Below, one piece after another: positions 1 to 43,519 of a stretch of 43,519 nucleotides of DNA. A program made the position numbers and the translations under genes. The notes under the pieces are model-generated. The model did not search any database, had not been told where the DNA came from, and saw only the letters and a list, made by a program, of their open reading frames with translations. How positions within the stretch are numbered: position 1 is the first letter of the stretch; the number at the start of each line of letters is the position of its first letter. This DNA is from a virus. The stretch lies in the UHGV virus genome UHGV-0308184; one strand, 5' to 3'.

Positions 1-522
1 ATGCAAGGAACAAATATTTTAGCAGCATTTGATTCTATTGGATATCGCATGGACGTTCTAGGTGGATCATTCATTTTTGCAGCTCATCCATTAACTGTAG
101 CAAGCATTAAAAATGCCATTCGTCCTAATCGTTACGGTATTCTTCCAGACGGCTGGACCATTAACGGAGAAAGTATTTTCTATAAAGGAGCACAAGTTTT
201 ACCTGATAAAACTGTACCAGTTGATGTTGAAAATGGCACAGGCGTTATTTGGCAATTGTCTGGTGAATCCGTAGGTGTATTCTTGGGGACAACTTTGCGT
301 CCTGCTGAAGACTATATTATTCGCAATCAATTTACAACAACAAACGATGTAAATAAAGGATGCGCAACAGAATGTGATATTTATTACAACTTAGGAAGTG
401 TAGTTACAAATAATGTAGCTCGATTAGCTGTAATTACAGATGTTCCTTTGGCTGCTGGAATCAACGCCTACTCATTAGCTAATTTATTAGATCGAGTATA
501 TGTAGAAACATTAGCTCCCTAG
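1..522 (+). CDS. Major capsid protein, C-terminal part. It continues 42863..43519 if the molecule is circular.
   Basis: The ORF starts exactly at the window edge. The last ORF of the window has no stop and ends in a complete codon at 43519, so the frames join. The combined length is about 392 aa, and it sits directly after a scaffold-like gene. Confidence 0.5.
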   Translation: MQGTNILAAFDSIGYRMDVLGGSFIFAAHPLTVASIKNAIRPNRYGILPDGWTINGESIFYKGAQVLPDKTVPVDVENGTGVIWQLSGESVGVFLGTTLRPAEDYIIRNQFTTTNDVNKGCATECDIYYNLGSVVTNNVARLAVITDVPLAAGINAYSLANLLDRVYVETLAP

Positions 523-541
523 AAAGTAAGGTGCTTACCTT

Positions 542-1249
542 ATGGATGAAATCATTGAGCAACTGAAAGAATTTTGCGATTGTTTTCCTTGTGATGTAGA
601 GGACAACAAGTTAGAGAAAACAGTTAAAGAAGCAATTCATTTAATAAGTTTATTAACTTGTTGGACTCAACGTCCTTGCGAAACATTTTTAATGAGTGAG
701 AGACAAGAAGTATTTGATATGGACAATTACTTACCTTGTTCGTGTGATGATGGAATTATGGAATTAGATTTATTCTATGCACCATTTGCTTTAGCATCAT
801 TCCGAGTTTTTTCTGTACATCGAGAAGGTGTAAAAGAAATCATTAGAGAATTAGATGAAAAAGAATTTGGTTATAGCGTTGTAAAAGACAAATTACTTGT
901 TGATATTCGAAACTATGCAAATAGGGAAAACGGATGTTGTGTTTGTAAAAAAGAACACCAGTTGCTAGTCTTATATGATGCTGGATTTGAAGAGTTACCT
1001 CAATGTTTATTACAACTTTTCTGCGATTTAATTCATGTAATTTACAACAAGAATAACTGTGATTGTCATGCTTGTGCTACTTGTCAAGATAATTCAGATA
1101 GCGGCTTTATTGCAAATGAAGCGATGACAACAGATGAGTTAGTAGAAAGCTACCTCAATAAACTAGTAATAGACAGCTACCGAAAACAATTAGGTCTTAT
1201 TAGCCTTTGTGGTAAAAGTCTAGAACAGATTTGGGGGATTAGAGTATGA
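542..1249 (+). CDS. Cysteine-rich hypothetical virion protein in the head-tail connector position, with about 17 Cys in 235 aa.
   Basis: RBS AAGGTG lies upstream. Clusters include FCDCFPC, PCSCDD, GCCVCKK, and NCDCHACATC. It is the first gene after the capsid gene. Confidence 0.5.
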   Translation: MDEIIEQLKEFCDCFPCDVEDNKLEKTVKEAIHLISLLTCWTQRPCETFLMSERQEVFDMDNYLPCSCDDGIMELDLFYAPFALASFRVFSVHREGVKEIIRELDEKEFGYSVVKDKLLVDIRNYANRENGCCVCKKEHQLLVLYDAGFEELPQCLLQLFCDLIHVIYNKNNCDCHACATCQDNSDSGFIANEAMTTDELVESYLNKLVIDSYRKQLGLISLCGKSLEQIWGIRV

Positions 1250-1461
1250 AAGTTCGATTTTTAGGCGTTCGTGAACACATTAGCGCTACAGGTTGTTCGT
1301 CCTGTGGAGCGAAAAGGTATGCCAGTGGTTTAAAGACAGAAAAGACATTTTTCTTACCAAGCGGAAAAAGATTAGATGTTGAGTTTAATCATGAATATGA
1401 AACCACTGATACAGACGGAATGTTTTTGCTTGAAAGTGGGCATTTCGAGGAAGTGTTTTAA
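1246..1461 (+). CDS. Hypothetical small protein of 71 aa with a CSSC pair.
   Basis: ATGA overlap with the upstream gene suggests translational coupling. Confidence 0.45.
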   Translation: MKVRFLGVREHISATGCSSCGAKRYASGLKTEKTFFLPSGKRLDVEFNHEYETTDTDGMFLLESGHFEEVF

Positions 1462-1851
1462 ATGGCACTAAAAAAGATAGTTATTCAATCAATTGAAAAA
1501 GAGATAGATAATTATGCAAAAAAAATGGAAAAAATTATAAAAGAAGAAGCTCACGTTAAAACAGGAGCGTTGAGAGATTCGATAACAATAGAAAAGGAAA
1601 GTGACGGGAGTAGATTAATAGGAGTTGATGTCGCGAAACTGAAATCCGATCCTCGCAATGTTGGAGGCTTAGATTACTCTATTCCTTATTACAAAGGTCA
1701 TAGTGGCTACACGATAAGGCCAAGAAAGGCAAAGGCTTTGAGTTGGGTTGGTAAAGATGGCAAACGTCATTTTGCTAAAAGTGTTTATATACCACCCCAC
1801 GCAGGTGATCCTTTTTTGAAGCGAGCTGTGTTACGTAGACCAAAATTATAG
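1462..1851 (+). CDS. HK97 gp10-like head-tail or tail-completion protein.
   Basis: TGALRDSI-type motif and 129 aa, typical of the gp10 family. Position is between the capsid and the major tail gene. Confidence 0.5.
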   Translation: MALKKIVIQSIEKEIDNYAKKMEKIIKEEAHVKTGALRDSITIEKESDGSRLIGVDVAKLKSDPRNVGGLDYSIPYYKGHSGYTIRPRKAKALSWVGKDGKRHFAKSVYIPPHAGDPFLKRAVLRRPKL

Positions 1852-1863
1852 GAGGTATATCAA

Positions 1864-2304
1864 ATGGCGAAACGTGCAATGAATGCATTAGCAGCAGATG
1901 GTGAAACGACTTATCAGTTATCAGCTAAAGACTATACAATCGGTGATTCTGAAGTCACAGGTGTGTATGATAATGAAAAAGCTGTAACTATTAAATTATT
2001 TGTAGACGACGTAGCAGTGGATGAGATCACACCTGATAATTCAAAAAATATTTATGCTATTTCTACAAGTAAAACTACTATTGTTAAAGATAGTAAAGTG
2101 GAAGTTGCAGAATATGATGCAGATAAGAATGAATTAACAAAAATTCTAGTTACTGTAATTGACCCAAATGGAGGAGGAAATGAGATGGATGAAAAAGAAA
2201 AGATTGATAAATTCATTTCACGAAAATTAACAGTATTAAATGAAAAAGACGGTATTGTCTATGAACAGCTAGCAATCCGAGTTATTCAAGTTAATCAAAA
2301 ATAA
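1864..2304 (+). CDS. Hypothetical tail component (tail terminator or completion position).
   Basis: Good RBS GGAGGT and a position immediately upstream of the putative major tail protein. Confidence 0.45.
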   Translation: MAKRAMNALAADGETTYQLSAKDYTIGDSEVTGVYDNEKAVTIKLFVDDVAVDEITPDNSKNIYAISTSKTTIVKDSKVEVAEYDADKNELTKILVTVIDPNGGGNEMDEKEKIDKFISRKLTVLNEKDGIVYEQLAIRVIQVNQK

Positions 2305-2319
2305 TAGGAGGAATTAGAC

Positions 2320-3654
2320 ATGGGAAAATGTAATATAGAGCAAGTTCTTTCAATGATTGGTGTTAACAAATTAACGAAGGCACAGGAACTGTTTTTTTCG
2401 GTTCTACAGGACAATGACTCTTGTGTAAAAATTAAAACCAGTGACTACTTGGAAATCATTGGAGACAAATCAGCATTCAATAAATATTTACGACCAGAGG
2501 ATGCATTTAATTGCTTAGCAGAAGGATGTAGAAACACAGGTGGATTATTAATTACAGGCAACGAATTTCCGTTAGGGGCTACCTTTAAAAAAGTTACTGA
2601 TGCGACTGATTTTTATGCTGGTGCAACCACTTTTTATTTAGATTTGCCAAAAGATGGAACATACACTATCGAATTTAAAATTGCAGCAATTAATGACAAT
2701 AGTTTTGTAAATGCTGATGTATATAGAAAAAAATTCACTGGAACTAAGGGCTATAATCCTATTTTTATTGATTTTTCAGTCGTTCCTGAAGAAGTTTTAG
2801 GCGAAGGTTGGCAAGCAAATGAACGTGGTGTTTATGTGTCAATTACTGTGACAACTGAAGAAGAAATTCCATTAAAACAAATTCATATTTCTTCGATTAG
2901 TTTTTACAACTCAATCGAAGAATTACAAAATGATGAAGTTGTAACGATTGGATGTATTACAGAATACGGTGGAGACATGACTATGGATGTTGCCGATAGT
3001 GTATGTTTTGGTGCTAAGTATGATCCATCAAGCGCTAGTATTACTCGTACATTCACAGGTGGCAAAACAAGCGGAAACTACTGGTTACTTAATCCATTTA
3101 TGCGTCGAGGGGATTTATCAAAAGGGTGGACAGTTGTTAAAGAGAAAGATAAAGTTCGTGAACTCACTATTGACGGCCGACGTTATGGGTATATCTTGTT
3201 AAACGGTTTATCAAAACAAGAATGCTCTTTCTCTAAAGCTTTAGTTGCAAGTGAATGTAACTTTACTGATGCAGAATTAACTAAAGTCAACCTCCCAGAT
3301 GTAGCAGTATTAAACGAAAAACAATACCAAATTATTAAGCATGGCGAATATGATGGATATTTAATTGTTCATGAACGTTTGATCGGACAGCCATTGTTAT
3401 ATGCATACCCTAAAGAGGTTTCTATTGAGCAATACGTCGGTGAAGATGACGCATATGAAGGACGCCGTGTACGTCTATTCTTCCCAACTGTTCAGACAGA
3501 TGGTGTGAAAGTGAACTATATTTTCAACAATGTATTAGTTACTTCATTCCCTACGACTTTAAGTAATACAGATGAAACTACATTTGAATTTGAAGTATCT
3601 ATTCAAAAGGATAACAATGGTCGATTCTTTGAAGTTCAGAAAATTATTGAATAA
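2320..3654 (+). CDS. Putative major tail protein, 444 aa, probably with a C-terminal decoration domain.
   Basis: RBS AGGAGG lies upstream. It is the large gene directly upstream of the chaperone pair and the tape measure. Confidence 0.5.
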   Translation: MGKCNIEQVLSMIGVNKLTKAQELFFSVLQDNDSCVKIKTSDYLEIIGDKSAFNKYLRPEDAFNCLAEGCRNTGGLLITGNEFPLGATFKKVTDATDFYAGATTFYLDLPKDGTYTIEFKIAAINDNSFVNADVYRKKFTGTKGYNPIFIDFSVVPEEVLGEGWQANERGVYVSITVTTEEEIPLKQIHISSISFYNSIEELQNDEVVTIGCITEYGGDMTMDVADSVCFGAKYDPSSASITRTFTGGKTSGNYWLLNPFMRRGDLSKGWTVVKEKDKVRELTIDGRRYGYILLNGLSKQECSFSKALVASECNFTDAELTKVNLPDVAVLNEKQYQIIKHGEYDGYLIVHERLIGQPLLYAYPKEVSIEQYVGEDDAYEGRRVRLFFPTVQTDGVKVNYIFNNVLVTSFPTTLSNTDETTFEFEVSIQKDNNGRFFEVQKIIE

Positions 3655-3680
3655 TTATTTAAGAAAAGGGGATTTTTGTA

Positions 3681-4265
3681 ATGAAACAAAGCGATTTAAC
3701 GAAAATGATTACAAAAAATGATGTAATTGATATGAAACATAAAATGGATAAAACTCAGGATACAAGTAAGCCATATGCAGTAATTGACAACGATAATATT
3801 GCTGTTGTTGGTGACGCAAACGAGATTCAAAAAGTTGAAGAAAACTATGTGATCAAGTTTCGTGTTCCAAAAGAATTCTTTGAAGAAATTCCGTATGGAG
3901 CAACTACTGTAGATAAATATGTTATTTTCGAAGTTGAATACAGTAATGCAAGTGTAACAGGTATGAATGATTTAAAAATTGTAGATGCACTTTTGAACAT
4001 TCAACCATTTTTGAAGGAGTTTTACCAAAAAGACGAAGACGGCAAAGTAACTATTGTGGAAAAGACAGATCGAGAAGTTCTTAAAATGTTATCAACATCA
4101 GAGGACGAAGTTATTTATGGGTTTTATAAAGTGGTGGCAGCTTTCTTAGGTGTAGATGAAGAGTTAATCGAATACATGCTTCCATTTTCAGTGATTGAAA
4201 CTTTTACTGCATTAACAGAAAATCACCCAGAAGTGTTCAAAGAAGCAGATGCTTTTTTCGGATAA
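3681..4265 (+). CDS. Tail assembly chaperone, gpG-like.
   Basis: Conserved position before the tape measure. Its 3' end carries a slippery heptamer. Confidence 0.65.
   Translation: MKQSDLTKMITKNDVIDMKHKMDKTQDTSKPYAVIDNDNIAVVGDANEIQKVEENYVIKFRVPKEFFEEIPYGATTVDKYVIFEVEYSNASVTGMNDLKIVDALLNIQPFLKEFYQKDEDGKVTIVEKTDREVLKMLSTSEDEVIYGFYKVVAAFLGVDEELIEYMLPFSVIETFTALTENHPEVFKEADAFFG
4253..4259 (+). other. Programmed -1 ribosomal frameshift slippery site T_TTT_TTC.
   Basis: An X_XXY_YYZ heptamer sits in frame 4 nt before the stop of the 3681..4265 ORF. A -1 shift enters the frame of the 4268..4573 ORF. Confidence 0.6.
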
Positions 4266-4267
4266 TC

Positions 4268-4573
4268 GTGCGTGACAGTTTAAACAATGGTGTTTCATTA
4301 CAACAAGCGCAAGAAACGTATTTTGCTAAGTTTAATCATTATTCGTATATGGCTCATTTTGTAGCAAAAATCTTAGGACAACGTCCCAGCCATGTATTGA
4401 GTGGTTGGGGCGTTTCTGAATTGATTGTAGCATATGGCCATTATGCTAATGAGCAAAGTTATCAAAACTTTATGGATTGGAAGTCGTCACAAGAAAATGC
4501 ACCAAAACCTAAGCAACCACAACCATTTGTTGTTCAATTTATATCGCAAGATGAGCTGGAGGAGGTGGAATAA
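4268..4573 (+). CDS. Frameshift extension of the tail chaperone (gpT-like part of a G-T fusion, 3681..4573 via -1 PRF).
   Basis: The -1 frame is open from the slippery site to 4573. There is no independent RBS, and the track start is a GTG. Confidence 0.55.
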   Translation: MRDSLNNGVSLQQAQETYFAKFNHYSYMAHFVAKILGQRPSHVLSGWGVSELIVAYGHYANEQSYQNFMDWKSSQENAPKPKQPQPFVVQFISQDELEEVE

Positions 4574-7500
4574 TTGGCCGTTGAAAATATCTCCATTCGT
4601 ATTAAGGACAATATTAAAGATATAGAAAAAGAACTAGATAGTTTAGATCGACGAATAGCTAAACTAAAAGGTCAACGCCCTGCTATCGAGTGGAATACTA
4701 CGAAACTAAAAAAAGCAAAAGAAGAAATAAAAAATATTAATGTTGATATAAAAAAATTGCAAGCACAGAAAGCAACCATTAAGGCAGATGTAAATACTAA
4801 AGATGCAAAAGAAAAAATATCAACCTTAAATCAACAAATTAAACAACTACAATCTAGGAAAGCAAATTTACAAATAGTAACAACTCAGTTGCAAGGTTCA
4901 GAAGCACAACTTCGTAAACTAGACAATGAGATTAGTCGATTGAATAATCGCAAGGCTATGTTACAAATTGATAGTCGTGGTCTAGGAGAAACTGGAGAAG
5001 AGAGTCGAAAATTACAAAATAGTCTTCGAAGTATGAGTGAACGGACCTACAAGATAAATGTTTCATCAAATCTAGATAAGTTGAGCGGGCTAGCTAACAA
5101 TGCAAGCAATAAAATATTAGGAGCATTCAATCCTTTAACATCCAAACTAAATCAAATGCTTGGTGTAGGACTAGCTGTAAAGGCTGTTGATAAGGCAACT
5201 AGTATGATTACAAATTCTATCGATGGTTCTATTTCAAGATTAGATACTTTAAATAACTTTGAAAAAGTAATGTCAAATATGAATATTTCAGCCGACCAAG
5301 CCGATATCGCCAAAAGCAAACTTGTAAAAGGGCTAAATGGCTTGCCTACAACTTTAGATGATGCTGTTGCTTCAGTACAAAGGTTTACAGCAAATAATAA
5401 AGATGTACAGAAATCTGCGGATATATTCTTGGCATTAAATAATGCAATTTTAGCGGGTGGCATGTCACGAGAAATACAATCAAGCGCACTTGAGCAAATA
5501 TCTCAATCTTATTCTAAAGGTAAACCAGACATGATAGAATGGCGCTCGCTACTAACAGCAATGCCTGCCCAAGTGGATCAAATCGGGAAGAGTTTTGGTT
5601 TAACATCTGATCAATTGGGAGAAGCTTTAAGAAATGGAAATATCTCTATGGATCAATTTATGGATAGAATTGTGGAGATGAATAAAAACGGGGCAGAAGG
5701 ATTCAAATCATTTGAAGAACAAGCTAGAAATTCTGTTGGTGGCGTTCGAACTGGTATGTCTATTATGAATTCAGCTATAACACGTGGAGTGACCTCGATT
5801 ATCGATACATTTGATAAGATGGCGAAGGATAAAGGCCTGGGAGGAATTGCAGGTGTATTTGGAAAAATTGGTGCTGCTTTCGAAGATAATTTAAAAAAAA
5901 TAGGAGCTTTTGCAGAAGAACATTCAGATGATATATTTCGTTTTTTTGACAAAGTAGTGAAATTTTTAAGCACTATTGATTATGCTTCATTTTTTGAGGG
6001 ACTAGGTAAAGGAATAAAGGGTGTAAAAGATGATGCTGTTGGATTATTCAATCTATTGAAACCTATATTTGAATTTTTAGGTAAGGGAGATACTTTGAAA
6101 GGCCTAGGTGCATTTATTCCACGATTATTTGAATTTGGGGTAGCTTTAAAGTTTATAGCTATTAGTGCCAAAGGGCTTTCTATATTATCCAAAGTTTTTG
6201 GAGTATTCGGTAAAATAAAATTGCCTAAATTCGGTAAAGGTGGAGGAGCATCAGAAATCGTAAAACCATTAGAGAGTTTAAAATCTATTGGGACTGGTTT
6301 TTTAAAAAATGCTGGTAACCTTGCGTTATTATTCGGAGCAATAAAAGTGCTTGAAGAAGGCGCAGAAGCAATGAAACAACTAGATGAAAAAATACCAAAT
6401 GATTTTACAGGGCTAGCTAAAAAAACAGCGAGCATGAGTCTGGCTATCAGTGCAATTGGGGGTCTGGCTTTTATAGCTAGTAAATTAAATTTTACTGATA
6501 ATTTAAAAGGGATTGCAAGTATTGCATTAATCTCAGTAGATTTAATGATTGCAAGTGAAGCGATGAACCAACTCAATGAGAAAGTACCAAACAATATTGG
6601 AATTGTCGCTAAGAAACTAGGGAGTTTATCAATTGCAATCGGGGCTATGGCAGGATTAGTTGTTATTGCAGGCGCTTTTTCATCTGCTAATCCAATGATG
6701 GCTATATCAGGATTAGCTAGTGTAGCACTCCTATCACTAGAATTAATGATTGCAAGCGAAGCACTATCACAATTAAATGAAAAAGTACCTTCAGATATTG
6801 CAACAATAGCTAAAAAGGTTGCTAATATCGGTATAGCAATTGGTGCAATGGGTCTTTTAGTTGGAGTAATAGGTGGTTTAAGTATTGCTACATTCCCTGC
6901 AGCAATCGCTGGTTTGGCAGCTGTAGCACTACTAGCAGGAGAATTAATGCTAGTTTCTGAATCAATTAACCAATTGAATAAAAAGGTTCCTGAAGATATT
7001 ACAAGTGTTAAAAATAAGCTTGAGAGTTTAGAAGAAGTTTTAAGCTATATGGCGAAATCCAGTATTGGAAAAATTTCATCTTTATTCAAAGGAATAATAG
7101 GTACTTTTACTGCATCGACATATGTACAAGTTATCGATGGTTTGATAGAAGTGTCAAATGGATTGAAACGTCTAGCTAGTGCTTCAGAAGATATAAATAG
7201 TGCAAAACTTGTAAATAATATATATGACATCAATAAAGCAGTTGAAGTTATTGGTGGAAAAGATAATATTTTTGAGAAATTAGGAAGCTTAATGAAAGGT
7301 AAAGTTGACACTGCTATTTTTGATGAGATGGAAAATATATTAAATAAAATGATTTCTCTATCTAATAAAATGAAAACTTTACAAGAAAATAAATTTTCAA
7401 TATCTGATATTACAAGTAAAGTTACAGTTATAAAAGATATATTAGAAAAGTTAGATCCTGCTGATTGGGATATTGCGAAATCTGGAGTCGTTTCATCTAA

Positions 7501-9736
7501 AATTATTGATCAAGCAGATACTACTATATTCTGGTTAAATAAATTAAGCAAAAAGTTAGCAGCATTATCAGAAAGTAAGTTAGAAACGGGTTCAGTGCAA
7601 AATGTACTACAAAATATTAAAGGTGCATTACGTATGCTAACTAATGAAAGTTGGAGTGATTTCATTGGTGGAGTTGTGCCAAAAGATTTTATAGATATGA
7701 CGGGCCAAAGTGTGGATGGTTTGAATAGCATTAACAAAAAGCTGTCTAAACTATCAGAAACTTCTTTTGACTTAGGAAAAACTCAAACCATGATAGCAAA
7801 TCTAAAATCCTCATTACGTATGTTGCAAATTAAATCTTGGGGCGACTTCGATGGGGGAATAGTTGAACGTGGAACATTAGATAAACTAGACACTGCAGTT
7901 TATTGGTTAAGTAGTATAGCTAAAAAATTTGGAACACTTTCTAATTTTGAATTTGATGGTGGCAAGTTACAAGGAATAATAGCAAATATCAAAGGTGCTT
8001 TAAGATTATTGCAAGCAGATAGTTGGACCGATTTTAATGAAGGAATTGTTGGTAAAAGATTATTGGACCAGTTAGACACATCAATTTACTGGTTGAATAA
8101 AGTGGGCAGTAAATTAAATGAACTTTCGAATTTACCATTAGAAACAGGTAAGGCACAATCTGTTATTCAAAATATCAAAGGATCTATTCGAATGTTAAGA
8201 ATCGATTCATGGAGTGATTTTAATGATGGATTTGTTGATAGGGAAATGCTTAGCGGATTAGATGTAGCTGTATTATGGGTCACTAAAGTAGCAAATCGTT
8301 TAACAGGTCTTTCGGGAATAAATATCGAAACTGACAAAATAAATTCCACTATTGCAAGTACCAAAGGGGCATTAAGAATGTTTCAGGCTAGCTCTTGGCG
8401 AGATTACAATGAAGGAATAGTCAAAGCTGACTTTATAAAAGCTTTGGATTTAGTTTTGATAAACTTTATACAATTAGCAAATAGAGTTAATGGATTAGCT
8501 AGTATCACACTAGAAAATGATAAAGTCCATTCAACAATTACCGCTGTTAAAGGTGTTATTAATAGGTTAACGATAGATACTTTTCCTGATTCAAACACGA
8601 TGATTGGTGAAGATGTCATTGATAAAATCGACACTACAGTTTATAGACTGATAACATTAGCAAATAGAATTAATCAGATTCCTCAATTAACATTGGGTGT
8701 TGATGAATTGAGTAATAATATAAAAAGTATTAAATATGTCGCAACAGAGATGGCCATTAGTAAGTGGCAAGGGATATCTGAAGGCGTTATAAGCAGCGAA
8801 ACGTTAGGTATGATTGTTTCATCTGTTAGTAAGTTAGGAACGATATCAAATAAATTAAGTGTATTAAACGCATTACCATTTGATTGGACGAGTGTATTAA
8901 ACAACGTTAACCGAATGAAATCAATCATTGAACTAATGAACACATTTCCAAGTGCAAAAGGACTGGATAGTATACCCGAGCTAGTCGAATCTTTTAAAAA
9001 CTTACTTATTACGTTACAAGGTCTAGAATCTAAATTTGAACCAATTGGGAAATCATATGGACAGCAAGTTATTAATGGATTCAAAAATGCTGATGTTCCT
9101 TCTAAAATCAAAAAAGTTATTGATGATTTAATAACTAATTTAAGAAATAAAGATACCGAGTTTAATAATGTTGGTAAAGGATTTGGGGATAGTCTGAAAT
9201 CAGGATTTACAAATGCACTACAAGGTTTAGATAGTAATATTGATAGTTATGTTACATCTATTAATAACAAAATTTCTTCTATTCAAACCAATCTAAATTC
9301 ATTAACAGCGCCTAGTCTTACTGTTGATGTAACAGAAAATGTGAAGACTCGAAGAGTTACACGTGCAAATGGAGGCATTATACCTCAGTATCGAGCAAAC
9401 GGTGGAAGCATTATGAAACATATTTTTAAATCCAAAGGTACAGATCGTGTTCCAGCAATGTTAACTGCTGGAGAATATGTTCAACGTAAAAAAGCAGTAG
9501 ATCATTTCGGAATTGACTTTATGGAACGGATCAATAACTTAGATCTAAGTGGAGCACTAGCTAGTATCACTAATCGATTTGGAAATAGTCAACCTGTCTC
9601 AAATGTAATGAATAGATATTATAATACGACAAAAAATACAAGAAATAACAATAATACAATTAACCAAAATATTAGTATGACTGGAAATCCTAATTTTGCC
9701 AATTTGCGTGCAAATAGATTTTTGAGAGGAGTGTAA
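4574..9736 (+). CDS. Tail tape measure protein, 1720 aa.
   Basis: Size, N-terminal coiled coil, internal hydrophobic segments, and two tandem repeat arrays. It starts at TTG with RBS GGAGGAGGTG. Confidence 0.9.
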   Translation: MAVENISIRIKDNIKDIEKELDSLDRRIAKLKGQRPAIEWNTTKLKKAKEEIKNINVDIKKLQAQKATIKADVNTKDAKEKISTLNQQIKQLQSRKANLQIVTTQLQGSEAQLRKLDNEISRLNNRKAMLQIDSRGLGETGEESRKLQNSLRSMSERTYKINVSSNLDKLSGLANNASNKILGAFNPLTSKLNQMLGVGLAVKAVDKATSMITNSIDGSISRLDTLNNFEKVMSNMNISADQADIAKSKLVKGLNGLPTTLDDAVASVQRFTANNKDVQKSADIFLALNNAILAGGMSREIQSSALEQISQSYSKGKPDMIEWRSLLTAMPAQVDQIGKSFGLTSDQLGEALRNGNISMDQFMDRIVEMNKNGAEGFKSFEEQARNSVGGVRTGMSIMNSAITRGVTSIIDTFDKMAKDKGLGGIAGVFGKIGAAFEDNLKKIGAFAEEHSDDIFRFFDKVVKFLSTIDYASFFEGLGKGIKGVKDDAVGLFNLLKPIFEFLGKGDTLKGLGAFIPRLFEFGVALKFIAISAKGLSILSKVFGVFGKIKLPKFGKGGGASEIVKPLESLKSIGTGFLKNAGNLALLFGAIKVLEEGAEAMKQLDEKIPNDFTGLAKKTASMSLAISAIGGLAFIASKLNFTDNLKGIASIALISVDLMIASEAMNQLNEKVPNNIGIVAKKLGSLSIAIGAMAGLVVIAGAFSSANPMMAISGLASVALLSLELMIASEALSQLNEKVPSDIATIAKKVANIGIAIGAMGLLVGVIGGLSIATFPAAIAGLAAVALLAGELMLVSESINQLNKKVPEDITSVKNKLESLEEVLSYMAKSSIGKISSLFKGIIGTFTASTYVQVIDGLIEVSNGLKRLASASEDINSAKLVNNIYDINKAVEVIGGKDNIFEKLGSLMKGKVDTAIFDEMENILNKMISLSNKMKTLQENKFSISDITSKVTVIKDILEKLDPADWDIAKSGVVSSKIIDQADTTIFWLNKLSKKLAALSESKLETGSVQNVLQNIKGALRMLTNESWSDFIGGVVPKDFIDMTGQSVDGLNSINKKLSKLSETSFDLGKTQTMIANLKSSLRMLQIKSWGDFDGGIVERGTLDKLDTAVYWLSSIAKKFGTLSNFEFDGGKLQGIIANIKGALRLLQADSWTDFNEGIVGKRLLDQLDTSIYWLNKVGSKLNELSNLPLETGKAQSVIQNIKGSIRMLRIDSWSDFNDGFVDREMLSGLDVAVLWVTKVANRLTGLSGINIETDKINSTIASTKGALRMFQASSWRDYNEGIVKADFIKALDLVLINFIQLANRVNGLASITLENDKVHSTITAVKGVINRLTIDTFPDSNTMIGEDVIDKIDTTVYRLITLANRINQIPQLTLGVDELSNNIKSIKYVATEMAISKWQGISEGVISSETLGMIVSSVSKLGTISNKLSVLNALPFDWTSVLNNVNRMKSIIELMNTFPSAKGLDSIPELVESFKNLLITLQGLESKFEPIGKSYGQQVINGFKNADVPSKIKKVIDDLITNLRNKDTEFNNVGKGFGDSLKSGFTNALQGLDSNIDSYVTSINNKISSIQTNLNSLTAPSLTVDVTENVKTRRVTRANGGIIPQYRANGGSIMKHIFKSKGTDRVPAMLTAGEYVQRKKAVDHFGIDFMERINNLDLSGALASITNRFGNSQPVSNVMNRYYNTTKNTRNNNNTINQNISMTGNPNFANLRANRFLRGV
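6367..7030 (+). repeat. Four tandem coding repeats of about 195 bp inside the tape measure (L-N-E-K-V-P motif).
   Basis: AMKQLDEKIP, AMNQLNEKVP, ALSQLNEKVP, and SINQLNKKVP recur at about 65-aa spacing. Confidence 0.7.
7480..8900 (+). repeat. About eight tandem coding repeats of about 185 bp inside the tape measure (DT..YWL...KL...IKGALRML..SW.DF motif).
   Basis: The motif recurs near 7521, 7711, 7892, 8075, 8263, 8450, 8632, and 8800. Coordinates are approximate. Confidence 0.7.
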
Positions 9737-9740
9737 ATTG

Positions 9741-10856
9741 ATGTATGATTGCAGAACAATTTATCCTCAAAAAAGGTACTTACAATTCAGAGATGTTGTA
9801 ATTGGTGCATACGATATGATTCAAGATGCAGATTTGAGTGGAGGATTCAAAACTACCACTCAAGCATTTAGTTTTGGTCATGGTAGTTATACTAATGCAA
9901 AACAAATACAACAGTATTCAACTGAACAAAAGTTAGCATTAACACTAAAGATAAATTATTCTATGTTTTCTATGGACCAAAAACAGTTTTATAAAGAATT
10001 CTTATATAGTGAGCTTTCTAAGATTGGTAAGCTATGGGCAATTGAAAATCGTCGAATAATTTGGACATATGCTTTTGTAGAAAGTTTTTCAGAACCTTAC
10101 AGCATTGAAAAAAACACTTTTTCTGTCGATTTGAACTTTATATTATATGAAGGAATTTGGCACTATGCAGATGAAAAGAAAACATTTTTGAAACCTTACG
10201 ATGCGTGTTCTTTCGCTGATTGTCTAGAATTTGAAGAAATAGACACTTGTCAGGACGATATCTACGGATGCTGTATTAGTTGTCAAAAAAATAATATTAA
10301 ACATAAAGATTGTCAAAAATGTTCTTGTGAATGTGATTTTCTTACTAAGGAAGACAGTCTGTGTGTTAAACAAAAAGATATAGAAAAAGATTACTGGAAA
10401 TATTGTAGTGGTGGTTATCAAATAATTTATAACTGTAATAAAGGTCGTCATCTATGGGGATATAATAAGATGCTCGGAACGAAAATTTGTAAGAAAGAGC
10501 TTTGCAATAACTATGTTGCTGGAAAGTTTTATAGTAATACCGTTTTGGAGACTGATGTATTCACAATGACTATTATTGGCAGAGTAGAAGATCCAGTTAT
10601 TCATTTAAATGGTAACGCAATGCGTTTAAAAGGTATATACGATGGAGAGTTACTTATTGAATCAAATGGAGATGTTTTCTATCGTGAAGATGACTGCTGC
10701 GATTTTGATAAGTTACCGATTGAAAATCTTGAATTGATGAATTGTAACACTTTTGGATGGTCCATAAAGCATGGGTACAACAGCTTACTAGTAGAAACAA
10801 ACGATTGCTGTGAGCCAGTTTGTGTATTTATCAAAGAGGATAAAATTACGTACTAG
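9741..10856 (+). CDS. Distal tail protein (Dit)-position protein with a cysteine-rich insertion.
   Basis: It is the first gene after the tape measure, with RBS GAGAGGAG 7 nt upstream of ATG 9741 (the track start is TTG 9738). The C-terminal half holds about 25 Cys, including CCISCQ and CQKCSCECD. Confidence 0.45.
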   Translation: MYDCRTIYPQKRYLQFRDVVIGAYDMIQDADLSGGFKTTTQAFSFGHGSYTNAKQIQQYSTEQKLALTLKINYSMFSMDQKQFYKEFLYSELSKIGKLWAIENRRIIWTYAFVESFSEPYSIEKNTFSVDLNFILYEGIWHYADEKKTFLKPYDACSFADCLEFEEIDTCQDDIYGCCISCQKNNIKHKDCQKCSCECDFLTKEDSLCVKQKDIEKDYWKYCSGGYQIIYNCNKGRHLWGYNKMLGTKICKKELCNNYVAGKFYSNTVLETDVFTMTIIGRVEDPVIHLNGNAMRLKGIYDGELLIESNGDVFYREDDCCDFDKLPIENLELMNCNTFGWSIKHGYNSLLVETNDCCEPVCVFIKEDKITY

Positions 10857-10870
10857 AAAGGATGATTTAC

Positions 10871-11773
10871 ATGTCTAAAAATTGCAAATCTTGTAAGGAC
10901 TTAAAGAATAGGGGCATAGATGTTGACTGTTGTTTTGAAATTGGCGACAAAGAATGTGCTAGCTTAGGTGATGATAAAGGATTTAATGGCAAGAAAAACG
11001 ATTGTCAAGATATGCATGATTTAAATGATTGTTTACTAGGTAGAGCCGACAGTGCTCTCGATATTCATGATGATTGTGATTGGAAAGGATATTTAAAAAA
11101 ATTAGTATCTACACTTTATAATCTACAGAAGATGACAATTTGTGCAATTTGTGGAATTTGGAAAAAGATTCATTGGATTGAAGAACAGATTGAAAAAATT
11201 TGGAAAAAAATTGCAAAAATGGAAGATGATATCGATAATATAGCTTCACAGAATTGGGAAATTAACACTAGATATGGGATTCAAGAATCAACAAAAGGGA
11301 TGAGTGTTTCAATTAATCGAGGTAATGGTGATTTCATTTTTAGATGGAAAGATTGGGGAGACGCTGAACAGACCCAATATTTAGGAGAAGGAGAAATAAG
11401 AGGGACTGTTAATTTTGGAATGAGACCATCATCAAATGCTAGCTTTGATTGGCAAGTTCGTGATGTAGTAATCCAAAATTTATCATATAAAACAAATAAC
11501 ATTAGGTCAGTACCATTTACTTTACACCTTTATTTAACTCGTGCTGGAGAACAAGAGATATATACAAAATCACATGATACTACTAAATCCTTTAATGACA
11601 ATATTAATAAAACACTAAAATTAAATAATAATGGAAATGTGGGGATTTCTAGTTCTAGTGGTTGGTTACAATTTTTAGAATTCTTCAATGATGGCCCTGT
11701 TGCTGATGATAGAGCCAATTTACAAATTGAATTTAAAAATAATGGGAAACCTAAACCACCTCGTTATATTTAA
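10871..11773 (+). CDS. Cysteine-rich baseplate or tail protein.
   Basis: ATG 10871 has RBS AAAGGA. The N-terminus is Cys-rich: NCKSCKD, DCCFE, ECASLG, DCQD, DDCDW. Confidence 0.4.
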   Translation: MSKNCKSCKDLKNRGIDVDCCFEIGDKECASLGDDKGFNGKKNDCQDMHDLNDCLLGRADSALDIHDDCDWKGYLKKLVSTLYNLQKMTICAICGIWKKIHWIEEQIEKIWKKIAKMEDDIDNIASQNWEINTRYGIQESTKGMSVSINRGNGDFIFRWKDWGDAEQTQYLGEGEIRGTVNFGMRPSSNASFDWQVRDVVIQNLSYKTNNIRSVPFTLHLYLTRAGEQEIYTKSHDTTKSFNDNINKTLKLNNNGNVGISSSSGWLQFLEFFNDGPVADDRANLQIEFKNNGKPKPPRYI

Positions 11774-11809
11774 TAATCATTAGGAAAGGCCAAAGGAAGG
11801 TGGTAATTA

Positions 11810-14386
11810 ATGCCTAGTCATGATGCATCAATTCAGTGGTTTGAAGCGAGAAAGGGAAAAGTTGTTTACTCTATGAGTGCTCGTCTTGGCCCGAATAGTT
11901 ACGACTGCTCAAGCGCAGTTTACTTATCATTGATCGCAGGCGGTTTTTTGCCAAGTGGTACAATGGGCAATACAGAAACCTTGTTTGGATCATTAGAAAG
12001 TATTGGTTGGAAACAGACGCCGAATCCCAAACGTGGAGATATATTTATTTGGGGTGTTCGTGGAGCTAGCGATGGTGCAGGAGGACACACTGGCATGTTT
12101 ATTGACAGTTCGTCAGTGATTCATTGTAATTACGGAGCTAACGGAATTTCCATAGATAATTATCAGTTTATTTTAAAAAATAATGGTGGAATGCCAAGTG
12201 TTATTTATACAGATCCAAAAAATGATGGCGGAAATAATCCCACCCCTCCACCAAAACGTGTTTTAAGTAAAGAGCAACAAGTTGCTGTAGATATTAGAAA
12301 TGTGCTTTCAAAAGAAGGCTACACAATACAAGCTATTGCTGCTATATGTGGTAATGCTGATGTTGAATGTGGAATGCGCCCCGATATTTCTGAAATTGGC
12401 GGCGGTGGTGGATATGGAGTAGTTCAGTGGACAAGTCCGAATGCATGGGAAAGCGGAGCGAATTATGTTCAACGTTTACTTAGAGAAGCGGGCATTGATG
12501 GTGATTATAAAATGGCGTCAACACAAGCTAAATTAATTCACTATGGTATGTTTCATGGTCAATGGATTGGAGTTGTTAGTCCGACTGATGCAAAAGATTT
12601 TATTAAGGGTACAAATGTCGATCAATTAACAATAGCATTTCTGAAAAACTTTGAACGTGCAGGAGTTGAGAAAACACAAGCACGTATAACAGCTGCAAAA
12701 AAATGGTTCGACTTCTTACTGAATTATAAAGAAGGGGATTATGATGATCCAACTCCAGAAAATACTAAGGAAAAATTACGAAATGTTGGTGAAATTGATC
12801 AATTAGGTATTAAAAATGGAAAAGTTTTTGTAAAAGGTTGGCATTTTTCGAGTGACTTACCAATGGAAAATATAGAAATCTATAATGCTGAAACAGCGAA
12901 ATTAATTTACCAATTCAATAACATTCCTATAAAAATTCGTAATGATATAAAAGAAAAATATCCTAATGTTGAAGATGTCGAAAAGTCAGGATTTGAATTA
13001 TCGTTTACGCTGAAAGCAAATGAAGCGATATTTATCAAAGGTATTCGAACTGACGGGCAAGAAAAAGAGGAGTTGTATTTTGACAACCTTTTAATGTTTG
13101 AACCAGTTGAAAATGCCCCAGTAGATAATTACGCTGAAGATAATAGAAAATTTTTCTTCGAAATCTTTGAAAAAGGAAAACTTGTTGCAAGAGGTAATAA
13201 GATTTTAAATACATTATCTTGGAGTAATGAGTTGATGTATGTGCCTACAACTTCACTCGTTTTGCCAATCACTTATCGTGAATATTTTAAAGGTCGAGAA
13301 GAAGTGAAAATATATATTAACAATAAAGTTTTTCATGGGATTACAAGTGATTATGATGTCGATAAGGAATTTGAAACAATAACTATACAACTTGATCATA
13401 TAATCAGCGAATGGGAATTCCGACAAGTATCCACCAATTTAGCATGTAAGAATAGAACAATTAATGATATTTTTAGTACTCTTGATTTTCGATATTCAAA
13501 TAAATGGCATTTAGATTATTTACAAAACTCTTCTCAAAAAAGAATAGACTATGTATATAGTAGACAAAACAAACTTGAGGCATTAACAAAAACATGTGAA
13601 TTAACAGATGATATTTGGTGGAGAGTTGGTTTTAATTTTGGTAGAAAATTAGAATTTGGAACTTTTGGAGAAACTAAACCTGTTCAGATATCATCCGTTA
13701 GAAATGCGCCATATCGTTTAATTAGCGAACCTAAAATTGACTATCAGTTTGATCAAGTAATAAATATGGCTACTGTATATGGAGAAAAATCAGATAGTGG
13801 TATGTCTAGTATGAGTTTGCGTGAAGTTTATTTAGAACCACATACACAGATAAAAGGATTTCCAGTTCGTGTTCTTCGAAAAGGTATCAATAACGAACGT
13901 GGTTATGATTATATCAATCTTGCAAAGATTGCTTCTAATAATAATGTTGAATACACAGTAATTGATGAACAAAGTGTAAGAGATGAAAGTAATATATCTA
14001 TTGAAGCGAGTTATTCGTTTAATGATTTAGCACCATTTGCAGTAAATGATAAAAAAATTAGTGATGAAGATAGAAATAAAGCAACTAGAACTGCATATGA
14101 AACAGCGGTTAAAAGATTAAAACAAGCAAGAAGAAAATACTACATTGATATCACAACAACTGAATTACCGTCTGACATTAATGTCGGAGATCAAATTCGT
14201 TTGCTATATGATAACAATAAATTAATAACAGAAGGATGTTCTGATTATCAAAAAGAAATCATGAAGATGAGTGATTGGTACTATATTTTGAAAATTGATT
14301 ACAATTTTGATGAAACAGGATTAGAAACAAATAGACTGACTTTGAGTAAAAATTTATCAATTGAGCGGAAGGCAGATGAACGATGA
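11810..14386 (+). CDS. Tail-associated lysin (virion-associated peptidoglycan hydrolase) with an N-terminal CHAP/NlpC-P60-like Cys peptidase and a phage tail lysozyme-like domain.
   Basis: Catalytic-looking YDCSSAV (Cys) and GGHTGMF (His) motifs, then an E-x-GGGG-YGVVQWT glycine loop typical of tail lysozymes, then about 550 aa of probable tail-tip structure. Confidence 0.65.
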   Translation: MPSHDASIQWFEARKGKVVYSMSARLGPNSYDCSSAVYLSLIAGGFLPSGTMGNTETLFGSLESIGWKQTPNPKRGDIFIWGVRGASDGAGGHTGMFIDSSSVIHCNYGANGISIDNYQFILKNNGGMPSVIYTDPKNDGGNNPTPPPKRVLSKEQQVAVDIRNVLSKEGYTIQAIAAICGNADVECGMRPDISEIGGGGGYGVVQWTSPNAWESGANYVQRLLREAGIDGDYKMASTQAKLIHYGMFHGQWIGVVSPTDAKDFIKGTNVDQLTIAFLKNFERAGVEKTQARITAAKKWFDFLLNYKEGDYDDPTPENTKEKLRNVGEIDQLGIKNGKVFVKGWHFSSDLPMENIEIYNAETAKLIYQFNNIPIKIRNDIKEKYPNVEDVEKSGFELSFTLKANEAIFIKGIRTDGQEKEELYFDNLLMFEPVENAPVDNYAEDNRKFFFEIFEKGKLVARGNKILNTLSWSNELMYVPTTSLVLPITYREYFKGREEVKIYINNKVFHGITSDYDVDKEFETITIQLDHIISEWEFRQVSTNLACKNRTINDIFSTLDFRYSNKWHLDYLQNSSQKRIDYVYSRQNKLEALTKTCELTDDIWWRVGFNFGRKLEFGTFGETKPVQISSVRNAPYRLISEPKIDYQFDQVINMATVYGEKSDSGMSSMSLREVYLEPHTQIKGFPVRVLRKGINNERGYDYINLAKIASNNNVEYTVIDEQSVRDESNISIEASYSFNDLAPFAVNDKKISDEDRNKATRTAYETAVKRLKQARRKYYIDITTTELPSDINVGDQIRLLYDNNKLITEGCSDYQKEIMKMSDWYYILKIDYNFDETGLETNRLTLSKNLSIERKADER

Positions 14387-15075
14387 TGAATTATGATGAT
14401 GCATTGATTAAAGTAGCAGAAAGAACTCAAAACAATCGTAAACAAAATCGACAAGATACGATGCAACGTAGACATCAGGTCACTGAAATCTATGGTCAAG
14501 AATATACTGCTCAAGGGGATTCAAATACACCAGCCATTGTTTATTTGCCTGTAAGTAAGGACCTTGTATATCACGAAGTTATGGAGCTTCAAATTCGTAT
14601 TTCTGGATTTGAGATGCCTGTTAAAGGTGGAGAAACTACAAATGCATCATTAAAATTAACCAATACCAGATTAGAAATAGGTAGCACGAATATTCCACCA
14701 AATAACCATAGCCATTCATTAAGCCCAAATCCACATACTCATGAATTAAATCCAAATCCTCATAGTCACAGTCTGAGTGCTGGCATTCAAACTTTTCCTT
14801 CAACAGCCACCGAATTCCGATTGGAAATCAGTGGAGTGGATATCACAGATGCAATAAAACTAGAGTATCCATCAAATTGGATAGATGGTAATGGTGTCTT
14901 TCCTAAAAGTGACGATGGATTATTGCATTATAATCTTTTAGGTATATTGCCACATTTACAGCCATGGCAACAAAACGTTATTTTGTCGAGTGGGTTAAAA
15001 GAAATAAAAATATATGGCAATGGAGTGTTTAAAGCAACTGTTGCAGAATTTTTCAAGTTTTCACATAGAAATTAG
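14383..15075 (+). CDS. Putative tail fibre or receptor-binding component with histidine-rich HxH repeats.
   Basis: NHSHSLSPNPHTHELNPNPHSHSLS lies at about 14701..14775. The gene sits in the fibre region downstream of the lysin. Confidence 0.4.
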   Translation: MMNYDDALIKVAERTQNNRKQNRQDTMQRRHQVTEIYGQEYTAQGDSNTPAIVYLPVSKDLVYHEVMELQIRISGFEMPVKGGETTNASLKLTNTRLEIGSTNIPPNNHSHSLSPNPHTHELNPNPHSHSLSAGIQTFPSTATEFRLEISGVDITDAIKLEYPSNWIDGNGVFPKSDDGLLHYNLLGILPHLQPWQQNVILSSGLKEIKIYGNGVFKATVAEFFKFSHRN

Positions 15076-15087
15076 GGGGTAGCTACA

Positions 15088-15576
15088 ATGGCAGAAAATA
15101 AACAAGCTAGTGAAGGGTTAGCAGAAGATTTAATTAGAAGCATGGTTCAAACAGCTTCTATAGAACTACATTTAAAAACATTGGTTGAAAAAAGGCAATC
15201 TGAAATGGATAACGGTTTAATAGATACTAATGATTTCAATCGGGTTAATGAGCAGATCGACGTATTAAAAAATTTGAAAGAAGAACTGTTTGAAGTTACT
15301 GAACAACGTCGACAAGATATGCGTACGCTATTTGATTTATTTGAAGGTAAAGGTGATAAGGAACAATGGTGTATAGTTAAACACGCTGCAATGGCAATGT
15401 ATACAGCTTTTGAAGCTTGGCAAGCCAGTGATAACGATCGTTTACTTTATCAAATATGTATTGAAAAAAATGCTTATTTCATCAAAAAAATCACTCAATT
15501 TACAGGAGTACCCATTACCGAATGTGCTTCTTGCTTTAGCGATATGATGAAAGGGGCTATTGATGATGAGGGTTAG
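15088..15576 (+). CDS. Hypothetical acidic protein in the tail-fibre region.
   Basis: RBS AGGGGG, 162 aa. Confidence 0.45.
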   Translation: MAENKQASEGLAEDLIRSMVQTASIELHLKTLVEKRQSEMDNGLIDTNDFNRVNEQIDVLKNLKEELFEVTEQRRQDMRTLFDLFEGKGDKEQWCIVKHAAMAMYTAFEAWQASDNDRLLYQICIEKNAYFIKKITQFTGVPITECASCFSDMMKGAIDDEG

Positions 15577-16423
15577 AAGCTTTTGTTCTGATTGTGGCAA
15601 TATAGGATTTAGTCCATGTGAATCAGATGTAAGTATTTGTTCATTTGAACGTGTAGATGAACTACCAGCTATAGAAGCTGCTGAAGAATGTGTTGCGTAT
15701 ATATTGCCAAACAATAGTGCTCATGTTTTATCCTTTGATAAAAAAAGTTTTACAGATTTTAAAGGTCGAAAAGGAGACAAAGGCGATATTGGTCCACAAG
15801 GTCCAAAAGGAGATAAGGGGGATATAGGCCCTAGAGGCCCAGAAGGTTTACAAGGAGACATTGGACCACAAGGAGAAAAAGGAGAAACAGGCTCGCAAGG
15901 TCCGATTGGTTTAAAAGGACCTAAAGGTGACAAGGGGGATACTGGTCCACAAGGTCCAAAAGGTGAAAAAGGAAACGATGGTGTTCCAGGCGCAAAAGGA
16001 GAGCAAGGACCTAAAGGTGATACGCCTGATATAAGCAATTTAGTTACTAAAACACAGTATACAAATGATTTAAATAAAAAGATTGACAAAACGGCATTTA
16101 ATGCTGTTGGTCAACATATTTCTTACAATGGAATTACTATTCACATTCAAAGATCAAATACAATTATTACATGTAATGTTGAAGGAATTTTTAAAAAAGG
16201 AAAAGCCAATGGTTGGCATGGTGTGGATACCTATATTCAAGCTAGCTATAGACCTCAAAATATGATTATTAAAATACCGTTAACCTTAAATATAGGCAAT
16301 ACGATTCAAACAAATAAATATGCAGCAATACAAATAGAAACATCTGGTCGAATTATGATTCGAGTTTATGGACTTCAAAATGATGATGTAGAATTTGGAG
16401 GGAGTGCAACATGGATAAGATAA
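15560..16423 (+). CDS. Collagen-like repeat tail fibre protein.
   Basis: 29 consecutive G-X-Y triplets (GPKGDKGDIGPQ...) followed by a C-terminal globular domain. Confidence 0.6.
   Translation: MMMRVRSFCSDCGNIGFSPCESDVSICSFERVDELPAIEAAEECVAYILPNNSAHVLSFDKKSFTDFKGRKGDKGDIGPQGPKGDKGDIGPRGPEGLQGDIGPQGEKGETGSQGPIGLKGPKGDKGDTGPQGPKGEKGNDGVPGAKGEQGPKGDTPDISNLVTKTQYTNDLNKKIDKTAFNAVGQHISYNGITIHIQRSNTIITCNVEGIFKKGKANGWHGVDTYIQASYRPQNMIIKIPLTLNIGNTIQTNKYAAIQIETSGRIMIRVYGLQNDDVEFGGSATWIR
15764..16024 (+). repeat. Collagen-like G-X-Y coding repeat (about 29 triplets).
   Basis: Direct reading of the translation. Confidence 0.8.
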
Positions 16424-16830
16424 AAATATGGATTACAATGGACGAAAATCAAATGCTTACGGACTATTCGTTTATTGCTAAGAAAAACTATATTGAAATT
16501 GAAGTAAATGAAGAGCCAAAAGATTATTTGAACTGGGGTTTACGCAATGGCAAATTAGTTCATTATCCTGATGATTTAAATGGCCTAACAAATAATAGAA
16601 CAACTTCTTTTGTTGGGAATGTAATGTTGAACTTTGCGGTTATTTCTTGGGCATTGTCTTATATACCACTAATCGGCAAAGTTATTTTAGATTATCCTAA
16701 ATATGCAGATATTAAAGCTGAATACGGCTTACTTGGATTGACAGATGACAATATGAAAACATTTGTTAGTTACAAACGAATTACAGAAAAACAATATGAA
16801 GAAATAACAGGAAACTCCTACAAAAAATAA
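16411..16830 (+). CDS. Hypothetical protein in the tail-fibre or lysis region, 139 aa.
   Basis: Start overlaps the upstream stop, suggesting translational coupling. Confidence 0.45.
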   Translation: MDKIKIWITMDENQMLTDYSFIAKKNYIEIEVNEEPKDYLNWGLRNGKLVHYPDDLNGLTNNRTTSFVGNVMLNFAVISWALSYIPLIGKVILDYPKYADIKAEYGLLGLTDDNMKTFVSYKRITEKQYEEITGNSYKK

Positions 16831-16842
16831 GTTGGTGAGAAT

Positions 16843-17097
16843 ATGTCTATAGGAGAGATTATTACAATTATAACGTTTGTAGGTGGTATTATCGGTTTTT
16901 TAATAAAAAATTATACCTTACTACAAAAACTAGATGAAACAGTAAATAAGCTTAATTTATTAATTGATCAAACTAAAGAAAAACAAGGCTTAGTAGAGGA
17001 TGAAGTAATAAAATTAAATGAACAAATAAAATCTTTATGGAACAATTTAAAAGAAAATAACGAAAGAATACGAGATTTAGAACGGAGGGGCAAATAA
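16843..17097 (+). CDS. Small membrane and coiled-coil protein, possibly a lysis accessory such as an antiholin or XhlA-like protein.
   Basis: One N-terminal transmembrane helix (IITIITFVGGIIGFLI) followed by a charged coiled coil. Confidence 0.4.
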   Translation: MSIGEIITIITFVGGIIGFLIKNYTLLQKLDETVNKLNLLIDQTKEKQGLVEDEVIKLNEQIKSLWNNLKENNERIRDLERRGK

Positions 17098-17375
17098 TGG
17101 ACTTTTCTAAAATTGAATTGATGCCATTAGTGGTGCTAGGGTGTTTAGCTGTCGGGTTTGTTATTAAAAATACTAATATATTAAAAGATAAATATAATCA
17201 GTTTATTCCTTTAATTGTATTCATTTTAGGTATATTAATCTCATGGTGGATACAAGGTAAAATCACACCTGAAAATACAATATATGGGGCTTTAAGTGGA
17301 TTAGCAAGCACTGGCTTACATCAATCTTTTAAAAATTTTATAGGAGATGATAAAAATGACATTGAACGGAATTGA
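17097..17375 (+). CDS. Holin.
   Basis: 92 aa with two or three hydrophobic helices and a charged C-terminus, directly upstream of the endolysin. Confidence 0.6.
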   Translation: MDFSKIELMPLVVLGCLAVGFVIKNTNILKDKYNQFIPLIVFILGILISWWIQGKITPENTIYGALSGLASTGLHQSFKNFIGDDKNDIERN

Positions 17376-18348
17376 TATTTCTAGTTGGCAATCAAATATT
17401 AACGTAGGTAAAGAAGGTGTCCCTGCAGATTTTGTTATAGTTAAAGCTACAGGAGGAACAGGATATATAAATCCTGACTGTGATAGAGCATTCCAACAAG
17501 CCATTAGCAGTGGGAAAAAAGTAGCTGTATATCATTTTGCGAATGAGGTAGGACTTGAAGGGACAGCGGAACAAGAAGCTGAGTTCTTTTTAAAAAATAT
17601 TAAAGGTTATATCGGTAAGGCCGTCTTGGTTTTAGACTGGGAAAGTACTAATAAAGGAGACGTTGCTTGGGCTAAACGTTGGTTAGATTATGTTCAAGGT
17701 AAAACAGGGGTAAAACCTATGTTTTATACTTATACCAATGTTTTACAATCATATAATTTTAGCTCTATTGCAAAAGCTGATTATGGTTTGTGGTTAGCTG
17801 ATTACGGAGCAAATAATCCACAAGGATATTCCCAACCTACTCCGCCACCAGTCCCTTATTGGAATTTTATTTCAATGTATCAATATACGTCAAATGGTCA
17901 ATTGCCTGGCTGGAATGGTCGATTAGATTTAAACGTATTCTTTGGTGATAGAAGCATGTGGGACAAATACGCTAATCCCAAAAGTAATCCAACACCCGCT
18001 CCTCCAGTTCCTCCTAAACCTAAGCGCCGTTACGGATATAGAGTAGACGATTTACAATTTGTAAACGGTATTTGGCAAGTAAGAAATGATGTATTGGGGC
18101 AGCCGGACTTTGATTGGACAGAAAACGGAATTAATGTTGCTTATATTGATAAGATCGATCCGGCAACAGGAGAGAATATGCCAGATCAAGAATTAAAAGT
18201 CGGAGACTATTTTGCTTTTCAACCATCTTCTGTAGGGATCATTACCGAACAATACTCTTTAAATGGGAAAACAATCTCGCATGTTCAATTCCCAGATGAA
18301 TTTATTTGGTTGTACACAGAAAGTGTTGGGAAATTAATCTATGGGTAA
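17356..18348 (+). CDS. Endolysin with a GH25 N-acetylmuramidase domain and a C-terminal SH3b-type cell-wall-binding domain.
   Basis: GIDISSWQ and VIVKATGGTGY motifs of GH25, a Pro-rich linker, and a C-terminal SH3_5-like segment. RBS GGAGATGA precedes ATG 17356 (the track start is 17347). Confidence 0.8.
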   Translation: MTLNGIDISSWQSNINVGKEGVPADFVIVKATGGTGYINPDCDRAFQQAISSGKKVAVYHFANEVGLEGTAEQEAEFFLKNIKGYIGKAVLVLDWESTNKGDVAWAKRWLDYVQGKTGVKPMFYTYTNVLQSYNFSSIAKADYGLWLADYGANNPQGYSQPTPPPVPYWNFISMYQYTSNGQLPGWNGRLDLNVFFGDRSMWDKYANPKSNPTPAPPVPPKPKRRYGYRVDDLQFVNGIWQVRNDVLGQPDFDWTENGINVAYIDKIDPATGENMPDQELKVGDYFAFQPSSVGIITEQYSLNGKTISHVQFPDEFIWLYTESVGKLIYG

Positions 18349-18430
18349 ATGTTTCATCTGGTTACCCTAGAACTATCTGTTTAAATTAGTATGACTTATC
18401 AAACTTTAGCTACATTATGTACTAGTAAAT

Positions 18431-18469
18431 CCCTACCTCTCGCAATGAAATGAGAAGTAGGGATTTTTT
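18431..18469 (+). terminator. Rho-independent terminator of the late/lysis operon.
   Basis: 10-bp stem CCCTACCTCT/AGAAGTAGGG with one mismatch, a 12-nt loop, and a T tract. Confidence 0.65.
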
Positions 18470-18558
18470 ATAAAAATAGTTGAAATATAAAAAAAGATGA
18501 TTTAAAATATAGTTACCTTTTTAATACACTCATATATGATCTTCTTTCGAGAAGAGTG

Positions 18559-18589
18559 CTCCTATCTTATCCCAAGTCCAAGATAGGAG
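18559..18589 (+). terminator. Stable hairpin with a perfect 10-bp stem (CTCCTATCTT/AAGATAGGAG) and a weak U tract.
   Basis: Read directly. A CTTCT-TTCG-AGAAG tetraloop hairpin precedes it at 18541..18554. Confidence 0.45.
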
Positions 18590-18697
18590 TATTTTAATAT
18601 AATTGTATATTTGAATTTAAATAAAATACAATTATTTTGTAAAATGAAAACTTGTATTTTAATAAAGAAGGCGGTAAATGTCTTTACCAATTAATTT

Positions 18698-18950
18698 TTA
18701 TTTTTCATTTTTAGTACATCTTGCCGCCTTTCCCCAATGAGGCGGCATCTTTTTACATAAAAATTAATGAACTCAAAAAACAGATATTGTAATATTGATA
18801 CATATTAAAATTCTTATTTTTCATGCAGACTACCTTTTCCCGATAAGGTGGTCGTTTTTTTTGTTGAAATTTGAAAATTAGTAAAGTAAAATTATTATAT
18901 ATTAAGCTATAACCAGTAAGAACTATTTTATCCTCAATAAGGTGGTTCTT
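18698..18950 (+). repeat. Three spaced copies (about 100 bp apart) of a hairpin module with a conserved loop (CC(T)TTTCCCNNATNAGGYGG). Two copies are preceded by an identical TTATTTTTCAT box.
   Basis: Copy 1 stem GCCGCC/GGCGGC at 18723..18746 plus T tract. Copy 2 stem GACTACC/GGTGGTC at 18828..18853 plus T8. Copy 3 stem AAGAACTA/TGGTTCTT at 18918..18950. Boxes at 18698..18708 and 18814..18824. Confidence 0.55.
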
Positions 18951-18954
18951 ACTT

Positions 18955-19028
18955 GTACCATTAGCTCAGCTGGTTAGAGCAAACGGCTCATAACCGTTCG
19001 GTCACAGGTTCGAGTCCTGTATGGTCCA
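18955..19028 (+). tRNA. tRNA with anticodon CAT (Met or lysidine-Ile) and a U2-C71 acceptor-stem mismatch; no encoded CCA.
   Basis: Manual cloverleaf: acceptor GTACCAT/ATGGTCC, D stem GCTC/GAGC, anticodon stem AACGG/CCGTT with loop CTCATAA, T arm ACAGG-TTCGAGT-CCTGT. Confidence 0.6.
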
Positions 19029-19047
19029 TTCAAATAAGTAAAAGCTA

Positions 19048-19076
19048 TTGACAATATTTTAAAAGTATATTATTCT
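19048..19076 (+). promoter_or_regulatory. Putative sigma-A-like promoter (TTGACA, 17-nt spacer, TATTCT) downstream of the tRNA.
   Basis: Hexamers read by eye. The -10 element is weak. Confidence 0.25.
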
Positions 19077-19093
19077 TTAAAAAAGAAGACAAT

Positions 19094-19147
19094 CCCCCCA
19101 TCCCTTTTTAGGACAGTCACGTACTGACATGGGGGTTTTTTTATTTT
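19094..19147 (+). terminator. Terminator or attenuator hairpin immediately upstream of the Abi gene RBS.
   Basis: Stem CCCCCAT/ATGGGGG around a structured 27-nt loop, then TTTTTTTATTTT. The RBS GGAGG begins 2 nt after the T tract. Confidence 0.55.
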
Positions 19148-19158
19148 GGAGGAAAAAT

Positions 19159-20127
19159 ATGAAGGAACCACTATCATTATCGTTTGATGAACAAATGGCA
19201 CTTTTTGAAGAAAGAGGTATGCAGATGACCTCAAAAGATGTAGAAAAATTAAAAGTTATAGGATATTATCGAATTAAGCAGTTTGCTGCGCCTTTAGCTA
19301 ATAAGAAAATTGTTAATGAAAATACTGTATATGATTACAAAGGAATATATTTTTCCGATGTTTTGAAAAGATACTATCAAGATAAAAATTTAAGAATTCA
19401 TTTGTTACATGCAATAGAGAAAATTGAGGTTGCGTTGAAAACATGGGTTGCTTTTATTTTAGGAGAACAATACGGCGCTTTTGGATATCTTAATTTTTCA
19501 GAATGGTGTGATAAAAATAGATACTCAAAATTTGAAATAGAAAAGCGACAATTTTTCTTTAAAAAAGATTTACTAAGAGCTACATCTAGATCGTGCACTG
19601 AGGATATAAAATTAAAAAAGAATAAAGAAAAAGATAATTTTCCAAGTATTTGGTTAGCTGTGGAAGTTCTTACTTTTGGTGAACTTGTTAGATTAGTAGA
19701 AATTATGTCTACTAGAAATAAACGAAAACTTTCAAAAATGTTTAGATGTACGGATATTGAATTATTATCATGGCTAAAATGTATAAATTTTGTTAGGAAT
19801 GCATGTGCGCACAATGCTAATGTAATAGACCTTCAGTTAGAGACGAAGCCCGTTTGCAGGAGTGATTGGAAAGATTATTTGTATAATGTTAATAAGAGTA
19901 ATAATGGGACCCCTTCTAATAAGTTAGCAATAGTAATTTTTATCATCAAAACTTTAGTTACACCAATAAATGAAAGATATGGATGGAAAAATATCCGAAG
20001 GAACATTGCTAGATTAGTAGATAGTAGTGATAAAAATGCACATCTACTAGGTTTTTCAGACTGCGCATCTGCATATAAAGTTTTAGAAAAATCAAATGGA
20101 ACCACAACGAAAGCCTCGCTCCCTTGA
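19159..20127 (+). CDS. Abi_2-family (AbiD/AbiF-like) abortive-infection protein; a moron gene.
   Basis: The N-terminal signature L-S-F-D-E-Q-x-x-L-F-E-E-R-G-M-x-M...IGYYRIKQF is typical of Abi_2. RBS GGAGGA lies upstream. The track start at 19129 falls inside the terminator. The gene is visibly more AT-rich than its surroundings. Confidence 0.6.
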   Translation: MKEPLSLSFDEQMALFEERGMQMTSKDVEKLKVIGYYRIKQFAAPLANKKIVNENTVYDYKGIYFSDVLKRYYQDKNLRIHLLHAIEKIEVALKTWVAFILGEQYGAFGYLNFSEWCDKNRYSKFEIEKRQFFFKKDLLRATSRSCTEDIKLKKNKEKDNFPSIWLAVEVLTFGELVRLVEIMSTRNKRKLSKMFRCTDIELLSWLKCINFVRNACAHNANVIDLQLETKPVCRSDWKDYLYNVNKSNNGTPSNKLAIVIFIIKTLVTPINERYGWKNIRRNIARLVDSSDKNAHLLGFSDCASAYKVLEKSNGTTTKASLP

Positions 20128-20148
20128 TGAGAGTGAGGCTTATTTTTA
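20111..20148. terminator. Bidirectional terminator shared by the Abi gene and the convergent small ORF.
   Basis: 11-bp stem AAGCCTCGCTC/GAGTGAGGCTT with one G-U pair. A T tract lies on the + side and an A-rich run on the other side. Confidence 0.55.
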
Positions 20149-20394
20149 TGCGCTAATCAAAGTTTTTCTTACAAGCATTTTATCAATGACAAGTTGATTT
20201 CGTTTATTCAAGTGACCATAGACAGCTAATTCAGATTGTTCAGGTAACATTAGTAGCGTATTTGCTAGTTCATGTTTAGAGACGATACAGTTTATAGTTT
20301 TGTCCTGTGTTACTAATGAGAATCGAACTAAAATTTTTGGATACATACTTAACATTTTAATCTTTTCAACTACTCCTACATAATTAGTTTTCAT
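20146..20394 (-). CDS. Hypothetical 82-aa protein with an OB-fold-like pattern; second moron gene.
   Basis: Strong RBS GGGAGG 8 nt upstream on the minus strand. It lies between the attP-like region and the Abi gene. Confidence 0.5.
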   Translation of the reverse strand: MKTNYVGVVEKIKMLSMYPKILVRFSLVTQDKTINCIVSKHELANTLLMLPEQSELAVYGHLNKRNQLVIDKMLVRKTLISA

Positions 20395-20473
20395 GATATC
20401 GTCCTCCCTAATACAATTATATCGAACTTTCGTTCGTGTTGTCTATCAAGAAATATAAAATAATACAAAAAAA

Positions 20474-20676
20474 TTGGGTACTTTTTGGGTATGTCGGTAA
20501 TGAAAAAAGCTAAAACCTTTAATAAATAAAGGTTTTAGCTTTTTAATAAAGAGCCACCTGCCAGCTTCATAGATAATTATTCAAGAATATTGCTGTTTAA
20601 TTAAAAACAATTCTATATGTTTTAATATATACATCAAGATAACAATTTAGATATACTTTGGGTAATTTTTGGGTAT
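20474..20676. promoter_or_regulatory. Candidate attP region with two 19-bp direct repeats (TTGGGTAcTTTTTGGGTAT at 20474..20492 and TTGGGTAaTTTTTGGGTAT at 20658..20676) flanking a terminator. It abuts the integrase stop codon.
   Basis: 18 of 19 positions are identical between the direct repeats. This matches arm-type integrase-binding site architecture next to int. Confidence 0.4.
20503..20544. terminator. Bidirectional terminator: 14-bp stem AGCTAAAACCTTTA/TAAAGGTTTTAGCT flanked by A6 and T4.
   Basis: Perfect inverted repeat with a 6-nt loop. Confidence 0.6.
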
Positions 20677-21819
20677 TTACAAAATATCTTTGTATTTGTT
20701 TTCATATTTTTCTTTGTTCTTTTTTCTATTTGCTTCAGTAGCTGATGCGTATTCATATGACTGTATTATCTCTTTATGTCCTAGCTGTGTTTTGATATAT
20801 ATTGGATCAGCTTCAGCTAGGATTAATAAGTCAGAACGGGCATGTCTAAAACTATGAGATGAAATTCTTTCAATATTTGCTAGTTCACATGTTTCTTTTA
20901 TATATTTATTCACAGATGAATTTGAGATGGGCCATGAATTTTTTTTACTAACAAAAGCAAAATTTTGGGGATTACGTAAATCTCCTCTCAATATTTTTTT
21001 CTTTTGTTCCATTTCATATTTTTTTAAATAATAGAAAAGAGAAGAAGGGACATCAATATTTCGAACACCTGCTTCTGATTTTGTAGGGCCAATTCTATAC
21101 TGGCCAGCATCATACTTATAGGCATTTTTTATCTTAATAACTTCGTTACTTTCATCAATGCTATCCCAAGTCAACGCAGCAACCTCTTGATAACGAGCTC
21201 CAGTATATAGTTGTACTAAAATGAAGTATTTACTTGTGGTGTTTTCACGAGATAATAAAGCTTCTTTAAATTTAGTTAAATCATCAATAGATATGGTTTT
21301 ATTTGATTTCTTTTCTGGTACTTGGCCAGTTAACTTTATATTTCTTGTTGGATTTGAATGAATATATTGCATGTCCAACGCTTCTAAAAACATAGATTTT
21401 ACAATGTTATGTCTGTTGCTCACCGTCTCAACTGCTAGTCCTTTTTCATTGATATTGCCAGGTTTTGCAAGCCAGTTAATCCATTGCTGATATTTGACTT
21501 TGGTGACGCCTTTTAGCAATTGTTTGTCCCCAAAGAAATCATGTAAATTCTTTCTTGTTAAAGCTATTTTTTGCATACGGCCAGCAGACACTTTATTCTT
21601 TTTAAATGTATCAACCCAAATATCATAAAAATCTAAAAGTTTAATTGCTTCAGTGTTTTCACCACGCATAATTTTTGATTTAAACTCTGTTTCAGCATCT
21701 CTACAAGCCTTCTTAGTAGATCTAGTAATCATTTTATTTTTCCATTCATTTGTAATAGGGTCTTTATATTTAAATCTTAACTGCCATTTTCCATTAGCTA
21801 ATTTCTTTGGTTCTGCCAT
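20677..21819 (-). CDS. int: Tyrosine integrase (site-specific recombinase, phage integrase family).
   Basis: The C-terminal catalytic region holds ...SHSFRHA..., ...LGH..., and ...YEYA... (R-H-R-Y pattern). The start is probably ATG 21817..21819 (MAEPKK) with RBS GAGAGG. The track ORF extends upstream to 21915. Confidence 0.85.
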   Translation of the reverse strand: MAEPKKLANGKWQLRFKYKDPITNEWKNKMITRSTKKACRDAETEFKSKIMRGENTEAIKLLDFYDIWVDTFKKNKVSAGRMQKIALTRKNLHDFFGDKQLLKGVTKVKYQQWINWLAKPGNINEKGLAVETVSNRHNIVKSMFLEALDMQYIHSNPTRNIKLTGQVPEKKSNKTISIDDLTKFKEALLSRENTTSKYFILVQLYTGARYQEVAALTWDSIDESNEVIKIKNAYKYDAGQYRIGPTKSEAGVRNIDVPSSLFYYLKKYEMEQKKKILRGDLRNPQNFAFVSKKNSWPISNSSVNKYIKETCELANIERISSHSFRHARSDLLILAEADPIYIKTQLGHKEIIQSYEYASATEANRKKNKEKYENKYKDIL

Positions 21820-22004
21820 AAATACCAACCTCTCGGATTTTTTTAATTTAAATACATTTAAGAACGATTTTTTATTGAATATGTTATAAGTAAGTATCAA
21901 GTTATCGTATATCATAAATACGAATACGAATATATGTTCGTTTTTTGTGATAAAAAGAAAAACCCGAAGGTTTCTCTCTTTGTTAATAAAATAATAAGAA
22001 GATA

Positions 22005-22868
22005 TTAATAATCAATAATTTCTACAAGTCCGCTATCTGCACTTTGTGGAGTTATGTGTATTTCCACATTAGCTTCTCTTTTTGCTCCATATGCATTTAC
22101 TATAGTAGCACTTACTTTTTGATACCATTTACCATCTTTTTGCGTCCATGGTTGGATGACGCCGATAATTGAATGCATTTTGCTTCCTTTATAAGGATAC
22201 ATATCATTAAATTGATGCTTAGCTAAAGTATCTAAGACGGTTTGTTGTTCTAAGGTTGGCTCATCTGCTAGCTTAGTAATGTCATTAGTATTTTTATCTT
22301 CGCTCGGTAAAGTATTAGTAGCTACATCAGACTTCGCTTCAGTACTTACTTCTTTTTTTTCAGATACATCAGATTGTTTATTATCTTGGCTACTACTTTT
22401 AGAAACATCAGAGTTTACTGTTTTTTGTTTGCTAGTTTCAGTACTTGATACTGGATTTTTCATATATTCTTGAAAATCTTTTTCATTTAAAAATCTAACA
22501 ACAAAATCTTTGTCGGCAGTTTCGAATGTGAGAGTATCTCCCTTTTTAAGAGATACTTTTTTCTTGTTTCCCACTCCGTATAAGTCATGGTTACTATTTT
22601 CTCCGCCTGATTTGACGGTAATAAGAACTATGCTCGATTTATCATCTAGTTGAGTTAATACAGCATAGTAATCTCCAGGATCAATATCTTTTCCAACTGA
22701 ATATTCCCCTGACGCAACAAAGTCTTTTGAATTCGGTTGTTTAACTGTGCTGCTAGATTGACTGGTTGACTTTTCAGTATCTTTATTATCATTATTTCCC
22801 GAACAAGCAGTAAGTAGTGAAATACCACAAACACAAACCAATCCTAAACTAATTAATTTTTTCATCAT
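22005..22868 (-). CDS. Prophage lipoprotein, a superinfection-exclusion (Ltp-like) candidate.
   Basis: Signal peptide with lipobox LLTAC, a long S/T/K-rich linker, and a C-terminal globular domain. A minus-strand terminator lies downstream near 21950..21985. Confidence 0.6.
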   Translation of the reverse strand: MMKKLISLGLVCVCGISLLTACSGNNDNKDTEKSTSQSSSTVKQPNSKDFVASGEYSVGKDIDPGDYYAVLTQLDDKSSIVLITVKSGGENSNHDLYGVGNKKKVSLKKGDTLTFETADKDFVVRFLNEKDFQEYMKNPVSSTETSKQKTVNSDVSKSSSQDNKQSDVSEKKEVSTEAKSDVATNTLPSEDKNTNDITKLADEPTLEQQTVLDTLAKHQFNDMYPYKGSKMHSIIGVIQPWTQKDGKWYQKVSATIVNAYGAKREANVEIHITPQSADSGLVEIIDY

Positions 22869-22885
22869 AATTCCTCCTAAATAAT

Positions 22886-23362
22886 TTATTCAAACCATTC
22901 ATATACCCCAATTGTACCATCACACCTAAAAATTATTTGATAATTTTTATAGATCATTCCATTTTCATATAATTTTGAGTAACTTTTGATTGCGTCTTGA
23001 AGATATTCAGTAGTTACTCCTAGGAACTCTGCACATTGCCAAACATATATTAATCGCTCATGATAACAATCTATAAAATCTTGTGGAGTTATTAACAATT
23101 TACATCCACAATCTCTAGCTCGTTGTTCTTGTTGTCTTTTTTCATTACTATTTTGCTCTATAATATCCCCAACACTTGTTAAATGATGACCAATTTCCTC
23201 TGCGAGAGTACCCACCATTTCTTCGTTTGATTGATTAGGGTTTAAATATACTACATTATTAATATAGAGACCTTTCTGATTTTCTGGCATCATAGGTTCT
23301 ATTCTGTAGTTTAGTTCAGGATAATTAGCCATCAAGCTTTCCAATTTATTCATCAAATACAC
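22886..23362 (-). CDS. ImmA/IrrE-family metallopeptidase-like protein (anti-repression partner of the XRE repressor).
   Basis: 158 aa, co-oriented and adjacent to the short XRE repressor. Its metal-site-like motif reads AEEIGHHL (E-E-x-x-H-H, not the canonical HExxH). Confidence 0.5.
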   Translation of the reverse strand: MYLMNKLESLMANYPELNYRIEPMMPENQKGLYINNVVYLNPNQSNEEMVGTLAEEIGHHLTSVGDIIEQNSNEKRQQEQRARDCGCKLLITPQDFIDCYHERLIYVWQCAEFLGVTTEYLQDAIKSYSKLYENGMIYKNYQIIFRCDGTIGVYEWFE

Positions 23363-23722
23363 CTACTTATAGTGATCGCGTTTCTTTATATAATCAATGA
23401 AAGATAGTATTTCCTTCATTTCTTCTTCAGAAACATCATCATCTATATGTGCGGCTACTGTTAATTGTTCAGGAGAAAGCTCGTTGTTTCTATTCATATT
23501 TTTATCTAGATTTGAGTTATTAATAACGTCTCTTCCATGTAGGTAGTCTAACGATACATCAAAGTAATCAGCAATTTTATTTTGTAATTCTGCGTCAGGA
23601 GTTCGTTTTCCCTGCTCATACGATGCGTATGTGGTTTTGGCAACGCCTAAAATATTTGCCATATCTTGTTGAGTCAAATTTGGCTTTGATTTTCTTAATA
23701 ATTTCAATCTTTCTGCGAACAT
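23363..23722 (-). CDS. CI-like XRE-family HTH repressor, 119 aa, with no S24 peptidase domain.
   Basis: HTH MANILGVAKTTYASYEQGKRTP. RBS AAAGGAGGG lies upstream. It diverges from the cro-like gene. Confidence 0.75.
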   Translation of the reverse strand: MFAERLKLLRKSKPNLTQQDMANILGVAKTTYASYEQGKRTPDAELQNKIADYFDVSLDYLHGRDVINNSNLDKNMNRNNELSPEQLTVAAHIDDDVSEEEMKEILSFIDYIKKRDHYK

Positions 23723-23743
23723 ATTTTCCCTCCTTTAAGTTTA

Positions 23744-23860
23744 GTATACTACTACAAAATGCGTATACCAAGAATATTGAAAAAAGTATCAAAAAAAGAG
23801 TACTTAGGGGTTGAATAAGTACGCGAAATGTATTATTATAAAAGTACGCAAAACGTATCA
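23744..23860. promoter_or_regulatory. Genetic switch region with divergent promoters and three operator-like repeats (GTATAC-N13-GTATAC at 23744..23768, GTACGCGAAATGTAT at 23819..23833, GTACGCAAAACGTAT at 23844..23858).
   Basis: Repeats read directly. The region lies between divergent HTH genes. Confidence 0.55.
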
Positions 23861-23862
23861 CT

Positions 23863-24093
23863 TTGAAAGGGGTGAATAAATTGAATCAATGGCTTAAAAA
23901 AAAGAGAGAATCTTTGGGATACACACAAGAAAGTTTTGCTAAAGAAATAGGAATTGCTAAAACAACGTATTCTTCATATGAACAAGGATATAGAAACCCA
24001 ACGGTTCAAACAGCAAAAAAAATGGCAAAAATATTACAAGTTCCGTGGACAATTTTTTTTGATGAAGAAGTACTCGAAACGTATGATTTTTGA
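23863..24093 (+). CDS. Cro-like XRE-family HTH regulator.
   Basis: HTH FAKEIGIAKTTYSSYEQGYRNP. The real start is probably TTG 23881, with RBS GAAAGGGGTG 6 nt upstream. Confidence 0.7.
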   Translation: MKGVNKLNQWLKKKRESLGYTQESFAKEIGIAKTTYSSYEQGYRNPTVQTAKKMAKILQVPWTIFFDEEVLETYDF

Positions 24094-24106
24094 TAGGAGG
24101 ATAAAA

Positions 24107-24280
24107 ATGACAACCAAAGAAAAAATTGAATTTATCAAACAAGTAACACCTCATTCAGATTCAGAAGTAGAGAAAATTATTAAAGGAATGAGCGATACCA
24201 GTATTAACCGCTGGTATGAAATAGAGAAATATCGCATTGATCAAGAATTAGAAGAAGCGGTGTTAACTATCTATTGTTAA
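24107..24280 (+). CDS. Hypothetical 57-aa early protein.
   Basis: RBS TAGGAGGA 7 nt upstream of ATG 24107. The track ORF 23954..24280 starts earlier in the same frame. Confidence 0.5.
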   Translation: MTTKEKIEFIKQVTPHSDSEVEKIIKGMSDTSINRWYEIEKYRIDQELEEAVLTIYC

Positions 24281-24337
24281 AAGAATACACCTATATCAGT
24301 CGGATAGAAATAACAAATTATACGAAATGAGGTAAAA

Positions 24338-24865
24338 ATGACGAAATCTATAAAACTAAACAAACAATTAAGAAAAGCAGCTTTTAAAAAAGGATTAAGC
24401 CAAAAACAAGTGGCCCAATTAGTATATTTTGCACATACTACAACAAATGGTCACTTTAATGGCTACCCAGTACCGCCAGAAAGTGCTATAGCCTATAACG
24501 AATTATTTAACGATAGTGAGTTGGCATTTGCATTAGGCCAAGAGTTATTGGGCCTAATAGGGCTAGCAACTGGAGTGAAAGTAAAAAAAGAGCCATTAGC
24601 GCTTTCGGTACTAAAGGAAAAAGAGGAACGAGAAAGAGAAAAAATCGAAGTGGAAAACGAAATCGATTATTTAATGGCGATTCCAGTTGAAGAATTGACC
24701 GAAAAACAAAAACAGGCAATATTACAGTATTGTAGCGAATATTCAGATGAATTGTTGTTTGAAATTTCTCTTATTTGTAAGCAATTAGAACTAATAGGGA
24801 TGTCCTTTATGGATTTAATGATATTAAGAACACCTTATTGGAAAAATAAAGAATGGATTGAATAA
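24338..24865 (+). CDS. Hypothetical early regulatory protein with an HTH-like N-terminus.
   Basis: KKGLSQKQVAQLVYF segment and an acidic coiled middle. Confidence 0.45.
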   Translation: MTKSIKLNKQLRKAAFKKGLSQKQVAQLVYFAHTTTNGHFNGYPVPPESAIAYNELFNDSELAFALGQELLGLIGLATGVKVKKEPLALSVLKEKEEREREKIEVENEIDYLMAIPVEELTEKQKQAILQYCSEYSDELLFEISLICKQLELIGMSFMDLMILRTPYWKNKEWIE

Positions 24866-24879
24866 AGGAGGGAAGTAAT

Positions 24880-25131
24880 TTGGAGTCAAACATTAGTATG
24901 CAAGATGTGTCTAAGAGACTTTCTAGGAATCTATATATGATGATGGGAACTCCTAGAGAGGATACCAAAAAAATTTGGAAGGTATCTGAGCTTTCAAAAG
25001 CAAGCGGAGTTACACCATGTGTTATTAGTCGGATTAAAAATGACACTGAAGGAAAAGAAAAACCGACTATTGAAACAGTTGTTAAGCTTGCTAAAGCATT
25101 AAATGTTGATCCTGCAGAATTATTGAAATAA
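24880..25131 (+). CDS. XRE-family HTH protein; a third HTH regulator in the early region.
   Basis: ELSKASGVTPCVISRIKN...LAKALNVDPAELL. Start is TTG with RBS GGAGGG. Confidence 0.55.
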   Translation: MESNISMQDVSKRLSRNLYMMMGTPREDTKKIWKVSELSKASGVTPCVISRIKNDTEGKEKPTIETVVKLAKALNVDPAELLK

Positions 25132-25273
25132 GAGGTGAAAATAAATGGAAAAAGAAAATATCCAAGAAAATTATCACGAATCATTAAAAGAGCGGAAAAT
25201 CAAAGACACTTTACAAGAAATTAAAGAGAGATTAAATGGCGTAAAACTAACCTAAAATGAAAGGAAGTTAAAA

Positions 25274-25483
25274 ATGAATAAGAGGAAACCACGTAGTTTA
25301 TATGAAGCAAGAATTTTAGGGACTTTGTTAGTATTCTTCATACTTGGTCTAGTAATAAAGAACAGTATTCCGTTTAACTACTTACTTTTAATACTTGGAC
25401 CTATTATTGCAATTTGGTTTATGAAATATGACGATGCTAAATATCAAGAAAATTTAAATAAAAATGAAAAGGAAGTGTATTAA
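25274..25483 (+). CDS. Small membrane protein with two transmembrane helices.
   Basis: Hydrophobic stretches LGTLLVFFILGLVI and LLLILGPIIAIWF. Confidence 0.5.
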   Translation: MNKRKPRSLYEARILGTLLVFFILGLVIKNSIPFNYLLLILGPIIAIWFMKYDDAKYQENLNKNEKEVY

Positions 25484-25810
25484 TTGAATAGAAAAATCAG
25501 AAGTCTAATAAAAGAATTAACAGAGGAATGTGACAAAGAAAAAGTTTCTCTTATTTGTACAGCTAATAACCAAGGTGAGACAGTTAGCGCAATTTGTGGC
25601 GGATTAGTAGATCTATCATTTTGTTTAGGAGTCCAAGAAAAAAAGCTAAGTGAAAAATTGCCGATACATCCAGAAATTTTGCGCAAATCAGCAGTTGAAG
25701 CATTGGAAGAAGTTAAATCCGATAATCATAAACATACTTTTGTAATCGAAAATGCAGAAGATTTACAAGATATATTAAACAGAATTGCTTCAGGTGAGTT
25801 TGATGAATAA
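25484..25810 (+). CDS. Hypothetical protein, 108 aa.
   Basis: TTG start directly after the upstream stop. Confidence 0.4.
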   Translation: MNRKIRSLIKELTEECDKEKVSLICTANNQGETVSAICGGLVDLSFCLGVQEKKLSEKLPIHPEILRKSAVEALEEVKSDNHKHTFVIENAEDLQDILNRIASGEFDE

Positions 25811-25894
25811 AAAAATGCCCAATCGTTTGCAGACGATTTAGGCACTAACAAAAATATACTAGGAAAATTATAACATAAATTTGGAGGGAGTTAA

Positions 25895-26185
25895 ATGCAA
25901 AAAAACAACAATAAGCTAACCATGTCAGCCCGATTCGGTGAATGGTACAAAGAGGCGACTGAAAATTGTGCAGAACGGGAATTATACGCAACGTCGTTAA
26001 TTGCACGTATGGATTGGGTAGTTGATCCAATAAGTAGTAAAAGTTATAGATATGATTTAACAACAGATCTGAATAAAAATCATAGCAGCGCTTGGTATGA
26101 TGTTGCCACTGAAATTTGTAACAAACGCAAAGAAACAGTTATACGAGCAATCCTAGAAGACAATATCAAAATTGAAAATTTCTAA
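25895..26185 (+). CDS. Hypothetical protein, 96 aa.
   Basis: RBS GGAGGGAG. Confidence 0.5.
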   Translation: MQKNNNKLTMSARFGEWYKEATENCAERELYATSLIARMDWVVDPISSKSYRYDLTTDLNKNHSSAWYDVATEICNKRKETVIRAILEDNIKIENF

Positions 26186-26207
26186 TAAATGGAAGAGGAG
26201 GATTTCA

Positions 26208-26540
26208 ATGTATTATCCAACTACAAAATTTGATCAGTATGGTGCTCGCCAATTACCTAAAGAAGATGTATCAGAAGAGATAGACGAAACAGCAGATTAT
26301 GACAAGGATAGTATGGGAGAAACTATCGCCCAAGAAGATGGTGTATTTGAAATATTGTATACAGTAACTACTGTCATGAGTAATAGATGTCTCAAAATTA
26401 AAACAGAGAAAGCGATTGTTACTCAACAAGATATTGTAGATTTTATTTTAGAAATAGGTGAAGAAAAAATAACATCTATAAAATTTGTAGGATTAGGAGA
26501 AAAGTATTTAGAAATTGGAGGAAATTATAATGGGGAATGA
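26208..26540 (+). CDS. Hypothetical protein immediately upstream of RecT (Gp157-position).
   Basis: RBS GAGGAGGA precedes ATG 26208. The track ORF starts upstream at 26172. Confidence 0.45.
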   Translation: MYYPTTKFDQYGARQLPKEDVSEEIDETADYDKDSMGETIAQEDGVFEILYTVTTVMSNRCLKIKTEKAIVTQQDIVDFILEIGEEKITSIKFVGLGEKYLEIGGNYNGE

Positions 26541-27453
26541 ATTAATAGTAAGCGTTCAAAATAGAATTCAGGAAATGCAACATGGTGAAGGATTGAGATT
26601 ACCCACAGGGTATTCGGTAGGAAATGCTTTAAACTCAGCATATCTAATTCTTAGCGATAATTCTAAAGGAAAATCATTATTGGAAAAATGTCACCCTACA
26701 TCAGTGTCAAAAGCTTTACTAAATATGGCAATACAAGGACTTAGCCCAGCAAAGAATCAATGCTACTTTGTTCCCTACGGGGATCAATGTACATTGATGA
26801 GATCATACTTCGGATCAGTAAGCATATTGGAACGACTTTCTAATGTAAAAAAAGTACATGCTGAAGTAATCTTCGAAGGAGATGAATTTGAGATAGGATC
26901 GGAGGATGGTAGAACCGTCGTTACAAACTTCAAACCTAGTTTTCTGAACAGAGATAACCCAATTATTGGGGCATTTGCTTGGGTAGAGCAAACAGACGGA
27001 ATCAAAGTTTACACAATCATGACAAAAAAAGAAATATATAAATCATGGAGTAAAGCTAAAACAAAAAATGTGCAAAATGATTATCCGCAAGAGATGGCCA
27101 AACGCACAGTTCTATCAAGAGCAGCAAAAATGTTTATCAATTCAAGTAGTGACAATGATTTACTCGTAAAGGCTATTAATGAAACAACAGAAGATGAATA
27201 CGATAATAATCAGCCACGCAAAGATATTACACCTAATCCACCAAATATTGAAAAGCTTGAGAAATCAATTTTTAATCAAGATGAAAATAAAAAAATTGCT
27301 CAAGATATGATTGATTCCATTGATTTAAATCAAGCTGACAAAGATCTACAAGAAGAGCTAAATATTGAATTTCCTGATCCTAGCAAAAACTATTTAGCTA
27401 CTGGGGAGGTAAATGGAGATGTTGAAAACGAAGACGGCCCTTACCCTTTCTGA
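26530..27453 (+). CDS. recT: RecT-family single-strand annealing recombinase.
   Basis: The central CYFVPYGDQCTLMRSYFG block is typical of RecT. RBS GGAGGA 8 nt upstream of ATG 26530. Confidence 0.7.
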   Translation: MGNELIVSVQNRIQEMQHGEGLRLPTGYSVGNALNSAYLILSDNSKGKSLLEKCHPTSVSKALLNMAIQGLSPAKNQCYFVPYGDQCTLMRSYFGSVSILERLSNVKKVHAEVIFEGDEFEIGSEDGRTVVTNFKPSFLNRDNPIIGAFAWVEQTDGIKVYTIMTKKEIYKSWSKAKTKNVQNDYPQEMAKRTVLSRAAKMFINSSSDNDLLVKAINETTEDEYDNNQPRKDITPNPPNIEKLEKSIFNQDENKKIAQDMIDSIDLNQADKDLQEELNIEFPDPSKNYLATGEVNGDVENEDGPYPF

Positions 27454-28231
27454 TAAAAATTATTATTCAACTGAAGCTGACTGGCATTATATGTCGGTCA
27501 GCCAATATAAAAATTTTAATGAATGCGAAGCAGCCACAATCGCTAGATTAAAAAAAATTTGGTTACCCTGTTCAGATCCAAAAGCATTGCTTGTTGGTAA
27601 TTATGTTCATTCTTACTTTGAATCATCAAAAATTCATGATCTATTCAAAAAGGAAAACAAAGACAAAATGTTTTCTAGTAGAAAACCATATGGGCTTCTA
27701 AAAGATTTCCAAATAGCTGAACAAATGATTCAACGACTAAAAGAAGAACCTGCTTTTATGAATTTATATAAAGGGGAAAAAGAAGTAATTGTTACAGGGC
27801 AAATTGAAAATGTAAATTGGAAAGGGAAAATCGATTGTCTAAATTTAGAGGATGGTTATTTTGTTGATATAAAAACAACAAAAGATATTCATGAACGTAA
27901 ATGGAATGATAGCTACGCGGAGCGTTGTACATTCATTGAAAACTATGGATATGTACTTCAAATGGCAGTTTATAAAGAATTGCTTAGTCAAAAGTATAAT
28001 AGGGAATTTGTACCAATTATAGCCGCTGTTTCAAAGCAGACTCCTTCTGAAGTAAAGCTAATTACCCTAGATGAAGACAAGATGCATTTTGAAATGATCC
28101 AATTAAAAGAAAATATTGAACATATTATTAAAGTAAAAAATGGCGAAGAAAAACCAACACTGTGTGGTAGGTGTGAATATTGCAGAGGGCAACAACGAAT
28201 TACTCACTTTACTAATATGAATGATTTATAG
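27413..28231 (+). CDS. PD-(D/E)XK family nuclease, the exonuclease partner of RecT (Cas4/YqaJ-like).
   Basis: D...E-x-K-like core (VDIKTTK) and a C-terminal Cys cluster C-x2-C-x2-C (CGRCEYCRG). Confidence 0.55.
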   Translation: MEMLKTKTALTLSDKNYYSTEADWHYMSVSQYKNFNECEAATIARLKKIWLPCSDPKALLVGNYVHSYFESSKIHDLFKKENKDKMFSSRKPYGLLKDFQIAEQMIQRLKEEPAFMNLYKGEKEVIVTGQIENVNWKGKIDCLNLEDGYFVDIKTTKDIHERKWNDSYAERCTFIENYGYVLQMAVYKELLSQKYNREFVPIIAAVSKQTPSEVKLITLDEDKMHFEMIQLKENIEHIIKVKNGEEKPTLCGRCEYCRGQQRITHFTNMNDL

Positions 28232-28244
28232 GAGGGAGGCAGAT

Positions 28245-29096
28245 ATGGCAAGACCTTTAAAACAAGGAATTGACTACTTTCCGCTTTCTGTAGATTTTTT
28301 AAGAGATATAAAGGTTCGTAAAATCAAACGTGCGTGTGGACCTTACACTGTCGAAATACTACTTTGCCTGCTGGGTAATATTTATCGGGAAACTGGTTAT
28401 TACATCGGGTGGGATGAAGATACGATGTTCTTAGTTGCTGACGAAGTTGGGGCGAAAGAGGGTCTAGTTGAAGAGACGGTAAATAAGGCCGTTCAAGTTG
28501 GATTTTTTAATCAAGAGAAGTTCAATGAGTATAGAATTTTGACTTCTAACGGAATACAAAAAAGATATCTCGAAGCCACTAAAAAAAGGAAAGAAGTAGT
28601 TATTTCCGACATTTACTTAGTTAATGACACCATAAAGGATGAAGAAACCCTAGTTAATGGTGTCGATAATGAACAAAGTAAAGTAAATAAAAGTAAAGTA
28701 GATAAAAGTAAAGTAAATAAAAACAATAAAGAAAAACCTGCCGTTCAGTTGTCGTCTGAAAAGGATTTTTTGGAGAATCCTTTAGGAGACAAAAAAACAG
28801 CGGAGCTAATCGCTTATTATTCAAAAAATGTTAGTCTTGCTACTCCTGTAAATATGACAAATCTTGCATATGATTTGAAAGACTTTAATGGCGATCTGGA
28901 TTTACTAAAAGAAGCGATAAACATTTGTTCAAGCAATGTAAAAACATATGCTTATTTTGCTGGAATATTAAAACAGTGGCGAGCTAACGGAATTAATACT
29001 CATGCAGATTTTTTGAAGAAAGTAAATAAAAAATCAAAGCAAAAAAATAAACGAGATAGTGAACCACCGCTAAATGATTATTCAGGATTGTTTTAA
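28245..29096 (+). CDS. Replisome organizer or DnaD-like replication initiation protein.
   Basis: The N-terminal replisome-organizer-like domain holds DYFPLSVDF. The C-terminal DnaD-like segment holds YFAGILKQWRANGINT. Internal 15-bp iterons. Confidence 0.6.
   Translation: MARPLKQGIDYFPLSVDFLRDIKVRKIKRACGPYTVEILLCLLGNIYRETGYYIGWDEDTMFLVADEVGAKEGLVEETVNKAVQVGFFNQEKFNEYRILTSNGIQKRYLEATKKRKEVVISDIYLVNDTIKDEETLVNGVDNEQSKVNKSKVDKSKVNKNNKEKPAVQLSSEKDFLENPLGDKKTAELIAYYSKNVSLATPVNMTNLAYDLKDFNGDLDLLKEAINICSSNVKTYAYFAGILKQWRANGINTHADFLKKVNKKSKQKNKRDSEPPLNDYSGLF
28675..28719 (+). repeat. Three perfect or near-perfect 15-bp direct repeats (AAAGTAAAGTAAATA), putative origin iterons inside the organizer gene.
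   Basis: Read directly. They encode KSKVNKSKVDKSKVNK. Confidence 0.6.
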
Positions 29097-29109
29097 GGAG
29101 GAATAGCTA

Positions 29110-29979
29110 ATGATGAATACTAAAGTTGCATTAAAGCAATTAATGGCTACACATTTTATTACAGTTGATGTCCCTTGTCCTGAATGCGGAGGAGCAATGA
29201 CAGCATGGAAAGAACCAACTCCAGATACTCCACCAAGATGTCCTCCCGTATGTATGGAATGTGGCTATCGTTCAGTGAAGAAAAAAGAAGCAACCACTGC
29301 TAAGAACCTTTATGAATCTAGTCTGATAAAAAAGGCAAAAGACTATTTTTTAAACGGATCTGTATTAACGGATAGAAAATCACTGCATAAAAAAATTAGT
29401 AATTATTATCCAAGCAACCAAGAATCAACCAAAGCTAAAAATATTAGTATGGAATTTTGCGAAAAAACACTGCTGGGAGAAATACACCATCTGATTTTAA
29501 CAGGGGGAGTTGGGGTTGGGAAATCACATCTAGCAATTGGATGTCTCAACGAAATACTTGTTAAAAGTAATTATTCTAAGAAGGTACTATTTGTCAGCTA
29601 TCGAGAGCTTTTAGAACAGTTAAAATTTGCGATGAATGACGAAGAGGCACGAAAAGCAATTACTGGTGTAGCAATGTCCGAAATCAAAGCAGCAGACGTC
29701 GTAGTTCTAGATGATATAGGGGCTGAACTAGGCGACTTTAATAAAAGAGATGAAAAAGGCAATCTGATTCTTAGTAGAGCATCAAACTTTGATATTGATA
29801 CGCTGACAGGAATATTGGAAAGTCGCATAGATAAGCCAACAATTATCACCTCTAACCTAAAATCAAAAGAAATTAAATATTGTTACGGCGAAAGAATAGT
29901 CTCAAGAATGGCTACCCATTCAAATGGATTTATGCATAGGTTTACAAATACAAAAGATTATCGATTGAAAACAGCGTAG
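29110..29979 (+). CDS. DnaC/IstB-like AAA+ helicase loader with an N-terminal zinc ribbon.
   Basis: Walker A GGVGVGKS, Walker B VVVLDDIG, and an N-terminal CPECGG...CPPVCMECGY. Confidence 0.8.
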   Translation: MMNTKVALKQLMATHFITVDVPCPECGGAMTAWKEPTPDTPPRCPPVCMECGYRSVKKKEATTAKNLYESSLIKKAKDYFLNGSVLTDRKSLHKKISNYYPSNQESTKAKNISMEFCEKTLLGEIHHLILTGGVGVGKSHLAIGCLNEILVKSNYSKKVLFVSYRELLEQLKFAMNDEEARKAITGVAMSEIKAADVVVLDDIGAELGDFNKRDEKGNLILSRASNFDIDTLTGILESRIDKPTIITSNLKSKEIKYCYGERIVSRMATHSNGFMHRFTNTKDYRLKTA

Positions 29980-29987
29980 GAGGTCAT

Positions 29988-30413
29988 ATGAAAATTACTA
30001 TACCAATTACACCAAAACCACAAAGCCGTCCGAGATTTGCTAGACGTGGAAAGTATGTACAAGCCTATGAAGATAGCACCATGAAGACGTATAAGCAACA
30101 AGTAAAAAACTATCTTAGAAGAGCAAAACCTAAATTGATAGAAAAAGGGCCAATCATGGCACACGTGACGTTTTATGTACAAGCGCCTAAGTCAGCCCTA
30201 AGTAATAAACAGAAGCGGTTAGACGTAAAATTAGAGCGCAAATACTGCGATAAAAAGCCAGATTTAGACAACTATTTCAAAGCAGTCACGGATGCTGCAG
30301 AAGGTATTCTTTACAAAAATGATGGGCAAATTGCTGTGATAGTTTGTCAAAAACTATACAGCTTAAGACCTCGAACAGAACTCGAAATAATGAAATTGGA
30401 GGTTGATTCATGA
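29988..30413 (+). CDS. rusA: RusA-family Holliday junction resolvase.
   Basis: KKPDLDNYFKAVTDAAEGILYKNDGQI matches the RusA core, with the typical N-terminal PKPQSRPR. Confidence 0.7.
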   Translation: MKITIPITPKPQSRPRFARRGKYVQAYEDSTMKTYKQQVKNYLRRAKPKLIEKGPIMAHVTFYVQAPKSALSNKQKRLDVKLERKYCDKKPDLDNYFKAVTDAAEGILYKNDGQIAVIVCQKLYSLRPRTELEIMKLEVDS

Positions 30414-30742
30414 AAGCGCAAATGGAATCTTGGCAAGATATACAAGAGTATGTAAAGAACAACAAGAAAAAACATAAACGTAGAATGGCTAACGATGCAA
30501 TGAAAAACGTCAACGAGTTAGGATTTCCTTTCACCTATTTCGAAGATACTTACCAATTTGCAATTAAAACATCTATCGGGATGGTCGACTATTTTGGAAC
30601 AACTGGCACATGGGTTGTGCGTAAGAATCAAGATCGTGGTAGAGGGCTAAAAAAATTAAAGAAGTATTTGGAACATCCAGTTCCAACAAAAGAAATAAAA
30701 AAAACAAAGGGTAATCAGTCATGGATGAAAAATAATAGATAG
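30410..30742 (+). CDS. Hypothetical protein, 110 aa.
   Basis: ATGA overlap with the RusA stop. Confidence 0.45.
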   Translation: MKAQMESWQDIQEYVKNNKKKHKRRMANDAMKNVNELGFPFTYFEDTYQFAIKTSIGMVDYFGTTGTWVVRKNQDRGRGLKKLKKYLEHPVPTKEIKKTKGNQSWMKNNR

Positions 30743-30744
30743 GA

Positions 30745-31104
30745 ATGGGAAAAATGAATAGGAATAAATGGCAGAGAGTGCCTGCACCAAACACACGTGG
30801 TGCAAAAATGCATGGATGGGTTAGAGAAATGGATGAAGCCTACAGAGAGGTGAATGGGGAATACGCTGTTCTTGTCCGAACTTTGAATACTAAATTAGGC
30901 ACAGTTAAGCATGCAGCTATCAGAAATGCTACAGAAACTGACATTACTTGGAGTGAAAAACAGCGTATTAAAAATGAAATTTTTGGAGAGGAAAAACAAG
31001 CGATTGAATTTTTTCCAAAACAATCAGAATTAATAGATGAGGCTAATATGTATCATTTATGGATTTTAGAGGATTGCGAATTGGAATTTGGAATATACGA
31101 ATAA
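30745..31104 (+). CDS. Hypothetical protein, 119 aa.
   Basis: An ORF with an alternative ATG at 30754. Confidence 0.45.
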   Translation: MGKMNRNKWQRVPAPNTRGAKMHGWVREMDEAYREVNGEYAVLVRTLNTKLGTVKHAAIRNATETDITWSEKQRIKNEIFGEEKQAIEFFPKQSELIDEANMYHLWILEDCELEFGIYE

Positions 31105-31214
31105 TTTGGAGGTAATACTTTTGGGTAAAAAAGGTTCAAAGATTAAAAAGAAAAAACGCCGACTTAAAGAAAAAGCTATTGCAAATGGCACATACAGCAA
31201 GCGAGGGAAAAGCG

Positions 31215-31355
31215 ATGGTATGTATAAAATGCAAGGGACAGATGATTGTTTGGGAAAAAGATAAGTTGAAACATCAAAAAGGTTTTTATTGTCCGTTATG
31301 CAACAAAAATGGGCAAAGTGTTGCGAAAAAGTTAGCTGAAATAAAGAAAAAATAA
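31215..31355 (+). CDS. Small zinc-ribbon protein of 46 aa (C-x2-C...C-x2-C), not in the ORF track.
   Basis: RBS GAGGG 8 nt upstream of ATG 31215. Sequence CIKCKG...CPLCN. It overlaps an alternative basic-peptide ORF 31121..31261. Confidence 0.3.
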   Translation: MVCIKCKGQMIVWEKDKLKHQKGFYCPLCNKNGQSVAKKLAEIKKK

Positions 31356-31407
31356 GCGAAAGGAGTGGAGTTTTGCGGCCGCATAAAAAGCTTTTTGCTC
31401 CTTTGAA

Positions 31408-31893
31408 ATGATGAAAAAAATACTTGATGCATGCTGTGGTAGCAGAATGTTTTGGTTTGATAAGCAAAACGACCAAGTTTTGTTTATGGATAACAGAAAG
31501 CATTACGAAAAATTAGAGAGTGGACATATTGTTGCTGTTAATCCTAACATTGTTGCAGATTTTAGAAAGATGCCGTTTGATGATAATTCATTCTATCATG
31601 TTGTATTTGATCCTCCGCATTTATTGAGAGCTGGTAGTAACAGCTGGTTGGCCAAAAAATATGGGAAGTTGAATGAGCAAACTTGGAAAGAAGATATCCA
31701 AAAAGGTTTTTCTGAGTGTATGAGGGTCTTAAAACCTAACGGAACATTAGTTTTCAAATGGAATGAGGATCAAATCAAGCTATCTGAAATATTAAGCATA
31801 ATTGATTACGAACCACTTTACGGCAATAAAAGAGCGAAAACGCACTGGTTAGTGTTTATGAAAGAGAGTGAAGAAAATGAATCGAATGGTTGA
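31408..31893 (+). CDS. Small phage DNA methyltransferase-like protein.
   Basis: DPPH sits in the motif-IV position and an N-terminal LDACCGS in the motif-I position. The weak RBS lowers confidence. Confidence 0.4.
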   Translation: MMKKILDACCGSRMFWFDKQNDQVLFMDNRKHYEKLESGHIVAVNPNIVADFRKMPFDDNSFYHVVFDPPHLLRAGSNSWLAKKYGKLNEQTWKEDIQKGFSECMRVLKPNGTLVFKWNEDQIKLSEILSIIDYEPLYGNKRAKTHWLVFMKESEENESNG

Positions 31894-31970
31894 AGTTGGA
31901 TAGGTTTATAAATTAGTCGATGCAAATCCACCTGCATTTGGAAAAGTAAAAAAATCTTTGGAGGCTAATT

Positions 31971-32183
31971 ATGAAATTAATCTATGTTTTATCTGGAAAA
32001 GAAGAAAATAAAAACTATGTAAAAAAATTTGTTGGAAATTATTGCAGTTTTGGACCTAAAGAGGATGCAAAAGCATTTACTAGTGAAGAAGCTGAACAGA
32101 TGAGAAGACTGTTAGAGAATAGTGTAGGCAATGCGTTTGTTATTGATGATGACAGAGAGGTAAAAAATGGGTTTCAAGTTTAG
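31971..32183 (+). CDS. Hypothetical protein, 70 aa.
   Basis: RBS GGAGG. Confidence 0.45.
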   Translation: MKLIYVLSGKEENKNYVKKFVGNYCSFGPKEDAKAFTSEEAEQMRRLLENSVGNAFVIDDDREVKNGFQV

Positions 32184-32272
32184 CGATTATTATAATGCTG
32201 AAAATATTTGTCTGTCAGAAGAAAACATTAGAGAGTTACTTATTGCTTATTTAGAAAAAGGAGAGGAAGAAA

Positions 32273-32497
32273 ATGATTTATATTAAAAATTTTGTACATG
32301 ATTTTGATTCTTCAACAATTACCTTTGAAGTAGAGCGTGATGGGATCACGAATTATGTAGGAACTAGAGATACTGGTTATGGAACGACTTCTACAGATAT
32401 TAATGATTTTACTGAAGATTGGTCAGATTCTGAATACGATCAATTAGAAGAGTTTTTAAACGGTTGTCAAGAAATAGTACATTCATTTTACCATTAA
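32273..32497 (+). CDS. Hypothetical acidic protein, 74 aa.
   Basis: RBS GGAGAGGA. Confidence 0.45.
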   Translation: MIYIKNFVHDFDSSTITFEVERDGITNYVGTRDTGYGTTSTDINDFTEDWSDSEYDQLEEFLNGCQEIVHSFYH

Positions 32498-32521
32498 TTT
32501 TTTAGGTTGGAGGAATAACAA

Positions 32522-33064
32522 ATGGCTTATGAAAAATTACATTTAGTAACAGCGATAGTAAGTGGAGATATTTATGTTGGTAGAGTCAAAGACGGCTTGA
32601 TGGACACAAGATATCGTCGAATAATTACAGGTGAGGCTATTCAGTCGGTGGCAGATTGGTTTTATGTAAATAAAAAAAAGACAGTCCAATTTAAAGGTAT
32701 TGATGGTAAAGAGCATAGCTTGTTTTATACATCTGATAAAGAAAAAGCAAAAAAAATTCTAGCTATTTTAGAGGAGGAAAAACAAATGAAATTTTATAAA
32801 ATGAAAGAACCTTATTTTGCATTAATCGCTGCTAAAGATGAAAAACAATGTTTAAAACTTTACAAGGATATTGTTTGCGAAGTAGAAGACGAAAAAGAAT
32901 TTTTCGATGATATGAAAACAATTGATAAATACGAAGCGTTCAAAATGCTTGCTAAAAGTCGTATTGAAGATGGTGGAGAATTGGGGGCAGAAGAAGCTTT
33001 CAATCAATTAGAAAATCTTGAAGAAAACGGCGAAGTATTGTTAATCGACGGTAGCTTGCTTTAG
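32522..33064 (+). CDS. Hypothetical protein, 180 aa.
   Basis: RBS GGAGGA. Confidence 0.5.
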   Translation: MAYEKLHLVTAIVSGDIYVGRVKDGLMDTRYRRIITGEAIQSVADWFYVNKKKTVQFKGIDGKEHSLFYTSDKEKAKKILAILEEEKQMKFYKMKEPYFALIAAKDEKQCLKLYKDIVCEVEDEKEFFDDMKTIDKYEAFKMLAKSRIEDGGELGAEEAFNQLENLEENGEVLLIDGSLL

Positions 33065-33183
33065 GAGGAGTAATTGTTGCTATCTATTCTAAGAGTTTAT
33101 AAAGAAGGATTTAACGAGAGCATAAAATTGGTGAGTCGCTTGAACATGCGGGTGATAAATATATTGTTATCCGCATACTTGAA

Positions 33184-33549
33184 TTGAAAAAATTGTATTT
33201 TAGTAACTCTGTAAGATTAGAAGTAAAAATATTGGTCCAAAAAGTAGGCGAAATAACAGATTATCATAAATATAAAATGAATTTTACATTCACTGAACGT
33301 TACAATCAAAGTAAAGAAGATGACACGCTAAGATTAGCAAAATTAGCTAAAATAGGAAATATCATATTTTCTAGTGATAAAAAAATGGCGTATGAAGTGA
33401 TTTCAATTAATAGTATTAACTATGAGTTTGTTGATCTGGTTGTTGAATACACAGCACAAATGATTGTTCCATGGTCTGAACAGGAAATAAATAAAGCGTT
33501 ATTCGATGAGCGTAAAAGTACATTTAAAGTTTTGGAAGGTGGACTCTAA
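33184..33549 (+). CDS. Hypothetical protein, 121 aa.
   Basis: TTG start; an alternative internal ATG exists. Confidence 0.4.
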   Translation: MKKLYFSNSVRLEVKILVQKVGEITDYHKYKMNFTFTERYNQSKEDDTLRLAKLAKIGNIIFSSDKKMAYEVISINSINYEFVDLVVEYTAQMIVPWSEQEINKALFDERKSTFKVLEGGL

Positions 33550-34103
33550 TGGAAAAACAAGAATTGATTGAAGAGTTAGAATGCTTAGAAGTTTCTACAG
33601 ATAGCCTTGATTATTTGAAAGGTGCTGACTATGCCAACGAAAGAGCAATTAGCTTAGCAAAACAATTAAAAGAATCGAAAAAAGCTGCATTGCCTAGAAG
33701 TGCCGATGAATTTATAAAAGAAGGTTTATCAATGGGTTCTGATAAAGTAGACATTATCGGTTCGGCAGTTTCTTTCTCAAGTGCAATGCCAACTGCTGAA
33801 TTTTCTAAGTGGTTTAAGACAAATGGAGATTTATTGATTGATGCATTAGCTAACGGATACGAAGTTGAGAAAGAACCAACCATTCACGAACTAAAAATCT
33901 TACCAGAATACTTTGAAGCGGTTGTTTCAGGTGATAAGCGTTTTGAAATACGTAAGAATGACCGAAACTATCAAAACGGCGATATATTACGCTTAAACGA
34001 ATATCAAGACGGACAATATACAGGTGATGTCCATGTTGCAGAAATAACTTACATTACAGATTATGCCCAACAAGATGGATATGTAGTGTTAGGGATTAAG
34101 TGA
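33549..34103 (+). CDS. Fusion protein with a C-terminal ASCH/PUA-like (DUF3850-type) domain.
   Basis: The C-terminal block ELKILPEYFEAVVSGDKRFEIRKNDRNYQNGDILRLNEY matches the DUF3850/ASCH consensus. Confidence 0.5.
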   Translation: MEKQELIEELECLEVSTDSLDYLKGADYANERAISLAKQLKESKKAALPRSADEFIKEGLSMGSDKVDIIGSAVSFSSAMPTAEFSKWFKTNGDLLIDALANGYEVEKEPTIHELKILPEYFEAVVSGDKRFEIRKNDRNYQNGDILRLNEYQDGQYTGDVHVAEITYITDYAQQDGYVVLGIK

Positions 34104-34116
34104 GGAGGATCAATAA

Positions 34117-34317
34117 ATGGAAAAATCAAAAAGTTTGATTATATGGCTACCGACTGGCGGAACAATGAAGTTTGAAGATGTTAGGAATTTTGAAACAGTT
34201 ACAAATAATCTAGACAGGGATGTTTTGAAGTTTAATTACCTAGGTGTCTCAACTGGTGTAAGGCGGAATGCAGTATTTGAAATAGTTAAATTAATGGGCT
34301 GGGCATTGGAGGAATAA
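34117..34317 (+). CDS. Hypothetical protein, 66 aa.
   Basis: RBS GAGGAGGA. Confidence 0.45.
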   Translation: MEKSKSLIIWLPTGGTMKFEDVRNFETVTNNLDRDVLKFNYLGVSTGVRRNAVFEIVKLMGWALEE

Positions 34318-34344
34318 AAATATTTAATTAACTGGAGAATAGAT

Positions 34345-34470
34345 ATGATAACACTAAATGAATTCTTATGGCTTGTAATTATTTTGTTAGCGTTGTGCGT
34401 AAGTTCGCTATATAAACAAAAAATACAATTGGAAGAAGAACTGGAAAAATTAAAAGATGATAGACAATAA
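34345..34470 (+). CDS. Small membrane peptide of 41 aa, with a hydrophobic N-terminus and a charged tail.
   Basis: RBS ACTGGAGAA. Sequence MITLNEFLWLVIILLALCVSSLYKQKIQLEEELEKLKDDRQ. Not in the ORF track. Confidence 0.4.
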   Translation: MITLNEFLWLVIILLALCVSSLYKQKIQLEEELEKLKDDRQ

Positions 34471-34504
34471 AAAAAACAACCACTCGTTAGACGGCGAGTG
34501 GTTG
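34469..34504 (-). terminator. Strong hairpin with a perfect 10-bp stem (CAACCACTCG/CGAGTGGTTG) and a U tract on the minus-strand side only.
   Basis: A8 precedes the stem on the + strand. No T tract follows it on the + strand. Confidence 0.5.
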
Positions 34505-34615
34505 GCATCTTGAAAAAATATTAAACAAAAACCGACTTCAAATATAATTCGGATGTGTGATTTAGCGTTCCCGAAATAAACGCTGCATAGATATTGTATC
34601 ACGGAGGGATAAAAA

Positions 34616-35041
34616 ATGCAGCTATTTCCTGATATTGATGACAAAAAAACAAAACAGAATGCACGAAATCTTTTAAAAAAATACAGACGGCTGCAAAGAA
34701 TTGCAGGAACACCTCAATTTAATATAACTTCGCCGATAATTAAAGAAGTGCCTATTCAGCACACAAATACACATCGATCTCAACAGCATTTTATTAGAAA
34801 AATTGATGCGGAAAAAGAAAAATTAAAAATAGATAATGCATTGGCCCGATTGTCATTGATAAATAGACAACTATTGTATTATACTTACTGCAGTGTTGAA
34901 AAGAAAACTAATGTTTGGATTGCTTCTGAACTAGGTTATTCTGTTAGCAACGTGGAAACGTTAAAGTGTGTCGCACTTCTTGAATTTGCTGAAGCATATG
35001 AATCTGGTCTGCTTCAATGCTATAAAAGTGCGACTGACTGA
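34616..35041 (+). CDS. arpU: ArpU-family late transcription activator.
   Basis: The N-terminal pattern MQLFPDIDDKKTKQNARNLLKKYRRLQRIAG, the 141-aa size, and the position just before the packaging genes are typical of ArpU. Confidence 0.65.
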   Translation: MQLFPDIDDKKTKQNARNLLKKYRRLQRIAGTPQFNITSPIIKEVPIQHTNTHRSQQHFIRKIDAEKEKLKIDNALARLSLINRQLLYYTYCSVEKKTNVWIASELGYSVSNVETLKCVALLEFAEAYESGLLQCYKSATD

Positions 35042-35126
35042 AATTGTGGTTTTTTTGCGGTTTTATGGCGGATAAAGTCATAAAAATGATGTTATTATAC
35101 TAGTATAGAAAAATATGTAAAACACA

Positions 35127-35160
35127 AAACCGATTGCAAATTATGCAGTCGGTTTTTTTG
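35127..35160 (+). terminator. Rho-independent terminator after ArpU.
   Basis: Stem AAACCGATTGCA/TGCAGTCGGTTT plus T7. Confidence 0.65.
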
Positions 35161-35232
35161 TTGCATATTTTATGGATCAGTTATGCGTAATGATATCTAA
35201 GTGCATATAAAGGAAGTAGGCAGATGCTGAAT

Positions 35233-35257
35233 ATAGGTTCAAATCCTATCTGGTCCA
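35233..35257 (+). other. tRNA 3'-end remnant (T arm ATAGG-TTCAAAT-CCTAT plus acceptor CTGGTCC-A) resembling the 3' end of the tRNA at 18955..19028.
   Basis: 21 of 27 positions match ACAGGTTCGAGTCCTGTATGGTCCATT, including the trailing ATT. No upstream D or anticodon arm can be drawn. Confidence 0.45.
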
Positions 35258-35352
35258 TTGTGAATTTTAGTGATTCACAAAATAAAAAATGTATGTCAAT
35301 AAATGTTTCGTTTAGTCAAGCAAGCTTATACTGCTCTATAAGTTTGCTTCAT

Positions 35353-35423
35353 GTATCTATGGCGAAGTGGCAACGCTCTAGTTTGCAAAACTAGCATTCG
35401 TGGGTTCGAATCCCACTAGATAC
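35353..35423 (+). tRNA. tRNA-Cys (anticodon GCA), phage-encoded.
   Basis: Manual cloverleaf: acceptor GTATCTA/TAGATAC (7 bp), short D stem GCG/CGC, anticodon stem CTAGT/ACTAG with loop TTGCAAA, T arm GTGGG-TTCGAAT-CCCAC. Confidence 0.6.
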
Positions 35424-35448
35424 TTAAATACAAGGAGGTTCTACATAT

Positions 35449-36651
35449 ATGGATATAAAAGTACAAAAAACAGAAGATTTGATACCTTATGAAAAAAATC
35501 CCAGACATAATGAAGGTGCTATCACTGCAGTTGCTAAAAGTATCGAAAAGTTTGGATTTAAAGTTCCTATTGTGGTAGATGCTTCTAATGTCATTGTAAA
35601 TGGGCATACAAGATTAAAAGCTGCTAAGTATTTGGGACTAAAAGAAGTACCTACAATTATTGCTGATGACTTGACTCCAGAGCAAATCAAAGCTTTTCGT
35701 TTAGCTGATAATAAGGTCGGAGAAATTGCTACATGGGATGAAGAATTATTAAATGCGGAGTTAGATGAATTAGCAGATTTAGATTTAGATTTTGATATGA
35801 CAGAGTTTGGTTTTGACCTACCAGATATTGAAGGTGAAGAAGTCGAGGTAATTGAAGATGAATTCGAAGAAGAACTCCCTGCAGAACCTATTTCCAAATT
35901 AGGTGATATTTATCAATTAGGAAGGCACCGTTTAATGTGCGGGGACAGTACAAATTCTTTAGAAGTAGAAAAATTAATGGGCAATAAAAAAGCCGATCTT
36001 TTGATTACTGATCCTCCATACAATGTAGCGTACGAAGGTAAAGGAAAAGAAGCACTAACTATTAAAAATGATAGTAAAGAAACGAATGAATTTCATTCAT
36101 TTTTATATGAAGCTTTTAGTGCAGCCATAAATAATATGAAATTAGGAAGTTCATTCTATGTGTGGTATGCCTCATCAGAAGTAGTGAATTTTCATACTGC
36201 TTTAGAAGAAGCTGGGTTTTTAGTAAAACAAGAATTGATTTGGAATAAAAATAGTATGGTTTTAAGTCGTCAAGATTACCATTGGAAACATGAACCTTGC
36301 TTATATGGTTGGGCTTCTGGGGGCAGTCATTCTTGGTATTCAGATAGAAAGCAGACTACTATTCTTAATTTTGACAGGCCTACAGTTAATAAGGAACACC
36401 CTACTATGAAGCCAGTTGCACTATTCGATTATCAAATTAAAAATAGCAGTAAGCAGGGAGACTGTATTTTAGATTTGTTTGGAGGTTCTGGTACTACGTT
36501 AATAGCATGTGAGCAGAATGAAAGAGAAGCCTATTTAATGGAGTTAGATCCAAGATATGTTGACGTCATTATAGCTAGATGGGAAGCATTCACAGGAGAA
36601 GTGGCTGTGAAGATATCAGGTAATGATACGGCGGTGGTTGATGGTGGCTAG
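35449..36651 (+). CDS. ParB-like nuclease domain fused to a beta-class N6-adenine/N4-cytosine DNA methyltransferase.
   Basis: The N-terminus holds the ParB N-domain motifs (KNPRHNEGAI...NGHTRLKAAKYLG). The C-terminus holds DPPYN (motif IV) followed later by FGGSGTT (motif I). RBS AGGAGG lies upstream. Confidence 0.8.
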   Translation: MDIKVQKTEDLIPYEKNPRHNEGAITAVAKSIEKFGFKVPIVVDASNVIVNGHTRLKAAKYLGLKEVPTIIADDLTPEQIKAFRLADNKVGEIATWDEELLNAELDELADLDLDFDMTEFGFDLPDIEGEEVEVIEDEFEEELPAEPISKLGDIYQLGRHRLMCGDSTNSLEVEKLMGNKKADLLITDPPYNVAYEGKGKEALTIKNDSKETNEFHSFLYEAFSAAINNMKLGSSFYVWYASSEVVNFHTALEEAGFLVKQELIWNKNSMVLSRQDYHWKHEPCLYGWASGGSHSWYSDRKQTTILNFDRPTVNKEHPTMKPVALFDYQIKNSSKQGDCILDLFGGSGTTLIACEQNEREAYLMELDPRYVDVIIARWEAFTGEVAVKISGNDTAVVDGG

Positions 36652-37060
36652 AAATGATAATTTAAAACCATTTTCAGAGCGAAGCGTGGATGAAGCTAGA
36701 GAGCTTGGAAGAAAAGGCGGTAAAGCAAGCGGAGAAGTTAGACGAAAAAAAGCTGACTTGAAACGAGCTATTTCTATTGTTTTATCATCAGAAGTACCAA
36801 GCTCTAAAATGGCTAAGACGCTAAAAGAAATGGGATATGAGAACACTAACGAGATGGCCATGGTCTTATCTATGACGCAAAAAGCAATTAAGGGAGATGT
36901 CAAAGCAGCATCCTGGATTTCCAATATTATTCAACCTGCAAAGGTAGAGCATGAAGTTGAAATGAGTGTGGGCGTTGATGAGAAGCGGAAAGTAGCAGAA
37001 GAATACATTAGGGGCCTGTTTAATAATGACACTGGAAATAGCACAGAAGAGAACAATTAA
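36641..37060 (+). CDS. terS: Terminase small subunit.
   Basis: The N-terminal NLKPFSERSVDEARELGRKGGKASGEVRRKK is characteristic of Firmicutes phage small terminases. It lies immediately upstream of the large terminase. Confidence 0.55.
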   Translation: MVARNDNLKPFSERSVDEARELGRKGGKASGEVRRKKADLKRAISIVLSSEVPSSKMAKTLKEMGYENTNEMAMVLSMTQKAIKGDVKAASWISNIIQPAKVEHEVEMSVGVDEKRKVAEEYIRGLFNNDTGNSTEENN

Positions 37061-38585
37061 GCTTTTAAAAAGTTCAACGCCCAAAGAAAAACTCAATAAG
37101 TTTGTAAAAGGTTATGTTCCAACTCACTACAAGAGATTAAGTATATCAATGGAAAAAGCAATAGAACTAGCCATAATTGGGGCAACCGAAAGTCTAGCAT
37201 ATTATGGTGATCGATTATATTTTACGCAGGCTCTATTAATGGGGGCTGTGGTAAGTGGAGAGTATGACAACATTATTGTCGTTACCCCTTCACAGTATGG
37301 TAAAAGCTGGTTGAGTTCGAGAATAGCTGTTTGGCTCGCTGATCACAATCGGCGTTGTTACGTGGCGGGTGGTAAAAAAGATACCACTGATATTATCATG
37401 CAACATGTTACAGATACACTACAGACTGTTGATGAATCAATTGCAAGAAAATTATTAGAGCCTGTTGATAAGCTAGAAAGACTTCAAACGGGTTTATCCA
37501 AAAGAAAGATTTCTTTCAGTGGCGGAGGATCGATTGAAGGGATTTCATTAGGTGAACATTTCAAAGGAAACAAATCTGGAAACCAAGCGATTGGTCGTGG
37601 TGGAGATTATATTATTGATGAATCAGCGTTCGTCTCAAATGAAACATATGCTGAGCTTGGTCGTAGAAATTTTGCAAATGTGGATGGTAAAAACTATCTA
37701 TCTTTTGAAATATCTAACCCACATAATAAAGGTCGATTTTATGACAAACTAACTCAAGAAAATATTCCAAAAGGCATGTTGGTTGTATGGGCAGATGTTA
37801 GGACCGCTTTTGAAGAAGATCGAGTTAAAAGTATTGAACAAGTAATAAGTTCTGAATTTTTTCAAAATAAATCTACATGCCAACGTTACTTTTTATGTGA
37901 GCTTCCAGACGAAAATGAAGATGGAATGTTTGGGACACCTCAAACAGAAGAAGAACATACCGAAAAAAATTGGGAGTATTTCCTTGGTGTAGACAGTGCT
38001 TATAAAGGAAAAGATAAAATCAAAGCCACGTTATCAGCATTAGATGCACAAGGACAAGTACATGTTATAGACACTATAGAAATTGAAAAAGGTGACTGGC
38101 AAGACGGTGTGACTAGTAAAAAGATAATTACTCAATTGTTGATGATTATAGAACATTTTGAAGTTAAAGGTGTATGTGTCGACGTAGGTTACGGTGTTTA
38201 TATTGTTGAAGGTTTAGCACATATTAACGGAGATTTCGAATTACACGGCATAAATTTCGGTGCTGGTACAACTAAAGAAAGGGTGGAAAAAAAACACTAC
38301 TCGGCAAAATATGGGGCAAATAAGCGTGCTGAAATGCACATTGACTTACAAGAAAACATTGATAACAGAAATATATTTTTCACTGAAAAAGTATATGAAG
38401 AAGTTATAGATGAACTAGTTCTTGTAAGTAGCAAGATCAAGTCTAACGGAAAAACAGCCATTGTTCCAAAGGAAGAAATCAAAGCTAAGTTGGGCCACTC
38501 ACCAGATACACTTGATTCAGTTCTGCTATCGCTACATGCGATTATTCTATATAAATTAAACGAACGATTCTATATCTATTCTTGA
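37026..38585 (+). CDS. terL: Terminase large subunit.
   Basis: 519 aa with a Walker-A-like PSQYGKSW, Walker-B-like YIIDESAF, and a nuclease-like LGVDSAYKGKDK. It sits between the small terminase and the portal gene. Confidence 0.7.
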   Translation: MTLEIAQKRTIKLLKSSTPKEKLNKFVKGYVPTHYKRLSISMEKAIELAIIGATESLAYYGDRLYFTQALLMGAVVSGEYDNIIVVTPSQYGKSWLSSRIAVWLADHNRRCYVAGGKKDTTDIIMQHVTDTLQTVDESIARKLLEPVDKLERLQTGLSKRKISFSGGGSIEGISLGEHFKGNKSGNQAIGRGGDYIIDESAFVSNETYAELGRRNFANVDGKNYLSFEISNPHNKGRFYDKLTQENIPKGMLVVWADVRTAFEEDRVKSIEQVISSEFFQNKSTCQRYFLCELPDENEDGMFGTPQTEEEHTEKNWEYFLGVDSAYKGKDKIKATLSALDAQGQVHVIDTIEIEKGDWQDGVTSKKIITQLLMIIEHFEVKGVCVDVGYGVYIVEGLAHINGDFELHGINFGAGTTKERVEKKHYSAKYGANKRAEMHIDLQENIDNRNIFFTEKVYEEVIDELVLVSSKIKSNGKTAIVPKEEIKAKLGHSPDTLDSVLLSLHAIILYKLNERFYIYS

Positions 38586-38602
38586 TGAAAGGAGGGAAAT
38601 GA

Positions 38603-39883
38603 ATGTCTGAAACTGAATTAGTTGGGAAAGATGAACTATTAAAAGCGATGACTATGTGTAATAGTTGTCCAGATTTTAATTTAAACGATTTAAGAGGTAA
38701 GGGTGATAACAACTATCAGCTTTATGATTGGTTAATTCATAATTTGCCAACAGCACAATATGTTCTTGGTAAGTTAGTAGAGCTTATTTTTTCTAATAAC
38801 TTAACTACAGGCGATGAAAAACAAGATGAAATATTGAATAACTTTTTATATGGTCAAACGAATCCAGAAGGAGTTACCAACTATCACGTACTTGTTCAAT
38901 CAATTAAGGAATCAATTGTATACGGTCGATCTGGTTTACGTTTTTTATCTAAAGATGATGGATTGATTAACGTAAAGTGTAATCATTTTGGCGTTGCTCA
39001 AATATTGAATAAAGAACATTACGGATATAAAGAATTGATTGGTTTCGTTATTGACAAAAAAGGTCGAGCTATTACAGATGTCGATCTCCGTGAAGGAGAA
39101 ATTGATTCAGAAGAATACTTTAAAAAAGGAATATTTGTTTTTAAAAACAATGACAATATTTTATTGCCACCCGAAAAATTCGTTAATTTAAGGGTTGATA
39201 CATCTACTCCCAAAGGATCGAGTGTCTTTGATTCGGATATCCAACGAGTCCTGCTTATAGCTTCGGTATATAAACGACTACTATATGATATCGAATATGA
39301 TGGCGCAGGAAGATTAATTTTCTGGGCAGATAATGCCAATAGTAATGAAGAAAGCTCAAATAACTTTTTGAACGACACTGAATCGGCAACCAAACGACGG
39401 CAGGATAAATATAAAAAAGAAGTTGAAGAAATAATGAAGCTCGTAAAAGACAGCAATTCAACAAGCGTTTTAGCAGTTTCAAATGCTTTTAAAAAGATGG
39501 ACCACTTGCCACGTGTAACTAAAGCGACGGAGTTTCTTAGTTATTTAAATCAGGAAGGCGAGATTATGGCGCAAGTATTCGGTGTTCCTAATGTTCTGCT
39601 TGGATTAGGTAAAATCAGTGGGAATATATCAATGGAAAAAGTAATAGATAATGCAATGCTTAATTCAATTATTCCTTTACGTGAAAATATTGCGACTCAA
39701 ATTTCGAGCATATTAACAAATAATTTAAAAGTTCCAAAAGTCTATTTTGACAAATATGAACTAAAATCTCAGTCAGATATAAATGATAGGCGATTGAAAG
39801 TTTTAACTGTTGCTGAGCGACTTAAAGCACTAGGTAAAGAGGATTTAGCTAATAAAATTATTGAGGAGGAAATTCAGTTATGA
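38603..39883 (+). CDS. Portal protein.
   Basis: 426 aa with RBS AAAGGAGGG. The call is based on position between the large terminase and the head-morphogenesis genes. Confidence 0.5.
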   Translation: MSETELVGKDELLKAMTMCNSCPDFNLNDLRGKGDNNYQLYDWLIHNLPTAQYVLGKLVELIFSNNLTTGDEKQDEILNNFLYGQTNPEGVTNYHVLVQSIKESIVYGRSGLRFLSKDDGLINVKCNHFGVAQILNKEHYGYKELIGFVIDKKGRAITDVDLREGEIDSEEYFKKGIFVFKNNDNILLPPEKFVNLRVDTSTPKGSSVFDSDIQRVLLIASVYKRLLYDIEYDGAGRLIFWADNANSNEESSNNFLNDTESATKRRQDKYKKEVEEIMKLVKDSNSTSVLAVSNAFKKMDHLPRVTKATEFLSYLNQEGEIMAQVFGVPNVLLGLGKISGNISMEKVIDNAMLNSIIPLRENIATQISSILTNNLKVPKVYFDKYELKSQSDINDRRLKVLTVAERLKALGKEDLANKIIEEEIQL

Positions 39884-40410
39884 GTATTTTAGAAGATCTA
39901 AGCAAAGCAAAAAAGAAAGCAAAACCATATGCAGTAGTCGGTGGACGTGAGGTTTATGATTATGACTCTTTAGAGAAAAAAGTTGAAATCGATCAAGCCG
40001 AAGCGAAAGTTGGTGGTGGCCAAGTAGATTTAGGGAAAATGAAACCGACAAAAGATGGATGGGGGTATACCGACATGGGAAATAGTTTCTCGGCAATTCC
40101 TCAAGATATCTTATTTATCAATCGTTATAAAAAAGAAAATGATGCTTATTTAATCGTAACAGACTATCGTGCCATTAAAGAACAGTCTAGTGGTCAAATT
40201 TATGCATCAAGTGTTCAAGCGCTAGTTATTAAAAATAAAGGCAAAAAAGGTGAAGAAGAGATGTATCTCGAAAGTATTCGAAATGTATCTGATACTGAAT
40301 TTATCAACGATTTTACTGGAGAATTGTCAAACATTTCAATGGCAAAAGTTTTTGAAGCTATCGATAAAGACAAGGTGAAAGAAGTAAGCAAAGATGAAAT
40401 CAGTTTCTAA
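39880..40410 (+). CDS. Hypothetical head-morphogenesis-region protein, 176 aa.
   Basis: RBS GAGGAGGA. ATGA overlap with the portal stop. Confidence 0.45.
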   Translation: MSILEDLSKAKKKAKPYAVVGGREVYDYDSLEKKVEIDQAEAKVGGGQVDLGKMKPTKDGWGYTDMGNSFSAIPQDILFINRYKKENDAYLIVTDYRAIKEQSSGQIYASSVQALVIKNKGKKGEEEMYLESIRNVSDTEFINDFTGELSNISMAKVFEAIDKDKVKEVSKDEISF

Positions 40411-40975
40411 TATTGCTTTAGAGTACACCACAACAAGCAATGAACAAAAGCAACGTGAACTATTATTGCTATTAGTTTCTTACTTCCTAACTCTTTATGA
40501 TATGGAAAAAGAAAACTTTGCTGATGAACTTGGTATTTCCAGTGAGTTTGTAGAAGATGCTCAAATTAAGTTTGATTACATGAAGAAAATTGAACTGACA
40601 TTGCAAAATATGCGTGAGACTGTACAGAGTGAAAAAGACAAAGACAGTGAAGCTCTAACTGCTCTATATTTTAATCGAATTTTAAATACAGATGGAAAAA
40701 AAGCTAAAGAATTAGCTCAAATCGAAACTGCAAAACATTTAACTCGACTTGATCGTTCTAAGAAAATTAGAAAGAGATGGAAAGCATTTTCAGGATGCTG
40801 TGATGTGTGTAGAGCAATGGATGGAGTAACAGTAGCTCTTGATGAGCCATTCATGTATCAAGGTCAAGTTGTTGAATTGAGCAGTGGTGAACGTTATATC
40901 AACAATTACGCAGCGATGGACACGCCAAATGCTCATCCAAACGATAAATGCTCTATTGAATTTATTATCGAATAA
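40394..40975 (+). CDS. Phage Mu F-like (SPP1 gp7-like) minor head protein domain.
   Basis: C-terminal CCDVCRAMDGV ... NAHPNDKCSIEF matches the Mu F motif (C-x-x-C ... H-P-N-C). Confidence 0.55.
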   Translation: MKSVSNIALEYTTTSNEQKQRELLLLLVSYFLTLYDMEKENFADELGISSEFVEDAQIKFDYMKKIELTLQNMRETVQSEKDKDSEALTALYFNRILNTDGKKAKELAQIETAKHLTRLDRSKKIRKRWKAFSGCCDVCRAMDGVTVALDEPFMYQGQVVELSSGERYINNYAAMDTPNAHPNDKCSIEFIIE

Positions 40976-40994
40976 TTGAAGGGGGGTGTAAACT

Positions 40995-41324
40995 ATGGCG
41001 AAAATTAAGTTACCAATCGTAACAATTAACGCAAAAGGTGGCGCTCAATATGTTGTTGAAGGCGTCGAAGCAGTAAATGCGTTAACTCAATTAGAAAATT
41101 ATCCTGAACGTGGTATTCGTATCAAAGTTGATGGGAAAATGACAGTAATTACAGAAGGTTGTTTATGTTCTGCAGCTGTTACTGGAGAGGTTGAAGTAGA
41201 TGTTCCTGAAATCGTTTGTGAAGAAGTAGAGTGTGAACCAATTTCCAATATTTTACCAAATCCAAAAAATCCAACTGATCCAGGGGAAAATTCAAAACCA
41301 GAAGAAAAAGCTGGCGAAAAATAA
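40995..41324 (+). CDS. Hypothetical protein with an acidic C-terminus, 109 aa.
   Basis: RBS GAAGGGGGGTG. Confidence 0.45.
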   Translation: MAKIKLPIVTINAKGGAQYVVEGVEAVNALTQLENYPERGIRIKVDGKMTVITEGCLCSAAVTGEVEVDVPEIVCEEVECEPISNILPNPKNPTDPGENSKPEEKAGEK

Positions 41325-41517
41325 AACTAGGAAGTGTCAGTATGAAACAATTTAAAAACAATTTAGAGATGTTTCGTTACATTGATGCCATTAATAAAGA
41401 GCCTAGTAGAGAATTTAAAATTGAGCCATTACGAGAAGAGATTATTATTGAACCTATCGAAGAAGACGTAGAATCAAAAGCTAATAAAAAAGCTAAAAAT
41501 AAGAAGGGGGCGAAGGA

Positions 41518-41826
41518 ATGAACTACTTTAAATTAGTTGACGGTATTCGTTCCCCTCAGTCTATCGATGTAGTACGTTCAGAAAACGGATATAAAAAATT
41601 TGGTTGGATACGTGTCCTTCCAGATGAACGATATCCGTTGGGAGACGATGAAGCATTTATTCAATCATTAGAAAATGCTAGTGTTGAAAAGCTTTACTCC
41701 GACAAATTAGTTACTGAGCTCGAAAATAACGGAATTCAATTTGAAGTCTTTAACGGCGGATGTTGTGGCGGAAAAATCAAAAAAGTAAGTTATAAGATCA
41801 TCGATATTGTTAGAGATGAGGTGTAA
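41518..41826 (+). CDS. Hypothetical protein, 102 aa.
   Basis: RBS AGAAGGGGG. Confidence 0.45.
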   Translation: MNYFKLVDGIRSPQSIDVVRSENGYKKFGWIRVLPDERYPLGDDEAFIQSLENASVEKLYSDKLVTELENNGIQFEVFNGGCCGGKIKKVSYKIIDIVRDEV

Positions 41827-41827
41827 C

Positions 41828-42859
41828 ATGTTTGATTTTATCAAGAAACGTGATGCTCAAACGCAAGCACGAAAACGTATGAAAAAGGATTTAGACGAAA
41901 TTTTCGAATTTAATAATGAAGAAAAACAGCAACATACATTGAACCACATTGTTCAACTAGCTAATAATGATTTGAAGGAAATTGGCTGGGTTCGATTACT
42001 GGATGAAGGAACAGTATTATACGGTGATGGAAGTATTCGAAGTTATATAAAACGTGGAACTATAAAAGAATTTTATGACTCTTTAGAAGATGATTATATT
42101 GGCTATATCAATATTGGACACATTAATTTTGCTACGTTACCAATATTTGTTGGTCAGTGGACTAAAAATGATTTGCGCTTAGTAGATATTGGAGAAAACC
42201 GTCAAGCATTAGAAGTCAATATGAAAATTGATGAAAGCTTATCTGTTATCCAAGATTTGCAAAAAATGCCATATACAATTGGTATTTCAGCCGAATTTAT
42301 GGCAAGTTATGACGAAGAATTATCTTACGAATATGAATTTCCAGTTATTGAACATCTTTTTATCATGGGATTTGGCATCGTTGGAGATGTAGGTAATGTG
42401 AATAGTAGCGGTATAAATTTATCCGCAGAGGAGGCAGACAAAATGGCTTTAGCAGATTTATTTGGCAAGAAAAAAGAAAATGATCAAGAAACGATCAAAG
42501 AACCTGAAACTAAACAAACAGAATCAAAAGAAGAGCCCAAAGAACCTGAAGTGGCAACAAAAAAATCAGAGGAACAGAATGTTGAAGAAAATGACAAAAA
42601 AGAATCTGAAGCGGAACTTTCCGAAAAAGAAGACCATACATTCGAACAACTTTATAATTTATCTATGGAGCAAAATGAAAAAATGGTTGTTGAGCTTGAA
42701 CAGTTACGTGCTGAAAATAAATCTTTAAAAGAAGAAAAATTGAAGCAAGAACAAACAAATGAAAAAGCTGTTCAACGCTTGGAAAAATTGATGAATCGTA
42801 TTGAAGTTTCAGCGCTGCCACAAGCAACTGGATCTACTAAAAATAAATGGGGGGAATAA
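41828..42859 (+). CDS. Putative scaffold protein with a highly charged coiled-coil C-terminal half.
   Basis: ATG 41828 with RBS GAGATGAGGTG. The K/E-rich C-terminus is typical of scaffolds. It lies immediately upstream of the capsid gene. Confidence 0.45.
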   Translation: MFDFIKKRDAQTQARKRMKKDLDEIFEFNNEEKQQHTLNHIVQLANNDLKEIGWVRLLDEGTVLYGDGSIRSYIKRGTIKEFYDSLEDDYIGYINIGHINFATLPIFVGQWTKNDLRLVDIGENRQALEVNMKIDESLSVIQDLQKMPYTIGISAEFMASYDEELSYEYEFPVIEHLFIMGFGIVGDVGNVNSSGINLSAEEADKMALADLFGKKKENDQETIKEPETKQTESKEEPKEPEVATKKSEEQNVEENDKKESEAELSEKEDHTFEQLYNLSMEQNEKMVVELEQLRAENKSLKEEKLKQEQTNEKAVQRLEKLMNRIEVSALPQATGSTKNKWGE

Positions 42860-42862
42860 CAG

Positions 42863-43519
42863 ATGGTATTAGAAGTTAATCAAGCCATCGTTAATGAATC
42901 GTTACAAACAGAGCAAGTTATGGAACAACTAAGCTCTACTGTAGATGTCATTGTCGATAATATCGAAAAATATACAAATGCTGCTCGTTATGGTAAAGGA
43001 AATAATTATGCTTTAAATAACTTGCGAACAGCAGTTCAAAACCAATTTCCTTTAGTTGATTGGTTATTAAGCACAAGCCTATCTCAAATGATTGAGAACG
43101 CTTGGCAAAATGGCTCATTGCCAACTGTAACTGATGAAGATGGAAATGTTTATTTAAAAGCACCTTTAAATGTATTTACGACACCACCAAAAGATACTAA
43201 AGGTGAATGCTGTTGGTTACCTTTTGATATTGCAGCATGTGGGGGCAAAGCACCAATTAATATTCTATGTTTAAAAGATTGTGTGGATATGTTAAATCAC
43301 TTATTGGACCGTAAATTAAAAGTTCAATCGAATGATTTAATTGGTTTCTTTAAGCAAGCAGGGCAGACTTATGAAGAAGTTCGTGATTTCATGAATCGTG
43401 AAAGTATGGCTTTCTATACTGCCAATACAATTGTTAATGGACAACTAGATGTTACAACACCTATCTTAAAAAAATTCCATGGATTAATGGAAATTTTAAA
43501 ACGCCCAGAAGTTTTCAAA
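42863..43519 (+). CDS. Major capsid protein, N-terminal part. It is open at the window end and continues at 1..522.
   Basis: ATG 42863 with RBS GGGGGAATAACAG. 219 codons with no stop run to the last base of the window. Confidence 0.5.
   Translation, partial: MVLEVNQAIVNESLQTEQVMEQLSSTVDVIVDNIEKYTNAARYGKGNNYALNNLRTAVQNQFPLVDWLLSTSLSQMIENAWQNGSLPTVTDEDGNVYLKAPLNVFTTPPKDTKGECCWLPFDIAACGGKAPINILCLKDCVDMLNHLLDRKLKVQSNDLIGFFKQAGQTYEEVRDFMNRESMAFYTANTIVNGQLDVTTPILKKFHGLMEILKRPEVFK

Follow-up and report, generated by a model that had tools for sequence, protein, structure and literature searches.

What occupies the roughly 800 bp between the lysin gene and the Abi gene of the virus genome UHGV-0308184? 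The window, that is, the whole 43,519-nucleotide stretch analyzed here, is a temperate Enterococcus phage in which a GH25 lysin gene (stop codon at 18348) is followed by the island in question, an Abi_2 gene (E 4e-43; ATG at 19159) and a tyrosine integrase gene; its closest relatives are Enterococcus phages. The original prediction saw no convincing gene in this gap, overlooking a tRNA(CAU) gene at 18955-19028. It also raised a family of small-RNA repeats, and this is the option we favor, given a promoter-like site for every module, terminators on all modules except M3, conservation from promoter to terminator, and the likeness of module M1 to the Enterococcus small RNA sRNA 84. Judged from sequence, we lean slightly toward reading the gap as four short noncoding RNA genes in a row, M0 to M3, with promoters of their own and the last of them fused to the tRNA.

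A putative array of short transcription units

In the layout that we propose, this temperate Enterococcus phage would carry its accessory ("moron") RNAs in the island, where four short transcription units, M0 to M3, would follow one another head to tail on the plus strand (Table 1). Each unit would consist of a near-consensus sigma-A promoter, reading TTGAA(A/C)-17-TAAAAT in the family consensus, followed by a U-rich 5' stretch that is predicted to be unpaired and to start with ACC/AUAC some 6 to 7 nt past the -10 box, and by a hairpin whose loop carries the C-rich motif UYCCCAAK. M0, M1, and M2 are predicted to end at intrinsic terminators, yielding RNAs of ~60 to 85 nt. M3 would have lost its T-run, such that its hairpin became the 5' leader of a tRNA(CAU) precursor from which RNase P would free it.

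Table 1. Predicted features between the lysin and Abi_2 genes (18423-19142)
Feature	Position	Strand	Sequence and basis
Intrinsic terminator, lysin/late operon	18423..18470	+	20-bp interrupted stem, then TTTTTT; fold
Putative unit M0	18480..18596	+	Promoter scan, fold, variants in relatives
M0 promoter-like site	18480-18485; 18503-18508	+	TTGAAA, 17-nt spacer, TAAAAT; promoter scan
M0 predicted RNA	~18515-18596	+	5' stretch ACCUUUUUAAUACACUCAU
M0 small stem-loop	18540-18555	+	
M0 terminator-type hairpin (H0)	18556-18592	+	Loop AUCCCAAGUCC; weak U-tail
Optional AT-rich insert	18596..18651		Inverted repeat AATTGTATATTT / AAAATACAATT
Second promoter-like site, in AT-rich insert	within 18596-18651		TTTAAA-18-TAAAAT; promoter scan
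Putative unit M1	18652..18754	+	Terminator scan; sRNA 84 match
M1 putative promoter	18652-18657; 18675-18680	+	-35 TTGTAT, 17-nt spacer, -10 TAAATG
M1 predicted RNA	~18686-18754	+	5' stretch ACCAAUUAAUUUUUAUUUUUCAUUUUUAGUACAUCUUG
M1 terminator hairpin (H1)	18722-18747	+	Loop UCCCCAAU; T-run 18750-18754
20-codon mini-ORF	18678..18740	+	Rejected as gene
Putative unit M2	18767..18862	+	Terminator scan
M2 putative promoter	18767-18772; 18790-18795	+	-35 ATGAAC, 17-nt spacer, -10 TAATAT
M2 predicted RNA	~18800-18862	+	5' stretch ACAUAUUAAAAUUCUUAUUUUUCAUG
M2 terminator hairpin (H2)	18828-18853	+	Loop UUCCCGAU; T8 at 18855-18862
Putative unit M3	18864..18954	+	Promoter scan, fold
M3 putative promoter	18864-18869; 18887-18892	+	TTGAAA, 17-nt spacer, TAAAAT; promoter scan
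M3 overlapping alternative promoter		+	TTGAAA-16-TATTAT
M3 predicted leader	~18899-18954	+	
M3 17-bp hairpin (H3)	18915-18953	+	Loop CCUCA; no T-run
tRNA gene, anticodon CAU	18955..19028	+	ARAGORN, Rfam
Region upstream of Abi_2	19048..19142	+	Promoter-like TTGACA-17-TATTCT; C-rich terminator-like hairpin 19095-19135; T7 run

Hairpins with a shared C-rich loop

The stable hairpins described in the original prediction lie where they had been placed, and most are more stable than 200 shuffled sequences each: 18423-18470, which begins 75 nt beyond the lysin stop codon, folds at -19.8 kcal/mol (z -6.2), the two hairpins in 18540-18592 at -21.3 kcal/mol (z -5.5), H2 at -13 kcal/mol (z -2.9), and H3 at -19 kcal/mol (z -5.0), while 18670-18760, including H1, reaches z -4.3. 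The exception is 19095-19135, which was no better than its 200 shuffles (z -0.6, not significant).

All three hairpins previously reported to share a loop were located (CCTTTCCCCAATGAGGCGG at 18727-18745, CCTTTTCCCGATAAGGTGG at 18833-18851, and ATCCTCAATAAGGTGG at 18930-18945), but the count of three was too low, since H0 is a fourth. The loop core occurs 54 times on the two strands of the window, and only 4 of these 54 copies lie within a hairpin loop. These four are consecutive and all on the plus strand (18570, 18732, 18838, and 18932), a repetition that exceeds chance, and each of them exposes UYCCCAAK. Among the relatives (351 kb), loop-motif hairpins fall on the same strand in 110 cases versus 27 on the opposite strand. 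The same loop is carried by unrelated stems.

Local alignment makes a common origin of the units possible: M1 and M2 align with a score of 39, compared to 23.3 +/- 3.6 for shuffles (0/500 reach the observed value), and the M2-M3 score was reached in 4 of 500 shuffles. The similarity of the loops could stem from shared ancestry instead of selection. The 11-mer TTATTTTTCAT, said to precede two of the copies, is indeed present exactly at 18698 and 18814 on the plus strand (the only other exact copy in the window is at 30725, minus strand), yet it is out of register with the hairpins: the distance to the stem downstream of it is 13 nt in copy 1 but 3 nt in copy 2.

The conserved loop may also be a protein-binding RNA motif, as had been suggested. 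In its general form, this explanation takes the C-rich-loop hairpins as cis-acting elements, namely, sites of binding or processing. An RNA-binding protein of phage or host origin, a nuclease barrier or an antitermination factor would act through them, either to control how far late-operon transcription reads through into the tRNA and cargo genes or to shield 3' ends once RNase P has cut. This explanation would account for loops being kept though stems differ completely between hairpin classes, for a hairpin directly 5' of the tRNA in the window phage and in phages EFC-1 and phiFL4A, and for the placement of all hairpins on the strand of late transcription. Nevertheless, we consider it improbable: we found no candidate binding protein, the promoter-like site in each unit would be needless for read-through control, and the loops vary in relatives that carry only a hairpin (TTCATGATA, TTCCTGATT).

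Promoter-like sites and terminators

Promoters and terminators were called from consensus matches only. Sites of the TTGAA(A/C)-17-TAAAAT type precede M0 and M3 in the window, and H1 (with TCTTTTT) and H2 (with T8) pass the scan for intrinsic terminators. The H0 tail is only UAUUUU, as opposed to T7 in relatives; the promoter boxes of M1 are weaker than the TTGAAA-17-TAAAAT of relatives, and the -35 box of M2 is ATGAAC where relatives have TTGAAC. With their weaker boxes and altered 5' stretches, the M1 and M2 copies of the window may be decaying.

Alternatively, the island could be passive punctuation, that is, a set of redundant terminators or insulators left where cargo genes were acquired one after another, with promoter boxes that are AT-rich noise or relics, a loop that marks a duplicated terminator cassette, and a resemblance to sRNA 84 that arose by chance between U-rich sequences. 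We regard this explanation as rather doubtful, but it merits weighing at each step. H1 and H2 are textbook terminators, and the promoter scan of the window region was not in excess of shuffles (21 sites found versus 19.2 expected). On the other hand, a consensus-type relative, L093, shows four evenly spaced plus-strand sites of the same TTGAA(A/C)-17-TAAAAT format (at 9101, 9231, 9346, and 9445), with 7 promoter-like sites found in total versus 2.1 +/- 1.8 expected, and passive terminators do not readily explain why unrelated stems bear the same loop.

The region at 19048-19142, directly followed by the ribosome-binding site and ATG of Abi_2, probably ends the M3-tRNA transcript and/or serves as the leader of the Abi gene.

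Recurrence of the units in phages and plasmids

Conservation among relatives, which the original prediction proposed to search for, was found: the units recur in 36 viral contigs, in Enterococcus phages from GenBank, and in conjugative plasmids of E. faecalis, in combinations and contexts that differ among these carriers. The relatives were collected in part with a pattern derived from the seed. A first seed pattern was too unspecific on viral contigs, returning at least 120 loci of which ~14 were real, and these loci were reused as decoys (see below).

Across relatives, stems change yet remain paired, and loops are kept. M1, for which the 36 viral contigs provide 18 distinct variants, occurs alone, with the second hairpin only, with M2, or with M2, M3, and the tRNA. 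Its -35 box, -10 box, and 5' stretch are nearly invariant (17 to 18 variants, four unrelated upstream contexts), and all four contexts break exactly at the -35 box. The units are inherited as promoter-to-terminator blocks. An M0-Hx-M1-M2 array, 78% identical, is present on E. faecalis conjugative plasmids, and the AT-rich insert that separates M0 from M1 in the window is missing from relatives in which the two abut.

The 11 distinct variants of M0 all have TTGAA(A/T)-17-(A/T)AAAAT and retain both hairpins, with compensatory change at five pairs; within UUYCCAAGU(C/A)CU, their loop core, CCAAGU, never varies. In H1 and H2, covariation did not rise above shuffle controls owing to the low diversity of the family. 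H1 and H2 are nonetheless 97.8% paired across variants; changes are mostly C-to-U opposite G, and many of the resulting G.U pairs are possible only in a plus-strand RNA fold.

In support of passive punctuation, relatives L013, L242, and L245 have kept the second hairpin alone, without its 5' stretch. The near invariance of the M1 boxes and 5' stretch in 17 variants from four unrelated upstream contexts argues against it.

A hairpin directly upstream of tRNA(CAU)

The tRNA gene explains hairpin 3, whose 3' end it adjoins, as a tRNA 5' leader. The tRNA scores 63 bits with Rfam, compared to 71.4 bits for the GGACC...GGUCC version of L093, has a U2:C71 mismatch in its acceptor stem, and lacks an encoded CCA; its identity is Met, or Ile2 if modified with lysidine. 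Only tRNAs reached the Rfam gathering threshold in the window.

The same tRNA sits 3' of the lysin gene in many Enterococcus phages, including phiFL1-4, EFC-1, EFP1, and AE4_2, with 87 to 94% identity to that of the window. In these phages, a single hairpin with a T-run forms the lysin terminator and there are no extra units. phiFL4A resembles the window in having a hairpin of the same loop type before the tRNA (CGCC-GUCCCCAA-GGCG), and the 3' arm of M3 has its homologue in the terminator hairpin situated before this tRNA in EFC-1 and phiFL4A. Compared to this simpler arrangement, the T-run in the window has become part of a longer stem, with a promoter-like site in front. That a single hairpin of this loop type is the lysin terminator just before the tRNA in EFC-1 and phiFL4A speaks for passive punctuation, whereas H3, for want of a T-run, is unable to terminate; transcription should instead continue into the tRNA.

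In relatives of the SEsuP-1 type, a second, decayed tRNA-like copy lies upstream.

Likeness of M1 to sRNA 84

sRNA 84 (Rfam RF02846 Ref84; sRNA_101 in E. faecium) is a validated trans-acting, chromosomal core sRNA of the Enterococcaceae with a conserved single-stranded 5' region, encoded at a conserved intergenic site between two hypothetical genes; it upregulates WxL/LPXTG surface proteins and contributes to gut colonization and mucin binding (PMC12642391). Phages are not mentioned in that study (PMC12642391).

M1 gave the best match to Ref84 in the window and the top non-tRNA Rfam hit (24.9 bits at 18685-18754), and the consensus-type copy of L093 likewise had Ref84 as its top non-tRNA hit (31.2 bits); both fall far short of the Ref84 gathering score of 52 bits. 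Scanning the whole window, filters off, with R1, our own sRNA 84 model from 23 host genes, ranked M1 first (23.6 bits, E 0.024) and M2 fourth (17.8 bits). The only unbiased figure for the sRNA 84 match is the E value of ~0.01 to 0.02 for the window. Further Rfam hits, namely, RefA9 on the M3 leader of L093 (22.3 bits), GcvB (26.1 bits), csRNA (20.5 bits), SscA (minus strand), and rliE, are far below threshold and were dismissed as chance.

sRNA 84 and M1 are both Enterococcus specific, and they share 17 consecutive nucleotides, UUUUAUUUUUCAUUUUA, of the unpaired 5' region and a CU-rich element beside an intrinsic terminator with a U-tail. Moreover, sRNA 84 and the phage units each show a sigma-A promoter match a few nucleotides upstream of a 5' end starting (A)UACCAA, with TAGACA/TTGACA-17-TATTAT in the host and TTGAAA-17-TAAAAT in the phage, ~7 nt upstream of the 5' end (consensus matches). 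Of the sRNA 84 5' region AUACCAACAACAACCUUUUUAUUUUUCAUUUU, M1 has UACCAA and UUUUUAUUUUUCAUUUU, with CAACAACC replaced by UUAA/ACAA, although seed-containing decoys score equally here. Unlike sRNA 84, M1 has no CAACAACAACC repeat and its terminator stem is unrelated; stem-loop 1 (UUACUC UUAUU GAGUAA) is missing from M1 and M2 in the window and in all relatives, and the M0 stem-loop at the corresponding position is unrelated in sequence. The M1 of the window has, in addition, lost the CCUC element, and its -10 box reads TAAATG. Also, the phage units reside on phages and plasmids, after the lysin gene and in tandem with kindred units and the tRNA, not at the conserved chromosomal site. A blastn search of the viral contigs fetched found no host-type copy of sRNA 84, and none of the window's phage proteins is encoded near the host sRNA 84 loci fetched.

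It is at this point that the decoys favor passive punctuation. Unrelated viral contigs containing the seed reach up to 28.9 bits and local alignment scores up to 53, compared to 23.6 bits and 43 for the window's M1, which is therefore indistinguishable from chance once the seed is given, and our confidence in the link of this copy to sRNA 84 is lowered accordingly. Even coding sequence that is A-rich but unrelated (4640-4790, minus strand) has a local score of 45. The consensus copy of the family makes a better case than the window copy: aligned with E. faecalis sRNA 84 and its promoter, consensus M1 scores 57, above all 108 seed-containing decoys, with the extra matches falling in the promoter spacer, which speaks against passive punctuation. 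M1 has the look of a truncated relative of sRNA 84, as M2 and M3 do to a lesser degree, with the 5' UACCAA...UUUUUAUUUUUCAUUUU stretch and a CU-rich element beside the terminator retained and the first stem-loop missing.

In the mechanism that we propose, RNAs would be transcribed from M0 to M3 in lysogens by their own promoters and would act in trans, forming duplexes at translation-initiation regions: starts reading AUG-AAA-AAU-AAA would be bound by the U-rich ...CAU stretch, and Shine-Dalgarno sequences by the C-rich loop or CCUC element. The RNAs would mimic or compete with sRNA 84 on host mRNAs for surface proteins. A search for targets within the phage (RNAduplex; whole window plus 70 translation-start regions) returned no specific one, the top hits being the RNAs' own antisense strand and A-rich coding DNA such as the start of the tape-measure gene at 4574. 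This search is uninformative, because every lysine-rich coding region will pair with a U-rich seed.

We tentatively entertain the most far-reaching form of this model, a portable array of sibling sRNAs on phages and plasmids, at least one of them derived from or mimicking the sRNA 84 seed, that would rewire the WxL/LPXTG adhesin regulon upon lysogeny, with a tRNA having replaced the terminator as 3' processing signal in one unit.

Mini-ORFs and attachment sites

The original prediction also noted two mini-ORFs ending in the conserved loops. The first, of 20 codons, exists, as does its AAGAAGG box, but we reject it as a gene, because neither its start nor its frame is conserved and its ATG lies inside the predicted -10 box of M1. 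The seven-codon ORF of copy 2 is likewise present (ATG CAG ... TAA at 18822-18845), at a site where M2 of relatives has CAC, not CAT/ATG. Small ORFs starting ATGAAAAATAA on the opposite strand measure 7, 5, 3, and 23 codons and are not conserved, and no conserved ORF was seen on either strand of the units.

This bears on toxin-antitoxin systems, either a type I-like repeat with the mini-ORF as toxin, as originally suggested, or a type III (ToxIN-like) RNA antitoxin to the Abi protein. The mini-ORF with its AAGAAGG box would suit the former and the repeated RNA modules plus terminator upstream of the Abi gene the latter, but we hold both highly improbable. For type I, the units offer no conserved hydrophobic ORF, start, or frame: ATG has become ATA in 9 of 18 variants, indels shift the frame, 20 residues are short for a membrane toxin, and the opposite strand is no alternative. 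ToxI-type repeats are ~36 nt long and identical, whereas the units here span ~100 nt, are ~60% alike, and each have a promoter-like site of their own. Constant linkage to a toxin is likewise not seen. Among relatives, the downstream gene is an annotated ferrochelatase (SEsuP-1), a lipoprotein-like gene (L241, L253), another unrelated cargo gene, or absent, so the modules are not tied to the Abi gene, which also disposes of them as its ToxIN-like antitoxin.

Another earlier suggestion, that the modules are attachment-site scars, decayed in tandem after repeated integration into a tRNA gene, has in its favor the tRNA gene itself and the decayed copy in SEsuP-1-type relatives. It deserves very little credence, since the 23-mer at the tRNA 3' end matches the whole window only once, allowing up to 3 mismatches, the modules have no sequence in common with the tRNA, and the integrase gene is set apart by 1.6 kb, with the Abi gene and another ORF in between.

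Relation to other small RNA systems

Firmicutes have families of sibling sRNAs whose C-rich (UCCC) loops bind Shine-Dalgarno regions, namely, LhrC1-5 of Listeria and RsaE/RoxS of Staphylococcus and Bacillus, and mRNAs of surface proteins are among the targets of this type. M0 to M3 would resemble them as a tandem series of short, kindred sRNA genes that have individual promoters and terminators, and in a UCCC-type motif in hairpin loops, terminator loops included; pairing of the loops with targets is a proposal here. They differ in having no sequence or Rfam match to LhrC or RsaE/RoxS and in that the array is phage borne.

Prophage-encoded moron sRNAs include DicF of E. coli and AgvB and AsxR of EHEC, the latter two being anti-sRNAs or target mimics that interfere with core sRNAs. 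The parallel to the M units would be a small RNA gene, complete from promoter to terminator, that a temperate phage carries in an accessory region and that is proposed to act on core regulatory networks of the host, though bacteria differ and the sequences are unrelated. Having the same sense as sRNA 84, M1 would be a seed mimic and not a sponge.

Were the far-reaching form of the model true, lysogeny would affect mucin binding and gut colonization. sRNA 84 is one of a small number of enterococcal sRNAs whose role has been demonstrated, and if short copies sharing its seed spread on phages and plasmids, adhesion and colonization of E. faecalis could be altered by RNA alone. If the RNAs turned out not to be expressed, the locus would still be instructive as a case of a duplicated terminator cassette of which one copy came to serve as a tRNA leader. 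RNA-only lysogenic conversion would escape protein-based annotation; the unit stretch after the lysin gene is unannotated in the Enterococcus phage records examined, and a covariance model of these recurring, predicted modular RNA genes would improve Enterococcus phage annotation.

Tandem predicted promoter-to-terminator units precede a tRNA gene

The gap between the lysin gene (stop codon at 18348) and the Abi_2 gene (ATG at 19159) had been described as holding no convincing gene, yet ARAGORN and Rfam both identify a tRNA gene with anticodon CAT within it. Judged from its sequence and that of its relatives, this island most likely represents a series of sibling small-RNA genes with the tRNA at its end, arranged as four tandem units, M0 to M3, on the plus strand (see table).

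Units and folded regions of the island (z, folding energy against shuffles)
Feature	Position	Strand	Promoter-like boxes	Description	Fold (kcal/mol)	z
Folded region	18423-18470				-19.8	-6.2
M0	18480-18596	+	TTGAAA-17-TAAAAT	Weak U-tail in window, T7 in relatives
M0, two hairpins	18540-18592				-21.3	-5.5
M1	18652-18754	+	TTGTAT-17-TAAATG	Ends in hairpin and T-run
M1, folded region	18670-18760			6-bp hairpin (18673-18688) and H1 (18722-18747)	-22.5	-4.3
M2	18767-18862	+	ATGAAC-17-TAATAT	Ends in hairpin and T8
H2, hairpin of M2	18828-18853				-13	-2.9
M3	18864-18954	+	TTGAAA-17-TAAAAT	No T-run, continues into tRNA
H3, hairpin of M3	18915-18953				-19	-5.0
tRNA(CAU)	18955-19028
Folded region	19095-19135				-16.4	-0.6

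Across relatives, the units follow one common design, in which a promoter site is succeeded after ~6 nt by ACC/AUAC and a U-rich stretch, and then by a hairpin with a UYCCCAAK loop. On L093, a viral contig of the consensus type, four plus-strand TTGAA(A/C)-17-TAAAAT sites lie at 9101, 9231, 9346, and 9445, and a scan of this contig returned 7 promoter-like sites versus 2.1 +/- 1.8 in shuffles. M1 and M2 of the window have weaker promoter boxes and altered 5′ stretches, and may be decaying. The 3′ end of H3 abuts the start of the tRNA gene; its 3′ arm is homologous to the EFC-1-type terminator, the former T-run now being part of a longer stem.

All three loop sequences of the original prediction are present (18727-18745, 18833-18851, and 18930-18945), as are the exact plus-strand copies of the 11-mer TTATTTTTCAT at 18698 and 18814; one further exact copy within the window lies on the minus strand at 30725. 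The repeat of the loop hairpin is real, but it has four members and not three: 4 of the 54 occurrences of the loop core in the window fall inside a hairpin loop (18570, 18732, 18838, and 18932, all on the plus strand), the first of these being the additional one. Single-strand folding likewise bore out the predicted stability of the hairpins for most regions, with the exception of 19095-19135.

The units recur as blocks in Enterococcus phages and plasmids

The island is flanked by genes for a GH25 endolysin with a ZoocinA target-recognition domain and for the Abi_2 protein, with a tyrosine integrase gene nearby (20677-21915, minus strand), and the closest relatives in GenBank are Enterococcus phages; it therefore lies where temperate phages classically have their accessory region, between lysis genes and attachment site. 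Phage SEsuP-1 matches 18598-19029 at about 87%, while the match of IME197 and Efs 1-1-1 is confined to the left part. Two pattern scans of IMG/VR retrieved at least 36 contigs with M1, comprising 18 distinct variants. M1 occurs alone, accompanied by a second hairpin only, by M2, or by M2, M3, and the tRNA, and four unrelated upstream contexts all give way to M1 precisely at its -35 box; the units act as independent blocks. Phages phiFL1-4, EFC-1, and others carry the same tRNA downstream of the lysin gene, preceded in the two examined (EFC-1 and phiFL4A) by a single hairpin that shares the loop type and is followed by a T-run.

A 78%-identical version of the array is found on large conjugative E. 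faecalis plasmids. These are ~240 kb in size (LR962543.1, with the array at 198.4-199.1 kb; LR962552; LR962562; LR962860) and have a divergent M0-Hx-M1-M2 array, downstream of which lies a lipoprotein-like gene in truncated form (MKKVLLVIGL...) that is also the cargo of viral contig L241. CP110026.1, a non-mobilizable E. faecalis 'plasmid' of 43,501 bp, matches the whole array at 89.6%; its length, close to that of the window, suggests that a circular phage genome was probably submitted as a plasmid.

Conservation of structure points to folded plus-strand RNA. All 11 M0 variants keep both hairpins; five pairs have changed on both sides, and the CCAAGU loop core within UUYCCAAGU(C/A)CU is invariant. 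In H1 and H2, 97.8% of positions are paired across 13 variants, and changes are mostly C-to-U opposite G; given the many G.U pairs, the pairing works only with folded plus-strand RNA. Covariation of H1 and H2 was not above shuffle controls in these 13 variants, which vary too little. In 351 kb of relatives, 110 loop-motif hairpins lie on the array strand versus 27 weak ones on the opposite strand, and the same loop sits on wholly different stems. Local alignments, in which 0/500 shuffles reach the score for M1 against M2 and 4/500 that for M2 against M3, fit a common origin.

The island is a real, recurrent, and modular RNA feature of Enterococcus phages, and recurrence from promoter to terminator favors the small-RNA repeat family among the readings first proposed. 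The 20-codon mini-ORF does lie at 18678-18740, but its ATG is inside the predicted -10 box, half of the 18 distinct variants (9) have ATA instead, and the frame is shifted by indels; with neither start codon nor frame conserved, we dismiss it as a gene. Its degenerate counterpart in M2 fares no better, since most relatives have CAC where an ATG start would be needed, and opposite-strand ORFs (3 to 23 codons) are not conserved. The proposed attachment-site scar fails because the tRNA 3′ end is present only once in the window. Nor are the modules an antitoxin for the Abi gene, as they accompany unrelated cargo genes in relatives.

Possible link of M1 to the host small RNA sRNA 84

In an Rfam search at a permissive threshold, the best non-tRNA match was that of M1 to Ref84 (RF02846), the Enterococcus sRNA 84, at 24.9 bits versus a gathering score of 52. 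This host sRNA is expressed and trans-acting, its conserved 5′ region is the presumed site of pairing, and it upregulates WxL/LPXTG surface proteins and promotes gut colonisation; phages are not mentioned in that study (PMC12642391). The parts common to M1 and sRNA 84 are UACCAA, a CU-rich element beside the terminator, and the 17-nt run UUUUAUUUUUCAUUUUA; stem-loop 1 is absent from M1. When the whole window was searched, filters off, with our own model built from 23 usable host genes out of Enterococcus genomes, M1 ranked first (23.6 bits, E 0.024) and M2 fourth (17.8 bits); consensus-type M1 reached 31.3 bits, and 31.2 bits with the Rfam model.

Unrelated viral contigs containing the seed, the 5′ pattern used to find relatives, served as decoys. 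They reach up to 28.9 bits with the sRNA 84 model and 34 +/- 7 (maximum 53) in local alignment, so that window M1, with a local score of 43, does not exceed what chance gives once the seed is present; a stretch of A-rich coding sequence (4640-4790) scores just as high. Consensus M1, at 57, exceeds all 108 decoys, and its extra matches sit in the E. faecalis promoter spacer. Of these figures, only the E for the window as a whole, about 0.01-0.02, is unbiased. We regard the link as suggestive, though unproven, and lean modestly toward a genuine relationship, by descent or mimicry.

Some host species (six loci from E. larvae and Enterococcus spp. BWR-S5 and LJL51) have three chromosomal sRNA 84 copies, so that sibling families of sRNA 84 exist in hosts already. 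The additional copies use another terminator stem (CUAUCUCU...AGAGAUAG) together with a TTGACA promoter, and no proteins of the window phage were found near these loci. The reverse complement of E. faecalis sRNA 84 (L139:4348-4435) reads AAAAGGAG, a looped-out stem, and AUG AAA AAU AAA AAG GUU GUU GUU GGU. As this resembles a translation start region, the sRNA has the appearance of a secreted-protein gene 5′ end copied in antisense orientation, which may hint at its origin and targets.

Were the promoters active in lysogens, they would yield three small RNAs and a tRNA precursor, from which RNase P would free the leader. The U-rich stretch ending in CAU and the C-rich loop or CCUC element could then pair with start-codon and Shine-Dalgarno regions, letting M1 mimic or compete with sRNA 84. 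Consistent with such pairing, consensus M1 in reverse complement reads AAGAGG-N10-AUG AAA AAU AAA; this is a generic secreted-protein start region, and target prediction is therefore unspecific. Known kinds to which the array would belong are prophage-borne sRNAs, sibling sRNA arrays, and the sRNA 84 family.

tRNA genes and additional sites

The tRNA(CAU) has an acceptor stem mismatch, U2:C71, where relatives have G2-C71, and scores 63 bits versus 71.4 bits for their version. Because of C4-G69 and C5-G68, and because a similar phage tRNA in GenBank is annotated tRNA-Ile, we presume that it may be a lysidine-type tRNA-Ile2 decoding AUA. In 20 large ORFs of the phage (33.3% G+C), AUA accounts for 22.2 per 1000 codons and 29% of Ile codons. 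A second tRNA gene, tRNA-Cys (GCA), lies at 35353-35424, with no C-rich-loop hairpin found upstream.

In four SEsuP-1-type relatives, a decayed additional tRNA-like copy lies some 150-250 nt upstream of M1 and is followed by a same-loop hairpin, GCACAA-UACUUCCCCAAG-UUGUGU, within a longer stem; the outer stem of this hairpin covaries in plasmid LR962543.1 (ACU/AGU to ACC/GGU). In these phages the main tRNA is degraded at its acceptor end and in the anticodon stem, and two mismatches interrupt the M3 hairpin. SEsuP-1-type relatives also share an insert at 18596-18651, just upstream of the M1 -35 box, with an AT-rich inverted repeat (AATTGTATATTT / AAAATACAATT) and an extra promoter-like site; it is missing where M0 adjoins M1 and may be an operator or second promoter.

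Beside the integrase gene, a perfect hairpin, AAAACCTTTAATAAATAAAGGTTTT (about 20514-20538), lies in intergenic 20395-20676, which is likely the attP region, well away from the tRNA(CAU). Finally, 19048-19158 comprises a good promoter-like site (TTGACA-17-TATTCT), a C-rich terminator-like hairpin, a T7 run, and the Abi_2 ribosome-binding site. It may represent another small unit, the fifth, or else attenuate the defence gene; a comparable arrangement precedes a different cargo gene in another relative (L200).
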